Source: an uncultured Verrucomicrobiae bacterium
GTDB lineage: Bacteria; Verrucomicrobiota; Verrucomicrobiia; Palsa-1439
Direction of reading: 5' to 3'
Assembly (NCBI GenBank): GCA_963812605.1
Contig: CAWEWF010000014.1
Span: 768,001 to 832,000 of the forward strand
Length of the DNA: 64,000 bases
Shown piece after piece: positions 1 through 64,000 of the stretch. Under the pieces are notes generated by a model. The model worked only from the letters and a program-made list of their open reading frames with translations. It was not told the DNA's origin and searched no databases. Numbering within the stretch: position 1 is the first letter of the stretch; each line of letters starts with the position of its first letter. The position numbers were made by a program, and so were the translations under genes.

Positions 1-502
1 TTGTCAGGCAGATCACTCCCGCCTTGGAAACGCAATACGGCAGATAGTCCGCGTACGGCCGAATGGCTGACCAATCGGCGAAATTGATGATCTTGCCGTC
101 GATCTTCCGCTTCAGCATGTGTCGGCCGACTTCGAGCCCGAACAGAAAAGGCCCTTTCAGGTTGGCGTCGATGTGAAAATCCCAATCGCGTTCGGTCAAT
201 GTGTCGAAGGGCGTCTTTTGGTACACGGCGGCGCTGGCCACGAGCACATGGATCTCGCCGAAGTGCTTCGCCGCTTTGCCCACTGCCGCGCGAACCTCCC
301 GCATCTTGGCCTGGTCCGCGCCGACCGCAATGGCATCCACCCCTAGCGCCTTGATTTCCGCGACTGTCCGGCGGGCGTCCGCGGCCGACGAGTTGTAGTG
401 AACAACGATGTTCGCGCCGCGTCGGGCCAGGCCCAGGGCGATTTCGCGCCCGACCCGTTTCGCCGCGCCCGTGACCAACGCCGTCTTGCCTTTGAGCTTC
501 AT
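1..502 (-). CDS. SDR family oxidoreductase (pteridine reductase/FolM-like), truncated by window edge
   Basis: Manual translation MKLKGKTALVTGAAKRVGREIA... shows the TGxxxRxG cofactor motif and the catalytic YCVSK (YxxxK) motif; no stop codon in window. Confidence 0.85.
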   Translation of the reverse strand, partial: MKLKGKTALVTGAAKRVGREIALGLARRGANIVVHYNSSAADARRTVAEIKALGVDAIAVGADQAKMREVRAAVGKAAKHFGEIHVLVASAAVYQKTPFDTLTERDWDFHIDANLKGPFLFGLEVGRHMLKRKIDGKIINFADWSAIRPYADYLPYCVSKAGVICLT

Positions 503-552
503 AGTGCCGATCAGCTTACCGGAGGCCCGCAATCATACGCAAGGGAAAGAAA

Positions 553-581
553 TTGAAGCGCAGCCAACAACCCGCTATAGT
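553..581 (+). promoter_or_regulatory. sigma70-type promoter, probably leaderless transcript
   Basis: TTGAAG-N17-TATAGT ending 7 nt before the ATG at 589. Confidence 0.55.
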
Positions 582-588
582 GAAATGC

Positions 589-939
589 ATGAAAGCCAAA
601 CTACTCGGTTTGTTGCTGGTCTTTGCGCTTCTCCTTCCTTTCCGCGCGCACGCCGAACTTGACGAAGCTCCCCGGGGCCAGAATGCTTTGCGCAAATTCG
701 GCCGCGGCATCGCCAATGTTCTTTTTGGCATTGTGGAAGTTCCCAATCAGATCACCAAGGTGACTTCGGAACACGGCGGCGGCGCGGGCGCGACCTACGG
801 CGTGGGAAAAGGCATCGCCCGCTGGATCGGACGCGAATTCACCGGGGTCTATGACATCGTCACTTTCCCCGTTCCGTATCCGAAGGGCTACAAGCCCATC
901 ATGCACCCGGAATTTCCCGTGGAAGATTATGAGCCGTAG
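589..939 (+). CDS. Exosortase-system-associated-like protein (TIGR04073-like), with signal peptide
   Basis: Signal peptide ending AHA, then RKFGRGIANVLFGIVEVP...GVYDIVTFPVP pattern typical of this family. Confidence 0.7.
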   Translation: MKAKLLGLLLVFALLLPFRAHAELDEAPRGQNALRKFGRGIANVLFGIVEVPNQITKVTSEHGGGAGATYGVGKGIARWIGREFTGVYDIVTFPVPYPKGYKPIMHPEFPVEDYEP

Positions 940-1686
940 CCTCTGGCTTGCGCTCTGTCTTTTCGGCGCGATGGCCAGTGTGCGCGCGGACCAGGATCTG
1001 GCCATCGGCGATGCTGCGCTCGCGAAATTCGATCTCCCTGCGGCCCTCAAAGCCTATCGAGCGGCGCACGCGCAGTCGCCCGACAGCTACGAGGCGACTT
1101 GGAAACTGGCGCGAGCACTCGCCGACACCAGCACGCTTTCCAAGGATCCAGCCGAGCAGAAGCAGTGCTGCATTGATGCCGAGCAACTGGCTCGCACCGC
1201 CGTGAAACTCAATCCCGACGACTCGAAGGGACACGCTTATCTGGCCGTGGCTGTCGGCAAGCTGGCGCTTTATGAAGGCGGTAAACGCAAGGTCGAACTG
1301 GCCAGTGAAGTGCAGACGGAAGCCGAACGGGCCATCAAGCGCAACGATAAGGAAGACCTCGCCTATCATGTCCTCGGCGTCTGGAATCGCGAAATGGTCG
1401 AGTTGAACTGGGTCTTGCGCAAGTTCGCCGAGTTGATCTACGGCAAATTCCCAGCCGCCTCCTGGATGATGCGATACATGATCTCACACGGGCCACCCAG
1501 ATCGCGCCCCAGACGGTGGCGCATCGTGTTGAACTTGGCCTCACTTTCGTCTCGGGACGACAATGGCCGGAAGCCAACGCCAGCTTGGAAAAGGCGCTGG
1601 CCATGCCGAGGGCCTGGGTCACGGACGATTATTACTGGGATAAAGCGCGCCAGGCGCTCCCGCGGGTGAAATCGCATCTCGACTAG
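929..1686 (+). CDS. Exported TPR-like helical repeat protein; apparent frameshift near 1461
   Basis: Signal peptide and TPR-like helices (A..LNPDDSKGHAYLAVA.G); adding 1 nt near 1461 continues as SLDDAIHDLTRATQIAP...RVKSHLD* (TAG 1684-1686). Confidence 0.7.
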
Positions 1687-1693
1687 CGCGTCC

Positions 1694-3058
1694 ATGGCAG
1701 TCCTCCCGGCACAAGTTCTCAGCGTCACCGAATTGACGCACCGCGTCAAAGACCTGCTCGAAGAACGATTCCCGAGTGTCTGGGTCGAAGGCGAGATTTC
1801 CAATGTTCGTTCGCCTTCGTCCGGCCACGTCTATTTCACGCTCAAAGATGCCGGGGCACAATTGGCCGTAGTGGTCTTTCGTGGCGTTGCGGCCAAGGTC
1901 GGATTCAAACTGAAAGACGGCTTGCAGGTCATCACTTTCGGCGACATCAGTGTCTACGAGAAGAGCGGGCAATACCAGCTCGTCGCCCGACAGTTGCTGC
2001 CGAAGGGACTGGGCGCGCTCCAACTGGCCTTCGAAGAGTTAAAGCAGCGCCTCGCCAAGGAGGGCCTTTTTGATTCGTCCCGCAAGCGACCAATCCCCGT
2101 CCTGCCCCAGCGCATCGGCCTGGTCACCTCCCCCACCGGCGCGGCGATCCGCGACTTCCTCAATATCATCAACCGCCGCTTTCCCAATGTGCGCATCGTC
2201 ATCTACCCCGTGCGCGTGCAGGGCGAAGGCGCCGCCGCGGAGATCGCCGCAGCCATCGATGATTTCAACGCCCTCCACGCCTCCGGCCGCCTGCCGCTCG
2301 ATGTGTTGATTGTAACGCGCGGTGGCGGTTCGCTCGAAGATCTATGGGCTTTCAATGAAGAAGTGCTGGCCCGCGCCCTCGCCCGGTCCCAAATCCCAAC
2401 GATTTCCGCCGTCGGCCACGAGATTGATTTCACCATTGCCGATTTTGTTGCGGACCTTCGTGCGCCGACCCCCAGCGCTGCCGCGGAATTGGTCGTGAAG
2501 GCCAAGGAGGAATTCAAACAACGAATGACGCAGTATCAGTCCCGTCTGCATGGCAATTTGCGGCTCCAGGTCGCGGCCGCCCGCCAGCGCTTTTCCGATT
2601 TGGCTTCCAACTACGTCTTTCGCCGACCAACGGAGGTCATTCGCCAATACCAGCAGCAAGTTGACGACTCCGGCCATCGCCTGACCCGGGCCGCCGCAGC
2701 GACTCTTGCTAGCCAGCGAGCAAGATGGGCGACGGCTGCCGGGAAATTCAAGCTCCTCAGTCCCGAGGCGCTGCTGGCCAATGGACGGCAACGCATCGGT
2801 TCCAACGAACAGAGCCTCCGTACCGCGTGGGCCCGCCGCTGGCAGGAAACCGGTCATCGACTCATCCAGGTCAGTGCCAAACTGGAGCTGCTCAGTCCCA
2901 AGGCCACGTTACAGCGCGGTTACAGTATTACGCTCGTCCCCGAAACCGGCGAAATCGTCCGCAGCGTAACCCGCGTCAAGCCAGGGACTAAGATTTCCAC
3001 CAAGGTGCTTGATGGAGCGTTCGGTTCTGTGGTATCTTCCCCATCAGATGTGCAATGA
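1694..3058 (+). CDS. xseA: Exodeoxyribonuclease VII large subunit
   Basis: VWVEGEISN..SGHVYFTLKD OB fold; RGGGSLEDLWAFN, SAVGHEID and RAPTPSAAAE motifs. Confidence 0.97.
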   Translation: MAVLPAQVLSVTELTHRVKDLLEERFPSVWVEGEISNVRSPSSGHVYFTLKDAGAQLAVVVFRGVAAKVGFKLKDGLQVITFGDISVYEKSGQYQLVARQLLPKGLGALQLAFEELKQRLAKEGLFDSSRKRPIPVLPQRIGLVTSPTGAAIRDFLNIINRRFPNVRIVIYPVRVQGEGAAAEIAAAIDDFNALHASGRLPLDVLIVTRGGGSLEDLWAFNEEVLARALARSQIPTISAVGHEIDFTIADFVADLRAPTPSAAAELVVKAKEEFKQRMTQYQSRLHGNLRLQVAAARQRFSDLASNYVFRRPTEVIRQYQQQVDDSGHRLTRAAAATLASQRARWATAAGKFKLLSPEALLANGRQRIGSNEQSLRTAWARRWQETGHRLIQVSAKLELLSPKATLQRGYSITLVPETGEIVRSVTRVKPGTKISTKVLDGAFGSVVSSPSDVQ

Positions 3059-3369
3059 AAGGTAAGAAAAAGGGAGCCGAGCCCGTTCCGGCCAGGAACG
3101 GGCTAACGTTTGAGTCGGCCATCCAGCGGCTCGAGAAGATCGTGGCCGATATGGAGGAGGCGGAATTGCCGCTGGAGGACGTTCTCAAGAAGTACGAGGA
3201 AGGGACGCGCTTGGTGCGGTTCTGCAGCCAAAAACTGGACGAAGCCGAGAAGAAGATCGAGGTCCTCACCAAGAAGACCGATGGCAGTGTCGTGTTGGAG
3301 CCGTTTGAAGCCGAACTTGGGGAAAGCGGTGAAGAAGAGTCCGCGGATGAAAGCGGGAAGCTCTTCTGA
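3055..3369 (+). CDS. xseB: Exodeoxyribonuclease VII small subunit
   Basis: FESAIQRLEKIV..ME...LPLE....YEEG..L...C...L..AE; ATGA overlap with xseA. Confidence 0.95.
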   Translation: MKGKKKGAEPVPARNGLTFESAIQRLEKIVADMEEAELPLEDVLKKYEEGTRLVRFCSQKLDEAEKKIEVLTKKTDGSVVLEPFEAELGESGEEESADESGKLF

Positions 3370-3387
3370 CAAACGAAGGAGCGTGAA

Positions 3388-5337
3388 ATGGGACGTTATC
3401 TTGACATGATCAATAAGCCGGCCAACGTCAAGCTGCTCACGATGGAGCAACTGCAAACGCTGGCACAAGAAATCCGTGACGAACTGATCACGGTGTTGAG
3501 CAAAACCGGCGGCCATCTCGCGCCGAATCTCGGAGTGGTCGAACTGACCATCGCCTTGCACCGTGTCTTCGATTCTCCCAAAGACAAATTTGTCTGGGAC
3601 GTCAGCCATCAGGTGTATGTCCACAAGCTTTTGACCGGCCGGCGCGCGGCCTTTTCCAAGATTCGCCAGACCGGCGGCCCGATGGGGTTCGCCTTTCGCG
3701 CCGAGAGTCCCTACGATTGCTTTGGCGCCGGCCACGCCGGCACCGCGCTTTCCGCCGCGCTCGGGATGGCCGCCGCACGTGACCATGGCAAGACCGATGA
3801 GAACGTCGTCTGCATCGCGGGCGATGCCGCCCTCACCAATGGGATCACCTACGAGGCGCTCAACAACATCAAGGCCACTACCAAGCGTTTCATTGCCATC
3901 CTCAATGATAACGAGTGGAGCATCGCGAAGAACGTCGGCGCGATCGCCGAATACCTCAATCGCATCGTGCGGCATCCGTCTTACGCCGCGGCGCACAAGC
4001 GGATCGATCACTTTTTGGAGCGCTTCCCCCGCGTTGGTCCTGAACTGGCGCAAATCGGCCACAAGGTGGAAGAAGCTGTCAAAGGCATCATTGTCCCCAG
4101 CCTCCTGTTCGAGGAGTTTGGTCTCCGCTACATCGGCCCCATTGACGGGCATAACACCGCATTGCTCATCGAAACCCTGACCTGGGCCAAGCAACAAACG
4201 GTGCCCGTGCTCATACACATCCTCACCAAAAAGGGCAAAGGCTATGAGAAGGCCATCGAAGACCCGCAAACATTCCACGGTTGCGGACCCTTTGATGTCG
4301 CCACCGGTAAGTCCCCGCCGAAGAAGGATGGCGTGCCGCCCAGTTACCAGGATGTTTTTGCCGACGCGCTCGTGCGGTTCTGTGACGTAAACAGCAAGCT
4401 TGTGGGCATCACCGCCGCCATGCCCAGCGGCACCAGCCTCATCAAATTGCAGAAGGCGAAGCCCGACCGCTATTTTGACGTGGGCATCGCCGAGGAACAC
4501 GGGGTCATTTTTGCGGCGGGCATGGCGACCATGGGCTACCGTCCCGTCTGCGCGATCTATTCAACATTCCTCCAACGCGCCTACGATTGTATCATCCACG
4601 ATGTCGCGTTGCAGAACCTGGACGTGATCTTCGCGATGGATCGCGCCGGCCTTTCGGCCAACGACGGCCCAACCCATCATGGCGTCTTTGACATCGCCTA
4701 TGCGCGCTGCATACCGCGGGCCATTCTCATGGCGCCCAAGGACGAGGACGAATTTGTCGATATGCTGTGGACAGCGTTGCAGAACCACGGCCCCATTTTC
4801 GTCCGTTACCCGCGCGGCCCCGGTGAAGGTGTGCCCATCAAGGACCATCCGGCGATCCTGCCGCTTGGCAAAGCCGAGGTCTTGCAGCACGGCACCGACG
4901 TCGCGGTGATCTTCTATGGCGCCATGACCAAGGTGGCACGGGAAACGGTTGCCGCTTTGCAGGCCGACGGCTTGTCTGTTGCCCTGATCAATGCGCGCTT
5001 CTGTAAGCCCATGGACCGTGAGATAATTGAAAAATATGGTCGCATCTGCAAGGTCCTTTGCACCTTGGAAGACCATGTGCTGATGGGCGGGTTCGGCAGC
5101 GCAGTGCTGGAAACACTCGAAGACCTGCGAATCGACATCCCCGTCGCCCGCGTCGGTTGGCCCGATAATTTCATCGAGCACGCGTCCAGCAACAAAGATC
5201 TTCAGGACAAGTACGGCTTGAACTCCAAGACTGCGACTGCCAAGGTTAAGGAATTGCTCGCGGAATCCTCAGCCCAGCATGAGAAGCCCCAGCAATTCCG
5301 CGTGCTGGGCGCCGCCGCCACGGCGCGCACGGCATAA
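3388..5337 (+). CDS. dxs: 1-deoxy-D-xylulose-5-phosphate synthase
   Basis: GGHLAPNLGVVELT, GDAALT.G...EALNN, NDN, IAEEH, YSTFLQRAYD, DRAG and DGPTHHG motifs. Confidence 0.98.
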   Translation: MGRYLDMINKPANVKLLTMEQLQTLAQEIRDELITVLSKTGGHLAPNLGVVELTIALHRVFDSPKDKFVWDVSHQVYVHKLLTGRRAAFSKIRQTGGPMGFAFRAESPYDCFGAGHAGTALSAALGMAAARDHGKTDENVVCIAGDAALTNGITYEALNNIKATTKRFIAILNDNEWSIAKNVGAIAEYLNRIVRHPSYAAAHKRIDHFLERFPRVGPELAQIGHKVEEAVKGIIVPSLLFEEFGLRYIGPIDGHNTALLIETLTWAKQQTVPVLIHILTKKGKGYEKAIEDPQTFHGCGPFDVATGKSPPKKDGVPPSYQDVFADALVRFCDVNSKLVGITAAMPSGTSLIKLQKAKPDRYFDVGIAEEHGVIFAAGMATMGYRPVCAIYSTFLQRAYDCIIHDVALQNLDVIFAMDRAGLSANDGPTHHGVFDIAYARCIPRAILMAPKDEDEFVDMLWTALQNHGPIFVRYPRGPGEGVPIKDHPAILPLGKAEVLQHGTDVAVIFYGAMTKVARETVAALQADGLSVALINARFCKPMDREIIEKYGRICKVLCTLEDHVLMGGFGSAVLETLEDLRIDIPVARVGWPDNFIEHASSNKDLQDKYGLNSKTATAKVKELLAESSAQHEKPQQFRVLGAAATARTA

Positions 5338-5379
5338 AAGGAGACTGAGCAGGATCATCGTGAGTTTGGGGACGCAACC

Positions 5380-6111
5380 ATGCGTGACCGTATCGATACC
5401 CAACTCGTCGCCCGTGGCCTGGCGGAAAGTCGCGAGAAAGCGAAGCGCTTCATTCTCGCGGGAGCAGTGCGCGTTAACGGCCAACTCGCCCACAAACCCA
5501 GCGACCTGGTCGCGGAAGATGCGGTGCTCCTTGTCGAGGCTGCGGAAAAATACGCAAGCCGCGGCGGCTTTAAGCTCGAAGCTGCCCTCGACGCGTTTTC
5601 CATCTCCTGCCGTGGCCTCGTTTGCGCCGATCTCGGCGCGTCCACCGGTGGCTTTACGGATTGTCTGCTCCAGCGTGACGCGGCGCGCGTGCACGCTGTC
5701 GATGTTGGCAAGGGCCAACTCGACTGGAGATTGCGCCGCGATCCGCGGGTCGTCGTGCATGACGGAGTCAATGTGCGCAACCTCACGGTGGCCACTCTTG
5801 GCGAATCCGTTGATCTTGCCACCATCGATGTTTCGTTCATCTCGTTGACCAAGGTGCTCCCTGCGGCTGTCGCCGTCCTCCAGGCCGGCGGCACGCTCGT
5901 AGCGCTTATTAAGCCCCAATTCGAAGCGGGAAAAAAGCTCGTGAAAAAAGGCGGTGTTGTGCGAGACTCGCGGGTGCACGAGGCTGTGACGAAGATGATC
6001 CAGGATTTTGCAACGGAAACGCTCGGGTTGACCCTGCGGGGAGTCACCGCGTCGCCCCTGCTCGGCCCGGCGGGTAACAAGGAATTTCTCATCGTGCTTC
6101 GCAAACCGTGA
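5380..6111 (+). CDS. tlyA: TlyA family rRNA 2'-O-methyltransferase
   Basis: S4 domain plus SRGGFKL, DLGASTGGFTD, DVSFISL, KPQFE and GNKEF motifs. Confidence 0.95.
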   Translation: MRDRIDTQLVARGLAESREKAKRFILAGAVRVNGQLAHKPSDLVAEDAVLLVEAAEKYASRGGFKLEAALDAFSISCRGLVCADLGASTGGFTDCLLQRDAARVHAVDVGKGQLDWRLRRDPRVVVHDGVNVRNLTVATLGESVDLATIDVSFISLTKVLPAAVAVLQAGGTLVALIKPQFEAGKKLVKKGGVVRDSRVHEAVTKMIQDFATETLGLTLRGVTASPLLGPAGNKEFLIVLRKP

Positions 6112-6986
6112 AACCGCACATTCCAAAGACCGTGGGCGTCGCTGCGCATGCCGGGAAACCGCAATCGCGCGACCGTTTGTTCGAATTGCTTGCCTTGCTC
6201 CACGAGGGCAAGGTCAATGTTCTCCTCGAACAGGAGGCGGCCGCCCTTGTGGCCAAACCGGACTCCGCGCACACCCTCAAGGACATGGGGAAAGTGGCCG
6301 ATCTCATTATCGTGCTCGGTGGCGATGGCACGATTCTTCGTGTCGCTCGTGAACTGGAAGGCTCCGCTACGCCGCTCCTGGGGGTGAACCTGGGTAATCT
6401 TGGGTTCCTCACCAGCGTTCGCGGGGATAAACTGGCTGGCGCGGTGCGTGAGGTCCTTCGCGGCGAGTATCAGGTCAGCGAGCGTCAGGCGCTGCAAGCT
6501 ACGTTAGTGCGCGCCGGCGAGCGCAAGCAAGCCTACCGGGCCCTCAATGATGTTGTGGTTTCCCGCGGCGCGGTCTCGCGTATCGTGCGCCTCCGATTAT
6601 CAATCGACGGCGAGTTGTTGACAGAATATGTATGCGACGGCATGATATTCGCCACGGCCACGGGTTCGACCGCGTATTCACTGAGCGCGGGCGGGCCAAT
6701 TATGGTGCCGACAGCACGGGCGCTGATTATCACGCCAATCTGTCCGCATGCCTTGAGCAACCGCTCCGTTATCGCCGGGGAGAACTCAGTGGTTCGTTGC
6801 CAGGTGGTGGGCGCGGCGGGTGAATTGCTGTTAACAGTGGATGGCCAGGTGCAATTGGGAATGGAAGTGGGTGACGAGGTGGAAGTTAGCCAGTCGCCGC
6901 AGACGGTCCAAATGGTCGCCCCAAAGAATCATACGTATTTTGAAGTCCTAAGAGAGAAATTGAAATGGAGTGGTGCAAATGTCTAA
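6108..6986 (+). CDS. nadK: NAD(+) kinase
   Basis: GGDGT, NLGNLGFL, ALND and TGSTAYSLSAGGP motifs. Confidence 0.96.
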   Translation: MKPHIPKTVGVAAHAGKPQSRDRLFELLALLHEGKVNVLLEQEAAALVAKPDSAHTLKDMGKVADLIIVLGGDGTILRVARELEGSATPLLGVNLGNLGFLTSVRGDKLAGAVREVLRGEYQVSERQALQATLVRAGERKQAYRALNDVVVSRGAVSRIVRLRLSIDGELLTEYVCDGMIFATATGSTAYSLSAGGPIMVPTARALIITPICPHALSNRSVIAGENSVVRCQVVGAAGELLLTVDGQVQLGMEVGDEVEVSQSPQTVQMVAPKNHTYFEVLREKLKWSGANV

Positions 6987-7461
6987 AGGACCGAAGGCTT
7001 CTCCGTCAAAGATTGCGTCGCTGTTAAGCCCCGAGGCAATCCGACTGGAACTGCAGGCCAGCCAAAAAACTGAAGCCCTGCGCGAAGTGGCAGAATTGCT
7101 GGCGCAAAGCAAATGCGTCGGCAATTTCGAGGCGTTCTTCAATGAAATCCTGCAGCGCGAGCGTGTTAGCAACACCGCGCTCGGCCATGATGTCGCGATT
7201 CCCCACGCCCGTACGGACCAGTGTTCCGACATTCTGATCGCCGTGGGTCGCAGCCGCGGCGGGATTGATTTCGAAGCCAAGGACGGCCAACCCGTAAGGC
7301 TGATTTTCCTGATTGGCACGCCGAAGCAGATGGTGACCGATTACCTGCGGGTAGTAGGCACTCTCGCGCGTCTCTTACGGCAGGACGATCTGCGTCAGCG
7401 GCTGTTGGATGCATCCGATGCTGCTGGATTCATCAAGATCATCGAGGTGGCCGAGTCGTAA
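6979..7461 (+). CDS. PTS EIIA domain protein (fructose/nitrogen-type)
   Basis: RE..SNTALGHDVAIPHAR phospho-His motif; GIDFEAKDGQPVRLIFLI. Confidence 0.9.
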   Translation: MSKGPKASPSKIASLLSPEAIRLELQASQKTEALREVAELLAQSKCVGNFEAFFNEILQRERVSNTALGHDVAIPHARTDQCSDILIAVGRSRGGIDFEAKDGQPVRLIFLIGTPKQMVTDYLRVVGTLARLLRQDDLRQRLLDASDAAGFIKIIEVAES

Positions 7462-7485
7462 CAAGAGACGTCGCATCCGTCCGCG

Positions 7486-8418
7486 TCAACTGTGCAGTGA
7501 GGCCAGGTAGCGCTCTGCATCGATCGCCGCAGCACAGCCCGTTCCGGCCGCCGTGACCGCCTGCCGGTACACACGGTCCACGCAGTCGCCGGCTGCGAAT
7601 ACACCCGGCACGTTCGTATACGTTCCCTTGTGGCAGAGAATGAACCCGTCGGCGTCCCTGTCAATTTGGCCCTTGAAAAGGCCGGTCGAGGGCACGTGGC
7701 CGATGGCTACAAACACGCCTGTGCATGGCAGTTCAGAAGTTACTCCCGTCTTGAGATTTTTGAGTTGCACACCAGTCACCATGTCCTTGCTGGAATCGTA
7801 AATGTCCGTAACCACCGTGTCCCACACCGGCTGAATCTTGGGGTTCGAGAGAGCGCGATCCGCCATGATCTTTGAGGCGCGAAGGCTATCGCGCCGGTGA
7901 ACCAGGTACACCTTCGACGCGAAGTGGGTCAGATAAGTTGCCTCCTCGCACGCGGAGTCTCCGCCCCCGACAACGACCAGGGTCTGTTTGCGAAACATGG
8001 GCAGGGCTCCATCGCACGTGGCGCAATACGTCACGCCCTTGCGCTCCAGCAACTCCTCGTTCTTCAGTCCCAGGTGCCGATGCGAAGCCCCAGTCGCGAT
8101 GATGACCGCCTTCGTTTCGATAACCTCGTCGTGCAGCCACAATCGGAATGGTGGCTTGCTGAAATCAACTTTTGTCACTGTCGTGCCGTAGCGCGTCTGT
8201 GTGCCGAAACGCTCCGCCTGTTTCTGCATTCCCATCATCAGTTCGGTGCCATCGATACCCTCGGGAAAGCCGGGATAGTTCTCGACAATACTCGTCGTGG
8301 TGAGCAATCCACCGGGCTGTTCGCCGGTGAGCAGGAGCGGGTGCAGATCTGCGCGCGCGGTGTACAGCGCCGCCGTCCAGCCAGCGCAACCCGAGCCAAT
8401 AATAACAACGTTTTCCAT
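7486..8418 (-). CDS. trxB: Thioredoxin-disulfide reductase
   Basis: GSGCAG, CATCDG, GGGDSACEEA, HRRD and FAAGD..D..YRQA motifs. Confidence 0.96.
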   Translation of the reverse strand: MENVVIIGSGCAGWTAALYTARADLHPLLLTGEQPGGLLTTTSIVENYPGFPEGIDGTELMMGMQKQAERFGTQTRYGTTVTKVDFSKPPFRLWLHDEVIETKAVIIATGASHRHLGLKNEELLERKGVTYCATCDGALPMFRKQTLVVVGGGDSACEEATYLTHFASKVYLVHRRDSLRASKIMADRALSNPKIQPVWDTVVTDIYDSSKDMVTGVQLKNLKTGVTSELPCTGVFVAIGHVPSTGLFKGQIDRDADGFILCHKGTYTNVPGVFAAGDCVDRVYRQAVTAAGTGCAAAIDAERYLASLHS

Positions 8419-8478
8419 GTGCGGTTCCAATTTTCTCCGAGTAGGATGCTTCGGACAGGCGGCCGGTTGCAGCGACCA

Positions 8479-9102
8479 TCAAGACCGGCCGTGACCGTGT
8501 GGCGCGGCTGGCTTCACGCTGTCGCGGCGAACTTGCTCGGCCAGGATGATGGCGCGAGCCACCTCGACCAGTTTTCGATTCTCATTGCGGGCCGTTTTTT
8601 GCAGTTTGAGGTAGGCGGCTTCTTCGTCGATGCCCGTTTGCCGCATCAGGATGCCTTTGGCGCGTTCGACGATCTTGCGCGATTCCAGGGCCTCGTTCAT
8701 CTGTTGGATTTTTGCCTCCAGCTCCTTTGACTTCTCGAAATTCACCAGTGCCAACTCGATGGCGGGCTTGAGCTGTTCACCGGTGAACGGTTTGACGAGG
8801 TAGGCATTGGCCCCGGCGCCCGCAGCCTCGCTCCCGAGACCGGACTCGGTATGAGCACTGAGGATGATGATGGGCGTCGGTCGTTGGCTCTGGATCAATC
8901 GCGCAGCTTCCAAGCCATCCATTTTCGGCATGCGAATGTCTAGAATAACGAGGTCCGGACTGGTTGCACGCGCGAGGGCCACTGCCTGCTGGCCGTCACC
9001 AGCTTCGCCGACGACCGCATGTCCCATCGCCATGAGTATCTTTCTCACCACCATCAAAGTGAGGCCGTCATCATCGGCAATAAGGACTCGAAGAGATTTC
9101 AT
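8479..9102 (-). CDS. Response regulator with ANTAR output domain (PdtaR/EutV-like)
   Basis: REC domain (ADDD, LVILDIRMP, KP) plus ANTAR motif RKIVERAKGILM...AY..L...A. Confidence 0.93.
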   Translation of the reverse strand: MKSLRVLIADDDGLTLMVVRKILMAMGHAVVGEAGDGQQAVALARATSPDLVILDIRMPKMDGLEAARLIQSQRPTPIIILSAHTESGLGSEAAGAGANAYLVKPFTGEQLKPAIELALVNFEKSKELEAKIQQMNEALESRKIVERAKGILMRQTGIDEEAAYLKLQKTARNENRKLVEVARAIILAEQVRRDSVKPAAPHGHGRS

Positions 9103-9135
9103 TGTGGATCCCAACACCGTCGCTTCTCCGCTCTT

Positions 9136-9163
9136 ATCTTAAGACGAGCCCTCTCAAAGTCAA
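9136..9163 (-). promoter_or_regulatory. Putative internal promoter for the ANTAR regulator
   Basis: TTGACT-N16-TAAGAT overlapping the kinase stop codon. Confidence 0.45.
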
Positions 9164-11763
9164 GCCCGCGCCGCGACGAGTGTGGACGGGTTGCGCTCGG
9201 CCGGCCCCGGTCCGTGTAGTACCACCTCAAATCGCAGTTCGGCACAGACCCCACCATCGCGCGAGTGAATTTGCAGATCGCCGCGTAGATTCACTTGCGC
9301 CAATTGCGCCACGATATTCATCCCCTGCCCTTCGAATTCACGCCAGTCCTTGCCATCGCCAAGGCCACCGCCGTTGTCGGCCACCACCAAGTGCACCTGA
9401 CCTTCCTGCTGCCGGCATCGAATCTGGGTGCGCAACAGCTGTCCGACGGGAGGACGGCCATGAAGCAGAGTGTTGGAAACCAGTTCGTTGACAATCAGCG
9501 CCAGTGGTACGGCCTGGTCGGCCCCCAGCCACAACTGCTCTACCTCGACCGTCACCTCGGGCACTCCGCTTGTTCCCGGCGTGGAACTGACGAGCGTGTG
9601 GACAATGGTCGTGATTAACGTATGTAGGTCTACTTTCTCCGGCATCTCTTCGCTCAACAGGTTGTGCACTTGCGCAATTGCCTGGATTCGCGTAATCGCT
9701 GTCCGCAGGAATTCCGTTGTTGGTCCAACCTGGGCCGTGTCGGCTTCCAACTGCAATAATCCCGAGATCATCTGTAGGTTGTTCTTGATGCGGTGGTGCG
9801 CTTCCTCGATGAGCAACTGCAGAAGATGGTTCTTGCGGCCGAGATCCTTCAATAACTGCGCGTTGTCAATGGCCACAGCGGCCCGGCTCGCGAAAGCCTC
9901 CATGAGCTCGAGGTTGGCCGGCGTGAATTCCGCCGTGTCCGCGCCGTGCCTTGTCAGGCTCAGTGCGCCGATAAGTTCATTGCGGGAAATCAAGGGCACA
10001 ACCAGGGCCGAACGAACATCCGCCTCGCGCAGTACCGGACTATATCCATGCTCCACCACTTCCTGGCGCGTGAAGATTCGCCCCTGACGCCGCGGGCGAA
10101 TCTGCCCGAAGAGACCGAGTCTCGCCGGATACCGCATGCCGATGAGCCGCATGAAGTTGGCGCTGGCCGCGACGATCTGCGCCTGTTCGTCCGTCGCATC
10201 GTAATGGGAAATGTAGGCCGCGCCGGCCCCGAGCAGCGCCGCGGCGCGCTCCAGGATTCGTTGCAACAGTGGTTCCAGTTCAAGTTGCTGTGCGCTGCCA
10301 CTGCTGATATCCACCAGCGCGGTGAGCTTCTCGTTCTCACGGAGTTGCGTCTCGTACAACCTTGCGTTGGCCAGCGCGATGCCCAATTGGTTGCCCATGG
10401 CCGTGATCATCTCCACAACTTCAGGGGTAAACACAATCGGTTGGCGATTCACAAGCGCGAGTGTCCCCAGCAATTCCCCTTTCGCCTTCACCGGCACCAC
10501 GATGACCGCCCGGAAGCCGTGTGGCGCCGCCATCGATGGAACAGCGGGCGGGTGCACTGTCATGTCGCCGATCACCACCGCCTGTCCGGATGCCGCAACG
10601 TAGCCGGGCGTACCTTCGCCCCACTTCAGCACGCCGACTTCTTCGACAAACTTGTCGGGCAGTCCCATTTGCACGTACAGGCGCAGTTGCTGGATCTTCA
10701 GATCCGCGAGATAGATAGCGCCGCCATTCATGCCCGCGCTTTCCAAGGCGACCGCCAGGGTGTTGCGGGCAATCTCGTCGATATTCAGGGAAGAATTGGC
10801 CACCCCGGCCAATGCGGTGAGCGCCGCAAGCTGCCGATTGCGTCGGAGCAATTGCTGCTGACGCTGACGGGCCTGGGTAACGTCGCGGACGATGAACTGC
10901 AATTCGATCACGCGCTCTCCTTCACGTGAAAACACGCTGCCGCTGCACTGCAGGTCGATCCACAACCCATCCTTGCGATGAAACCGGTATTCGAGATTAT
11001 GAATGGCTTCCCCCCTCAGCAAGACGCTGAGTGCGCGCCTCACGGTCTCAATATCCTCCGGATGGATATATTCCAATAGACCCGTCCGCGCCACCTCGTA
11101 CAAGGCATAACCAAAGATCCGCGGAAAGGCGCTGTTGGCGAACCGCGGTCGTCCGGACGTGTCCGCGATATAGATCGCATCGTCGGAATTCTCGACCAGG
11201 GCCCGATATTGCTCTTCGCTCGCCCGCAGATCGGCCTGCAACTGCGCGTGGACCATCGCGTTGCCAATCTGGTTGCTGACCACTTCGATAAGATCCACGT
11301 CAGCCTCGTCGAACTTTCGCAACTTGTACGTGCCCAATCCCAGTAATCCAACCACGAACCCATGCGCCCGAATCGGCACCAGCACCGCCGAATGGAACCC
11401 GGCCCGCACGGCGTCGGAAGTGACCAGGCGCGCGTTCACAGTGAAGTCCTCAATGATCCGTGCCTCGCCATTCAGGACGGCATCGATGACCGGGGTGCCC
11501 TTGTGCAGCACGGTCACTTGACGGACGAACGCTTCGTTTAGCCCGCGCCACGCAAACATATGCAGAGCCTTGTCCGTGTCCTGCCAGATATACACCGCGC
11601 CCGCGTCCACTTTCATCACGGCCAGGATGGCATCGAGGGCATTGTCCGCAATTTCCTTGAGGTTGAGGGTGCGGTTGATGGCGTCGGCGACGAAATTGAT
11701 CGCCGTCAAGCGCGGGTCGCGCAAGGGCTTCGGCGGAGACGCGGTGGGATCAGGGAATTTCAT
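9160..11763 (-). CDS. Cytoplasmic GAF-PAS-GAF-GAF histidine kinase (HisKA_2; PdtaS/EutW-like)
   Basis: EAHHRIKNNLQ H-box, NELVSN N-box and DNGGG; three GAF-like units and one PAS (YRALVENSDDAI...IHPED); no transmembrane segment. Confidence 0.9.
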   Translation of the reverse strand: MKFPDPTASPPKPLRDPRLTAINFVADAINRTLNLKEIADNALDAILAVMKVDAGAVYIWQDTDKALHMFAWRGLNEAFVRQVTVLHKGTPVIDAVLNGEARIIEDFTVNARLVTSDAVRAGFHSAVLVPIRAHGFVVGLLGLGTYKLRKFDEADVDLIEVVSNQIGNAMVHAQLQADLRASEEQYRALVENSDDAIYIADTSGRPRFANSAFPRIFGYALYEVARTGLLEYIHPEDIETVRRALSVLLRGEAIHNLEYRFHRKDGLWIDLQCSGSVFSREGERVIELQFIVRDVTQARQRQQQLLRRNRQLAALTALAGVANSSLNIDEIARNTLAVALESAGMNGGAIYLADLKIQQLRLYVQMGLPDKFVEEVGVLKWGEGTPGYVAASGQAVVIGDMTVHPPAVPSMAAPHGFRAVIVVPVKAKGELLGTLALVNRQPIVFTPEVVEMITAMGNQLGIALANARLYETQLRENEKLTALVDISSGSAQQLELEPLLQRILERAAALLGAGAAYISHYDATDEQAQIVAASANFMRLIGMRYPARLGLFGQIRPRRQGRIFTRQEVVEHGYSPVLREADVRSALVVPLISRNELIGALSLTRHGADTAEFTPANLELMEAFASRAAVAIDNAQLLKDLGRKNHLLQLLIEEAHHRIKNNLQMISGLLQLEADTAQVGPTTEFLRTAITRIQAIAQVHNLLSEEMPEKVDLHTLITTIVHTLVSSTPGTSGVPEVTVEVEQLWLGADQAVPLALIVNELVSNTLLHGRPPVGQLLRTQIRCRQQEGQVHLVVADNGGGLGDGKDWREFEGQGMNIVAQLAQVNLRGDLQIHSRDGGVCAELRFEVVLHGPGPAERNPSTLVAARA

Positions 11764-11841
11764 CGCAGCCGACCACACGACTACCTATAGCAGAAAAGCA
11801 GTGTCTTTTCACCAACTTCTCTTGATAGTATGGGATACCAT

Positions 11842-12222
11842 ATGAGCAATCCCGACAAACTGGAAGAGATTTTTCGCCTGCAGGAGCAACTCAACAAACG
11901 CATCGGCGTGGATACCGCCAACATGACTGACGAACAGCGCCAGCACTGGGTTCTCAACTATTGCCGCGCCATGACGCAGGAGGTCGCCGAATTGACGGAT
12001 AGCGTCCCGTGGAAGTGGTGGGCCAAGTACCAGAAGTTCGACAAACAGAATGCCCGTGTCGAAGTCATCGACCTCTTGCATTTTCTTGTTTCCATCGCCC
12101 AGGTCCTTGAGATGACCCCCGCTGACTTCTCAGAAGCATACGCCAAGAAACACCAGGTCAATCTCGCCCGACAGGACAGCGGCTATCAGATCAAAGACGA
12201 ACACGACAGCAAACACATTTGA
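11842..12222 (+). CDS. Dimeric all-alpha dUTPase family protein
   Basis: E..EL.D...WKWW...EVIDLLHF...Y..K..VN..RQ..GY motifs. Confidence 0.85.
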   Translation: MSNPDKLEEIFRLQEQLNKRIGVDTANMTDEQRQHWVLNYCRAMTQEVAELTDSVPWKWWAKYQKFDKQNARVEVIDLLHFLVSIAQVLEMTPADFSEAYAKKHQVNLARQDSGYQIKDEHDSKHI

Positions 12223-12306
12223 GGGAATCGCGCGTCGTGCTTGGAAATGACAACGGCTTCCCTTTTGAGGAAGCCGTGTCGGCGGTAATTCTTGCCTAAA
12301 AGCGTC

Positions 12307-12784
12307 CTAGGACTCCGCAGCGCCTTCTTTCTTCTTGCTGGGCGCCTTCTTTCGCCTTGGGAGCCTTCGCTTCTTTCGCCTTCGGCTCCTCGGTCTTGCC
12401 ACCCTTCTCCGGCTCGGGCGCGGCGGTAACGGTGCCGGTCCACTCGAGAATGGCTATCTCGGCGGCGTCACCCATGCGCTGGCCGATGCGCACGATGCGT
12501 GTATAGCCGCCGTTGCGATCGCCGTGCTGTTTCCCAAGCTCCGCAAAGAGCTTCTCGACGGCAGGCTTGTGCCGCAGAAACGCGATGGCCTGGCGACGGT
12601 GATGTAGCGAGCCTTTCTTGGCGAGCGTGATCATCTTGTCGGCATAACGACGCGCAACCTTGGCTTTGGCAATCGTGGTCCGGATCCGGCTGTGTTCAAT
12701 CAGGCTGCACACCAGGTTGGCCAGGGTGGCGCGCCGATGCTGGGATTTCATCCCGAGCTTGGCTGTACGTTTACGATGTCGCAT
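12307..12784 (-). CDS. rplQ: 50S ribosomal protein L17 with long C-terminal tail; probable 1-nt insertion near 12350
   Basis: MRHRK...RNGGYTRI..GDAA; removing one A gives the tail AKKAPSKKKEGAAES* ending at 12307. Confidence 0.95.
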
Positions 12785-12814
12785 GGCGTTGGGTCCCTTG
12801 TGTCAATCTGACGG

Positions 12815-13864
12815 TTATTCCATCGCCGGTGCCGGGCCGGAAAGTACGGCCTCCACGCCCTTGTTTGGATCCACTGCCTCAAGCAGGGCCGCGTCGAACT
12901 TCATGCCCAGCGTCAGGCCCAGCGCGGAGAGCTTCTCCTTGATCTCATTCAGCGATTTCTTGCCGAAGTTGCGGTACTTGAGCATTTCCTGCTCGCTCTT
13001 CATGGCCAATTGACCAACGGTGGTGATGTTGGCATTGTTCAGGCAGTTGGCCGCCCGCACACTGAGCTCAATCTCGTTGACGCTCATGTTCAGGACCTTC
13101 TTCAGCTTCGCCTGTTCGGCGCTGACCTTCTCGCCCGCCTCTTCGAATTCAATCACAACGTTCTTGTCATAATCACAAAAGACGTCGAGATGATGGCGCA
13201 GGATGTTCGTCGATTGCACCATGGCATCTTCGGGGGTGATGCGGCCATCGGTCCAGACTTCGATGATCAACTTGTCATAATCCGTGCGCTGGCCAACACG
13301 CGTGTCTTCAATACTGTAGCGCACGCGACGCACCGGTGAAAATAACGAGTCGATGGCGATCACGCCGATCGTCTGTTCGGCCTTCTTGTTCTCTTCCGCC
13401 GGGCAAAAACCACGGCCGACTTTGATCTCCAGCTCGGCTTCGAAGTGCATCTTCTTGTCGATGGTGCAGATATGCTGCTCGGGATTGAGTACTTCCACGA
13501 CCTGGTCGCTTTTGATGTCCGCCGCCGTCACGGCGCCTTCCTTGTTGGCCGAAAGATAGACCACGTGCGCTTCGCGGCTGTGGGACTTCAACAACACCCT
13601 CTTCAGGTTAAGCACAATGTCGGTCACATCCTCAACGACCCCGGGAATGCTCGTGAACTCGTGCGGCGCGCCTTCGATTTTAACGGAACTGACGGCGGCG
13701 CCTTCCAACGAACTAAGCAGCACGCGGCGCAGCGAGTTGCCAATGGTATGGCCGTAGCCGGCTTCGAGCGGTTCGGCGATGAACTTGGCGTATGTGGGCG
13801 TGGCGGTGGCGTCATCGCGCACCAACCGTTTGGGCATTTCAAAACGACCTAGACGAACTGGCAT
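12815..13864 (-). CDS. rpoA: RNA polymerase subunit alpha
   Basis: EPLE.GYGHTIGNSLRRVLLSS, ELSVRAANCL and RNFGKKSLNEI motifs. Confidence 0.99.
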   Translation of the reverse strand: MPVRLGRFEMPKRLVRDDATATPTYAKFIAEPLEAGYGHTIGNSLRRVLLSSLEGAAVSSVKIEGAPHEFTSIPGVVEDVTDIVLNLKRVLLKSHSREAHVVYLSANKEGAVTAADIKSDQVVEVLNPEQHICTIDKKMHFEAELEIKVGRGFCPAEENKKAEQTIGVIAIDSLFSPVRRVRYSIEDTRVGQRTDYDKLIIEVWTDGRITPEDAMVQSTNILRHHLDVFCDYDKNVVIEFEEAGEKVSAEQAKLKKVLNMSVNEIELSVRAANCLNNANITTVGQLAMKSEQEMLKYRNFGKKSLNEIKEKLSALGLTLGMKFDAALLEAVDPNKGVEAVLSGPAPAME

Positions 13865-13957
13865 GGTGAACTTCCTCCTGTGAGTCGGGTTTCCCGCGCC
13901 CTAGAAACGCGGACCAACGACTCGTTGTTGCGTCCGTTAAGCGGACGCCGGTTCTGG

Positions 13958-14569
13958 TTATCTAGAATAAAATTCGACGATCAACTGTTCGTTAACGATT
14001 GGCTGAATGTCATCCCGTGATGGAATGCGAACAACCTGTCCTTTGAAGGCATCCCGGGTAAAATTGATCCAACTGGGCACGGGACGCACCTGCGCTGACT
14101 CCAAACTCTTCGTGGCCAATTGGCGGGTGGCAGGGGTTTCACGGACCTCAATCACATCGCCCGGTTTCACATTGAATGACGGGGACGATACCTTGCGGCC
14201 GTTTACGCGAATGTGGCCATGGGTGACCATCTGCCGGGCCGCGGGGCGCGTCGTTGCAAAACCGATGCGAAAAACGACGTTGTCGAGACGTGTTTCGAGC
14301 AACTGGAGCAGCGTTTCTCCTGTAACACCCCGTTTTTTCAGCGCTTTTTCGAACATGCGGCGGAATTGCGCCTCCATCAGTCCGTATTGGTAACGCAACT
14401 TTTGCTTCTCCGCCAAACCCAGGCCGTAATCGCTCTGCTTGCGACGTGACTTTTTCGGCCCATGCACACCGGGTGGATACGCGCGGCGCTCCAGGTACTT
14501 CGATGGGCCGAATATCGGTTGACCGAATCGGCGGCTGATGCGAACTCGTGGTCCTTTATATCGTGCCAT
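13958..14569 (-). CDS. rpsD: 30S ribosomal protein S4
   Basis: MARYKGP...LETRLDNVV...VEFYSR. Confidence 0.99.
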   Translation of the reverse strand: MARYKGPRVRISRRFGQPIFGPSKYLERRAYPPGVHGPKKSRRKQSDYGLGLAEKQKLRYQYGLMEAQFRRMFEKALKKRGVTGETLLQLLETRLDNVVFRIGFATTRPAARQMVTHGHIRVNGRKVSSPSFNVKPGDVIEVRETPATRQLATKSLESAQVRPVPSWINFTRDAFKGQVVRIPSRDDIQPIVNEQLIVEFYSR

Positions 14570-14587
14570 GGTAACGAAATCTCCTGC

Positions 14588-15139
14588 TTAGACGCGGCGG
14601 CGCTTCGGCGGCCGACAGCCGTTGTGTGGGACCGGCGTTACGTCCTTGATTACTGTGATCTCCAAGCCGATGGCCTGCAGCGCGCGGATCGCGGCTTCAC
14701 GTCCGGTCCCAGGCCCTTTTACCCATACCTCAATTTCCTTCAGTCCATGCGCCATCCCCTGCCGCGCAGCGTCCTGCGCCACCAATTGCGCCGCATACGC
14801 CGTGCTTTTGCGGGAGCCTTTGAAGCCGACACGACCCGCGCTCGACCATCCGATCACCTTGCCCTTGAGATCGGTAATCGACACCACCGTGTTGTTGAAT
14901 GTCGCCATAATGTGGGCGATGCCCTGAAAGACATTCTTACTGTGCTTGGCCTTGACGACCTTCTTGGCCACTTCGCCTTCCGCCAGCGCCTCGGCAGCCG
15001 TCGTCGGCACCGTGGACACTACAGGCGCGGCAACGGCTCCCGTCGCCTCGGCCTTCGGCGCGGGGGCGCCGGCCTCGACAGCGGGGGCCGCGGATTTCGC
15101 TTTTGGTTCTTCAGGTTTCTTTTGTGCTTCTTTAGCCAT
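14588..15139 (-). CDS. rpsK: 30S ribosomal protein S11 with long N-terminal extension
   Basis: [14 protein letters not shown] and [13 protein letters not shown]; ~55 aa Ala/Pro/Glu/Lys-rich N-tail. Confidence 0.98.
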
Positions 15140-15165
15140 CGGGCTCCTTCAAATTGGCACCACGA

Positions 15166-15558
15166 TCAGGCCTTGGGGGCCGACTTGGATTCCTTGGCGC
15201 GAACAACGCCGACCGTCTTGCGCGGTCCTTTGCGTGTGCGCGCGTTCGTCGATGTGCGCTGACCGCGTACCGGCAGGCCCTTCTTGTGGCGCGTGCCGCG
15301 GTAACAATTAATGCTCATCAACCGTTTGATATTGGTCTGTAACTCCCGGCGCAGGTCGCCTTCGATTCGATAGGTCTGCAGCACGGTCGACAAGTGCGAA
15401 AGCTGTTCGTCATTCAAGTCCTTCGACCGAACGTTCGGATCAACCTTCGCCTTGTCGCACACCTGCAGCGCGGTCGTTGGACCGATTCCGTAAATGTAAC
15501 GGAGAGCGATCCCGATTTTCTTTTGGTCCGGTACTTCCACACCGATCAAACGTGCCAT
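15166..15558 (-). CDS. rpsM: 30S ribosomal protein S13
   Basis: IYGIG and [17 protein letters not shown] motifs. Confidence 0.99.
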
Positions 15559-15568
15559 AGCTACACCT

Positions 15569-15682
15569 CTACCCTTGACGCTGTTTGTGACGCGGATTGG
15601 TGCAAATGACGCGCACCACTCCTTTGCGCCGCACGACTTTGCAGCGCTCGCACAACCGCTTCACCGAAGGTTTGACTTTCAT
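15569..15682 (-). CDS. rpmJ: 50S ribosomal protein L36 (Zn-binding type)
   Basis: Manual translation [37 protein letters not shown]. Confidence 0.97.
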
Positions 15683-15707
15683 AGTTCTCTTGTTTCCTTA
15701 CCGCTCG

Positions 15708-15923
15708 TTACTGCCGAAATGTAATCCGGCCCTTGCCCAAATCGTACGGTGACATCTCAATCATCACCTTGTCGCCCGGCAGCAGCCGAATGAAATGCAG
15801 CCGCATCTTACCTGAAATGTGCGCCAAAATTCGATGTTTATTCGGCAACTCCACCCGAAACATCGTGTTCGGCAACAATTCGACTACCGTGCCTTCGACT
15901 CGTATGGGCTCTTCCTTAGCCAC
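15708..15923 (-). CDS. infA: Translation initiation factor IF-1
   Basis: GTG start; [10 protein letters not shown]...LPNTMFRV...ISGKMR...SPYDL.KGRI. Confidence 0.97.
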
Positions 15924-16660
15924 GTCAAAATCTCTGCATCTCCGTCCGTTACGAGTACCGTGTGCTCGAAGTGCGCGCTGGGCGCCCCGTCGGCAGACAC
16001 CACGGTCCAACCATCACTCAACATCACCACATCGCTCGTGCCGGCGTTGATCATCGGCTCGATCGCCAGCGTCATTCCCGCCTTCAACTTCGGCCCGTCC
16101 CCGGACCGGCCGTAGTTCGGAATCTGCGGCTCTTCGTGCATTTTCCGTCCCACGCCATGACCGACAAACTCACGCACCACCGAAAACCCGTGCGACTCTA
16201 CCATCGTCTGCACCGCGTACGAGATGTCGCCCACCCGATTCCCCGCCCGCGCCGCCGCGATGCCGGCCTGCAACGCCCGTTGCGTCACCTGTAACAACTG
16301 CTGTGTTCGCGCCTCGACAACGCCGACGGCCACTGTCGTCGCATTATCACCGACAAATCCATCCAAAATGATGCCGATATCGAGACTGACAATGTCACCA
16401 TACTGCACGCGCCGCTTGCTCGGGATGCCGTGCACGACTTCCTCGTTCACGGAAACGCAAATGTGCCCCGGATACCCTTTGTATCCAAGGAACGGGCTTT
16501 TGCCCCCGACCTTCGCGATCAATGCCGCCGCAACGTCATTCAATTCCGCGGTCGTGCGTCCGGGTTGAACCTCCCGTGCCACCGCAGCCAGCGTCTCCGC
16601 CGCCGCGTTGCAGGCGGCCCGCATCCTTTCAATCTCTTCTGGCGTCTTGATCACGATCAC
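15884..16660 (-). CDS. map: Type I methionine aminopeptidase
   Basis: [30 protein letters not shown] and SAHFEHT motifs. Confidence 0.97.
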
Positions 16661-17320
16661 GTCGGCAGCAATCCCACAATGTCCGCAAGCACCTTGTCCT
16701 TGGCCTGGCCACCGTCCACGCGCTTCAGGACCCCCGCCCGCTCGTAGTACTTTACCACATCCAGGGTCAACTCGCGGTAGACATCCAGCCGCTTCCGCAC
16801 CGTTTCAGCCGTATCGTCCGCGCGCTGGGTAAGCTGGCCGCCACATTTGTCGCAAATCCCCGCGCGTTGTGGCGGCACAAACTCGCTATGATACAGGCCG
16901 CCGCATTTTTCACAACTCAGCCGGCCGAGCACTCGCCGCACAATGTCGGCCTCCCGGACATCAAGCAGGATGGCAACCGTGACGGGCATCCCTTTCTCGC
17001 CCAGCACACGGTCAAATGCCTCCGCCTGGGCTCGAGTTCGCGGAAATCCATCGAAGATGAAACCGCCCTCCCGGCCATGTTCGTCCAGCCAAAGCCGTAC
17101 GACTTCAATCGTGATTTTGTCAGGCACCAACTGCCCTTTGTCAATGAACTGCTTCGCCGCTTCACCCACCGGCCCACCTTTGCGAATCGCCTCGCGGAAC
17201 ATCTGTCCCGTCGAGACGTGCGGCAGGCCATACACCGTACTGAGCGCGGCCGCCGCCGTGCCCTTGCCCGATGCCGGGCGGTCCCAAAAATACCAGGCGC
17301 TGGTGACCCACGTCAGTCAC
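16657..17320 (-). CDS. adk: Adenylate kinase (Zn-LID type); apparent +1 frameshift near 17278
   Basis: P-loop GPPASGKGT restored by removing one C; STG.MFR, DGFPRT, CxxC..CxxC LID and QRADD. Confidence 0.93.
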
Positions 17321-17333
17321 CCTCTTACCGCCG

Positions 17334-18678
17334 TTAGAGGCGACCCCGCAATTTGCCTTTGCGCAAAAAACCATCGTAGTGACGCATCACCAGATGCGAC
17401 TCGACCTGGCGCATCGTATCCAACATCACGCCGACCGTAATCAACAAACTCGTTCCGCCAAAAAAACTCGCCGTCAAATACGGCAGCCGAAAATCGTGTG
17501 ACAAAATGTAAGGAATCACCGCAATGACCGTCAAGAAGACCGCGCCGGCCAACGTGATGCGTGTCATCGTATGATCCAGGTATTCCGCTGTCGGCCAGCC
17601 CGCAGATCCCCGGCACGTAGCCACCGTACCGCTTTAAATCGTCCGCGATTTGCAGCGGATTGAATTGCGTGGCCACCCAAAAATACGAGAAGAACAAAAT
17701 CATCGTGCCGTAAATCGTGAGATAGAGCACCTCGCCTTCCGTCAAGGCGCGTGACAGCTTCTGAAATGTCGGCATTTGCAACATGGAAAACAATTTCGCG
17801 GGGAAAAGCAAAATCGCCTGGGCGAAAATAATGGGCATGACACCTGAATAGTTGATTTTCAAGGGCATAAAGGTCTGCCCGCCGCCCAGCATCTTGCGCC
17901 CCACCATTCGCTTTGCATATTGGACGGGAATCTTCCGCTCCGCTTCGGTCACCGCAATGACGGCGGCGGTCACCGTGACCGCCATGACCAGGAGCAAAAT
18001 CGCATGGAGTGCATTAAACTGGCTTTGGGGTCCGATAAACAAACGCCACGTAAGACCGATTGCCCGCGGCAAACGATCGACAATACCCACGGTGATAATG
18101 ATCGACATCCCGTTGCCAATCCCGCGCTCCGTGATTTGCTCGCCCACCCACATCAGCAAAACCGTCCCACTGGTAATCGTAATGACTGTTAAGATCTCAA
18201 AGCCCAGTCCGGGATGGGCCACCAGTACACCCCGGAAGCCTTGAAAAAGTTGCCCCGGGTTTTCGAACATCCTCGCCAAAAACCAGCTCTGGACAATGCA
18301 AAGGGCGACGGTCATATAGCGCGAGTACTGGATGATTTTTGCGCGACCGGTCTCACCCTCCTGCTTGAGGCGTTCCAACGATGGCATCACTGCCGTCAGC
18401 AGCATCATGATGATCGAGGCGCTGATATACGGCATGACGCCAAGGGCGAAGACAGCGCATTGTTGCAGCGCGCCACCGGTCAGCATGTCCGCCAATCCAA
18501 CGATGCTGCCGCCCACTTGCTTTTGCACGTCCGCCATGTAGACGTTCAATTCGGTGGGATTTACGCCCGGGCAGGGAATATTCGCGCCGAGTCGCGCAAT
18601 CGCAACCATGCCGAGCGTAAAGAGAATCCGTCGACGCAGTTCGGGGATTTTCCAGCAGTTGAGGAACGCGGAGAACAT
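17334..18678 (-). CDS. secY: Preprotein translocase SecY; apparent frameshift near 17605
   Basis: LGVMPYISASII, ITERGIGNG.S and GVMPIIFA; C-terminus FFGGTSLLITVGV..DT lies in another frame. Confidence 0.96.
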
Positions 18679-18698
18679 ACGTGGTCAACAATCGCCCG

Positions 18699-19214
18699 CT
18701 ACTTGTCCCCCGCGGGTGGCTTCGCCGCGGCCGCTGGCACGACCGCTTCCTTATGGTGAATGCTGCGCAGCGGCAGATCTTCACACTGGCCGCCCGCTTT
18801 CGTGATTTTTTCGCGCGCTGCTGCGCTGAAGCGTTGGGCTTTCACCGTCAACTTCTTCTTCAACTCACCATTGCCGAGCACCTTCACGCCTTCAAACAGT
18901 TTGTCAGCAAGACCGGCCTCCGTGAGCGCTTCCGGTGTGACCGTCGCGCCGTTATCGAATGCGTTGAGCTGCTCGACGTTGACGATCGCGTAAATCGTCC
19001 GAAAGTTGGCGTTGTTAAAGCCCCGCTTCGGAATTCGGCGCAGCAAGGGCATCTGGCCACCTTCGAACCCAAGCCGAATCGAACCGCCAGAGCGCGCGGT
19101 CTGGCCTTTGCCGCCCCGGCCGCTCGTCTTGCCGTGTCCCGAACTCTCGCCGATGCCCAGGCGCTTCGTCCGGTGCTTCGCACCGGGCCGCGGCTTCAAA
19201 TTGTGCAATCGCAT
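18699..19214 (-). CDS. rplO: 50S ribosomal protein L15
   Basis: [16 protein letters not shown] and [16 protein letters not shown] motifs. Confidence 0.97.
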
Positions 19215-19221
19215 CGTCATC

Positions 19222-19815
19222 TTAGCTGACCCCCGCGGCCGCTTGTCTCGCCAAACCACGCACGCGGAAAATCTCTTCCCGTGGACGCAACTGCAACAGC
19301 GCATCGATCGTCGCCTTCACTACGTTCACGGCATTGCTCGAACCCAGCGATTTCGTCAACACATCCCGGACCCCGGCGGCTTCGATGACCGCACGCACGC
19401 CGCCGCCCGCGATGACGCCCGTGCCCGGCGACGCGGGACGCAGCAACACGCGACCGCCGCCAAACACGCCAAGTACTTCGTGCGGAATCGTCGAGTTTCT
19501 TCGATTGATCGACACCATGGATTTCTTCGCCTGATCGGTGCCCTTGCGGATGGCATCCGCGACTTCATTGGCTTTGCCGAAGCCCCAGCCCACGTGACCG
19601 CGACGGTCGCCCGCGACCACCAGGGCGCTAAAATGAAAACGGCGCCCGCCTTTGACGACCTTGGCGCTGCGGTTGACATAGACAACCTTCTCAATGATCT
19701 CGCCGCCCCCGCGTTCGAGTTCGACACCCAATTCCTCAACGACCGCCACGGGCAAGCCGTCCTTGTCCTTGGGAGCTATCGGTTTTGCAATCTTCGGTCT
19801 CTTGTCAGGTGCCAT
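19222..19815 (-). CDS. rpsE: 30S ribosomal protein S5
   Basis: [14 protein letters not shown] and [12 protein letters not shown] motifs. Confidence 0.98.
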
Positions 19816-19816
19816 A

Positions 19817-20173
19817 TTAGAATTTCAATCCTGCTTCGCGCGCCGCGTCCGCCAACGCCTTGACACGCCCGTGATACCGCAACCCACCGCGGTCGAAAAC
19901 GACCTCGGTGATCTTTTTCGCCTTGGCGTTTTCCGCAGCCAGTTGCCCAACCTTCTTCGCGCCCTCGACCGTGCCCTTCGCGCCCTTCAACTCCGTCGCC
20001 ACCGTGCTGGCAGCGGCCAGGGTCACGCGCTTGACGTCGTCGATAAATTGGACGTAGATGTGCTTGCTCGTAACGCAAACGCTCATCCGCGGCCGTTGCG
20101 CCGTGCCCCGGATCTTCTGCCGCAACCGCAGATGTCGGCGTTGTCGTGCTTCAACTCTGTTTCTTGGAATCAT
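19817..20173 (-). CDS. rplR: 50S ribosomal protein L18
   Basis: RPR.SV...HIYVQ and VFDRGG..YHGRV...REAGLKF motifs. Confidence 0.98.
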
Positions 20174-20187
20174 GCTCTTACACCCAA

Positions 20188-20746
20188 TTAGCCCGCCGTG
20201 GTGACGGTCTTCCCCGCCTTGCGGCGCACTTGCTCGCCGACATAGCGGATACCCTTGCCCTTGTACGGCTCGGGCGGATAGAAGCGCCGAATGCGCGCCG
20301 CCACCTCGCCGACCATCTGTTTGTCCGGACCTTCAATCGTAATCTCCGGTTTCTTGTCCGCGGTGTCCGCCACCGAAACCTTCACACCCTTCGGAATCGC
20401 GAAGACGATCGGATGCGAATAACCGAGGGACATCTGCAAATTCGTTCCCTGCACGGCCGCGCGGAAGCCCACGCCCTCCACATGCAGTTTCTTCATGTAA
20501 CCTTCGTTGACGCCCTTGACCATGTTGGCGATCAAACTCCGCGACAATCCCCAACGGGACTTGCCGACACGGTCAAGCTGCGCCGTGGTCACGATAACCT
20601 TGCCGTCTTTCACTTCGATTTTGATCGGCGAGGGCACGATCCACTCCAACTTGCCCTTCGGCCCTTCGACATGAGATCGCCTGGCCCTTCACCTCGACCT
20701 TGGTCTTGGCCGTGATCTCAACAGGTTTTTTGCCAATCCGTGACAT
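20188..20746 (-). CDS. rplF: 50S ribosomal protein L6; apparent +1 frameshift near 20672
   Basis: MSRIGKKPV start at 20746; GPKGKL and [11 protein letters not shown] lie in the shifted frame. Confidence 0.95.
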
Positions 20747-20752
20747 AATGCA

Positions 20753-21151
20753 TCACCAAACGTACGCCAAAAGCTCTCCCCCCACCCTGGCCTTCTTGGC
20801 CTCGTGGCCGGTCATAATCCCGCGTGAAGTCGTGAGAATCGAAATCCCCATCCCGCCCAGCACACGCGGTACATCCTGCGAACCGACATACCGCCGCAAG
20901 CCCGGTCGGCTGATGCGCTTGATGCCGACGATCGCTCGCTCCTTGCCAATAATCTTGAGCTGGATCTTCAACACCTGGCGGCCGTTCTCCAGCTTTTCCG
21001 CGTAAAAATCCGCGATATACCCCTGCCGTTTCAGCACTTTTGCAATCTCCGCCTTCAGGCGGGAGTAGGGCACCAGCACGTCGGGTTTGAGCGCGCTGTT
21101 CGCGTTGCGAATCCGCGTCAACATATCGCCAATGGAATCAGTTACGTTCAT
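20753..21151 (-). CDS. rpsH: 30S ribosomal protein S8
   Basis: DMLTRIRNA, SRPGLR.Y and GGELL motifs. Confidence 0.98.
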   Translation of the reverse strand: MNVTDSIGDMLTRIRNANSALKPDVLVPYSRLKAEIAKVLKRQGYIADFYAEKLENGRQVLKIQLKIIGKERAIVGIKRISRPGLRRYVGSQDVPRVLGGMGISILTTSRGIMTGHEAKKARVGGELLAYVW

Positions 21152-21155
21152 CGAA

Positions 21156-21341
21156 TCACCAGCTCGCTTTCACCACGCCGGGGACTTTGCCCTGGCTGGC
21201 CAACTCGCGAAAGCAAATGCGGCAAATCTGGAAACGTCGGATGTAGGCGTGCCGGCGACCGCAGTTCTGGCAGCGGTTGTACTGCCGCGAACTGAATTTT
21301 GCGGGCCGACGCTGCTTCACTTCCCAGGTTACTTTCGCCAT
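21156..21341 (-). CDS. rpsN: 30S ribosomal protein S14, type Z (Zn-binding)
   Basis: 61 aa; RCQNCGR...[16 protein letters not shown]. Confidence 0.97.
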
Positions 21342-21352
21342 AGCTCGATCCT

Positions 21353-21889
21353 TTAACTGCTGAACGGCATCCCCAGCAGCTTCAAAAGCTCCTTCGCTTC
21401 CGCATCCGTGTTTGCCGTGGTTACAATCGTTACGTCCATGCCCAGGTTGTGCTTGATCTTGTCCAGCTCAACCTCGGGGAAAATCGTTTGGTCTTTCACA
21501 CCCATCGTATAGCTGCCCCGGCCATCGAATCCACGCGGGTTCATCCCGCGAAAATCGCGAATGCGTGGCAACGCGGCGTTGAAGAACCGCTCAAGGAACT
21601 CGTACATCCGCGCCCCCCGCAAGGTCACCTTCGCGCCGACGGGCATGCCTTCGCGAACTTTGAAATTGGAGATGCTCTTCTTCGCCTTGGTGACCAGGGC
21701 CTTCTGGCCGGTGATCGTGGCCAACTCCTGCTGGGCCTCGTTGATCACGTCCTTGTCGTGGTTGGCGTTGACGCCCATGTTGAGCACAACCTTCTCAACC
21801 TTCGGCACCTGCATCCGATTGGTGTAACGACCGCCCTTCAGAAGCTGCTCGACCACATCCTTCTTATAGAATTCGTAAAGCTGGACCAT
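21353..21889 (-). CDS. rplE: 50S ribosomal protein L5
   Basis: KVVLNMG, ITGQK, KVTLRG and PRIRDFRG motifs. Confidence 0.98.
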
Positions 21890-21898
21890 ATAAATCGA

Positions 21899-22177
21899 TT
21901 ACGCCTCTGCGGTTGCCGGCGCCGCATGCTTCTTGCGTCGCGCCTCGTACCGCTCTTGTTTCATCACCTTGGAAATCTGGATCGGCGCTTCCTTGGTAAT
22001 AATCCCACCCCGGGGATTGTCCTGGCTCTTTCGCATCGCCTTTTTGATGACGTTAACCCCTTCGACCAGCACACGGTTCTTTTCCGGATAAGTCGCCAGC
22101 ACCTTGCCGATCTTGCCCCGTTCCTCGCCGGCGATTACCACTACCATGTCGTCGCGTTTCACGTGCAAGTTCTTCAT
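21899..22177 (-). CDS. rplX: 50S ribosomal protein L24
   Basis: KOW motif D.VVVIAG..RGK.GKV; VEGVN and GGII.KEAPI. Confidence 0.97.
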
Positions 22178-22180
22178 GAC

Positions 22181-22546
22181 CTAGAGCACCTCGGGGGCGA
22201 GAGAAATGATCTTCGTAAAGTTCTTGTCGCGCAGCTCACGCGCCACAGGTCCAAAAATACGCGTTCCCTTCGGGTTCTGCTGATCGTCAATGATCACGAC
22301 GGCGTTGTTGTCGAATCGCACGTAGGAACCGTCGGACCGTCGTAGTGGCGAACGCGTGCGCACCACCACACAGGTTACAACTTCGCCCTTCTTCACCGTT
22401 CCATCGGGCGCCGCTTCCTTGACGTGGGCCTTGATGACATCGCCAATCCGCGCATAGCGCTTCTGGTGTCCCAGCACGCCTATCGCCCATGCCACCCGAG
22501 CGCCAGTGTTGTCCGCGACATCCAGATGGGTGCGAATCTGGATCAT
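22181..22546 (-). CDS. rplN: 50S ribosomal protein L14
   Basis: [19 protein letters not shown] and SLAPEVL motifs. Confidence 0.99.
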
Positions 22547-22833
22547 ACTTCGACCTTCTCAATCCCCGTCGCCTTCTCCACGACCTGTACCAGGCGCCAC
22601 CGCTTCAGCTTGCTCAGCGGCCGGGATTCCACGATGCGCACTTTGTCACCCACGCCGGCCTCGCTTTTTTCATCATGCGCGTAGAATTTCTTGTACAACA
22701 TCATGACCTTCTGGTACCGCGGATGGCGGACACGGCGCGCCACCTCGACGACAATGGTCTTATCCATTTTGTCGCTGATGACTTCACCCACCAACTGCCG
22801 TTTCTTGCTCTCGCTTGTCGCTTGGTCCGTCAT
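22543..22833 (-). CDS. rpsQ: 30S ribosomal protein S17
   Basis: [15 protein letters not shown] and ESRPLSK.KRW motifs. Confidence 0.97.
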
Positions 22834-22867
22834 GTTGAATCCGAAATCTTTCCGTCGGTCTGGGTCT

Positions 22868-23080
22868 TTACCTGGCCGCTGCCGCAGCGGCCGGGAGTTG
22901 TCGCTCCCGCAAAATGGTTTCGATCCGCGCCATGGCACGCCGCACTTCCCGGATGCGACTCGGGCGCTCAAGCCTCGCGGTCTGTTGCTGAAGCCGCAGG
23001 TTGAACAACTCCTGCCGAAGGTCACGTAGTTTGGCCTGTGCCTCCGCATCTGTCAACTCACGGATTTCTTTTGCTTTCAT
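22868..23080 (-). CDS. rpmC: 50S ribosomal protein L29
   Basis: MKAKEIRE...ELFNLR...IREVRR..ARI.T. Confidence 0.95.
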
Positions 23081-23088
23081 GTCGCTGT

Positions 23089-23499
23089 CTACCGCCTGGT
23101 TACAAACCGTGTCGCAATCGGTAGCTTGGACGCCGCCAATCGAAATGACTCGCGCGCCAGGACTTCCGTTACGCCGCCCAACTCGAACAACACATTTCCC
23201 GGCCGCACCACCGCCACCCATGTCTCCGGCGGGCCTTTGCCCTTGCCCATGCGCGTTTCGGGCGGTCGCTTGGTGATCGGCTTGTCCGGGAACACGCGAA
23301 TCCACAATTTCCCCCGACGTTTCATATTACGCGACAGGGCGACGCGACAAGCTTCGAGTTGCGTCGTGGTCACCCAGGCGCGGTCCAAAGCTTGCAAACC
23401 GTATTCGCCAAAGGCGACCGTGGCGCCGCGCCACGCGGTACCAGTACGGCTGCCCCGTTGGGCTTTCCGGTACTTCACTCTTTTGGGCATCATTGCCAT
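23089..23499 (-). CDS. rplP: 50S ribosomal protein L16
   Basis: [15 protein letters not shown] and KLPI motifs. Confidence 0.99.
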
Positions 23500-23533
23500 A
23501 ATTTCGAAATTCCTCGGCGACTTCTTCCCTCCG

Positions 23534-24220
23534 CTAGAGCGACGGGGCCGGGCCCACCGGCAACGGCGTGGCCTGCGGCGGTTGCACCGCCCGCAAGGGA
23601 CGTTCGCCCTTGCAGATCCAAACCTTCACGCCAATCTTGCCGTAAACCGTCTGGGCTTCGGCGAATCCATAATCGATGTCCGCGCGCAACGTGTGCAGCG
23701 GAATTTTGCCGACACGGTACTTCTCGTGCCGCGCCAATTCAGCGCCGCCGAGCCGACCGCCACAGGCGACCTTGATCCCCTGCGCACCAAAATCCATCGC
23801 CGTCTGCACGGACTTCTTCATCGCGCGACGGAAACTGATGCGGCGCTCCAGTTGCAACGCGATATTTTCCGCCACCAACTGCGCGTCGGTTTCCGGTGTC
23901 TTGACCTCAAGAATATCGACGTAAATCTCCTTGCCCGTAAGCGCTGCCAACTCCTCTTTCAGTTTGTCGATCTCCGCGCCTTTGCGTCCGATGACAATCC
24001 CCGGACGAGCGGTCGAAATTGTAATGCGCGCACGGTTGGCATAGCGTTCGATGGCGATCTTCGGGACGGCCGCTGACGCCAGCTTCTTCTTCACGATCTC
24101 GCGAATCTTGATGTCTTCGAGTAACAGTGGCGCGTAGTCCTTCTTGTCGGCATACCACTTGGAGAGCCAGTCCTTGGTGACGGCCACGCGAAAACCAATC
24201 GGATTCGTTTTTTGTCCCAT
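23534..24220 (-). CDS. rpsC: 30S ribosomal protein S3
   Basis: MGQK.NPIGFR, RPGIVIG and [11 protein letters not shown] motifs. Confidence 0.99.
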
Positions 24221-24223
24221 AAT

Positions 24224-24565
24224 TTATTGTCCGTCTGTCAATATGATCTGGATGTGCGCTGTCCGTTTGATGATCGGACCCGCACTGCCGCGCGCCTTCG
24301 GTTGCCAGCGTTTGAGCCGCGGCCCTTCGTTGGCAACCGCTTCTTTGACGCGCAAGAGCGCCGGGTCGAGCTTGTGACTGTTCGGATCGGTCGCGTTGGC
24401 GATCGCCGACTTCAATGTCTTTTCAATCATCCGCGCCGATTTGCGTGGAATAACCCGCAGCACTTCCAGCGCGCTCGAGGCGCTCAAGCCCTGGATCAAA
24501 CGCGTCACTTCGCCGACTTTCGACGGACTCATGCGCGCATATTTCGTTATCGCTCTTACTTCCAT
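24224..24565 (-). CDS. rplV: 50S ribosomal protein L22
   Basis: SP.KV..V, KSAIANA and PKARG....I.KRT.HI motifs. Confidence 0.97.
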   Translation of the reverse strand: MEVRAITKYARMSPSKVGEVTRLIQGLSASSALEVLRVIPRKSARMIEKTLKSAIANATDPNSHKLDPALLRVKEAVANEGPRLKRWQPKARGSAGPIIKRTAHIQIILTDGQ

Positions 24566-24575
24566 AAAATCACTT

Positions 24576-25333
24576 TCACGAACTCTTCGTCACCCGCGCG
24601 ACATCTCTTGTCTTGAGGGTGACTTTCCTATCCAACCGCTCGATCAACGCGCCGCAAATCCGCTGGCGCACTTCAACGATCCTTAATTCCGCCACTACCC
24701 GATCGCCCCGCACACCGCCAATGGCATACCGACCCGCGCTCCTTGAAGCAACCCGATATTCAATACCACAACCCGCAGATTCGGGTTCACGTCCAACACC
24801 GTCGCCGCTTCCAGCGTCCCCTCGGCGGCTTTCCCCGCGGGAGCAGCCGGTGGTTGTTCACTCGTCGCCAGCAGCGCCCTTGACCGCGCGAGTTCGCCGG
24901 CCACATCCCCCGACTTCTGGATTGCGCCCAGCAATCGCTGCAGTTGCTCAATCAAGCGCTGTCGCTCGGCCTCCGCGAGATACAACGCGCGGACGCTTTC
25001 GACGAGTTGGCGCTGCGCCTGCGTCGTTGTCTCATCGGCAAAATTCACGCCGAGCGTCTGCGCCCGAAGCTGCGCGTCGCTCCACTTTTTCTGGAACAAC
25101 TCGCTCTCCGTTCGGGCAATCGCCAGATTCTCGGTGAGCAGGCGAATGATCGTCTCACGTTGCTCTAACTCCGTCTTGAGCCGTTGATTGTCGCCGGTGA
25201 GTTTTTCAACCAACACCCGCAACTCTTCCATGGCCGCCGCCGGTGGCTGCGCTTCTTCAGCCGCCAACAGCCCTGTTGCTACAAAGAACAAACAAACCGT
25301 GCACACTCTCGTTCGCCTGCCAGGCACGGACAC
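24576..25333 (-). CDS. Hypothetical exported coiled-coil protein inside the S10 operon; apparent frameshift near 24712
   Basis: GGGAGG SD 6 nt before GTG; signal-peptide-like N-terminus and heptad region; adding 1 nt gives ...RGDRVVAELRIVEVRQRICGALIE...VTKSS*, ending 10 nt before rplV. Confidence 0.75.
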
Positions 25334-25351
25334 AACCGCCTCCCGGCCGCG

Positions 25352-25630
25352 TTACTTCGCGACCGCCTTCTCAGTATGGGCTCCGTGCGCCTTAAAGGTG
25401 CGCGTCGGCGAAAATTCACCCAGGCGATGGCCCACCATATTTTCCGTCACAAAAACCGGCGTGTGCTGCCGTCCGTTGTGGACCAGAAACGTCTGGCCAA
25501 CAAATTCAGGGATAATCATCGACCGTCTTGACCAGGTCTTGATCGGCTTTTTCTCGCCGGCCTTTAGTGCTTCGACCTTCTTTAGAAGGTGATCATCGAC
25601 AAACGGGCCTTTTTTGAGCGACCGTCCCAT
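25352..25630 (-). CDS. rpsS: 30S ribosomal protein S19
   Basis: [15 protein letters not shown] and MVGHRLGEF motifs. Confidence 0.99.
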
Positions 25631-26467
25631 TTATTTCTTCCTTCTCTCCAAAATCAACGAGTTCGAATACTTTTTCTTCCGCCGCGTTTTGCCGCCCTTG
25701 GCCAGCTTGCCCCACGGCGACACCGGGTGATGCCAGCCGCCGCCGCCCTTGCTCTTACCCTGACCGCCGCCCATCGGGTGGTCCACCGGATTGCGTGCCA
25801 TGCCGCGTGAAATGCCGCGACGACCCAGCCAGCGATTACGCCCGGCCTTGCCCAGCATGATGTTGATGTGGTCGGTGTTGCCAATCTGCCCGATCGTGCA
25901 GTAGCATTCACGGTTAATCAGGCGAAGCTCACCCGACGGCATCTTAACGGTGACGTAATCCCCTTCACTGGCTGTGACTTGCGCTGCCATGCCCGCGCTG
26001 CGGCAAATCTGTCCGCCGCGACCTCGATGCAGCTCGACATTGTGAATCGGCATACCGGGAATGATCTTCTTTAGCGGCAGTGCATTGCCCACGGACAATT
26101 CCGCATCGGGACCGCTCATCAGCTTCGCGCCGACTTGCAAACCTAGTGGCGCGATAATGTAACGCTTCTCGCCATCGGCATACTTCAGCAGCGCGATGCG
26201 CGCGGAACGATTTGGATCGTACTCGATCCCCTCGACAATCGCGACGACACCAACTTTATCGCGTTTGAAATCAATAATGCGATAGCGCTGCTTGTGACCG
26301 CCACCGATGCCGCGCGAGGTCATGCGCCCGTGATGATTGCGTCCGCCTGTGCGGCGCCGCGCCACGGTGAGCTTTTTTTCGGGTTTGTGCTTCGTGATCT
26401 CCGAGAAATCGGAAAGCACGGTCCCGCGCAGTGATGGCGTCAACGGCCTAAATGTCTTGAGTCCCAT
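25631..26467 (-). CDS. rplB: 50S ribosomal protein L2
   Basis: [13 protein letters not shown] and NPVDHP.GGG motifs. Confidence 0.99.
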
Positions 26468-26473
26468 AAATCG

Positions 26474-26758
26474 TCATGCCAAATCAATCTTGTCGCCCTC
26501 TTTGAGGGTGACAACTGCCTTCTTCCAACTGGGCGTGCGCCCGAACTGCGCCGTCCGTTCGCGCCGCGCCTTGCCCTGCACGTGCATCGTGTTCACGTGA
26601 AGCACCTTGACCTTGAACAATTGCTCGACCGCGCGCTTCACATCGACCTTGTTCGCGTGCTTATCGACGACCATCTGATACTGATTCAATTTCTCGATTT
26701 GCGCCGTGCCCTTCTCGGTAACGCGCACGGTCTTGACCACGGTGTAGGGATCCTTCAT
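26474..26758 (-). CDS. rplW: 50S ribosomal protein L23
   Basis: TEK, ANK..VK.AVE.LF.VKV and WKKA.VTL motifs. Confidence 0.97.
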   Translation of the reverse strand: MKDPYTVVKTVRVTEKGTAQIEKLNQYQMVVDKHANKVDVKRAVEQLFKVKVLHVNTMHVQGKARRERTAQFGRTPSWKKAVVTLKEGDKIDLA

Positions 26759-26763
26759 CAGTC

Positions 26764-27390
26764 TTATCCCAGGCGCGCGCCCAATTTCTCAAGCGCGGCT
26801 TTGGTGGTCACGATTTTCTCGAAGCGTAACAGCTCGTAGACGTTCACGGAACCCACCGGCTCGACCTGCACATTCGGGAGATTTCGCGCCGCCAACTTCA
26901 AATTCTTCTCCACCTGCTCGGTGACAACGAGCGTATGTTTATTCTTGCCGCCCAGCGCCGTTACAATGGCCGCCAGGTCTTTGGTCTTGTGGGTCGTCAA
27001 ACTCAACTCGTCAACCACAACGATATCGCCCGCCAACAGGCGTTCGCTCAATGCCTTGCGAAACGCCAGGGCCTTCACCTTTTTCGGTACATTGATTGTG
27101 TAATCGCGCGGCTTCGGGCCGAAGACCACGCCACCGCCACGCCACAGCGGCGAGGCGAAGGATCCCGCGCGCGCACGACCCGTGCCCTTCTGCTTCCACG
27201 GCTTCTTGCCGCTACCGTGCACCTCGCTGATTTGCTTGGTGCTCGCTGTGCCGAGACGCTGGTTCGCCATGTAGGCCGTAACCGTGTCATGCACCGCCTG
27301 CGTGCCTTTGCCATTCTTGATGAGCAACTCGTCGGCGAATTCAACTTCGCCCTTGGACTGACCGGAAATGTTAATGACAGGCAGCTTCAT
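26764..27390 (-). CDS. rplD: 50S ribosomal protein L4
   Basis: KPWKQKGTGRAR.GS and GGG..FGPKPR motifs. Confidence 0.98.
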   Translation of the reverse strand: MKLPVINISGQSKGEVEFADELLIKNGKGTQAVHDTVTAYMANQRLGTASTKQISEVHGSGKKPWKQKGTGRARAGSFASPLWRGGGVVFGPKPRDYTINVPKKVKALAFRKALSERLLAGDIVVVDELSLTTHKTKDLAAIVTALGGKNKHTLVVTEQVEKNLKLAARNLPNVQVEPVGSVNVYELLRFEKIVTTKAALEKLGARLG

Positions 27391-28040
27391 TTCGCCGCCT
27401 TCGCTACCGGTTTGGTTTTCTTCAACGCATGCCGGACAATAACAAACGCGCCAGTTGCCCCGGGCACCGCACCCTCGATGAACAACAGGTTGTCGGGTTC
27501 GCGCACCTGTACCACGCGTAAATTCTGCGTCGTGACACGGCGGTCACCCATGTGACCGGGCATCCGCATGTTCTTGAACACGCGGCCTGGGAATAGACGC
27601 TGACCAATCGCCCCACCGCGGCGATGCCAGCCCTTCGCGCCGTGGGTCATGTCGCCACCGGCAAACTTGTGGCGTCGCACTACGCCCTGAAAGCCCTTGC
27701 CTTTGCCGACGCCGATCACATCCACGTATTGACCCGACTGAAATTCCTTCACGGTGATCTTGTCGCCAACATTGAATTGCACCGGCTCTTCCGTGCGATA
27801 CTCACGGATAAATCGTGCTGGTGGTGTGTTGGCCTTCTGGCAGTGGCCGATCAACGCTTTGGAAGCGTTCTTTTCCTTGCGGGCGCCCAGACCGATCTGC
27901 ACCGCATGGTAGCCATCATTCTCCGGCGTCTTTTTCTGCAAGACGGTGCAGGGACCCAGTTCAATCACGGTCACGCCAACGAAATTGCCGTTCGCGTCGA
28001 ACAACTGCGCCATGCCAAGTTTTTTGCCGAGAAGTTCCAT
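27387..28040 (-). CDS. rplC: 50S ribosomal protein L3
   Basis: KLGM, KGKGFQG and M.GHMG motifs. Confidence 0.98.
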   Translation of the reverse strand: MELLGKKLGMAQLFDANGNFVGVTVIELGPCTVLQKKTPENDGYHAVQIGLGARKEKNASKALIGHCQKANTPPARFIREYRTEEPVQFNVGDKITVKEFQSGQYVDVIGVGKGKGFQGVVRRHKFAGGDMTHGAKGWHRRGGAIGQRLFPGRVFKNMRMPGHMGDRRVTTQNLRVVQVREPDNLLFIEGAVPGATGAFVIVRHALKKTKPVAKAAK

Positions 28041-28042
28041 GA

Positions 28043-28351
28043 CTAAATCTTGATCGTAATGTCCACGCCCGCGGGAAGGTTCAGTTTCTTCAACTCGTCA
28101 ACCGTTTTGGCCGTCGGGTCAATGATGTCGAGCAACCGCTTGTGGGTGCGCATCTCGAATGACTCCATCGACTTCTTGTCGGCATGCGGCGAACGGTTCA
28201 CGGTGTGACGCCAGATATCGGTCGGCAGCGGGATCGGGCCGGCCACCTTCGCGCCGGTGCGCTTGGCGGTTTCGACGATGTCATGCGCTGATTGGTCGAG
28301 CAAGCGGTGGTCGTAGCCTTTGAGGCGGATGCGTATGCGCTGATTGTTCAT
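28043..28351 (-). CDS. rpsJ: 30S ribosomal protein S10
   Basis: IRIRLK.YDH, GPIPLPT and FEMRTHKRL motifs. Confidence 0.99.
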
Positions 28352-30516
28352 TTCTTCTGCTGCCCCGCCCTTGGGTTGCTGTTACCGCTGTTTTTGTCCA
28401 AAATGGTGGCCAGAATATTCTCCGGTACCTTCTCAAACGCCGCCGGCTCCATCGAGTAGCTCGCGCGCCCTTTGCTCAGTGAACGCAGGGCCGTGGCGTA
28501 ACCAAACATCTCCGCCAGCGGCACGGTGGCGTGCACAATGGTGGAACTCGCCCGCGATTCGATGTGGCTGATCTTGCCCCGTCGGCTGTTCAGGTCGCCG
28601 ACAACGTCGCCCATGTGCTCCTCGGGGGTAATGGCCTCAACGTCCATGATCGGTTCCAACATGATCGCGCCGGCTTTCCGGGCTGCTTCCTTGAAGGCAA
28701 AACTGCCGGCCATCTTGAATGCGATTTCCGAACTGTCCACCTCGTGGTAGGTGCCGTCGATGATCTGGATCTTGATATCCACCATCGGGTAACCGCCCAG
28801 CACACCGGTCTGCGCCGCTTCGACAATGCCGTCTTCGACCGCGCCAATGTATTCCCGCGGGATCGCGCCGCCGACGACTTCATCCTCGACTACAATGCCG
28901 CTGCCTTTTTCGCCGGGCTCAACAGTAACGACCGCGTGCCCGTACTGACCACGGCCACCCGATTGACGGATAAATTTACCTTCGGCCTCGGCGGACTTGG
29001 TGATTGTTTCACGATAGGCAACCTGCGGTTTGCCCGCGGTCGCGCCAACATTGAATTCGCGGAACATGCGATCTTTGATGATATCGAGATGCAACTCGCC
29101 CATCCCGGAAATGATGGTCTGGCCGGTCTCCTGGTCGGTTGTGAGGCGGAACGTTGGGTCTTCTTCGGCGAGTCGCTGCAACGCGGTAGACATCTTGTCG
29201 CGGTCGGCCTTCGTGTTTGGTTCGATGGCCATGGAAATAACCGGCTCCGGAAACGTGATCGATTCGAGCAGGATTGGATGATCGTCGTCCGAAACTGTGT
29301 CGCCCGTCGTGACGTTTTTCAGCCCGACGAGCGCGCCAATGTCACCCGAGTAACACACATCAATTTCCTGTCGATGATTCGCATGCATCTCCAGCAGGCG
29401 GCCAATACGTTCGCGCTTATTATTACGCGGATTATAGACCGTCATGCCCTTGGTCACTTTGCCCGAATAGACTCGGAAGAAAATCAACCGGCCGGCGTAC
29501 GGATCCGTCCAAATTTTGAATGCCAGCGCGCAGAAAGCGCCGTTATCATTCGCCGAGCGCTTCTCGGGCTCTTTGCTATCCGGGTTCGTTCCGACAATTT
29601 CTGGAATATCAAGCGGGGAGGGAAGGTAATCGACAACGGCATCGAGCAACGGCTGTACACCTTTGTTCTTGAATGCCGCACCGCAAATCACGGGCACCAT
29701 CTCATTCTTGATCGTGAGCCGACGAATGCCGTCCTGCAGTTGCTGCTGGTTGATCTCTTTGCCTTCGAGGTAAAGATGCATCAACTCCTCGTCCTTCTCC
29801 GAGACCGCTTCCACGAGTTTCGCGTGCGCCGCGTCCGCGGCGGCTTTCAAGTCGGCAGGAATATCGACCACCTCAAACTCCGCACCGAGTTCCTCACCCG
29901 ACCAAAGGACGGCCTTCATCCTAACGAGATCGATGACACCCTTGAAATCAGCTTCCTTGCCGATCGGAATTTGAATCGGCACGGCATTCGCCGCCAGCCG
30001 CTCGCGCATCTGCGCCACGGCGGCTTCAAAATCGGCGCCCGTGCGGTCCATCTTGTTGACGAAAGCGATGCGCGGAACCTTGTACTTGTTGGCCTGACGC
30101 CACACGGTTTCCGATTGGGGCTCTACGCCTCCCACCGCGCAAAACACAGCACAGGCGCCATCCAGCACGCGCAGGCTGCGCTCGACCTCGACCGTGAAGT
30201 CCACATGCCCGGGAGTATCGATGATATTGACGCGATGGTCGCGCCAGAAGCAGGTCGTCGCGGCACTGGTGATCGTGATGCCACGTTCACGCTCCTGTTC
30301 CATCCAGTCCATGGTCGTCGTGCCCTCATGCACCTCGCCAACCTTGTAGACCTTCCCGGTATAGAAAAGGATCCGCTCGGTCGTCGTGGTCTTGCCGGCG
30401 TCGATGTGCGCGCAAATCCCAATGTTGCGGGTGCGCTCCAACGGCACGAGTCGGCCTGTCGACGATCTCGACTTGTCTTCGCCTGTCTGTTTCGCTTGTT
30501 CTAGCACGGCCTGCAT
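28348..30516 (-). CDS. fusA: Elongation factor G
   Basis: [23 protein letters not shown] and QSGGRGQYG motifs. Confidence 0.99.
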
Positions 30517-30602
30517 TTTCTAATTACTGCTTGTTTGTTGTTCCACCAAATTTCACAAAAGCACAACCATGGCTTGTCCTGACGGGTGAATTCACCTTCG
30601 GA

Positions 30603-31073
30603 CTACCAGCGGTAGTGCGCAAACGCACGATTGGCCTGCGCCATCTTGTGCGTGTCCTCACGCTTCTTCACGGACGCGCCCGTATTGTTTGACGCATCCA
30701 GAATCTCTGCGGCCAGGGCGTCCATCATCGCGGTGCCCTTGCGGGCACTGGCGTACTGGATCATCCAGCGCATCGCCAGCGCTTCCTGGCGATCAGACGA
30801 AACTTCGACCGGCACCTGGTAGTTCGCGCCGCCAACCCGGCGTGACTTGACCTCCAGCCTCGGCTTTACGTTTTCCAACGCCGTCTGCAATACGTCCAGC
30901 GGGCTCTTTTCCTTGGCCTTCTGCGCGATCCGGTCGAACGCGCCGTAGACAATCCGCTCCGCCACGGACTTCTTCCCACTCTGCATGATACAAGTGATCA
31001 GTCGCGTGACGGTTTCGCTGTTGAAACGCACGTCTCTGATTCTCGGTCGTCGATCTGCTCTTCGTCTGCGCAT
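30603..31073 (-). CDS. rpsG: 30S ribosomal protein S7
   Basis: SRRVGGANYQVP and ANRAFAHYRW motifs. Confidence 0.99.
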   Translation of the reverse strand: MRRRRADRRPRIRDVRFNSETVTRLITCIMQSGKKSVAERIVYGAFDRIAQKAKEKSPLDVLQTALENVKPRLEVKSRRVGGANYQVPVEVSSDRQEALAMRWMIQYASARKGTAMMDALAAEILDASNNTGASVKKREDTHKMAQANRAFAHYRW

Positions 31074-31094
31074 ACTCGAATTATCTCAAATTGA

Positions 31095-31505
31095 TCAGGC
31101 CGCCTTTGCGCCCGTATCCTTCTTCGCACCAGTGTCCTTCGGACGTTTGACGCCATACTTGCTGCGACTGCGGCGGCGTTTTTCCACACCCATCGCATCC
31201 AATGTCCCACGCACAATATGATAACGAACGCCGGGCAAATCCTTCACGCGTCCGCCCCGCACAAGCACAATCGAGTGCTCCTGTAGATTATGTCCCTCGT
31301 CCGGGATATACGCAATGACCTCAATGCCATTCGTCAGCCGCACCTTGGCCACTTTCCGCAGCGCCGAATTCGGTTTCTTCGGCGTACGCGTCATCACCTG
31401 GAGACAAACGCCACGCCGCTGGGGACATTTGTCCAGTGCCGGTGCCTTGGACTTCGCCTTCAACTGGCGACGGCCTTTCCGAACAAGTTGATTAATTGTT
31501 GGCAT
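31095..31505 (-). CDS. rpsL: 30S ribosomal protein S12
   Basis: [19 protein letters not shown] and [11 protein letters not shown] motifs. Confidence 0.99.
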
Positions 31506-31604
31506 CTGTTAACCCGTTAAACGCCACTTCCCTAGTGGCTCCAAAGGAACGCGAAACCTAACACACGCTCCGGTGCAACGCAAGACCTTTTGAGCACCCG
31601 ACTT

Positions 31605-34600
31605 CTAGATCACTGCCTCCTCCGGTTGCGCTTCAATTTTCTCCTCGCGCGGCTGTTCTACTGGCTCCGCCAGCGGCACCAATTTCACGCTGCGCAGCGC
31701 CCCAAATCCCGTCCCAGCGGGGATGAGGTGACCCATGATCACATTTTCCTTGAAGCCACGCAAATGATCGACACGCCCGAGGGTCGCCGCTTCCGTCAAG
31801 ACACGCGTCGTGTCCTGGAACGACGCCGCGCTGATAAACGACTCGGTCTCCAGCGAGGCCTTCGTGATACCCAGCAGCACGGGTTGCGCCTCGGCGGGTT
31901 TGCCGCCCGCTTCCGCAACGCGCTTGTTCTCCTCCTCAAACGTCACCTTGTCGATCTGATCGCCCCAGAGGAAACGCGTGTCGCCCGGATCCACAATCCG
32001 CACTTTGCGTAACATCTGGCGGACGATGATCTCAATGTGCTTGTCGTTGATTTCGACGCCTTGCAACCGGTAAACCTCCTGCACGTCGTTCACGAGATAC
32101 TCCTGCAAGTCCTGCGGACCGCAAACCTCGAGGATTTCATGCGGCACAACCGGGCCTTCGGTCAATTGTTGGCCCTTCTTGACAGTGTCGCCCCGGAAAA
32201 CAATGATGTGTTTCGAGTGCGGAATGAGATGCTCTTCTTCCGCGCCCGTCTTGGGGTCCTTCACAATGATCCGGCGTTTGCCGCGAACCGTACCAGCAAA
32301 ATCGACAACCCCGTCAATCTTCGCGATTTCGGCGGCATCCTTCGGTCGGCGCGCCTCGAACAATTCCGCCACGCGCGGCAGACCACCCGTGATGTCCTTC
32401 GTCTTGAAAACTTTTCGCGGCGTCTTGGCAACCAGCGCTCCTGGCTCCATCCGGCTGCCTTCCTCAACGACAATATGGGCTCCCGCGGGAATCGCGTAAA
32501 ACGCAATCACCTCGCCGGCGGCGTTCACCAGATTTACCTGCGGGTGCAGGTCTTCCTTGTGCTCGATGACGACCGTACCCATCAGGCCCGTGGCTTCATC
32601 GAGCTCGCGCTTCACAGTAATACCCTCGATCAAGTCATGGAACTTAACCGTGCCGGCGACCTCGGAAAGCACCGGCACGTTGTACGGGTCCCATTGCACG
32701 AACACATCGCCCTTCTTCACGCGCCCGCCATCCAGTGTGGCAATCTCGGCGCCGACGACCACGGAGTAACGTTCCAATTCCCGTCCTTCGTCATTGCTAA
32801 CGACAACCTGGCCGTTCTTGTTCAGTACGACCCAATTGCCTTCCGCGCGTTGGACCGCGCGCACGTCCTGATAATGAAGGACACCGTCGTTCTTGGCCTT
32901 GATTTGGGGCTGCTTGAACACCTGGCTCGCGGTACCACCAATGTGGAAGGTGCGCATCGTGAGCTGTGTGCCCGGTTCGCCAATTGACTGCGCGGCAATG
33001 ATGCCGATCGCCTGGCCCAACTTCACCATTTTGCTCGTGGCCAGGTTGCGTCCGTAACACATCCCGCAGACTCCCCGGCGTGATTCGCAGGTGAGCACCG
33101 AACGAATCTTGATGCGTTCGATACCCAGCTTGTTGATCGCTTCCGCCGCCGCCTCGTCGATTTCGGTGTTGGCCTTCACGATCTTCTTTTTGCTGATCGG
33201 ATCGCTGATGTCTTCCGCGGCGATGCGCCCGATAATGCGCTCACTCAGTCTGACCACTTCATCTTCGCCCTCGAAGATCGGTTTGACCCAAATGCCATTG
33301 ACGGTCCCGCAATCTTCCTCGAGAACAATGACATCCTGCGCCACATCGACGAGCTTGCGCGTGAGATAGCCGGAGTCCGCGGTCTTGAGAGCGGTATCGG
33401 CCAGACCTTTGCGCGCGCCATGCGTCGAAATAAAGTATTCCAGCACGCTGAGTCCCTCGCGGAAGTTCGACAAGATCGGCCGCTCGATGATTTCACCCGA
33501 CGGCTTGGCCATCAATCCGCGCATACCCGCAAGCTGACGAATCTGCTGGCGCGAGCCGCGGGCCTTGCTGTCCACCATCATGAAGACCGGATTCAATTCC
33601 GCGCGGCCTTCATTGTGTTCCATCGCGGCATACATGATGTTGGAAATCTTGTCCGTCGCATGGGTCCAGATATCGATGATCTTGTTGTAACGCTCGCCGT
33701 CCGTAATGATGCCGCGACGGTACTGCTTCTCGACATCGGCGACATCTTTCAGCGCTTCTTCGATCACCACCGTCTTTTCCTTCGGCACAATCATGTCTTC
33801 AATGCCGATGGAGACTCCCGCCAGCGTGGCATGTTCAAAACCAAGGGCCTTGAGCTTGTCCAGGACCTCGACCGTCTTGGGATGTCCGGCGGTACGGTAG
33901 CACTGCCAGATAATGTCGCCCAAGGACGACTTATTGGTCGATCGGTTGATAAAACCGAGTTCCGGCGGCCAGATTTCGTTGAAGAGCACACGCCCGACCG
34001 TGGTCTCAATGACTTTCGATGTGGGATCGCCGTACACTGTCGTGCGACCGTAATCCGGATTCTTCAAGCGAATGCGCTCGTGCGTCTTCACGTCACGCTC
34101 GTCGTGGCAGAAGAACACTTCTTGTGCGTCAGAGAACAACTTCAGGCGCTTGGTTTCGCCACTGCGGTCCTTCTTGCCGCCATGCGTGAGGTAGTACACG
34201 CCCAAGGCGATGTCCTGCGTCGGCGTCGTGATCGGCTTGCCACTCGAAGGTGAGAAGATATTGTTCGGCGCGAGCATGAGCAGCCGCGCTTCCATCTGGG
34301 CCTCGACGGACAGCGGCACGTGCACGGCCATCTGGTCGCCGTCGAAGTCCGCATTGTAGGCGGTGCAAACCAGCGGATGGATCCGGATGGCGTCGCCTTC
34401 GATGAGTTGCGGCTCGAACGCCTGAATGGACAGGCGATGCAGCGTCGGAGCGCGATTAAGCAGAACGGGATGTCCCTTGCTGACCTCTTCGAGAATGTCC
34501 CAGACCTCGGGCGATTGCCGCTCGATCAGCTTTTTCGCAGAACGAATCGTATGAACCAAACCCATTTCGCGCAGCCGGCGGATGATAAACGGCTCGAACA

Positions 34601-35768
34601 GCACCAGCGCCATTTTCTTGGGCAACCCGCATTGGTTCAACTTCAACTCGGGACCGATGACAATAACGGAGCGTCCGGAATAATCCACGCGCTTCCCAAG
34701 CAGATTTTGGCGGAAACGGCCCTTGCTTGCCCTTGAGCATATCCGCCAGGGATTTCAGGGAACGGCTGCCCGCGCCCGTGACTGGCCGGCCATGGCGTCC
34801 GTTGTCGAGCAAGGCATCCACTGCTTCCTGCAACATGCGCTTCTCGTTGCGAATGATGACATCGGGCGTGCGCAATTGCAGCAGGTTCTTGAGGCGGTTA
34901 TTCCGGTTGATCACGCGGCGATACAAATCATTGAGATCGCTGGTGGCAAAACGTCCGCCTTCCAACGGAACCAGTGGACGGAGATCCGGCGGAATCACCG
35001 GCAACACTTCAAGGATCATCCATTCCGGACGCATCTTGGAATTGAGAAAACCCTTCGCGAGCTTCAACCGCTTGGCAATCTTCTTGCGGATCTGTTTGCT
35101 CTTGGTCGCGTCGAGTTGATGTTCCAACTCGTGCGCGAGTTTGCGCAGGTCAATTTTCGCCAGGGATTCCTTCACGGCCTCGGCGCCCATCTTGGCGGCA
35201 AAGCCGTCGGCGTATTGCTCACGGGCCTCACGGTACTCCATCTCGGTGAGCAACTGCTTGTCCTTCAGTGGCGTCTTGCCCGGATCGACGACCATGTAAT
35301 CTTCGTAATACAACACGCGTTCGAGATCACGCGCCGTCATGTCCAGCATCAGGCCCATGCGCGACGGCATGCACTTGAAAAACCAAATATGGCTGACCGG
35401 CACCGCCAATTCGATGTGGCCCATGCGTTCCCGGCGCACGCGGGCCAGCGTCACCTCGACGCCGCAACGATCACAGATCACGCCGCGATGCTTGATGCGC
35501 TTGTACTTGCCGCAATTACATTCCCAATCACGCACCGGACCGAAAATCCGTTCACAAAACAGACCGCCCTTTTCCGGCTTAAATGTGCGGTAGTTGATCG
35601 TTTCCGGGTTCTTGACTTCCCCGTGTGACCAGGAGCGAATCGTGTCCGGCGATGCCACGCCGATGCTGACTTGGTCGAAGGTGTCCGCTTTCTCCAAACC
35701 GAGCGCGGCGCGCGCGGCCGCGGTGGCTGCCGCGACGGAGGGTAATGAGGTTCCAGGTTTTGCTGCGA

Positions 35769-35772
<4 letters not shown>
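31605..35772 (-). CDS. rpoC: RNA polymerase subunit beta'; apparent +1 frameshift near 34711
   Basis: NADFDGD catalytic motif and Zn finger; an extra G breaks KGKQGRFRQN; ATGA overlap with rpoB. Confidence 0.98.
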
Positions 35773-39563
<3,791 letters not shown>

Positions 39564-39671
39564 TGCTTACTTCCCGGGCATTGCTGCCCTCTGACTGCTG
39601 CTGTTTGCCAACCGGTTTCATGGGGACGCGGCGCGAACCGCGTCTCCACCCGAATCCCTGCGAATGAAAAA

Positions 39672-40052
39672 CTACTTGAGCTCGACCTTGGCGCCGGCCG
39701 CCTCGAGCTTCTTCTTGATCTCCTCGGCTTCTTCCTTCGTGGCGCCTTCCTTGACGGTCTTCGGAGCGCCTTCGACCAAATCCTTGGCCTCTTTCAAGCC
39801 AAGGCTGGTCACCGCGCGAACTTCCTTGATCACGCCAATCTTGTTCGCGCCCGTTTCCTTCAAAACAACGTCAAAGGTCGTCTTGACTTCGGCTGCCGGA
39901 GCCGCCGCGCCGCCGCCCGCCGGGCCTGCCGCCGCGACCGGAGCCGCCGCGCTCACGCCCCATTTCTCTTCGAGCTTCTTCGAGAGCTCCGCGGCTTCAA
40001 TGACCGTCAGGACGCTCAGTTGTTCAACAATTTGATCCAGATTCGCTGCCAT
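39672..40052 (-). CDS. rplL: 50S ribosomal protein L7/L12
   Basis: [10 protein letters not shown] and KIGVIKEVR...[11 protein letters not shown] motifs. Confidence 0.99.
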
Positions 40053-40149
40053 GTTCGTATCCTTTTCTCGGTATCGTCGCGCTCCAGAGCTTTGGAGCCA
40101 TTACCCCCGAAAGCCTTCGGGGCGACGAGGAACCATTTGGTTTCAACCA

Positions 40150-40692
40150 CTACGCGGGAGCCGCGACTGCTGCGACACCCTGTTTCTCGGCGTGAGCCTT
40201 CAGCACACGCGCAATTTGACTCGCGGGCGCGCCGAGCACCACCGCGATGCGGGTCGCCGGCGTCTGCAACAGGCCCACCAGTTGCGCCCGCAGCACGTCC
40301 AATGAAGGGAGATCGGCAACCGCCGAAATCTCCTCCACGCTTAGTGCCTTCTTGCCAAGTGACCCGACCTTGAACTTCGGTTTCTCAAATTCCTTGCCGA
40401 ACTGCTTCAACACCTTGGCCACCGCGCCGATGTCGGCCTTCTCGTTCCCGACGACCACGGCGGTCATACCGCCAAAGTCGCGGTCGAATTCCGGCAACTC
40501 GGCGGCCTTCATCGCATGACGCAACATCGTGTTCTTCGCCACGTGATATTCGGCTTTTGCGCCACGCAGCCGCTTCCGCAACTCGGTGAACTGTGCCACG
40601 GTCATGCCCCTGTACTCGGTCAGGATCACGAACGGCGAGGAGCCGACCTGCTTCTTCAAATCCTCAACAATCAGTTGTTTCTCTGGTCTCAT
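40150..40692 (-). CDS. rplJ: 50S ribosomal protein L10
   Basis: YRGMTV....LR, V.KNT and LPS...L motifs. Confidence 0.97.
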   Translation of the reverse strand: MRPEKQLIVEDLKKQVGSSPFVILTEYRGMTVAQFTELRKRLRGAKAEYHVAKNTMLRHAMKAAELPEFDRDFGGMTAVVVGNEKADIGAVAKVLKQFGKEFEKPKFKVGSLGKKALSVEEISAVADLPSLDVLRAQLVGLLQTPATRIAVVLGAPASQIARVLKAHAEKQGVAAVAAPA

Positions 40693-40707
40693 GAAAGTCG
40701 TTACCCC

Positions 40708-41412
40708 TTAGCTCAAACTCGCCGAAAACTCGTGATGATCGATACTAATCCCCGGACTCATCGTGCTCGACAGCGTGCACGTCTCGATGAAATGGCCTTT
40801 CGCTGTCGGCGGTTTCGCGTGAACAACAGCGTTAATGACCGCTTTGGCGTTTTCTTCAATGGCTTTGCCTTCAAACGAAAGTTTGCCGAACGAAACGTGC
40901 AAGTTGGCGGCCTTGTCCATCTTGAACTCCACGCGGCCCGCCTTCACTTCCTTGACGGCTTTCGCCGTGTCGTCCGTGACGGTGCCCGTCTTCGGGTTCG
41001 GCATCAGCCCTCTTGGGCCGAGCGCTTTGCCGAGTTTGCGAACTTCCTGCATCGCTTCCGGCGTTGCCACGGCCACATCGAAATCGGTCCACCCCTCCTG
41101 GCACTTCTTCACAAGATCTTCCATCCCAACGAAGTCCGCGCCGGCATCCTTGGCCGCCTGCGCCGCCGCACCCTTCGCAAAAACGGCCACGCGAACCTTT
41201 TTGCCGCTACCGTGCGGGAGCGCCACGGTGCCGCGAACCATCTGGTCGCTCTGCTTGGGATCGACACCCAATTTGAACGCCAGTTCAACGGTCTCGTCAA
41301 ATTTCGGCTTGGGCAATTTCTTGAGAAGCTCGACCGCTTCGCCAATTTTATAGTGGCGCTTTGAATCGACCTGCTTGACTGCCTCGTTATAGCGTTTGCC
41401 GTGTGTTGCCAT
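40708..41412 (-). CDS. rplA: 50S ribosomal protein L1
   Basis: KFDETVE, LPHG.GK and LGPRGLMPNPKTGTVT motifs. Confidence 0.99.
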   Translation of the reverse strand: MATHGKRYNEAVKQVDSKRHYKIGEAVELLKKLPKPKFDETVELAFKLGVDPKQSDQMVRGTVALPHGSGKKVRVAVFAKGAAAQAAKDAGADFVGMEDLVKKCQEGWTDFDVAVATPEAMQEVRKLGKALGPRGLMPNPKTGTVTDDTAKAVKEVKAGRVEFKMDKAANLHVSFGKLSFEGKAIEENAKAVINAVVHAKPPTAKGHFIETCTLSSTMSPGISIDHHEFSASLS

Positions 41413-41429
41413 AAAAACCTCGAAATGCC

Positions 41430-41858
41430 CTAATCGACCACGTCGATGCCCATGCTGCGCGCGGTGCCCGCGATTACGCGGCAGGCCGCGTCCTCGCTGC
41501 GAGAGTTCAGATCCGCCATCTTCGCCTTCGCGATCTCGAGAACCTGTTTGCGGGTGACCTTGCCGACCTTGTTGCGGTTCGGCTCGGCGCTGGCCGTCGC
41601 GATGCCGGCGGCCTTCTTCAGCAGCGCGCTGGCAGGCGGCGACTTGGTAATGAATGTGAAAGTCTTGTCTTTATAGACGGTGATGATGACAGGAACGATC
41701 GTCCCCGCGATTTTCTGGGTCGCCGCGTTGAATTGCTTGCAGAACTCCATGATATTGACGCCCTGCTGGCCGAGCGCCGGGCCGACGGGCGGCGCCGGGT
41801 TCGCCTGACCTGCCGGAATCTGCAATTTGATCATGCCCGTGACTGGTTTGCCTGCCAT
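41430..41858 (-). CDS. rplK: 50S ribosomal protein L11
   Basis: [22 protein letters not shown] and GTARSMG motifs. Confidence 0.99.
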
Positions 41859-41867
41859 ATTCCCTCG

Positions 41868-42434
41868 CTACGAGCGTTCCACCTGCCAGTATTCCAACTC
41901 GACCGGCGTTGAACGTCCGAAAATTGAAACTGAAATCTTCAACTTGCCGCGGTCGGGATCGATTTCGTCGATCACGCCCGTGAAGTTCTGGAACGGTCCG
42001 TCATTGACCTTGACCGTTTCGCCCTTCTCGAAGGCGACCTTCGGGGCCACCTTTTCCTGACGCTCCTCGATCTGCGCCAGGATGCTTTCGACTTCATCCT
42101 GCTTTAAGGGCACGGGGCGCTCTCCACCGATGAAACCGATAATCCCGGGCGTTTCGCGGACGAAATACCAGGGGCGATCGAGCAATTGGTTCTTCTCATC
42201 CAGCAATCGCATGTGGACCAGGATATACCCGGGGTAAAACTTCCGGGTACTGGTCGTCTTTTTGCCTTTCTTGACTTCCGCAACCTTCTCCGTCGGGATC
42301 AGCACCTCTTTGATCAGGTCCCCCATTTCCTCGACTTTGAGGCGTTTTTCGATGCTGTCCTTCACCTTCTGTTCCTGGCCAGAGAGTGTGTGGAGCACGA
42401 ACCACTGAAACTCGGATTTTATCGCAGATTCCAT
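41868..42434 (-). CDS. nusG: Transcription factor NusG
   Basis: W.V.HT.SG.E, PGYILV and KOW DGPF..F.G...IFGR.TPVEL motifs. Confidence 0.98.
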   Translation of the reverse strand: MESAIKSEFQWFVLHTLSGQEQKVKDSIEKRLKVEEMGDLIKEVLIPTEKVAEVKKGKKTTSTRKFYPGYILVHMRLLDEKNQLLDRPWYFVRETPGIIGFIGGERPVPLKQDEVESILAQIEERQEKVAPKVAFEKGETVKVNDGPFQNFTGVIDEIDPDRGKLKISVSIFGRSTPVELEYWQVERS

Positions 42435-42447
42435 CTCGTTTCTTTCG

Positions 42448-42642
42448 TTACCGGGTCAGGAAGGCAATGATCCTCAAGAACACCAGGTCCGCCAGCGCGA
42501 CGAATACGCCCAGAACCAACACCGTGACAATCACGACGACCGTTGAGTCGATCAACTCCTTGCGTGTCGGCCAAGACGACTTCTTTAGTTCGATCCAGAC
42601 CTCTGCCAAAAAATCCCGCACTCTGAGAAATGGGTTTGTCAT
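42448..42642 (-). CDS. secE: Preprotein translocase SecE
   Basis: ELKKSSWPTRKEL followed by one TM helix; position between tRNA-Trp and nusG. Confidence 0.96.
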   Translation of the reverse strand: MTNPFLRVRDFLAEVWIELKKSSWPTRKELIDSTVVVIVTVLVLGVFVALADLVFLRIIAFLTR

Positions 42643-42728
42643 CTGTTGCTATTCTCTTTCGCCTTCGCGCGCCACCGCACTCCCACCAACCTGCCTCCCA
42701 GGAACGCCGGCCCCGATTTCATCGAAGC

Positions 42729-42804
42729 TGGCACGCCAGGAGGGACTTGAACCCCCAACCTACGGTTTTGGAGACCGTCGCTCTGCCAATTGAGCTACTG
42801 GCGT
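42729..42804 (-). tRNA. tRNA-Trp (CCA)
   Basis: 76-nt cloverleaf; anticodon arm ACGGT-CTCCAAA-ACCGT; GTTCAAG T-loop; encoded 3' CCA. Confidence 0.97.
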
Positions 42805-42846
42805 ATCCGTACTGCGGTCTCGTCCGCCTCAAACCTCCCTGCACGC

Positions 42847-43002
42847 CTACTTGGTTTCGCGATGGGCAATGTGCTTGCCGCATTTTGGACAAAACTTGCG
42901 CAACTCCAGCCGCTCGGAACCCTGCGCCTTCTTGTTTCGCGTCGACGTGTAGTTGCGGCTCTTGCACTCCGTGCAGGCCATCGTGATCAACTCTCTCGGC
43001 AT
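42847..43002 (-). CDS. rpmG: 50S ribosomal protein L33 (Zn-binding type)
   Basis: Manual translation [18 protein letters not shown]...[18 protein letters not shown]. Confidence 0.96.
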
Positions 43003-43030
43003 TTGGCGTCAGCTCCCCGAACCTTCATTC

Positions 43031-44221
43031 CTATTCTACAATTTCAGTCACGCGTCCCGCCCCGACGGTGCGACCGCCTTCGCGAATGGCGAAGCGCATC
43101 GTCTTCTCCATCGCAATCGGAGTGATCAACTCAATTTCCATGTTCACGTTGTCGCCGGGCATCACCATCTCGACGCCCTGCGGCAATTTCGCCACGCCCG
43201 TGACATCCGTGGTGCGGAAATAGAACTGCGGGCGATAGCCATTGAAGAACGGCGTGTGACGGCCACCTTCGTCCTTGCTCAGGACGTACACTTCGGCCTT
43301 GAACTTCTTGTGCGGCTTGATCGAACCGGGCTTGGCCAGCACCTGACCGCGCTCGATACCTTCCTTTTCAATGCCGCGCAGGAGCAGGCCGACATTGTCC
43401 CCCGCCTCCGCCTGGTCCAGGATCTTGCGGAACATTTCCACACCGGTCACGACCGTTTTCGCGGTGTCGCGCAAGCCGACGATTTCAACTTCTTCACCGA
43501 CCTTGACCGTGCCGCGCTCCACGCGACCCGTCGCCACGGTGCCGCGACCTGTGATCGAAAACACATCTTCGACGGGCATCAGGAACGGTTTGTCAATTTC
43601 GCGGGTGGGCTGCGGAATGAACTCGTCAACCGCCTTCACCAACTCCAAAAGTTGCTTCTCCGCCTCGGCTTCGCCCGCCAGCGCTTTCGAAGCGCTCACC
43701 CGAACCACCGGCACTTTGTCACCGGGGAATTGATACGCGGAGAGCAGTTCGCGAACTTCGAGTTCGACGAGGTCCAGCAGTTCCGCATCATCGACCAGAT
43801 CCACTTTGTTCAGGGCCACAACAATCGCGGGCACCCCAACCTGGCGAGCCAACAGGATGTGTTCGCGCGTCTGCGGCATCGGGCCGTCCGCGGCGCTGAC
43901 GACGAGAATCGCGCCGTCCATCTGCGCGGCGCCCGTGATCATGTTCTTCACGTAATCCGCATGGCCCGGACAATCGACGTGCGCATAGTGACGCTTGTCG
44001 CTTTCGTATTCGACATGCGCGGCGGCGATCGTAACCGTCTTGGTTTCATCGCGTACCGTACCACCCTTGGCGATATCCGCGTAACTCTTGATTTCCGCCT
44101 TGCCCGTTTTGCTCAAGACCGCAAGCAGCGATGCCGTTAACGTGGTCTTGCCATGGTCGATGTGACCGATCGTTCCGACATTGGCATGCGGCTTTGTACG
44201 TTCAAATTTTCCTTTGGCCAT
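43031..44221 (-). CDS. tuf: Elongation factor Tu
   Basis: [33 protein letters not shown] and [11 protein letters not shown] motifs. Confidence 0.99.
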
Positions 44222-44319
44222 GCTGTCCTCCTGTCTGCTTACTTAACATTAAATGTGCTCTTCGATGAGCTGTCCTACTCAACTCCCACTCGCAGCAGCA
44301 CTCTTCTAATCCGTAATAC

Positions 44320-44395
44320 TGGAGCCCACGATCGGGTTTGAACCGATGACCTCGTCCTTACCAAGGACGTGCTCTACCAACTGAGCTACGTGGGC
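44320..44395 (-). tRNA. tRNA-Thr (GGT)
   Basis: 76-nt cloverleaf; anticodon arm CGTCC-TTGGTAA-GGACG; encoded 3' CCA. Confidence 0.97.
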
Positions 44396-44610
44396 AACAT
44401 TTTTCCAAGATTGTCTCGCGTATCCATTTTTTCGGGAACGCCTCCCGAAAAAAACCCCGGCGAAAACACTCTAGACACAAAAAGACGTAAGAACCCTCCC
44501 CTTCTGTTTCCTTAGTTTCTCTCTCAAGGAAACAGTCGGCGGGTCCTAACTACGCCGTGTTAACTTGCCTGTCTATTGTACTGTTTTTCCCCCAATTAGC
44601 GGGTGACGGG

Positions 44611-44638
44611 ACTATAGCGGATTATCTCCGAGTGTCAA
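44611..44638 (-). promoter_or_regulatory. sigma70 promoter of the tRNA-Thr/tuf supercluster
   Basis: TTGACA-N16-TATAGT. Confidence 0.7.
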
Positions 44639-44676
44639 CACCTCTCTTTGCGAATTCTGATCGGGAATAAATCCGA

Positions 44677-45984
44677 TCAAATTCGGGCACCCGCCGGGAT
44701 GACCGCATTCTTGGGGATGATGACAATCCCATCGCGAATAAAATAGTTCGGCCCGTCGAAGTCCGGACACTTACTTTTATCCGTAATCACCACGCCCTCA
44801 CCGATGTGCACGTTTTTGTCGATAATAGCCCGCTCGATTTTCGACCCGCGTCCGATGCTCATGTGCGGTATGCCCATCGCATCTTCTTCGAGCATTTCGT
44901 GTTGCGTCTCATAAAAGTCGCATCCCATGATGATCGTATCGCGCAATTCGCAATCGGTCCCGATGAACGAGCGAACGCCCACGATTGTATTCTCGATGCG
45001 GGAACGCAGGATGACGCAGCCGTCCGCGATCAGGGCCGTGCGGATATCACTTTCCACCACTTTCGATGCCGGCAGGAACCGGGCGTGCGTGTAGACCGGC
45101 GCGTCACGGTCGAAAAAATTGAACGATGGCTTGAGCGAACAGAGGGCAAGGTTCGCGTCGAAGAACGAGCGAATGGTCCCCACGTCCTCCCAATATCCCT
45201 GAAAAATGTAGGCCGAAACCCGATGCCGCCCGATCGCGTCGGGAATGATGTGCTTGCCGAAGTCCGTCTTGTCGTTGTCCAGCACCTTGCGGAGAATTTC
45301 GCGGTTGAATACGTAAATGCCCATCGACGCGAGATAGTGGTCCTGGCTGCTGGTGATGCGGACGTGCGAAAGTAACGGGTCCTGGAGCTTCAGCTCATCC
45401 AGCAAGTTTTCATCCTTCGGTTTTTCCACAAAGCGCACAATCCGCTTTTCCTCGTTCACCTGCAAAATGCCCAGCGACGTTGCTTCTGCTCGCGTCACCG
45501 GAATCGTGGCAATCGTAATGTCCGCATAGCTCTCCACGTGTTGTTGAAGGACCCTCCGAAAATCCATGCGATACAGTTGGTCGCCCGACAGGATCACGAT
45601 ATACTCGTAATCCTGCTCCAAAAAATACCGCAGATTCTGGCGCACGGCATCGGCGGTTCCCTGGTACCAGCTCGATCCGCCCGTCGTCTGCTGGGCAGCG
45701 AGGATTTCCACAAAGCCCCGCGAAAACCGGTCAAACGCGTAGCTCTGGTGAATATGGCGGTGTAACGATGCCGAGTTGAACTGCGTGAGGATGTAAATGT
45801 GGCGGATATTCGAATTGATGCAATTGCTGATGGGAATATCGACCAGGCGGTACTTGCCCGCGATCGGAACAGCGGGCTTCGAACGTTCCTTGGTCAATGG
45901 AAAAAGCCGGCGGCCTTCCCCTCCGCCCATGATGACACCGAGGACATTCGTGGGCGTTACCGGCCTGAGTCCAAGTGGAGCCAT
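44677..45984 (-). CDS. glgC: Glucose-1-phosphate adenylyltransferase
   Basis: GGGEGRRLFPLT..RSKPAVP, WYQGTADAV, LSGDQLY, FVEKP and ASMGIYVF motifs. Confidence 0.97.
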   Translation of the reverse strand: MAPLGLRPVTPTNVLGVIMGGGEGRRLFPLTKERSKPAVPIAGKYRLVDIPISNCINSNIRHIYILTQFNSASLHRHIHQSYAFDRFSRGFVEILAAQQTTGGSSWYQGTADAVRQNLRYFLEQDYEYIVILSGDQLYRMDFRRVLQQHVESYADITIATIPVTRAEATSLGILQVNEEKRIVRFVEKPKDENLLDELKLQDPLLSHVRITSSQDHYLASMGIYVFNREILRKVLDNDKTDFGKHIIPDAIGRHRVSAYIFQGYWEDVGTIRSFFDANLALCSLKPSFNFFDRDAPVYTHARFLPASKVVESDIRTALIADGCVILRSRIENTIVGVRSFIGTDCELRDTIIMGCDFYETQHEMLEEDAMGIPHMSIGRGSKIERAIIDKNVHIGEGVVITDKSKCPDFDGPNYFIRDGIVIIPKNAVIPAGARI

Positions 45985-45989
45985 GTATG

Positions 45990-46047
45990 ATACTAGTCAA
46001 ACGCCCAGCATCGCGTCAATTGACAATCTGCTGAAACTGGATACAGT
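45990..46047. promoter_or_regulatory. Back-to-back divergent promoters for glgC (-) and glmS (+)
   Basis: Minus strand TTGACG-N18-TAGTAT ending 5 nt before the glgC ATG; plus strand TTGACA-N16-TACAGT; the two -35 boxes abut in CGTCAA|TTGACA. Confidence 0.6.
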
Positions 46048-46177
46048 AACCAGCGTCGGCAGTAAAAAAACAAACGCGATTCGAAGTCCACGCAATTGTG
46101 ATTCGCCATCGCTGCCGACGCCCGGATATTTCGGGCGGTAGAATCATCGTCGCGCGACTTCAGATAAGGACCGTACC

Positions 46178-48040
46178 ATGTGTGGCATTATTGGCTACAT
46201 TGGCAAGAAACCCGCCCAAAATGTCATTCTCGAAGGCCTCCGCCGTCTCGAATATCGCGGCTATGACTCAGCGGGCCTCTGCATCATTAATAACAAAAGC
46301 GCTTTTGAACTCCGCAAGAAGAGCGGCCGCATCAACGATCTCGCTGCCGTCCTGGCCAAACAACCCGCCAAGGGCGACGCCGGCATCGGCCACACGCGCT
46401 GGGCGACACACGGACCGCCCACCGACGCCAACGCGCACCCACACCTTGACCAATCGGGCAAAATTGCGCTCGTTCATAACGGCGTCATCGAGAACCACCA
46501 GCTTCTCAAGGAACGGCTCCTCGCCAAAGGCCATACGTTCACTTCCCAGACTGACACCGAAGTGCTCGCCCACCTTGTCGGCGACCATTATGAGAAAGTC
46601 CATGCGGAGAATCCCGGCGCCAACGGATCCACACTCCCCGAGGCCGTTCGCCTCGCGCTCAAGGACGTGGTGGGCACCTACGGTATCGCCGTCGTCCACG
46701 CGGATCATCCCGACCAAATTGTCGGGGCCCGTCGTGGAAGTCCGCTCCTCGTCGGCGTGGGGCGCGACGAGAATTTTCTCGCAAGCGACGTGAGCGCCAT
46801 CATCGCCCACACACGCCGGGTGGTATATCTGAACGACTTTGAAATCGTCACGCTTTCTCGCGATGATTTTCAGGTTTCCACGATTGAGGCCGCGACGGTC
46901 AGCCCGCAAATCCGTGAAGTCGAATTCGCCGCGGAAGAGGTGGAACGCGGGAAGTTCCCGCACTTCATGCTCAAGGAGATCTTCGAGCAACCACAAGCGG
47001 TGCAAAACGCCATCCGCGGCCGTATCAGCCACGACGAAGCCACCGCCCGCCTCGGCGGCCTGAACCTGGCCCCGGGGGAATTACGGACCGTCGACCGCAT
47101 CATCTATATCGCCTGCGGCACTGCGTTGCATGCCAGCATGGTCGGTGAATACTTGATGGAAGATCTCGCGCGGATCCCGACCGAGTGCGACTACGCGAGT
47201 GAGTTCCGCTACCGCAACGCGCCGGTCGAGAAGCATACGCTGGTGTTCGCCATCAGCCAATCGGGTGAGACGATCGACACGCTGGCTGCCGTGCGCGAAT
47301 CGCGCCGTAAAGGCCACAAGACGCTCGGGATCGTCAACGTCGTCGGCTCGACCATCGCCCGCGAAGTTGACGGCGGCACGTACATGCACGCAGGGCCGGA
47401 AATCGGCGTGGCGGCGACCAAGACTTTCACGTCGCAGATTACCACGATGACCTTGCTGGCGGTGCTGATGGGACGGATGCGCCATTTGGCTTCCACGCGC
47501 GGCACGGAAATCCTGCGCGCGCTGGAGGAAATCCCGTCGAAGATGGAACGCGCGCTCAAGCAGAGCGACGCGATCGCGGCCATCGCCAAAAAGTACTGTG
47601 ACGCCAACAGCTTTCTGTTCCTCGCGCGCCAGATCAACTTCCCCATCGCGCTCGAAGGCGCGTTGAAGCTCAAGGAGATCTCGTACATCCACGCCGAGGG
47701 CTATCCCGCCGCGGAGATGAAGCACGGCCCCATTGCGCTCGTCGATCCGCGCACACCCTCGGTCTTTCTGTGTCCGAAGAACTCGGTCTACGAGAAAGTC
47801 ATGGCCAATATCGAGGAAGTGAAAGCGCGCAAGGGACCGGTGATCGTCGTGGCGACCGAAGGCGATGAGAACATCGCGAAGCGTGCCGACGATGTGATTT
47901 ACATTCCCGACACGCTGGAATGCCTGCAGCCGTTGCTCACCGTTCTGCCGCTGCAACTACTCGCCTACCACATTGCCGTCCTCCGTGGTTGCGACGTGGA
48001 TAAGCCGCGTAACCTGGCCAAGAGCGTCACGGTTGAATAG
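46178..48040 (+). CDS. glmS: Glutamine-fructose-6-phosphate aminotransferase
   Basis: MCGIIG, LEYRGYDSAG, HTRWATHG, SQSGET and DKPRNLAKSVTVE motifs. Confidence 0.99.
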   Translation: MCGIIGYIGKKPAQNVILEGLRRLEYRGYDSAGLCIINNKSAFELRKKSGRINDLAAVLAKQPAKGDAGIGHTRWATHGPPTDANAHPHLDQSGKIALVHNGVIENHQLLKERLLAKGHTFTSQTDTEVLAHLVGDHYEKVHAENPGANGSTLPEAVRLALKDVVGTYGIAVVHADHPDQIVGARRGSPLLVGVGRDENFLASDVSAIIAHTRRVVYLNDFEIVTLSRDDFQVSTIEAATVSPQIREVEFAAEEVERGKFPHFMLKEIFEQPQAVQNAIRGRISHDEATARLGGLNLAPGELRTVDRIIYIACGTALHASMVGEYLMEDLARIPTECDYASEFRYRNAPVEKHTLVFAISQSGETIDTLAAVRESRRKGHKTLGIVNVVGSTIAREVDGGTYMHAGPEIGVAATKTFTSQITTMTLLAVLMGRMRHLASTRGTEILRALEEIPSKMERALKQSDAIAAIAKKYCDANSFLFLARQINFPIALEGALKLKEISYIHAEGYPAAEMKHGPIALVDPRTPSVFLCPKNSVYEKVMANIEEVKARKGPVIVVATEGDENIAKRADDVIYIPDTLECLQPLLTVLPLQLLAYHIAVLRGCDVDKPRNLAKSVTVE

Positions 48041-48070
48041 CCACGACCGTCAAATAACGGGAATACCCGC

Positions 48071-49000
48071 TTAGACGGCGCGCGAAGCGGATGGCGAAAC
48101 GGCCCAGTTGGCGATGGGACTCGGCTTGCCGCAGTTCAGGCATTTCGTCGCGGCAAACTGCATCCCGCAATGCGGACAGTTCGCCTGCGTGACGAATGTA
48201 TCGAACGGTTTCCGGCACCGTCCGCAGATCCAGAACTCACCGGCCGGCGGTGCGGCCTTGCAGAACGGACACGCAAACTCCAAATGGTGCGGCGCCTTCT
48301 CCAACTGTCTCATGGCTCCCGCCATTTTCCACCCGCGCAGGCAGTTCATGAATATGAAAGCCGCGATCACGCCATACCAAACGGAGTGCTTCTGCAACGC
48401 CAACAGGACCACCGCCGCGGCGCCAAAAAAGCCAATGAAGGTGGCAACAGTCAGGCTGCGCGCGCGTCCCAACACAAACCACAACAGCGATTGCAAAATC
48501 TGGCCGCCATCGAGTGGATAGATCGGCAGCAGGTTAAAAACAAGGAGCACGACGTTGATCCCCCAGACCGTGGTGAGCAGGTTGTACAAATCCGGCAACG
48601 CTGCCGGCCACGCCATCGACCCGCTTAGCGACCAAATTGGAGTCAGCACGAAGAACAGGGCTACGTTCACGAGCGGTCCCGCGGCGATGCTCCACAGCAT
48701 CGCCCCCGGACGCGGCGGCGGATCCACGTAGGCCACGCCGCCGAGCGGCCACAGCACGATCTGGTTGGCCGATCCGCCCACCTGGCGGCACGCGAGCGCG
48801 TGGCCGAACTCGTGCATCGTCACGATCACAAAAAGCGCCAGGTATTCCACCACGTTCCATATCGGCGAAGAGTAGTCTCCTTTCCGGTATTCGATTTCGA
48901 TGGCGGCCACCAGAAACCACGACCAATGCAGGTACACATCAATCCCCACAATGTGGAAGAGCCGAAAGGCGCCTTGTTTGGTGGGTAACATCTGCCTCAT
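48071..49000 (-). CDS. Site-2 (M50) intramembrane metalloprotease with C-terminal 4xCxxC zinc-ribbon
   Basis: HEFGH, AGPLVN and NLLPIYPLDGG motifs; CPFC, CGRC, CPHC and CLNC at the C-terminus. Confidence 0.9.
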   Translation of the reverse strand: MRQMLPTKQGAFRLFHIVGIDVYLHWSWFLVAAIEIEYRKGDYSSPIWNVVEYLALFVIVTMHEFGHALACRQVGGSANQIVLWPLGGVAYVDPPPRPGAMLWSIAAGPLVNVALFFVLTPIWSLSGSMAWPAALPDLYNLLTTVWGINVVLLVFNLLPIYPLDGGQILQSLLWFVLGRARSLTVATFIGFFGAAAVVLLALQKHSVWYGVIAAFIFMNCLRGWKMAGAMRQLEKAPHHLEFACPFCKAAPPAGEFWICGRCRKPFDTFVTQANCPHCGMQFAATKCLNCGKPSPIANWAVSPSASRAV

Positions 49001-49276
49001 TTATCGCACGCCCCGGAGCAAACACAAGCGATTTGGCGCGGCACGTTGCATTCGCGAGTCCCGAAACCTTGTCGCTCTGGCATTATGAGCAAGCGCGGGT
49101 ACTGGAGGCCGCTTGTCGTGCAGAGGCGAATCGCTCTGGTTGCGACGAGCAGATACGGACCGCAATCGCTAGGGTGACTGGAATTCTAATCCGGTGATAG
49201 GGCGGTGACGCACTGCGGATGCGATTTCAGGCATTCCGATTGAATCGCCGTACGGCCTCCGATAGGATGTCCGCTT

Positions 49277-49840
49277 ATGAGTGATCGACGCCCCCTCACA
49301 AAAGTCCAATGGGTTGTGGTCGTCGCTGCGGTTTGCGCGATCCTCATCAGTCTCAGCAAATGTTCCACATCAAATACGTCTTCGTCCCATTCCGTGTTTA
49401 GCGTGCCGGCCCCGAAGAGCACGACCCCGCGGCGGGAGATCAGTCCGGAGCAACGCGAAAAGATCAAGGCGCTCCTCGCACCCTATGCCGGCTCCAAAAT
49501 CACCACGATTTCCACTGCCAGTGACGAGGAAAGCCAGGCGTTTGGCGCGCAGTTGGATGCCATCTTCCGTGAAGCGGGATGGCAAGCCGATGTCCAGACC
49601 AACATGACTGTCGGGTCCCCACCGAGCATATTCCTCCGGGTGCCAAAGTCACACATACCGGAATCCAAGGTGAAGGAATTCTCACATTCCGCGACGGACG
49701 TTACGCTCACGGCTGCTGACCTGCCACCGCAGGACCTCGCCATCCTCAAAGCCTTCCGCGTTCTCGACATGGATTGCCCCCTGGAAACGATGGATGGTTC
49801 GAAGGACCACGTGGAATTGCGGGTCGGCAGCCGACCGTAG
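49277..49840 (+). CDS. Hypothetical membrane-anchored or exported protein
   Basis: 187-aa ORF with an N-terminal hydrophobic helix; TTGAAT-N17-TAGGAT promoter 8 nt upstream. Confidence 0.65.
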   Translation: MSDRRPLTKVQWVVVVAAVCAILISLSKCSTSNTSSSHSVFSVPAPKSTTPRREISPEQREKIKALLAPYAGSKITTISTASDEESQAFGAQLDAIFREAGWQADVQTNMTVGSPPSIFLRVPKSHIPESKVKEFSHSATDVTLTAADLPPQDLAILKAFRVLDMDCPLETMDGSKDHVELRVGSRP

Positions 49841-49861
49841 AAGCAGTCTCCTAAACCTTTG

Positions 49862-49887
49862 GTGGCACAGGCGTCCCTGCCTGTGTC
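49862..49887. repeat. REP-like palindrome or hairpin
   Basis: GGCACAGGC-GTCCCT-GCCTGTGTC inverted repeat just downstream of a gene. Confidence 0.45.
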
Positions 49888-49992
49888 GATGGTTTCAGAC
49901 GGTCCGGCACCGCTGCCATTGTACCTCGGACTGGAAGAGAATTCGGTTGCGTGACCGTCAGCTCGTGGATATTGTTGGTGCGCACTTCGGGT

Positions 49993-50076
49993 GCCGACGT
50001 GGCGGAACTGGCAGACGCGCTGGACTCAAAATCCAGTGCCCGCAAGGGCGTGTGGGTTCGATTCCCTCCGTCGGTA
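49993..50076 (+). tRNA. tRNA-Leu (CAA)
   Basis: GCCGACG/CGTCGGT acceptor stem; CTGGA-CTCAAAA-TCCAG anticodon arm; long variable arm GCCC-GCAA-GGGC; CCA not encoded directly after the discriminator. Confidence 0.96.
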
Positions 50077-50088
50077 AACCACCTCCTT

Positions 50089-50120
50089 TAGGGTACGAGA
50101 CGCTGCGCTCTCGTGCTCTA
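50089..50120 (+). terminator. Hairpin downstream of tRNA-Leu
   Basis: 12-bp stem TAGGGTACGAGA/TCTCGTGCTCTA with G-U pairs on the + strand; no U tract. Confidence 0.4.
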
Positions 50121-50137
50121 GCGAACGAAGCAGCAGC

Positions 50138-50392
50138 GCGGCCTACGAGCGCAGCCGCTTGTCTCAATCACTCGCTGATCCTGGCAAACGACAGCCAGGA
50201 ACGCTCGCTTCTCTGTCTCTTTCCAACACCTGTCTTCCGCGATTACCTCCACACTATGGGCAAGCGGCTCCGCTCTCCAGCCACTTGACCATCTAATAAA
50301 GGCTTACCGGAGACGCTCGCTAGCGCCTTGCTGGCTCTCTCTCTCGCCTAAGTCACCTTCTGTCCTGTTGACACATTAAGCTCCTCTCGGTG
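50138..50392 (-). ncRNA. Candidate structured non-coding RNA (family unknown)
   Basis: TTGACA-N15-(TG)TACAAT promoter at 50398-50424; several nested stems whose G-U pairs work only on the - strand; no long ORF on that strand. Confidence 0.4.
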
Positions 50393-50432
50393 ACCCCATT
50401 GTAACACGGCACCCCTCTTGTCAAGGTAGTGC

Positions 50433-50493
50433 TGCCTCACCGCGTGGGTTCTTTATAGCTTGGGCCGTTGTGACGATGCCGCTGACAAATCCG
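50433..50493 (+). repeat. 61-bp direct repeat, copy 1
   Basis: 58/61 identical to 51285-51345. Confidence 0.9.
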
Positions 50494-50509
50494 TGACAGA
50501 TTTGGTGGT

Positions 50510-50809
50510 CTATACCAGCGCTTCGTCGGGCTGCCAACGCTTCACTTGGATCTGATTGCTACGCAACCGTGCCTGAGCAGCGTCATAGCCAGCCTGCATT
50601 TTAAGCAGCAAGTCCATACTGACACCAAAAGCCTTTTCCAAGCGTAGCGCCATTTCAGGAGAAACAGCGGCCTTGCCGTGGGTGACATCCGAGAGCGTTG
50701 CGCGGCGTACACCAAGAATAGCAGCGGCACGGGTGACGGTCAGGCCCAGTGCCTCAATAATATCTTCCCGTATGGTTTCACCCGGATGGGGTGGGTTTTT
50801 CATGGTCAT
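50510..50809 (-). CDS. higA: HigA family antitoxin (Xre HTH)
   Basis: PPHPGE, LGV.R.TLS....GK.AVSPEMALRL.KAFG.S....L.MQ..YD; AGGAAAGG SD. Confidence 0.92.
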   Translation of the reverse strand: MTMKNPPHPGETIREDIIEALGLTVTRAAAILGVRRATLSDVTHGKAAVSPEMALRLEKAFGVSMDLLLKMQAGYDAAQARLRSNQIQVKRWQPDEALV

Positions 50810-50822
50810 AGTACCTTTCCTT

Positions 50823-51107
50823 TCAATGATAGTCTTCAAAATCCACATTCGTAACGGCAGTGCCGTCCAGCCTGAACGTGATCCGCCAATTGCCTGTCAC
50901 CGTAATACTGTATTCGCCTTTGCGACTCCCCTTGAGCGGATGCAGTTTCCACCCCGGCATGGTCGCTATCTGTCTCAGATTATCGGCAAATTCCAGCGCC
51001 GCAAGAATTCGCTTAATCTTCGCCGCGGACTGGGCCGGCACGCCGTGCGCATCATCCTCTTGATACAGCGCCTTCAGTCCCTTGTGCCGGAACTTTCTGA
51101 TCAGCAT
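50823..51107 (-). CDS. higB: HigB (RelE-like) toxin
   Basis: I..FRHKGLK.LY, PGWKLHPLKG...G.YSI.V.GNWRITF and DFEDYH motifs. Confidence 0.92.
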   Translation of the reverse strand: MLIRKFRHKGLKALYQEDDAHGVPAQSAAKIKRILAALEFADNLRQIATMPGWKLHPLKGSRKGEYSITVTGNWRITFRLDGTAVTNVDFEDYH

Positions 51108-51112
51108 GCCTG

Positions 51113-51141
51113 AGCGTACGGCATAACCGTACACATGTCAA
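51113..51141 (-). promoter_or_regulatory. higBA promoter with palindromic operator
   Basis: TTGACA-N17-TACGCT ending 5 nt before the ATG; palindrome GTACGG-N5-CCGTAC at 51116-51132. Confidence 0.75.
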
Positions 51142-51284
51142 GCGCTGTTTTGCATACAAAGCAGGAGCGGCAGCCGACGGAACCTGATGAAGGTATTGCG
51201 GGGTGAATCGCCGTACCGGGATGCGCCTCGACAGAGCGGGGCGGCTACACCACACTCCATTCTCTTCCGTGCTTCCAAATGCCT

Positions 51285-51345
51285 TGCCTCACCGCGTGGG
51301 TTCTTTGTAGCTTGGGCCATTGTGACGATGCCGCTGACGAATCCG
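51285..51345 (+). repeat. 61-bp direct repeat, copy 2 (upstream region and first 6 codons of the RDD gene)
   Basis: 58/61 identical to 50433-50493. Confidence 0.9.
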
Positions 51346-52164
51346 GAAGCTCCTGCGTTTCACGAAACGGTGGAAACTCCCGAGCAGGTCCGCTTGCACC
51401 TGGAACTGGCGGGGCTGGGGACCCGTAGCATCGCGTACATCCTCGATACCCTTCTCCGTTACGGCATCCTCCTCGCGATCATCGTCGCGATCATTCTCAT
51501 TCTCGACGCGATGCAGCTTCATTGGGAAGACATTGGCGATCGATTCGGCGCGCACTTTTTCGCGATTTTCCTCACCCTGCTCTATTTCTTCATGGAATGG
51601 GGATACTTCGCCACGTTTGAGTGGCTTTGGACCGGTCAGACGCCGGGCAAACGCGCCGCGCGCATCCGCGTGCTCAAGGACGGCGGCGGGCCGGTCTCGT
51701 TCCTCGATGCCGCCTTGCGCAATCTGGTCCGCATCGTGGACAGTTCGGGCCCGATGGCCGCAATCGGCATGCTGTTCATTTTCTTCAACAAGAAAAACAA
51801 ACGGCCGGGCGACCTGTTGGCGCGCACCATCGTCGTGCGCGAACATCCCAAGACGTTGACGCAACTGCTGGCGGTGTCCGACATCCCGCCGCGCGCCGCG
51901 GATGACCCGTTTGCCGACCTCATTCAGCGCATCGCACTGACCAGCGATCAACACGATTTGATCACGCGGTACCTGCAGCGTCGGAACCAACTGGATACTG
52001 CAACCCGGACGCGCTTGTCCCGGCAGATTGTGGATACCATTCTCGGCCCGGTCCGCTTGCAACCAAACTCCGCGCATCTCAACTTCCCGCAGGAAGCCGA
52101 CTACGAGCGCTTCCTGCAAAGTTTGGTCTCCGCGCAGACCGGTCCGCCGTCATCAAAGCCATGA
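51328..52164 (+). CDS. RDD family membrane protein
   Basis: ETPEQV.L..ELAGLG.R..A..LD, GQTPGKR...IRV, RN..R.VD and R.GDL.A.T.VV motifs. Confidence 0.92.
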   Translation: MPLTNPEAPAFHETVETPEQVRLHLELAGLGTRSIAYILDTLLRYGILLAIIVAIILILDAMQLHWEDIGDRFGAHFFAIFLTLLYFFMEWGYFATFEWLWTGQTPGKRAARIRVLKDGGGPVSFLDAALRNLVRIVDSSGPMAAIGMLFIFFNKKNKRPGDLLARTIVVREHPKTLTQLLAVSDIPPRAADDPFADLIQRIALTSDQHDLITRYLQRRNQLDTATRTRLSRQIVDTILGPVRLQPNSAHLNFPQEADYERFLQSLVSAQTGPPSSKP

Positions 52165-53141
52165 CACCCACCCAATTCATCCACAACCGCAAGGAACACT
52201 GGCAGCAACTGGAGTCGCTGCTGGTAAAAACGGAGCGGCGCCGCCTGCGCGCCCTGACGCGCGCGGAACTCAAGCGTCTCGGCCAGCTCTATCGCATCCT
52301 GACCACCGACCTCGCGTATGCGCAGACAAATTTCCCGCAATCCGATGTCGTCCTGACGCTGAACCAACTGGCCTCACGCACCCATCCGTACGTCTATCGT
52401 GGCGAGTCCTTCACCTTCGCCGGTGTGCTCCGGTTTTTCCGCGTCGATCTCCCGCAAACCTTTCGCGCCAACGTCCATTACTTCGCGCTTTCCGCGACGA
52501 TCTTCCTGGTGGCCGGCGCGCTGGGCGCCATCGCCGTCCTCTTCAACGAAGAGGCCGCGGGCATCGTCATCTCCCCGGCGATGATTGATTACATCCACCG
52601 CCACGAGATGTGGACAAACCATCTCTTCAGCGTCGTCCCCTCTTCCGTCGCCTCGACCGCGATCTTTACGAACAATATTTCGGTCGCCTTCTCAGCGTTT
52701 GCGCTCGGCCTCACCTTTGGTATCGGGACCTGTTATGTGATTGTGGTCAATGGTCTCATGTTGGGATGCATCATGATGCTTTGTGCCCGTTACGGCATGC
52801 TCGGTCCGCTGCTCGAATTTATCACCGCCCACGGCGTGGTGGAGATTTCAACGATTCTGATCGCCGGCGCGGCGGGCTTGATGGTGGGCACGGCCCTGCT
52901 CAATCCCGGCGATCATACCCGCCGCGATGCCCTGGCCGTGCGCGGCGCGGATGCCGTGAAACTCGTGCTCGGTATCGCGCCCATTCTCGTGGTGATCGGT
53001 CTGGTGGAAGGCTTCATTTCGCCGCAGCCCGCCATTCCCGCGGAATTGAAAATGGCGCTGGGCCTTTTCCTCGGCGCGTTGCTGTATTTGCACTTGTTCC
53101 TGTCGGGCCGCAAACCGTCTACAGCAAACCGCGTTTCTTGA
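52161..53141 (+). CDS. Stage II sporulation protein M-like (DUF95) membrane protein
   Basis: W..LE.L...LY.....DLA, IFTNNI, NG..LG, HG..E and EGFISP motifs. Confidence 0.9.
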   Translation: MTPTQFIHNRKEHWQQLESLLVKTERRRLRALTRAELKRLGQLYRILTTDLAYAQTNFPQSDVVLTLNQLASRTHPYVYRGESFTFAGVLRFFRVDLPQTFRANVHYFALSATIFLVAGALGAIAVLFNEEAAGIVISPAMIDYIHRHEMWTNHLFSVVPSSVASTAIFTNNISVAFSAFALGLTFGIGTCYVIVVNGLMLGCIMMLCARYGMLGPLLEFITAHGVVEISTILIAGAAGLMVGTALLNPGDHTRRDALAVRGADAVKLVLGIAPILVVIGLVEGFISPQPAIPAELKMALGLFLGALLYLHLFLSGRKPSTANRVS

Positions 53142-54429
53142 CCTCAAGGTAACGGTTGATCGTGGCCGTGGTCAGCGCGTTGGCGGGGACATTAACGGTG
53201 AGCGCGCCGTGGCGTTCCAGAAGATGGACGGCATTACGGTAATCTTCCCACAATTCAACCGCCGCCACGAGACGGAATGCTTCCGCGGCTTCCACGGGTG
53301 TTTGGGACTGCGCCGCCAACAGGTCCGAATCGCTGATGGTCACGCAGACAGGCAAATGCCGCGGTCGCAAATACAACATCCCGCCCAGCAACGAGCGCGA
53401 TGCTTCCGCGTCCACCAGGTCGGTGAAACACACCATCAAGGTGCGCCGCGAGTTTTTTCGGGCCAAAAAGGAAAATGCGAGCGAGTAATCCGATTCCAGC
53501 CGCACGGGTTGCGCGCGATGCAGCGCCTCGACGATCCGGCCCAATTGCTCGCGGCCTTTGTCGGGCGGCAGATAGGCGACTACGCGATTGGCGAAGAGCA
53601 GCAGCCCCACCAAATCTCCCTTCAAGAGCGCGATCTGCGCCAGCAGCGCCGCGGCATTGGCCACGTAATCCAGTTTGGTGAAATCGCCCACCTTCGCACC
53701 CATCAATCGTCCCGTGTCGATCGCCAGAACCACGCGCTGGTTGCGTTCCGTCTCATATTCCCGCGTCGTGAGCCGGTTGCGCCGCGCCGTCGCCTTCCAA
53801 TCAATCGTGCGGTAATCATCGTCTCGCACGTAATCGCGCAGCGACTCGAATTCCGTCCCTTCCCCCAATAGACGCGACAGTTTCAACCCGCCGGGCAGCG
53901 TCGACGCATGGGCCAACGCCAACTCCGTCTGCGAGAGCTGTTTGATGTTGGGATAAACCTTCACTTCCGTTGGCGCGGGCGCTCGAAATTGCGCCCGTGT
54001 CAACCCCAACGCACCGTTCACGCGATAGAATACATCCCCAAACGCAAAGACGCCGCGGAACGTCGGCCGAATCGGATAGTGGTGTTTGGCACCGGTCATG
54101 GGCAGCAACTTCAAGGCGGCTTCGCGTCCAACTGCCCGGAAATGTATCGGCGGGGAATCTTTCACCATTAGCCGGGCCGCGCGCCGTGAGAGGTTGCGGA
54201 TGTGCAGCGTAACCTCCTGGCGCACCCCGAGTGAAAGCACGCGGGGACAGCTTCGCTCGATCTGGATTCCGCGTCGCGGGATCGTCCCGAAATAATCGTA
54301 CGCGGCCAGGCCCAGCAGTACGGCGTCGTAGGCCAGCGCCATCCCAAAAAATCGCGGCACAAAACCGCCCAGCATCATCGGCACCAAGCCAAGCCCCAAC
54401 AGATACAGAAATCGCGTCGTGAAACTCAT
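53119..54429 (-). CDS. DUF58 (vWA-like) protein
   Basis: EFESLRDY..DDDYR.IDWKATAR, DTGR.M and TDL motifs; N-terminal TM helices. Confidence 0.92.
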   Translation of the reverse strand: MSFTTRFLYLLGLGLVPMMLGGFVPRFFGMALAYDAVLLGLAAYDYFGTIPRRGIQIERSCPRVLSLGVRQEVTLHIRNLSRRAARLMVKDSPPIHFRAVGREAALKLLPMTGAKHHYPIRPTFRGVFAFGDVFYRVNGALGLTRAQFRAPAPTEVKVYPNIKQLSQTELALAHASTLPGGLKLSRLLGEGTEFESLRDYVRDDDYRTIDWKATARRNRLTTREYETERNQRVVLAIDTGRLMGAKVGDFTKLDYVANAAALLAQIALLKGDLVGLLLFANRVVAYLPPDKGREQLGRIVEALHRAQPVRLESDYSLAFSFLARKNSRRTLMVCFTDLVDAEASRSLLGGMLYLRPRHLPVCVTISDSDLLAAQSQTPVEAAEAFRLVAAVELWEDYRNAVHLLERHGALTVNVPANALTTATINRYLEVKKRGLL

Positions 54430-55388
54430 CGCGGCACGGGCACTTCTCCCAGCACCTGCGCCACCACGCTGTCCGCCGTGTGCCCTTCAATCTCCGCTTC
54501 CGGTCGCAGGATCAAACGGTGTCGCAACACCGCCGCAGCCAGTTCCTTCACGTCGTCAGGCGTCACAAAATCGCGCCCGCGCAGCGCCGCCAGCACCTTC
54601 GCCGATTGCAGCAGCGCCAGCGAAGCGCGCGGACTGGCTCCCAGCGATAACCGCTGCGAGGCGCGTGTCGCGGCCACAACCTGCACGATGTACTGGATAA
54701 TCTCCTCTTTCACGAGGATTGCCTCCGCGATTTTGCGCGTCGCGGCAATCGAGTCGGCGGTCATGACCGTCTTGACGCCGAGTTGCTGCAACGAGTGAAG
54801 CTGAAAACCCGAGTGATACCGTCGCAGGATCTCGCATTCCTCTTCCGCCTCCGGATAATGAATGGCGATCTTCATCAGGAACCGATCCACCTGCGCCTCC
54901 GCCAGCGGGAACGTGCCCTCGTATTCGACCGGGTTCTGCGTCGCGACCACGAAGAAGTTTGCCGGCAGCGGATGGAGCACCCCGTCCACCGTCACCTGCC
55001 GTTCCTCCATGGCCTCCAGCAGCGCGGCCTGGGTCTTCGGCGGCGTGCGGTTGATTTCGTCAACCAGCACAATATCGGCAAAAATCGGCCCCGCGACAAA
55101 AGCGAAGGTCCGGGTCTGCAAGTCGAAGACGTTCGTGCCGATGATATCCGAAGGCATGAGGTCGGGCGTGAACTGGATGCGCTTGAAGGTGCTACTGAGT
55201 GTATGCGCCAGCGCCTTGGCGAAAAGGGTCTTGGCCAGACCGGGCACGCCCTCAATCAACACATGCCCGCCCGCCAGAAAGGCCACAATTGCCTGCTCCA
55301 TGACCGCGCGCTGACCGACAATGACCTTCTGCAGTTCCCCGATCAACTGTTCAAAGGTCTCGGGAATCGATCCGCTGGTTCCGTTCAT
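54426..55388 (-). CDS. MoxR family AAA+ ATPase
   Basis: EGVPGLAKT, RIQFTPDLMPSD, DEINR, ATQNPVEYEGTFPL.EAQ.DRF and SPRA motifs. Confidence 0.96.
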   Translation of the reverse strand: MNGTSGSIPETFEQLIGELQKVIVGQRAVMEQAIVAFLAGGHVLIEGVPGLAKTLFAKALAHTLSSTFKRIQFTPDLMPSDIIGTNVFDLQTRTFAFVAGPIFADIVLVDEINRTPPKTQAALLEAMEERQVTVDGVLHPLPANFFVVATQNPVEYEGTFPLAEAQVDRFLMKIAIHYPEAEEECEILRRYHSGFQLHSLQQLGVKTVMTADSIAATRKIAEAILVKEEIIQYIVQVVAATRASQRLSLGASPRASLALLQSAKVLAALRGRDFVTPDDVKELAAAVLRHRLILRPEAEIEGHTADSVVAQVLGEVPVPR

Positions 55389-56617
55389 TGCATTTGTCTC
55401 CTGAATTCCTGGATGCGGCGGACGAGTTGTGCGAACTCTCGTCGTGTCAGCCGCCTCGTCTCCAACCGCTGTTCACAATCGCCGGCCAGTTCCTCCCAGG
55501 CGCGGCGCAATTCGGGGCGCGCCCCGAGCCGGGCGGCGATTTCTGCCGCCGTCGCTGCTGCGCCCAGTCCGTGTCGGTCGCTCAACTCCTGCCGCACATG
55601 TTGATACAAATACTCGAGCGTCTCCAACTGCGTGTCCGCGCGCCGGTACAAATCACCCAGGGCTACCGTGTATTCCATGACCGAGCGACGCGTCTCATGG
55701 ACGAGCGGCACCGCTTCCCCGAACCGTCGCGCCTGCGAATACAACACCAACGCCGCCACCAGCGCAAGCTGTAGCGCGGAGAATTTCACGACAGGTAACG
55801 TGAGGAAATCGCGCATGGCAAACTCGCTCGAATAGCCGTGATGGTACTCGTCAAACAAGATCGTGCCCCCTTCGGGCAGATCGCGCAACAAATCCAGCAG
55901 AAGCGCCAGGTTGTCGCTCGCCACCAGAAATTCGTTGTCGATGAGGGAAGCGCTGGAGAAAAAGACCACTTGTCCCCGGCCGTGCGGCGCCCACAGCGCA
56001 TGCGCTGCCCCGTCGCCACCCACCACCAGCGGTACCGCCGCGCCCTCGGTGACGCGGAAGCCGGGACTCTCTTCCAGGGTGACGGCGTGCACGCCTTCGG
56101 TGAGCTTGAGCGGTGTGATCCCGTGAACGGTTTCTGTTTTGCGACGCAAGGTCCAGAAGTCCGCGCTTCCCGCGGCCTCGAGCTCATTCGTCCCCAGTCG
56201 AATGTCCAAGGCCTCCAGCAATTTGGATGCGAACCGCCCCCCGTGCCGGTCGGGGTTCGCGTAATACAACAGGAGGTTCCCCCGCGCCAGCCAGCGCGCC
56301 AGGGCGTCGCTCTCCTCGCCTGTCGGGGGCGCGGGTCCCTGTCTGCTGAAAGATTCCTCGGAGGCAAAATCGGCATACACCAAAACACCGGTTCGCGACG
56401 CGAGCTTTGTCCATGGGTGCTGCCAGCGCTCCGCCCGCCATCCAAGTTTCTGCAGCGTCACAAAGATGGCCTTGGTGCCCGCCGGCGAGGGATTGAAACT
56501 GCTCGGCGCGAGGGAGAGCGCATAGCGCTCGCGGTTTCCCGCCACGGCGAGCGCGAGCGCGAAGGTAACCAGCAAGATGACGCCAAAGAGCAGCCAGTGC
56601 CGCGCCTGCGAACTCAT
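55385..56617 (-). CDS. DUF4350 domain membrane protein
   Basis: N-terminal TM, SS....P.GT.A, G.G.V.......N..L...DN, FDEYHHG, C-terminal TM followed by RFG. Confidence 0.8.
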   Translation of the reverse strand: MSSQARHWLLFGVILLVTFALALAVAGNRERYALSLAPSSFNPSPAGTKAIFVTLQKLGWRAERWQHPWTKLASRTGVLVYADFASEESFSRQGPAPPTGEESDALARWLARGNLLLYYANPDRHGGRFASKLLEALDIRLGTNELEAAGSADFWTLRRKTETVHGITPLKLTEGVHAVTLEESPGFRVTEGAAVPLVVGGDGAAHALWAPHGRGQVVFFSSASLIDNEFLVASDNLALLLDLLRDLPEGGTILFDEYHHGYSSEFAMRDFLTLPVVKFSALQLALVAALVLYSQARRFGEAVPLVHETRRSVMEYTVALGDLYRRADTQLETLEYLYQHVRQELSDRHGLGAAATAAEIAARLGARPELRRAWEELAGDCEQRLETRRLTRREFAQLVRRIQEFRRQMQ

Positions 56618-57630
56618 GCCTCATCCGCTCCCTGGATTTCACCACCGCCAACATCCTCCAGCAGTTTGCTCGTCATCGAGGCGAACTGTTGGACATACAT
56701 GGCATCGCAGGACTCAGCGCCGAAAACCGTGCGGTCATACATAAGATTTAGCGAGCGGAACGACGAGACCAGCGCTGCCGCTGGCGATTTTTGCCGAAAT
56801 TGCGAGAGATACTCCCAGTTCGTGCGCGTGCGGTCGTGAACCACCAGGCCCCGTCTCTCCAAGCCCGCCAGAAGCGCGAGATGAAAGTTCTTGAGCGCCT
56901 CGATCAGCTCCCCGCGCTGCAATAGCTCCTGCGCGCGCTGCCAATAAATGCCCGGAGACTCCAGTTGGGTGACCGCCTGGGTTGCGAGCGTGCTGACGAT
57001 TTTTTCGCGCGATTGCAACGCCCGCCAGATCAAGTAGCCCGCCAGGATAAACAGTGGCAACACAAGTATGCCCATCGCGATGTAGTAGGCAATCGTGGCG
57101 GCGCGCTGTCCCAAATTTGTCGAGAAGATGCGCTCCAGCCACTTTGACAAGGCTTCGAGCATGCGGATCCCATACCGCTGCCACCAACTCGGCGACGCGG
57201 TGCCATGGTATTCCGGGGCGGCCAGGATCTCCGTGAGCGCTTTCCGGGTTTCGTTGAGATTATGTTCGCGGAGCGCTCCGCGCTCGGGCTCAGTCTCCGT
57301 TTCAATGAGAAGTTGGCGGCAAAGAGCAACTAATCGCTGCCAATCCGCGTCCTTCGGACCATGTCCGTCGCGGCAGAGACGCTGCGTTTCATCACCGATC
57401 GCAACCGCCGCCGCATTCCAACCCGTCCGCCAGGATTGATTCAACAGCATCGACGCCGCGCTTTGCACGGCATTGGTATCGCCGCTTTCGAGCGAACGCA
57501 CGAGTTGTTCGATGGAAGCGCGAAATTCGACCCGCGGCGTAACCATCGGCTCCGCGTGCGCGGACGAGACAGCCTCCGCGAACGAAAGACAAGTGACGAT
57601 CAGGCAAGCGACGAGCGATTTCTTCATCAT
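56614..57630 (-). CDS. DUF4129 domain membrane protein
   Basis: Signal peptide, L..IL...EY, TM helix, RTNWEYL and YD...FG motifs. Confidence 0.8.
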   Translation of the reverse strand: MMKKSLVACLIVTCLSFAEAVSSAHAEPMVTPRVEFRASIEQLVRSLESGDTNAVQSAASMLLNQSWRTGWNAAAVAIGDETQRLCRDGHGPKDADWQRLVALCRQLLIETETEPERGALREHNLNETRKALTEILAAPEYHGTASPSWWQRYGIRMLEALSKWLERIFSTNLGQRAATIAYYIAMGILVLPLFILAGYLIWRALQSREKIVSTLATQAVTQLESPGIYWQRAQELLQRGELIEALKNFHLALLAGLERRGLVVHDRTRTNWEYLSQFRQKSPAAALVSSFRSLNLMYDRTVFGAESCDAMYVQQFASMTSKLLEDVGGGEIQGADEA

Positions 57631-58499
57631 GAATGCACCGGTGGGACCGGTTGGACGCCCATCGATGACGCCAACATTTGCAGGTCAAAGCCTTCTTTGC
57701 GGATCCGAATATCGTAGTAGAAGAGAATCATGGCGATCGTCCCAATGGGTGATACACCGGCTTGGACGATCATGGTCAGCGTGCCCTGCAACAAGTGCAT
57801 GGGGCCGAGCAGGCTTGGCGGGTGGCTGCGATCATGGGTCAAAACTTGGGCAATGCCGAAAGGAAGGCTGACAATGCCACCGGCCGCTGCGGCGAGCATG
57901 AAGACGATGATTAGAATCACGCTGGCCTTCATGATGTTGTTGCGGAAGAAACCTTTGTCCGATTTCTTGCGCATCAGCTCGCTGCTCCGCCGCATCGCCT
58001 CCGTCGGGCCGAGACCTTCGATGACCACAACCTGGCCGACCAAGAGGTACGAAAGAAGAAAGTAAACGCCCGGCGCGATACAAGCCACCATCCCCAGGAC
58101 GACGATGAGCGAGGTCAAGAGCGTCGCGCCCAGTAACTTGCCCAGGCGCGGCCGCACGCGGCGCAGGGATTCGGCGATCCCGATCGGTTCGCCCAGATAG
58201 ATCGACGAGACGGCCGTGGTCAATGTCCCGATCCCAACCTGCGCCGCGAGAAACGTCACCATCGTTGACAAGAACAGGGCGACGAAAAAAATCAGTCCCG
58301 GTAGATGCGGCGCCATTCCCGGTGACGGCTGCAGAGGCACGAGCGATGCCTGCCAGGTCAGCGCCCCGAGAAAGCTGATGGCCTGCACCGCCAACATGAT
58401 CAGGAAGAACGTCATGAAATGCGCCCGATAGAGACGGAACGTCCGGTCCAGGATTTCGCCGAGATCCATCGGTCGCAAGTCCAGTCGCACTGCGGTCAT
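57627..58499 (-). CDS. Multi-pass membrane protein of the MoxR cluster
   Basis: LRPM.LGEILD.TF.LYR, several TM helices, A.RRS..L and YYD.RIRKEG.DL motifs. Confidence 0.8.
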   Translation of the reverse strand: MTAVRLDLRPMDLGEILDRTFRLYRAHFMTFFLIMLAVQAISFLGALTWQASLVPLQPSPGMAPHLPGLIFFVALFLSTMVTFLAAQVGIGTLTTAVSSIYLGEPIGIAESLRRVRPRLGKLLGATLLTSLIVVLGMVACIAPGVYFLLSYLLVGQVVVIEGLGPTEAMRRSSELMRKKSDKGFFRNNIMKASVILIIVFMLAAAAGGIVSLPFGIAQVLTHDRSHPPSLLGPMHLLQGTLTMIVQAGVSPIGTIAMILFYYDIRIRKEGFDLQMLASSMGVQPVPPVHS

Positions 58500-58619
58500 T
58501 ACCAGCCTCCGTATCCTTGTGGGGTTGATAACGGTTGCGCCGCCATCCGGCGCCACCGTCGCGATGGGCAGTGTTGTAGCGGGTCGCACGCGCGAGCGCA
58601 ATCCGCAATTCCACAGCGA

Positions 58620-59051
58620 CTAGGAGACCGGACCAAGGTCGAGGTGCTGCGGGGGATTCGGCGGAAGTTTCCAGACGATCTCGCCGTGGTCGGTCGCGGC
58701 GTGCATCTGGTTGGCGAGTTCAATGCCCGCATTATAGGTCTTTTCGAAGGCGACAAAATCCCTCGCCGCAACGTGTTGATCGAGCGGGTCAAGAATCTTC
58801 TGCGTGTAGGTTTCGACCATGCCCTTGTACTTCGGGCGGGTCAGGTTGCCCTTCTTGAACAGGCTGCGGACACCGCGCAATTGATAGGCTGCCAACTCCC
58901 AATTCCCGCCTTTCGCCGCGTAGTAGGCAATCCAATAGCGGTCGCTCACGTCGCGCATCAACGTGCCAAGTCCCGGCTGCAGTTCCGCGATCTGGTCCAG
59001 GGTCAGCTCGCCGTGTTTGGTCCGCCCCACAATCGGTTTCTCATCCGCCAT
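58620..59051 (-). CDS. Hypothetical helical protein (cytochrome c'-like four-helix pattern without CxxCH)
   Basis: MADEKPIVGRTKHG...PGLG.LM...NWELAAYQL...ANQMH; separated from the upstream gene by a terminator. Confidence 0.7.
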   Translation of the reverse strand: MADEKPIVGRTKHGELTLDQIAELQPGLGTLMRDVSDRYWIAYYAAKGGNWELAAYQLRGVRSLFKKGNLTRPKYKGMVETYTQKILDPLDQHVAARDFVAFEKTYNAGIELANQMHAATDHGEIVWKLPPNPPQHLDLGPVS

Positions 59052-59090
59052 ATGCACTTGTGTAGTCGGCGTCCCCTGACAAATCAACCC

Positions 59091-59123
59091 AAAACAAAAC
59101 CCCGACACACGCGTGCCGGGGTT
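59091..59123 (-). terminator. Intrinsic terminator
   Basis: CCCCGGCAC-GCGT-GTGTCGGGG followed by TTTTGTTTT on the - strand. Confidence 0.75.
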
Positions 59124-59149
59124 CGTCGAGTTGGAAAGAGCAAGTTCTA

Positions 59150-59510
59150 CGTTGGCTTTACCGGTCTTTCCGCCGTTGGAATTCATCAGCGGACAAGTGC
59201 CCGCTTTCGGCCCTTGCCGCTGTGCGCGTCCCACTGTGTCAACTGGTCGGGCGTCAGAGATTTTCTCCAGCCCCGTGTTGAACATCGCGTGAATTCCGAG
59301 GTCGAAGTTGCCTTGAGACAATCTTGCTTCAAGAACGTCAATTTTCGCTTTCTGGTCGTCCGTCAGGTTCAGCTTGCTGAACATGTCGCCGCAAGACGCT
59401 GCCTTCGCGCTACCCTTCGCCATCCCTCCGCAACAACCTTCACCCGCAAACACCGATGCCGACCCGAGCGCGACGACTGCCGCTACCGTAAATGCTAAAA
59501 ACTTTCTCAC
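59150..59510 (-). CDS. Small exported Cys-rich LTxxQ-motif (Spy/CpxP-like) protein; multiple apparent indels, 3' end approximate
   Basis: AGGAG SD before GTG; signal peptide; GCCGG..SC; LNLTDDQK; a second motif LTPDQL in a shifted frame. Confidence 0.55.
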
Positions 59511-59649
59511 GTGTTCTCCTTTTGTGTTGGTTCGTCAGCTTGGACACAATATTACCATAAGATTGTTCGATCTTCCCCTCGCGCCGACAAGCCCGCATCC
59601 CCAGCCCGTTCGTTGGCGAGAGATTTTTGGACTTCGTACTCTTGCCCGG

Positions 59650-59907
59650 TTAGGGGAACCGCTTGTTGTATTCCTCGTGCGCGCCGATCCACTCCCAGAG
59701 GAACACGTCTCCGACGAAATGTCCTACCGCGCGGTAATGATCGCCCACTCGCACCGACCAGAGTGGGGAGCGAATCGGCTTAAATTTCAGGGAAGGATGA
59801 AGCGGGTTTTGCTTCCAGAGGACGAATTTCTTCCGGGCGAGTCGTTGAACGGGGGCAGGCAACTGCTCGTAACACGCCCAAAAGTTCCGCGTGGCGTGGG
59901 AAGTCAC
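59650..59907 (-). CDS. RelE/ParE-like toxin
   Basis: FW.CY..LP..VQ.LA.KKF.L...NP.HPSL.FK...WSVRVG.HYRA...W.WIG.H.EY pattern. Confidence 0.85.
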   Translation of the reverse strand: MTSHATRNFWACYEQLPAPVQRLARKKFVLWKQNPLHPSLKFKPIRSPLWSVRVGDHYRAVGHFVGDVFLWEWIGAHEEYNKRFP

Positions 59908-60104
59908 GGGAACTCGGTCGTACGGCCTTTCCGGTACTCAACCTCGGATTCCTTGACGAGCTTGTCGAACTTGCCGGCCGCCGCGTCGCGTTTCATCTGC
60001 AAGTCCCATTCGTCATCGGCGGAGTGGTTCAACCACTGCATCAGTTCCAAGCGTTCTTCGAGGGACAGATGCTCAATCGCCTTCTTGATTTCGTTCACGC
60101 TCAC
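59904..60104 (-). CDS. Putative antitoxin
   Basis: SV.EI..AI..L..EE...L..W....WD.Q...D..AGK.D.L pattern; GTGA overlap with the toxin. Confidence 0.8.
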   Translation of the reverse strand: MSVNEIKKAIEHLSLEERLELMQWLNHSADDEWDLQMKRDAAAGKFDKLVKESEVEYRKGRTTEFP

Positions 60105-60301
60105 AGCCGTAGTTCCCCGTCGGAAGCGTAATCAGCCAGTAGCGCCTTCGCAGCCCGCTCCAGTTCCTGCGCCTCATTCATGCCCACCTTGAAGTCATTC
60201 GGAATCCAAGAGTCGTCTTGTTCAACGATGAATTTCGCCACTACGGCCCGCTCTCCGGGCGGCAAGGCTTTGATCTGCTCAATAATTTCTTTCCCGCTCA
60301 T
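60101..60301 (-). CDS. Small antitoxin-like protein, possibly chimeric
   Basis: 66 aa, MSGKEIIEQIKALPPGER...; GTGA overlap with the downstream antitoxin. Confidence 0.55.
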   Translation of the reverse strand: MSGKEIIEQIKALPPGERAVVAKFIVEQDDSWIPNDFKVGMNEAQELERAAKALLADYASDGELRL

Positions 60302-60439
60302 GGCTTGGTTTGGCTCTATACATACTGCACTTTCGCCCGACACTCAAGCCCGAAGCGGCCCGCCCAACCCAACGGCTGCATGTGAAAGGATCAAGTCGCA
60401 GCGCCTCTCTGGCGGTACGCATTTCGAGGGCGGCGAGAA

Positions 60440-60462
60440 CAACGCGAATAGGATTCGCGTTG
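60440..60462 (-). terminator. Hairpin downstream of the repeat protein gene
   Basis: Perfect 10-bp stem CAACGCGAAT/ATTCGCGTTG with a weak U tract. Confidence 0.5.
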
Positions 60463-60503
60463 CTACGATTTCAACGCCAGTGGTATATGCGAATGCGAAA
60501 GCG

Positions 60504-62642
60504 CTACGGAACCGGCTCGAGGGTCACGAAGCCGCTTTCATTCGTTCCCAGGAAAAGTCCGCCGCCGAAACGATTGGTCTGCAAGAGTTCCCCGTTGAAG
60601 AAAATCGGCATCTTGTTGATGGCCGTGTTCACGAAGCTGCCGCTGAACAGCCCGGTCGTCGGCGCCACAAATAAGGACAACTTGTCGCTACCGGGCGTCA
60701 GCACCGTGACATTGCCAAAAGCATCCACGACCACGGTGTTGACGATGTTGCTGACGAGGTTGCCGCCGCCCAGCGTCACCACGTTGGTTCCCGCGACCGA
60801 CGGGTTGCCATTGTTCGGTTTGGTGTACACGGCGCCCGTCAATTCCACCAGCGTCGTAAACCCACCAGAATAGAAATGAGTCGTTGGGAGCGGCGGTTTC
60901 AGCCAGTCGAGCGCGGCGTCGACGAAGTTGGTGCCGGTAAAGACGAGCCGCCCGAGTGAAATGCCTTTATTCTGATACAGCACCTGATAGAATGGCCATG
61001 TATTAATCAACGATACGGGGGCAAGGGCGGAAATCGGCGTTCCATCACCCAGTACCCCCTTCAGGCGCCCCCTCCCGAGTTTCGAAACGGTCAATGTCCC
61101 GTAGCCGTATCCCTGGGGAAAATTCGGGTCCGCTGGATTCGCGGGCGGCACTACAAACGTGAATCGACCCGCCACGGGGCAATGAAATGACTTGGTGAAG
61201 CCGCCCAGGTCAGCGAGCACCTGCGAGGTGAACACGCCGTCCGACACCGTGCCGATGATCTGGTTCGTCCCACCGGTCTGCGTCAACTGCAACATGACCT
61301 GGAGTGGGCTCAGGTTGCCGCGCGCAACGGTGTTCGTCGCAAATCCTCCGACATCGAACTGGCCCTGAAACATCGAGCGTGCGGTGCCCATGGTCAGCTT
61401 GGCGGTGAATGTTCCGGGGGCATTCAGGGCGAGGCTGAGGGAACCCGAACTCGCGACGGAAAGCGCGTTGGTCTGAAGCACCAGGCCGCTGTAAGTCCCG
61501 GCAGGGAAGATATTGAACTTTAAAACGGTGCCGTGAAGTCCCGAACCCCCGAAACCGGTCGTCCCGTAGAAATTGCTGTCGCTGCCCTGGATGAGCCCGG
61601 CGTACGGGAAACCGCCCTGGGTGCCACCGCTGAAGTTATACAGTGGCGAGAACACACTGTTGGAGGTGACCTGGTACACGGTCCCAAAACGAAATCCTCC
61701 GCCGAGGGTCATCCCATAGAAGAAACCGTCGAGACCCTGGACCAGCACGCCCCGCGAATCCTTCCCTTCGCCGCCGGAAAAATTATGCAGGGTGGTTAAC
61801 GTGCCCGCCGAAGTGATCTTGAAGACCGTGCCATCACCCTGTTTCCCGCCCGAGGTTGTCCCGTAGAAAAGGCCGTCGCTGCCCTGGATCATCTGTGCGT
61901 CCGGGAAATCACCATTCGTGTTGCCGTTAAACTGGAACAAGGTGGTCAACGTGCCGGCCGGGGTGATCTGGAACACCGTGCCGGCCTTGCTGTCCTTGTT
62001 GGTACCTCCGAAATAAGTTGTGCCGTAAAAATTGCTGTCGCTGCCTTGTACCAAGCCCGCCGTCGGGCTGGCGCCGTTGGTGGCGTTGAAGCTAAAAAGT
62101 GTCGTAAAAGTGCCCGCAGAACTGACGGTAAATACGCTGCCAGTGCCATTCACCCCGCCCGCAACGGTGGTTCCGTAGAAAAGACCGTCATTGCCCTGGG
62201 CAAGCTGGATCGCCGGAAAAGCGCCGTCGATGCCGCCGGTAAAAGTATAGACCGTCGTAAACGCGCCGTTGGAACTGACCTGATAAATTGTGCCGAAGCC
62301 GGCCCCGCCGCCGAAGGTCGTTCCGTAAAACAATCCGTCGCTGCCCTGAATCACGCCTGCGCGCGGGTCCGAGCCGTCAGCCCCGCCCGTAAAGTCATAG
62401 ATGGTGGTCAACGTGCCGGCCGTGGTGATTTTGAAGACGGTGCCGGTGCCGTGCGTCCCGCCTTCCGCTGTTGTCCCATAAAAAAGGCCGTCGTTGGCCT
62501 GTACCAACTCCGATTGCGGCAGGCCGCCGTCCGAGCCGGCAAATCTATAGACAATCGTGGGGTTGAGCTTGGTCACCACGGCGCATTTGCCCGCCGTGGC
62601 CAGCAGGACAAGGGCTGCTAAAATACAGAAACTTTTCAACAC
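60504..62642 (-). CDS. Secreted tandem-repeat beta-propeller protein (GloVer / TIGR03803-like repeats) with a C-terminal beta-rich domain
   Basis: Signal peptide followed by 7 copies of G..P...L.QG.DG.FYGTT..GG...GT.F. Confidence 0.85.
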   Translation of the reverse strand: MLKSFCILAALVLLATAGKCAVVTKLNPTIVYRFAGSDGGLPQSELVQANDGLFYGTTAEGGTHGTGTVFKITTAGTLTTIYDFTGGADGSDPRAGVIQGSDGLFYGTTFGGGAGFGTIYQVSSNGAFTTVYTFTGGIDGAFPAIQLAQGNDGLFYGTTVAGGVNGTGSVFTVSSAGTFTTLFSFNATNGASPTAGLVQGSDSNFYGTTYFGGTNKDSKAGTVFQITPAGTLTTLFQFNGNTNGDFPDAQMIQGSDGLFYGTTSGGKQGDGTVFKITSAGTLTTLHNFSGGEGKDSRGVLVQGLDGFFYGMTLGGGFRFGTVYQVTSNSVFSPLYNFSGGTQGGFPYAGLIQGSDSNFYGTTGFGGSGLHGTVLKFNIFPAGTYSGLVLQTNALSVASSGSLSLALNAPGTFTAKLTMGTARSMFQGQFDVGGFATNTVARGNLSPLQVMLQLTQTGGTNQIIGTVSDGVFTSQVLADLGGFTKSFHCPVAGRFTFVVPPANPADPNFPQGYGYGTLTVSKLGRGRLKGVLGDGTPISALAPVSLINTWPFYQVLYQNKGISLGRLVFTGTNFVDAALDWLKPPLPTTHFYSGGFTTLVELTGAVYTKPNNGNPSVAGTNVVTLGGGNLVSNIVNTVVVDAFGNVTVLTPGSDKLSLFVAPTTGLFSGSFVNTAINKMPIFFNGELLQTNRFGGGLFLGTNESGFVTLEPVP

Positions 62643-62940
62643 GACACGTTTTCCTCTCAGTTTTCTTTGGCGCGGACGGTTCCCCCGACAGGCTGGCCAC
62701 CACCAAGCACAACTTCATAGCGGAACGACCTGTCCACGTCAATACAGGGAATTCGTCATCGCCGCCAAATGGGCAAAGACGCAGTATTTGTGCTTCGTTT
62801 CGGCGTTGACCACGTGCGCATTTGTTTCGTCGCAGTTTGTGTGGAATAGTTTTGACGTGCTGTGAGTGGGCGCGCTATTGAAGTGCAGGGATGGCGCGCT
62901 TCAGGGACCAAGGAGTTGGACCGGTGGAGTGGTGGCGACG

Positions 62941-63591
62941 ATGGCGCAGATATTTCATCCGAGCACGAATACGCTCTCGAAGGTCAGCCTGTTTGGGGCG
63001 CTCTTCTTCTTGGCTGGCCTGGCCTGGGTCGGTGGTGAACTGTACCGCTCGCCGTACGTAACGCGGGCGGGCACGCCGGTGGAGCAACCAGTGCCCTTCA
63101 GCCATAAACATCATGTTCGCGACGACGGCATTGATTGTCGCTACTGTCATACTTCCGTCGAGAAGTCCGCGTTCGCCGGCATTCCGCCAACCAAGACCTG
63201 CATGACTTGTCACTCCATGATCTGGCCCGATGCCCCCATGCTGGAACCCGTTCGCAACAGCTTCCAGACGGACCAATCGATCCAGTGGACGCGCGTCGAT
63301 TATCTGCCGCAGTTTGTATACTTCAACCATAGCATCCACATTCACAAGGGCGTCGGGTGCACCACCTGTCATGGACCGGTCGGCGACATGCCGCTCACGT
63401 GGCAAAGCGCGACGCTGCAAATGCGTTGGTGTGTGGACTGCCACCGGCAACCCGAACAGTATCTGCGTCCCCGCGAAGCAGTGTTCAGCGTCGATTGGAA
63501 ACCGCCTTTCGACCAACTCGCGCAAGGACGAAAACTTATGAACGAGTACGACGTCAAGTCGCTTATCGATTGCTACACGTGCCACCGATGA
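62941..63591 (+). CDS. actA: Pentaheme cytochrome c, alternative complex III subunit A
   Basis: TM anchor, QPVPFSHKHH and five CxxCH motifs (CRYCH, CMTCH, CTTCH, CVDCH, CYTCH). Confidence 0.93.
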   Translation: MAQIFHPSTNTLSKVSLFGALFFLAGLAWVGGELYRSPYVTRAGTPVEQPVPFSHKHHVRDDGIDCRYCHTSVEKSAFAGIPPTKTCMTCHSMIWPDAPMLEPVRNSFQTDQSIQWTRVDYLPQFVYFNHSIHIHKGVGCTTCHGPVGDMPLTWQSATLQMRWCVDCHRQPEQYLRPREAVFSVDWKPPFDQLAQGRKLMNEYDVKSLIDCYTCHR

Positions 63592-64000
63592 AATCAGAAC
63601 CACTCAATTTGTCGACGATTCGCGCGCGCCTGGCTGCGACCCGTGGCAAACAGTATTGGCGGAGCCTGGAGGAAATCGCTGACACGAAGGAGTTTCAGCA
63701 GTTTGTGCAACGCGAGTTTCCCGCCCAGGCTTCGGAGTGGTACGACGAACTCAGCCGCCGTCAATTCCTGAAGATCATGGGCGCCTCTCTCGCGCTGGCG
63801 GGCCTCAACGCCTGCATGAAAATGCCGGAGGAAAAGATTGTCCCCTATGTCCGCCAACCGGAGGAGATCATTCCGGGTAACCCGCTTTTCTTTGCCACGG
63901 CCGTCACGCTGGGGGGCTACGCCAGCGGCTTGTTGGTGGAAAGCCACGAGGGCCGACCGACAAAGATCGAGGGCAATCCGCTTCATCCCGCCAGTCTCGG
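63588..64000 (+). CDS. actB: Alternative complex III subunit B (molybdopterin-oxidoreductase-like, Tat), truncated by window edge
   Basis: Manual translation YWRSLEE...EFP...SRRQFLKIMGASLALAGLNAC...PYV..PE...EGRPTKIEGNP.HP.S. Confidence 0.92.
   Translation, partial: MKSEPLNLSTIRARLAATRGKQYWRSLEEIADTKEFQQFVQREFPAQASEWYDELSRRQFLKIMGASLALAGLNACMKMPEEKIVPYVRQPEEIIPGNPLFFATAVTLGGYASGLLVESHEGRPTKIEGNPLHPASL

Follow-up and report, generated by a model that had tools for sequence, protein, structure and literature searches.

The glmS locus and its promoter

In the window (the whole stretch of 64,000 nucleotides analysed here), the divergent genes glgC and glmS are separated by an intergenic region of 193 nt (45985-46177, read directly from the sequence). 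Profile searches find these two genes, and only these, flanking the RNA element described below. The features of the locus are:

44677-45984, minus strand: glgC, divergent from glmS (NF002772, 612.7 bits)
46020-46047, plus strand: glmS promoter, with -35 box TTGACA (46020-25), a 16-nt spacer and -10 box TACAGT (46042-47); 10/12 consensus matches
46053-46164, plus strand: complete conserved RNA motif (match to covariance model R1 at G000:C14:814053-814164, 124.2 bits, the single match in the genome)
46166-46170, plus strand: Shine-Dalgarno sequence AAGGA, outside the conserved fold (direct reading)
46178-48040, plus strand: glmS, glutamine--fructose-6-phosphate transaminase, 620 amino acids (TIGR01135, 805.4 bits, cut-off 418)

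The promoter described in the initial annotation, TTGACA-N16-TACAGT upstream of glmS, is recovered by a promoter scan at 46020-47, where it matches the consensus at 10 of 12 positions. The end of the -35-like hexamer lies 28-31 nt from the first nucleotide of P1, the first helix of the RNA, in 64 of the 65 homologous loci with enough upstream sequence for this measurement, and the alignments contain a TAnnnT box at the expected spacing after the hexamer. These distances put the expected 5' end of the transcript at P1, with a margin of about 2 nt, and the start near 46053, at the first helix, that had been proposed agrees with this conserved promoter, from whose match it is predicted. RNA-library contigs of relatives (about 88-97% identity) span the leader, one of them crossing the promoter and another extending upstream into the relative's -10 region; such contigs reveal neither starts, ends nor strand. 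Five RNA runs, sharing only 4-5% of sampled words with the window, were found, and four of them were used.

The sequence GTCAATTGAC at 46015-46024 is a perfect 10-bp palindrome and contains two back-to-back -35 boxes, of which TTGACA serves glmS on the plus strand and TTGACG serves the divergent glgC on the minus strand. Of 65 homologous loci, 43 have the palindrome in the 60 nt preceding the motif, and a divergent glgC is found upstream of the motif in 50 of 63. It could be an operator for a transcription factor common to glgC and glmS. Two loci from another family of the class (L024 and L025) also have glgC and glmS in divergent orientation, with an intergenic region of about 90 nt that lacks the motif; the gene pair is thus older than the RNA.

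The genome to which the window belongs is 90% complete, which bounds all whole-genome absences reported here. RNase Y (663 bits) is the sole major endonuclease found in it: the RNase E/G domain has no match in this 90%-complete genome, and the best RNase J score is 19 bits against a cut-off of 400. The models RF00083, RF00128 and PF03668 (GlmZ, GlmY and the RapZ N-domain) have no match in the 90%-complete genome either, while the E. coli control was matched.

Parts and fold of the leader RNA

The RNA at 46053-46164 is about 110 nt long and is essentially the entire 5' leader of the glmS mRNA. Its parts, from 5' to 3', are:

46055-46063, plus strand: P1 5' strand, GUCGGCAGU, paired with 46111-46119 and located at the predicted transcript start or about 2 nt from it at most
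46064-46082, plus strand: A-rich linker between P1 and P2, with A46068 and A46069 invariant (67 sequences)
46083-46088, plus strand: P2 5' strand, GAAGUC, paired with 46156-46161
46089-46098, plus strand: internal loop, 5' side; CACGC (46089-93) nearly invariant, 46094-98 variable except G46098 (67 sequences)
46091-46093 with 46152-46154, plus strand: P2a (possible), CGC with GCG, the pairs being invariant or varying to G.U only
46099-46107, plus strand: P3 5' strand, UGAUUCGCC, paired with 46137-46146, A46140 being bulged
46108-46110, plus strand: link of 3 nt from P3 to the P1 3' strand (3 nt in 61/67 sequences, 2 nt in 6/67)
46111-46119, plus strand: P1 3' strand, GCUGCCGAC, inside the P3 apical loop
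46120-46136, plus strand: P4, a variable hairpin GCCCG / loop / CGGGC (5/5 pairs changed on both sides, 78.5% of cells pair)
46137-46146, plus strand: P3 3' strand, GGU-A-GAAUCA, paired with the P3 5' strand
46147-46155, plus strand: internal loop, 3' side; variable UCGU-C, then nearly invariant GCGC, with C46155 unpaired and invariant
46156-46161, plus strand: P2 3' strand, GACUUC, closing the domain

The fold is a long irregular hairpin, composed of P2, the CA/C internal loop, P2a and P3, with the variable P4 as its cap. The helices that had been drawn beforehand are all found in the sequence. Direct reading confirms that the 5' sequence GCGTCGGCAG (46053-62) is perfectly complementary over 10 bp to CTGCCGACGC (46112-21), and the pairings GAAGTC/GACTTC (46083-88/46156-61) and (G)TGATTC/GAATCA(T) (46098-104/46141-47) are present, as is the CCCG/CGGG cap (46121-24/46132-35). 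The distance from the end of the hairpin to TAAGGA, given as 4 nt in the initial annotation, is in fact 3 nt (AGA, between GACTTC and TAAGGA).

Among the relatives, P2 occurs as AAAGUC/GACUUU, CAAGUC/GACUUG and GAAGCC/GGCUUC, and as GCGGUU/AACCGC in the divergent member L128; in L128 and in L071, also divergent, P3 has a wholly different sequence with its pairing preserved. P4 is missing from 2 of the 67 sequences, where only 4 nt are left in its place. The linker between P1 and P2 is 18-21 nt long in 57 of the 67 sequences (range 14-27) and has a mean A content of 0.54. Amid the covarying stems, five unpaired nucleotides are invariant in all 67 sequences: A46068 and A46069 in the linker, and C46089, A46090 and C46155 in the internal loop. 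P2a varies only through G.U pairs, so that covariation is uninformative for this helix.

Conservation and covariation

Taken singly, the RNA of the window is unremarkable: its minimum free energy is −42.8 kcal/mol, compared to −39.5 ± 3.7 kcal/mol in shuffled sequences (z = −0.89), and an equally stable fold is found for 37 of 200 shuffles. The evidence for a structured RNA thus comes from related sequences. A GlmS protein query found glmS in 40 of 41 related genomes, and 30 loci were taken. Five of these, from other families of the class (L024, L025, L026, L029 and L030), have leaders without similarity to the motif leaders and were left out of the alignment; the remaining 25 leaders can be aligned over their full length, from promoter to start codon. 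Pairing was scored in three alignments, each with a count of pairs changed on both sides and 500 shuffles as control:

A1 (MAFFT), 25 leaders: 94.7% of cells paired; 14/32 pairs changed on both sides; shuffle mean 3.7, reached by 0/500
A4 (diverse subset), 28 sequences: 93.1% of cells paired; 19/32 pairs changed on both sides; shuffle mean 9.3, reached by 0/500
A8 (genomes and metagenomes), 67 distinct sequences: 96.5% of cells paired; 18/27 pairs changed on both sides; shuffle mean 6.5, reached by 0/500

The sequences are kin, and the shuffle controls therefore overstate the significance. Alignment A8 combines 43 genome copies with 24 metagenome loci chosen as distinct, one of 25 new distinct metagenome sequences having been omitted. 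When the 3' partners in A8 are slid by 1-3 columns, pairing drops to only 29.6-48.1%. The check for covariation in orthologous leaders that the initial annotation had proposed thus comes out in its favour, the verrucomicrobial leaders being conserved and their helices covarying across 25, 28 and 67 sequences.

In A8, both sides have changed in 8 of the 9 pairs of P1, with 95.2% of cells paired. P1 is absent from both covariance models, R1 and R2, and its alignment is therefore not fitted to P1; the alignment of P2 and P3 is fitted to the covariance model. Pairing reaches 99.7% of cells in P2 together with P2a and 94.7% in P3, and in each of the two, 5 of 9 pairs have double-sided changes. The G.U pairs in A8 identify the plus strand as the functional one. 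In the covariance-model alignment, L128 and L017, the most divergent members, are shifted in P1 and P3 and are therefore counted as mismatches there. For four divergent members, RNAduplex pairs the first 14 nt with the P3 loop in a P1 duplex of 9-10 pairs (−16 to −20 kcal/mol), one duplex having an internal mismatch and another a bulge, and RNAfold recovers the long hairpin. A scan of all column pairs of A8 yielded one additional pair, 46095-46150 (AU 37, GU 7, GC 17), which stays tentative because non-pair columns have the same clade pattern.

Two further alignments, A3 and A5, were excluded from counts and models, each containing one reverse-strand chance match (27.7 and 20.8 bits). The reverse complement of the motif, at L052:1527-1634 and L048:1530-1636, reaches 20-28 bits with R1, owing to partial self-complementarity of the helices. 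Judged by sequence comparison, 46053-46164 is a real conserved structured RNA and not a chance fold.

One pseudoknot or two competing folds

The 3' strand of P1 lies within the apical loop of P3 and its 5' strand upstream of P2, making the fold an H-type pseudoknot. The corresponding strand order, S1a-S2a-S1b-S2b, is found with P1 (46055-63/46111-19) and P3 (46099-107/46137-46), both of which covary. The conserved helices P1 and P2/P3 have no nucleotide in common, and we infer that they are formed simultaneously in one molecule. In such a molecule the A-rich linker would return alongside the stacked P3 and P2 helices (about 20 bp).

The initial annotation had suggested a different arrangement, in which the 5' helix (46053-62/46112-21) and the long hairpin, extended by a TGCCG/CGGTA helix (46113-17/46136-40), compete and interconvert, switching expression. 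Both pairings do occur in the sequence of the window, and the minimum-free-energy structure from RNAfold contains P1, with the hairpin close behind. However, P1 and P2/P3 both covary on separate nucleotides, and the competitor helix does not covary. Across 28 relatives, TGCCG/CGGTA is paired in 78.1% of cells, with a double-sided change in only 1 of its 5 pairs, and 20 of the 28 lack its first pair; this helix is therefore real as a complementarity in the window, but is not maintained among the relatives. Changes in the 3' strand of P1 are matched by the 5' strand of P1, at the 5' end of the RNA, and not by CGGTA, while the CGG(U) strand covaries with GCC at 46105-07, that is, within P3 (A4). 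In the same alignment, column pair 6-76, which belongs to P1, has GC 23 times, AU 3 times and UA once, with none unpaired, whereas column pair 76-104 of the proposed competitor has CG 22 times, UG 3 times and other combinations 3 times. Two natural variants without P4 keep P1 inside a P3 loop of 16 nt and thus retain both helices. We consider an exchange between two folds very improbable.

Distribution and association with glmS

Two covariance models were used for searches: R1, built from 25 sequences with the nested helices only, and R2, from 29 more diverse sequences. In the genome of the window, R1 has exactly one match, at 46053-46164 (124.2 bits), and in 42 of the 47 genomes of the order it has one match per genome. 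The five misses differ in kind. One genome has its glmS cut by a contig end (G048), in two no glmS was found with the GlmS query used (G049, G025), and one contains a divergent copy, scoring 23.8 bits with R1 with filters off and 51.8 bits with R2 (G054). The fifth, from one genus of the same family (L130, G055:C71), has a glmS that is 47% identical, with the same promoter and a leader of about 25 nt without the motif; the divergent glgC, the palindrome and a TATACT -10 box are kept about 220 nt before glmS. This locus looks like a replacement of glmS in place, in which the RNA was lost together with the old gene.

Outside the order, R1 has no match in 132 genomes of the class, and R2 none in 150 other genomes of the phylum, both with stricter filters that could miss weak variants. 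When 185,579 species genomes were scanned for an exact pattern, 56 stretches were returned, of which 32 score at least 69.9 bits with R1; all 32 are titled as Verrucomicrobia, Verrucomicrobiia, Verrucomicrobiae or Verrucomicrobiota MAGs, and the other 24, with R1 scores of at most 22 bits, are chance matches. The same pattern returned 70 stretches from metagenome contigs, 42 scoring at least 63.8 bits with R2 and 28 failing the threshold of E 1e-6 with that model.

Every copy is located directly before a glmS start (85/85; 43/43 from genomes and 42/42 from metagenome contigs), and the glmS start, within about 20 nt of each motif copy, reads MCGI(I/V)(G/A)Y, once with GTG. The motif is present in single copy, always before glmS, and is confined, among the genomes searched, to the order of Verrucomicrobiia to which the window belongs.

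The ribosome-binding site and the 3' side of the motif

In all 67 sequences, the last nucleotide of P2 and the start codon are 12-20 nt apart, and in the homologues the Shine-Dalgarno sequence is 0-9 nt downstream of P2. In partition-function folds of 43 leaders, each extended by 33 nt into the coding sequence, the Shine-Dalgarno region has a mean predicted unpaired probability of 0.23-0.94 across the 43 homologues and is predicted to be mostly open. Sequestration of the Shine-Dalgarno sequence was considered and rejected, as these 43 leaders have no consistent pairing of it; GGAC/GUCC and CUUC/GAAG occur in some genera only. Neither an intrinsic terminator on the plus strand after the motif nor a conserved alternative pairing that sequesters the Shine-Dalgarno sequence was found. 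Pairing of the P1 3' strand with glmS codons 4-6 (AUCGGC), possible in some sequences, is lost when P1 changes and was also discarded. For the majority of homologues, RNAfold predicts pairing of codons 7-9 with the start codon and codons 2-3 (46176-46203 in the window); as the conserved MCGIIGYIG N-terminus constrains this sequence, covariation is uninformative here.

Comparison with known RNAs

The leader differs from the canonical glmS ribozyme, as had been claimed: it has no RF00234 match, and neither of the ribozyme core strings, AGCGCC and GACGAGG, is present in 45985-46177. The proposed scan with the Rfam 15 covariance models, including RF00234 (gathering score 37 bits), gave no family match at E≤10 that we retain in the region 45900-46300; the sole hit there, 12.9 bits (E 5.8) for a Yfr1 hairpin on P4, is a chance match. 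At E≤5, none of 20 homologous loci has a match on the motif, an unrelated Histone3 match (21.7 bits) lying elsewhere. No RF00234 match came up in any of 151 genomes of the class, although B. subtilis and D. radiodurans, run as controls, were both detected. The motif belongs to no known family among those compared. On the three points that the initial annotation had named as decisive, the computations thus find covariation, a start predicted at P1 and no Rfam match.

Several pseudoknotted RNAs invite comparison. The SAM-II, preQ1-II/III and fluoride riboswitches are pseudoknots that act on translation, and in most of these classes the Shine-Dalgarno sequence is part of the pseudoknot. They share with the motif an H-type pseudoknot, a purine-rich loop strand along a helix and an aptamer (in the motif, a candidate one) beside the ribosome-binding site; the motif differs in being about twice as large, in leaving the Shine-Dalgarno sequence 3-9 nt outside the fold and in using the very 5' end for its pseudoknot. 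An HDV-like ribozyme is located upstream of glmM in Faecalibacterium and resembles the motif in its nested pseudoknot, in having the first helix at the 5' end and in the adjacent amino-sugar gene. However, in the motif P3 encloses the 3' strand of P1 and P4, and a separate P3/L3 hairpin, part of the HDV topology, is lacking. The first pair of P1 is not a conserved G.U (GC 28, GU 17, AU 14, UA 2, other 6; n = 67), and the HDV family has no Rfam match in the region searched or in the 20 homologous loci. An HDV-like topology was rejected, as the strand order differs.

Two systems that control glmS itself were also compared. The glmS ribozyme, as described in PMC5473149, is a self-cleaving sensor of GlcN6P that controls glmS in many Gram-positive bacteria. 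Like the motif, it is located in the glmS 5' UTR, is pseudoknotted, has no obvious expression platform and is expected to provide feedback by a pathway product; unlike it, the motif starts at the predicted transcript start, and helix order and conserved nucleotides differ. The hosts differ too, an order of Verrucomicrobia for the motif and Gram-positive bacteria being those named in PMC5473149. The motif probably acts at the glmS ribozyme's place and to the same end. In E. coli, GlmZ and GlmY activate the glmS mRNA, as stated in PMC2267818. The GlmY/GlmZ-RapZ system of Enterobacteria controls glmS post-transcriptionally at the leader or ribosome-binding site, as is proposed for the motif, but consists of trans-acting small RNAs and an adaptor protein, whereas the motif is encoded in cis.

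In the literature we found no description of a verrucomicrobial glmS leader RNA. The main texts of three motif-discovery studies (PMC5737381, PMC8632094 and PMC11109978) contain no glmS, glucosamine or Verrucomicrob; their supplementary lists could differ, an entry there being argued against by the negative Rfam result. The motif is apparently an undescribed RNA family, with strong comparative support.

Possible function of the motif

We propose that the motif is a new cis-regulatory RNA class that probably senses an amino-sugar metabolite, with GlcN6P as the prime candidate; from the sequence comparisons, we put the probability of this reading at roughly one half. Two features expected of a riboswitch are found, namely a covarying, structured candidate aptamer and a position in cis before a gene of the candidate ligand's pathway. 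The anatomy is also riboswitch-like, with a peripheral hairpin that is dispensable and variable in length and a linker of conserved length. The leader would act as a cis-acting feedback sensor of amino-sugar status, most likely through a small-molecule ligand, GlcN6P in the first place and UDP-GlcNAc in the second. This ligand would sit at the invariant CA/C loop, touched by the invariant AA of the linker. Once bound, it would lock the compact pseudoknot, tying up the 5' end, 12-20 nt before the start codon, and the locked fold may lessen 30S loading on the adjacent open Shine-Dalgarno sequence or alter the access of the decay machinery. Switching would then consist of the stabilization of one compact fold rather than the exchange of two alternative helices.

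Against a metabolite speaks the fact that much of the invariance sits within the helices P2 and P2a and not in loops, a pattern equally compatible with recognition by a protein and with tertiary contacts. Because the motif occurs at one gene in one order, gene context cannot separate a metabolite from a protein partner. A serious rival is that the pseudoknot recognizes no metabolite and is instead bound by a protein, or targeted by a trans-acting small RNA, that reports amino-sugar status. By analogy, its logic would be like that of ribosomal-protein leaders or of the GlmZ/RapZ circuit. The clusters of invariant nucleotides in AGUC (P2), CGC/GCG (P2a) and UCGCC (P3) favour this idea, as does the lack of an evident expression platform. 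In the S15-rpsO 'entrapment' system a pseudoknot abuts the Shine-Dalgarno sequence, a layout that the motif resembles. No candidate partner was found, however: the RapZ N-domain, GlmZ and GlmY were not detected in the 90%-complete genome and the flanking genes are just glgC and glmS. A bound protein or small RNA is therefore an explanation we take seriously but regard as unlikely.

We attach still less weight to two other explanations. The motif might be a new self-cleaving ribozyme, either metabolite-dependent or constitutive, whose cleavage marks the glmS mRNA for decay. It occupies the genomic position of the glmS ribozyme, likewise without an evident expression platform, its pseudoknotted core contains invariant nucleotides, and RF00234 is not found in the class (0/151 genomes). 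Yet with the motif beginning right at the predicted transcript start, cleavage near the 5' end would release almost nothing; no Rfam ribozyme family was matched, and the strand order is unlike that of HDV-like ribozymes. In B. subtilis, RNase J degrades the cleaved glmS mRNA, and with an RNase J match of only 19 bits (cut-off 400) in the genome of the window, such a route is not evident. We judge self-cleavage improbable. To about the same degree we doubt that the element is constitutive, with a pseudoknot that buries the 5' end and an A-rich standby site, stabilizing the mRNA or enhancing translation without sensing anything. That P1 pairs the first nucleotides of the transcript, that the linker is A-rich and the Shine-Dalgarno sequence open, and that both P1 and the hairpin are stable in isolation according to the predictions would all agree with this. 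But a simple terminal hairpin would suffice to protect a 5' end, and a four-helix pseudoknot with invariant unpaired nucleotides, found at glmS only, is far more elaborate. Moreover, the genus with the replaced glmS kept the promoter and dropped the leader, which ties the RNA to the control of the original gene.

Returning to a metabolite-sensing leader, its most specific form would be a second, structurally unrelated and independently evolved RNA class for GlcN6P (or UDP-GlcNAc), be it a riboswitch or a metabolite-dependent ribozyme. We advance this tentatively, at somewhat less than even odds. It would have arisen in a Gram-negative-type host in whose 90%-complete genome RNase J and RNase E were not found; as a riboswitch, it would have its 5'-end pseudoknot locked beside the ribosome-binding site.

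Implications

For feedback control by RNA, glmS is a textbook example, and to our knowledge the glmS ribozyme is the only RNA known to sense GlcN6P. With the alignment of 67 sequences, the hypothesis can be put to a direct test on a transcript of about 125 nt. If true, a second, unrelated fold at glmS would represent convergent RNA control at one metabolic node, and the motif would be a new aptamer for an amino-sugar phosphate. The Verrucomicrobia are a poorly cultured phylum for which we know of almost no characterized regulatory RNAs, and the motif would then offer a first look at post-transcriptional control in these bacteria.
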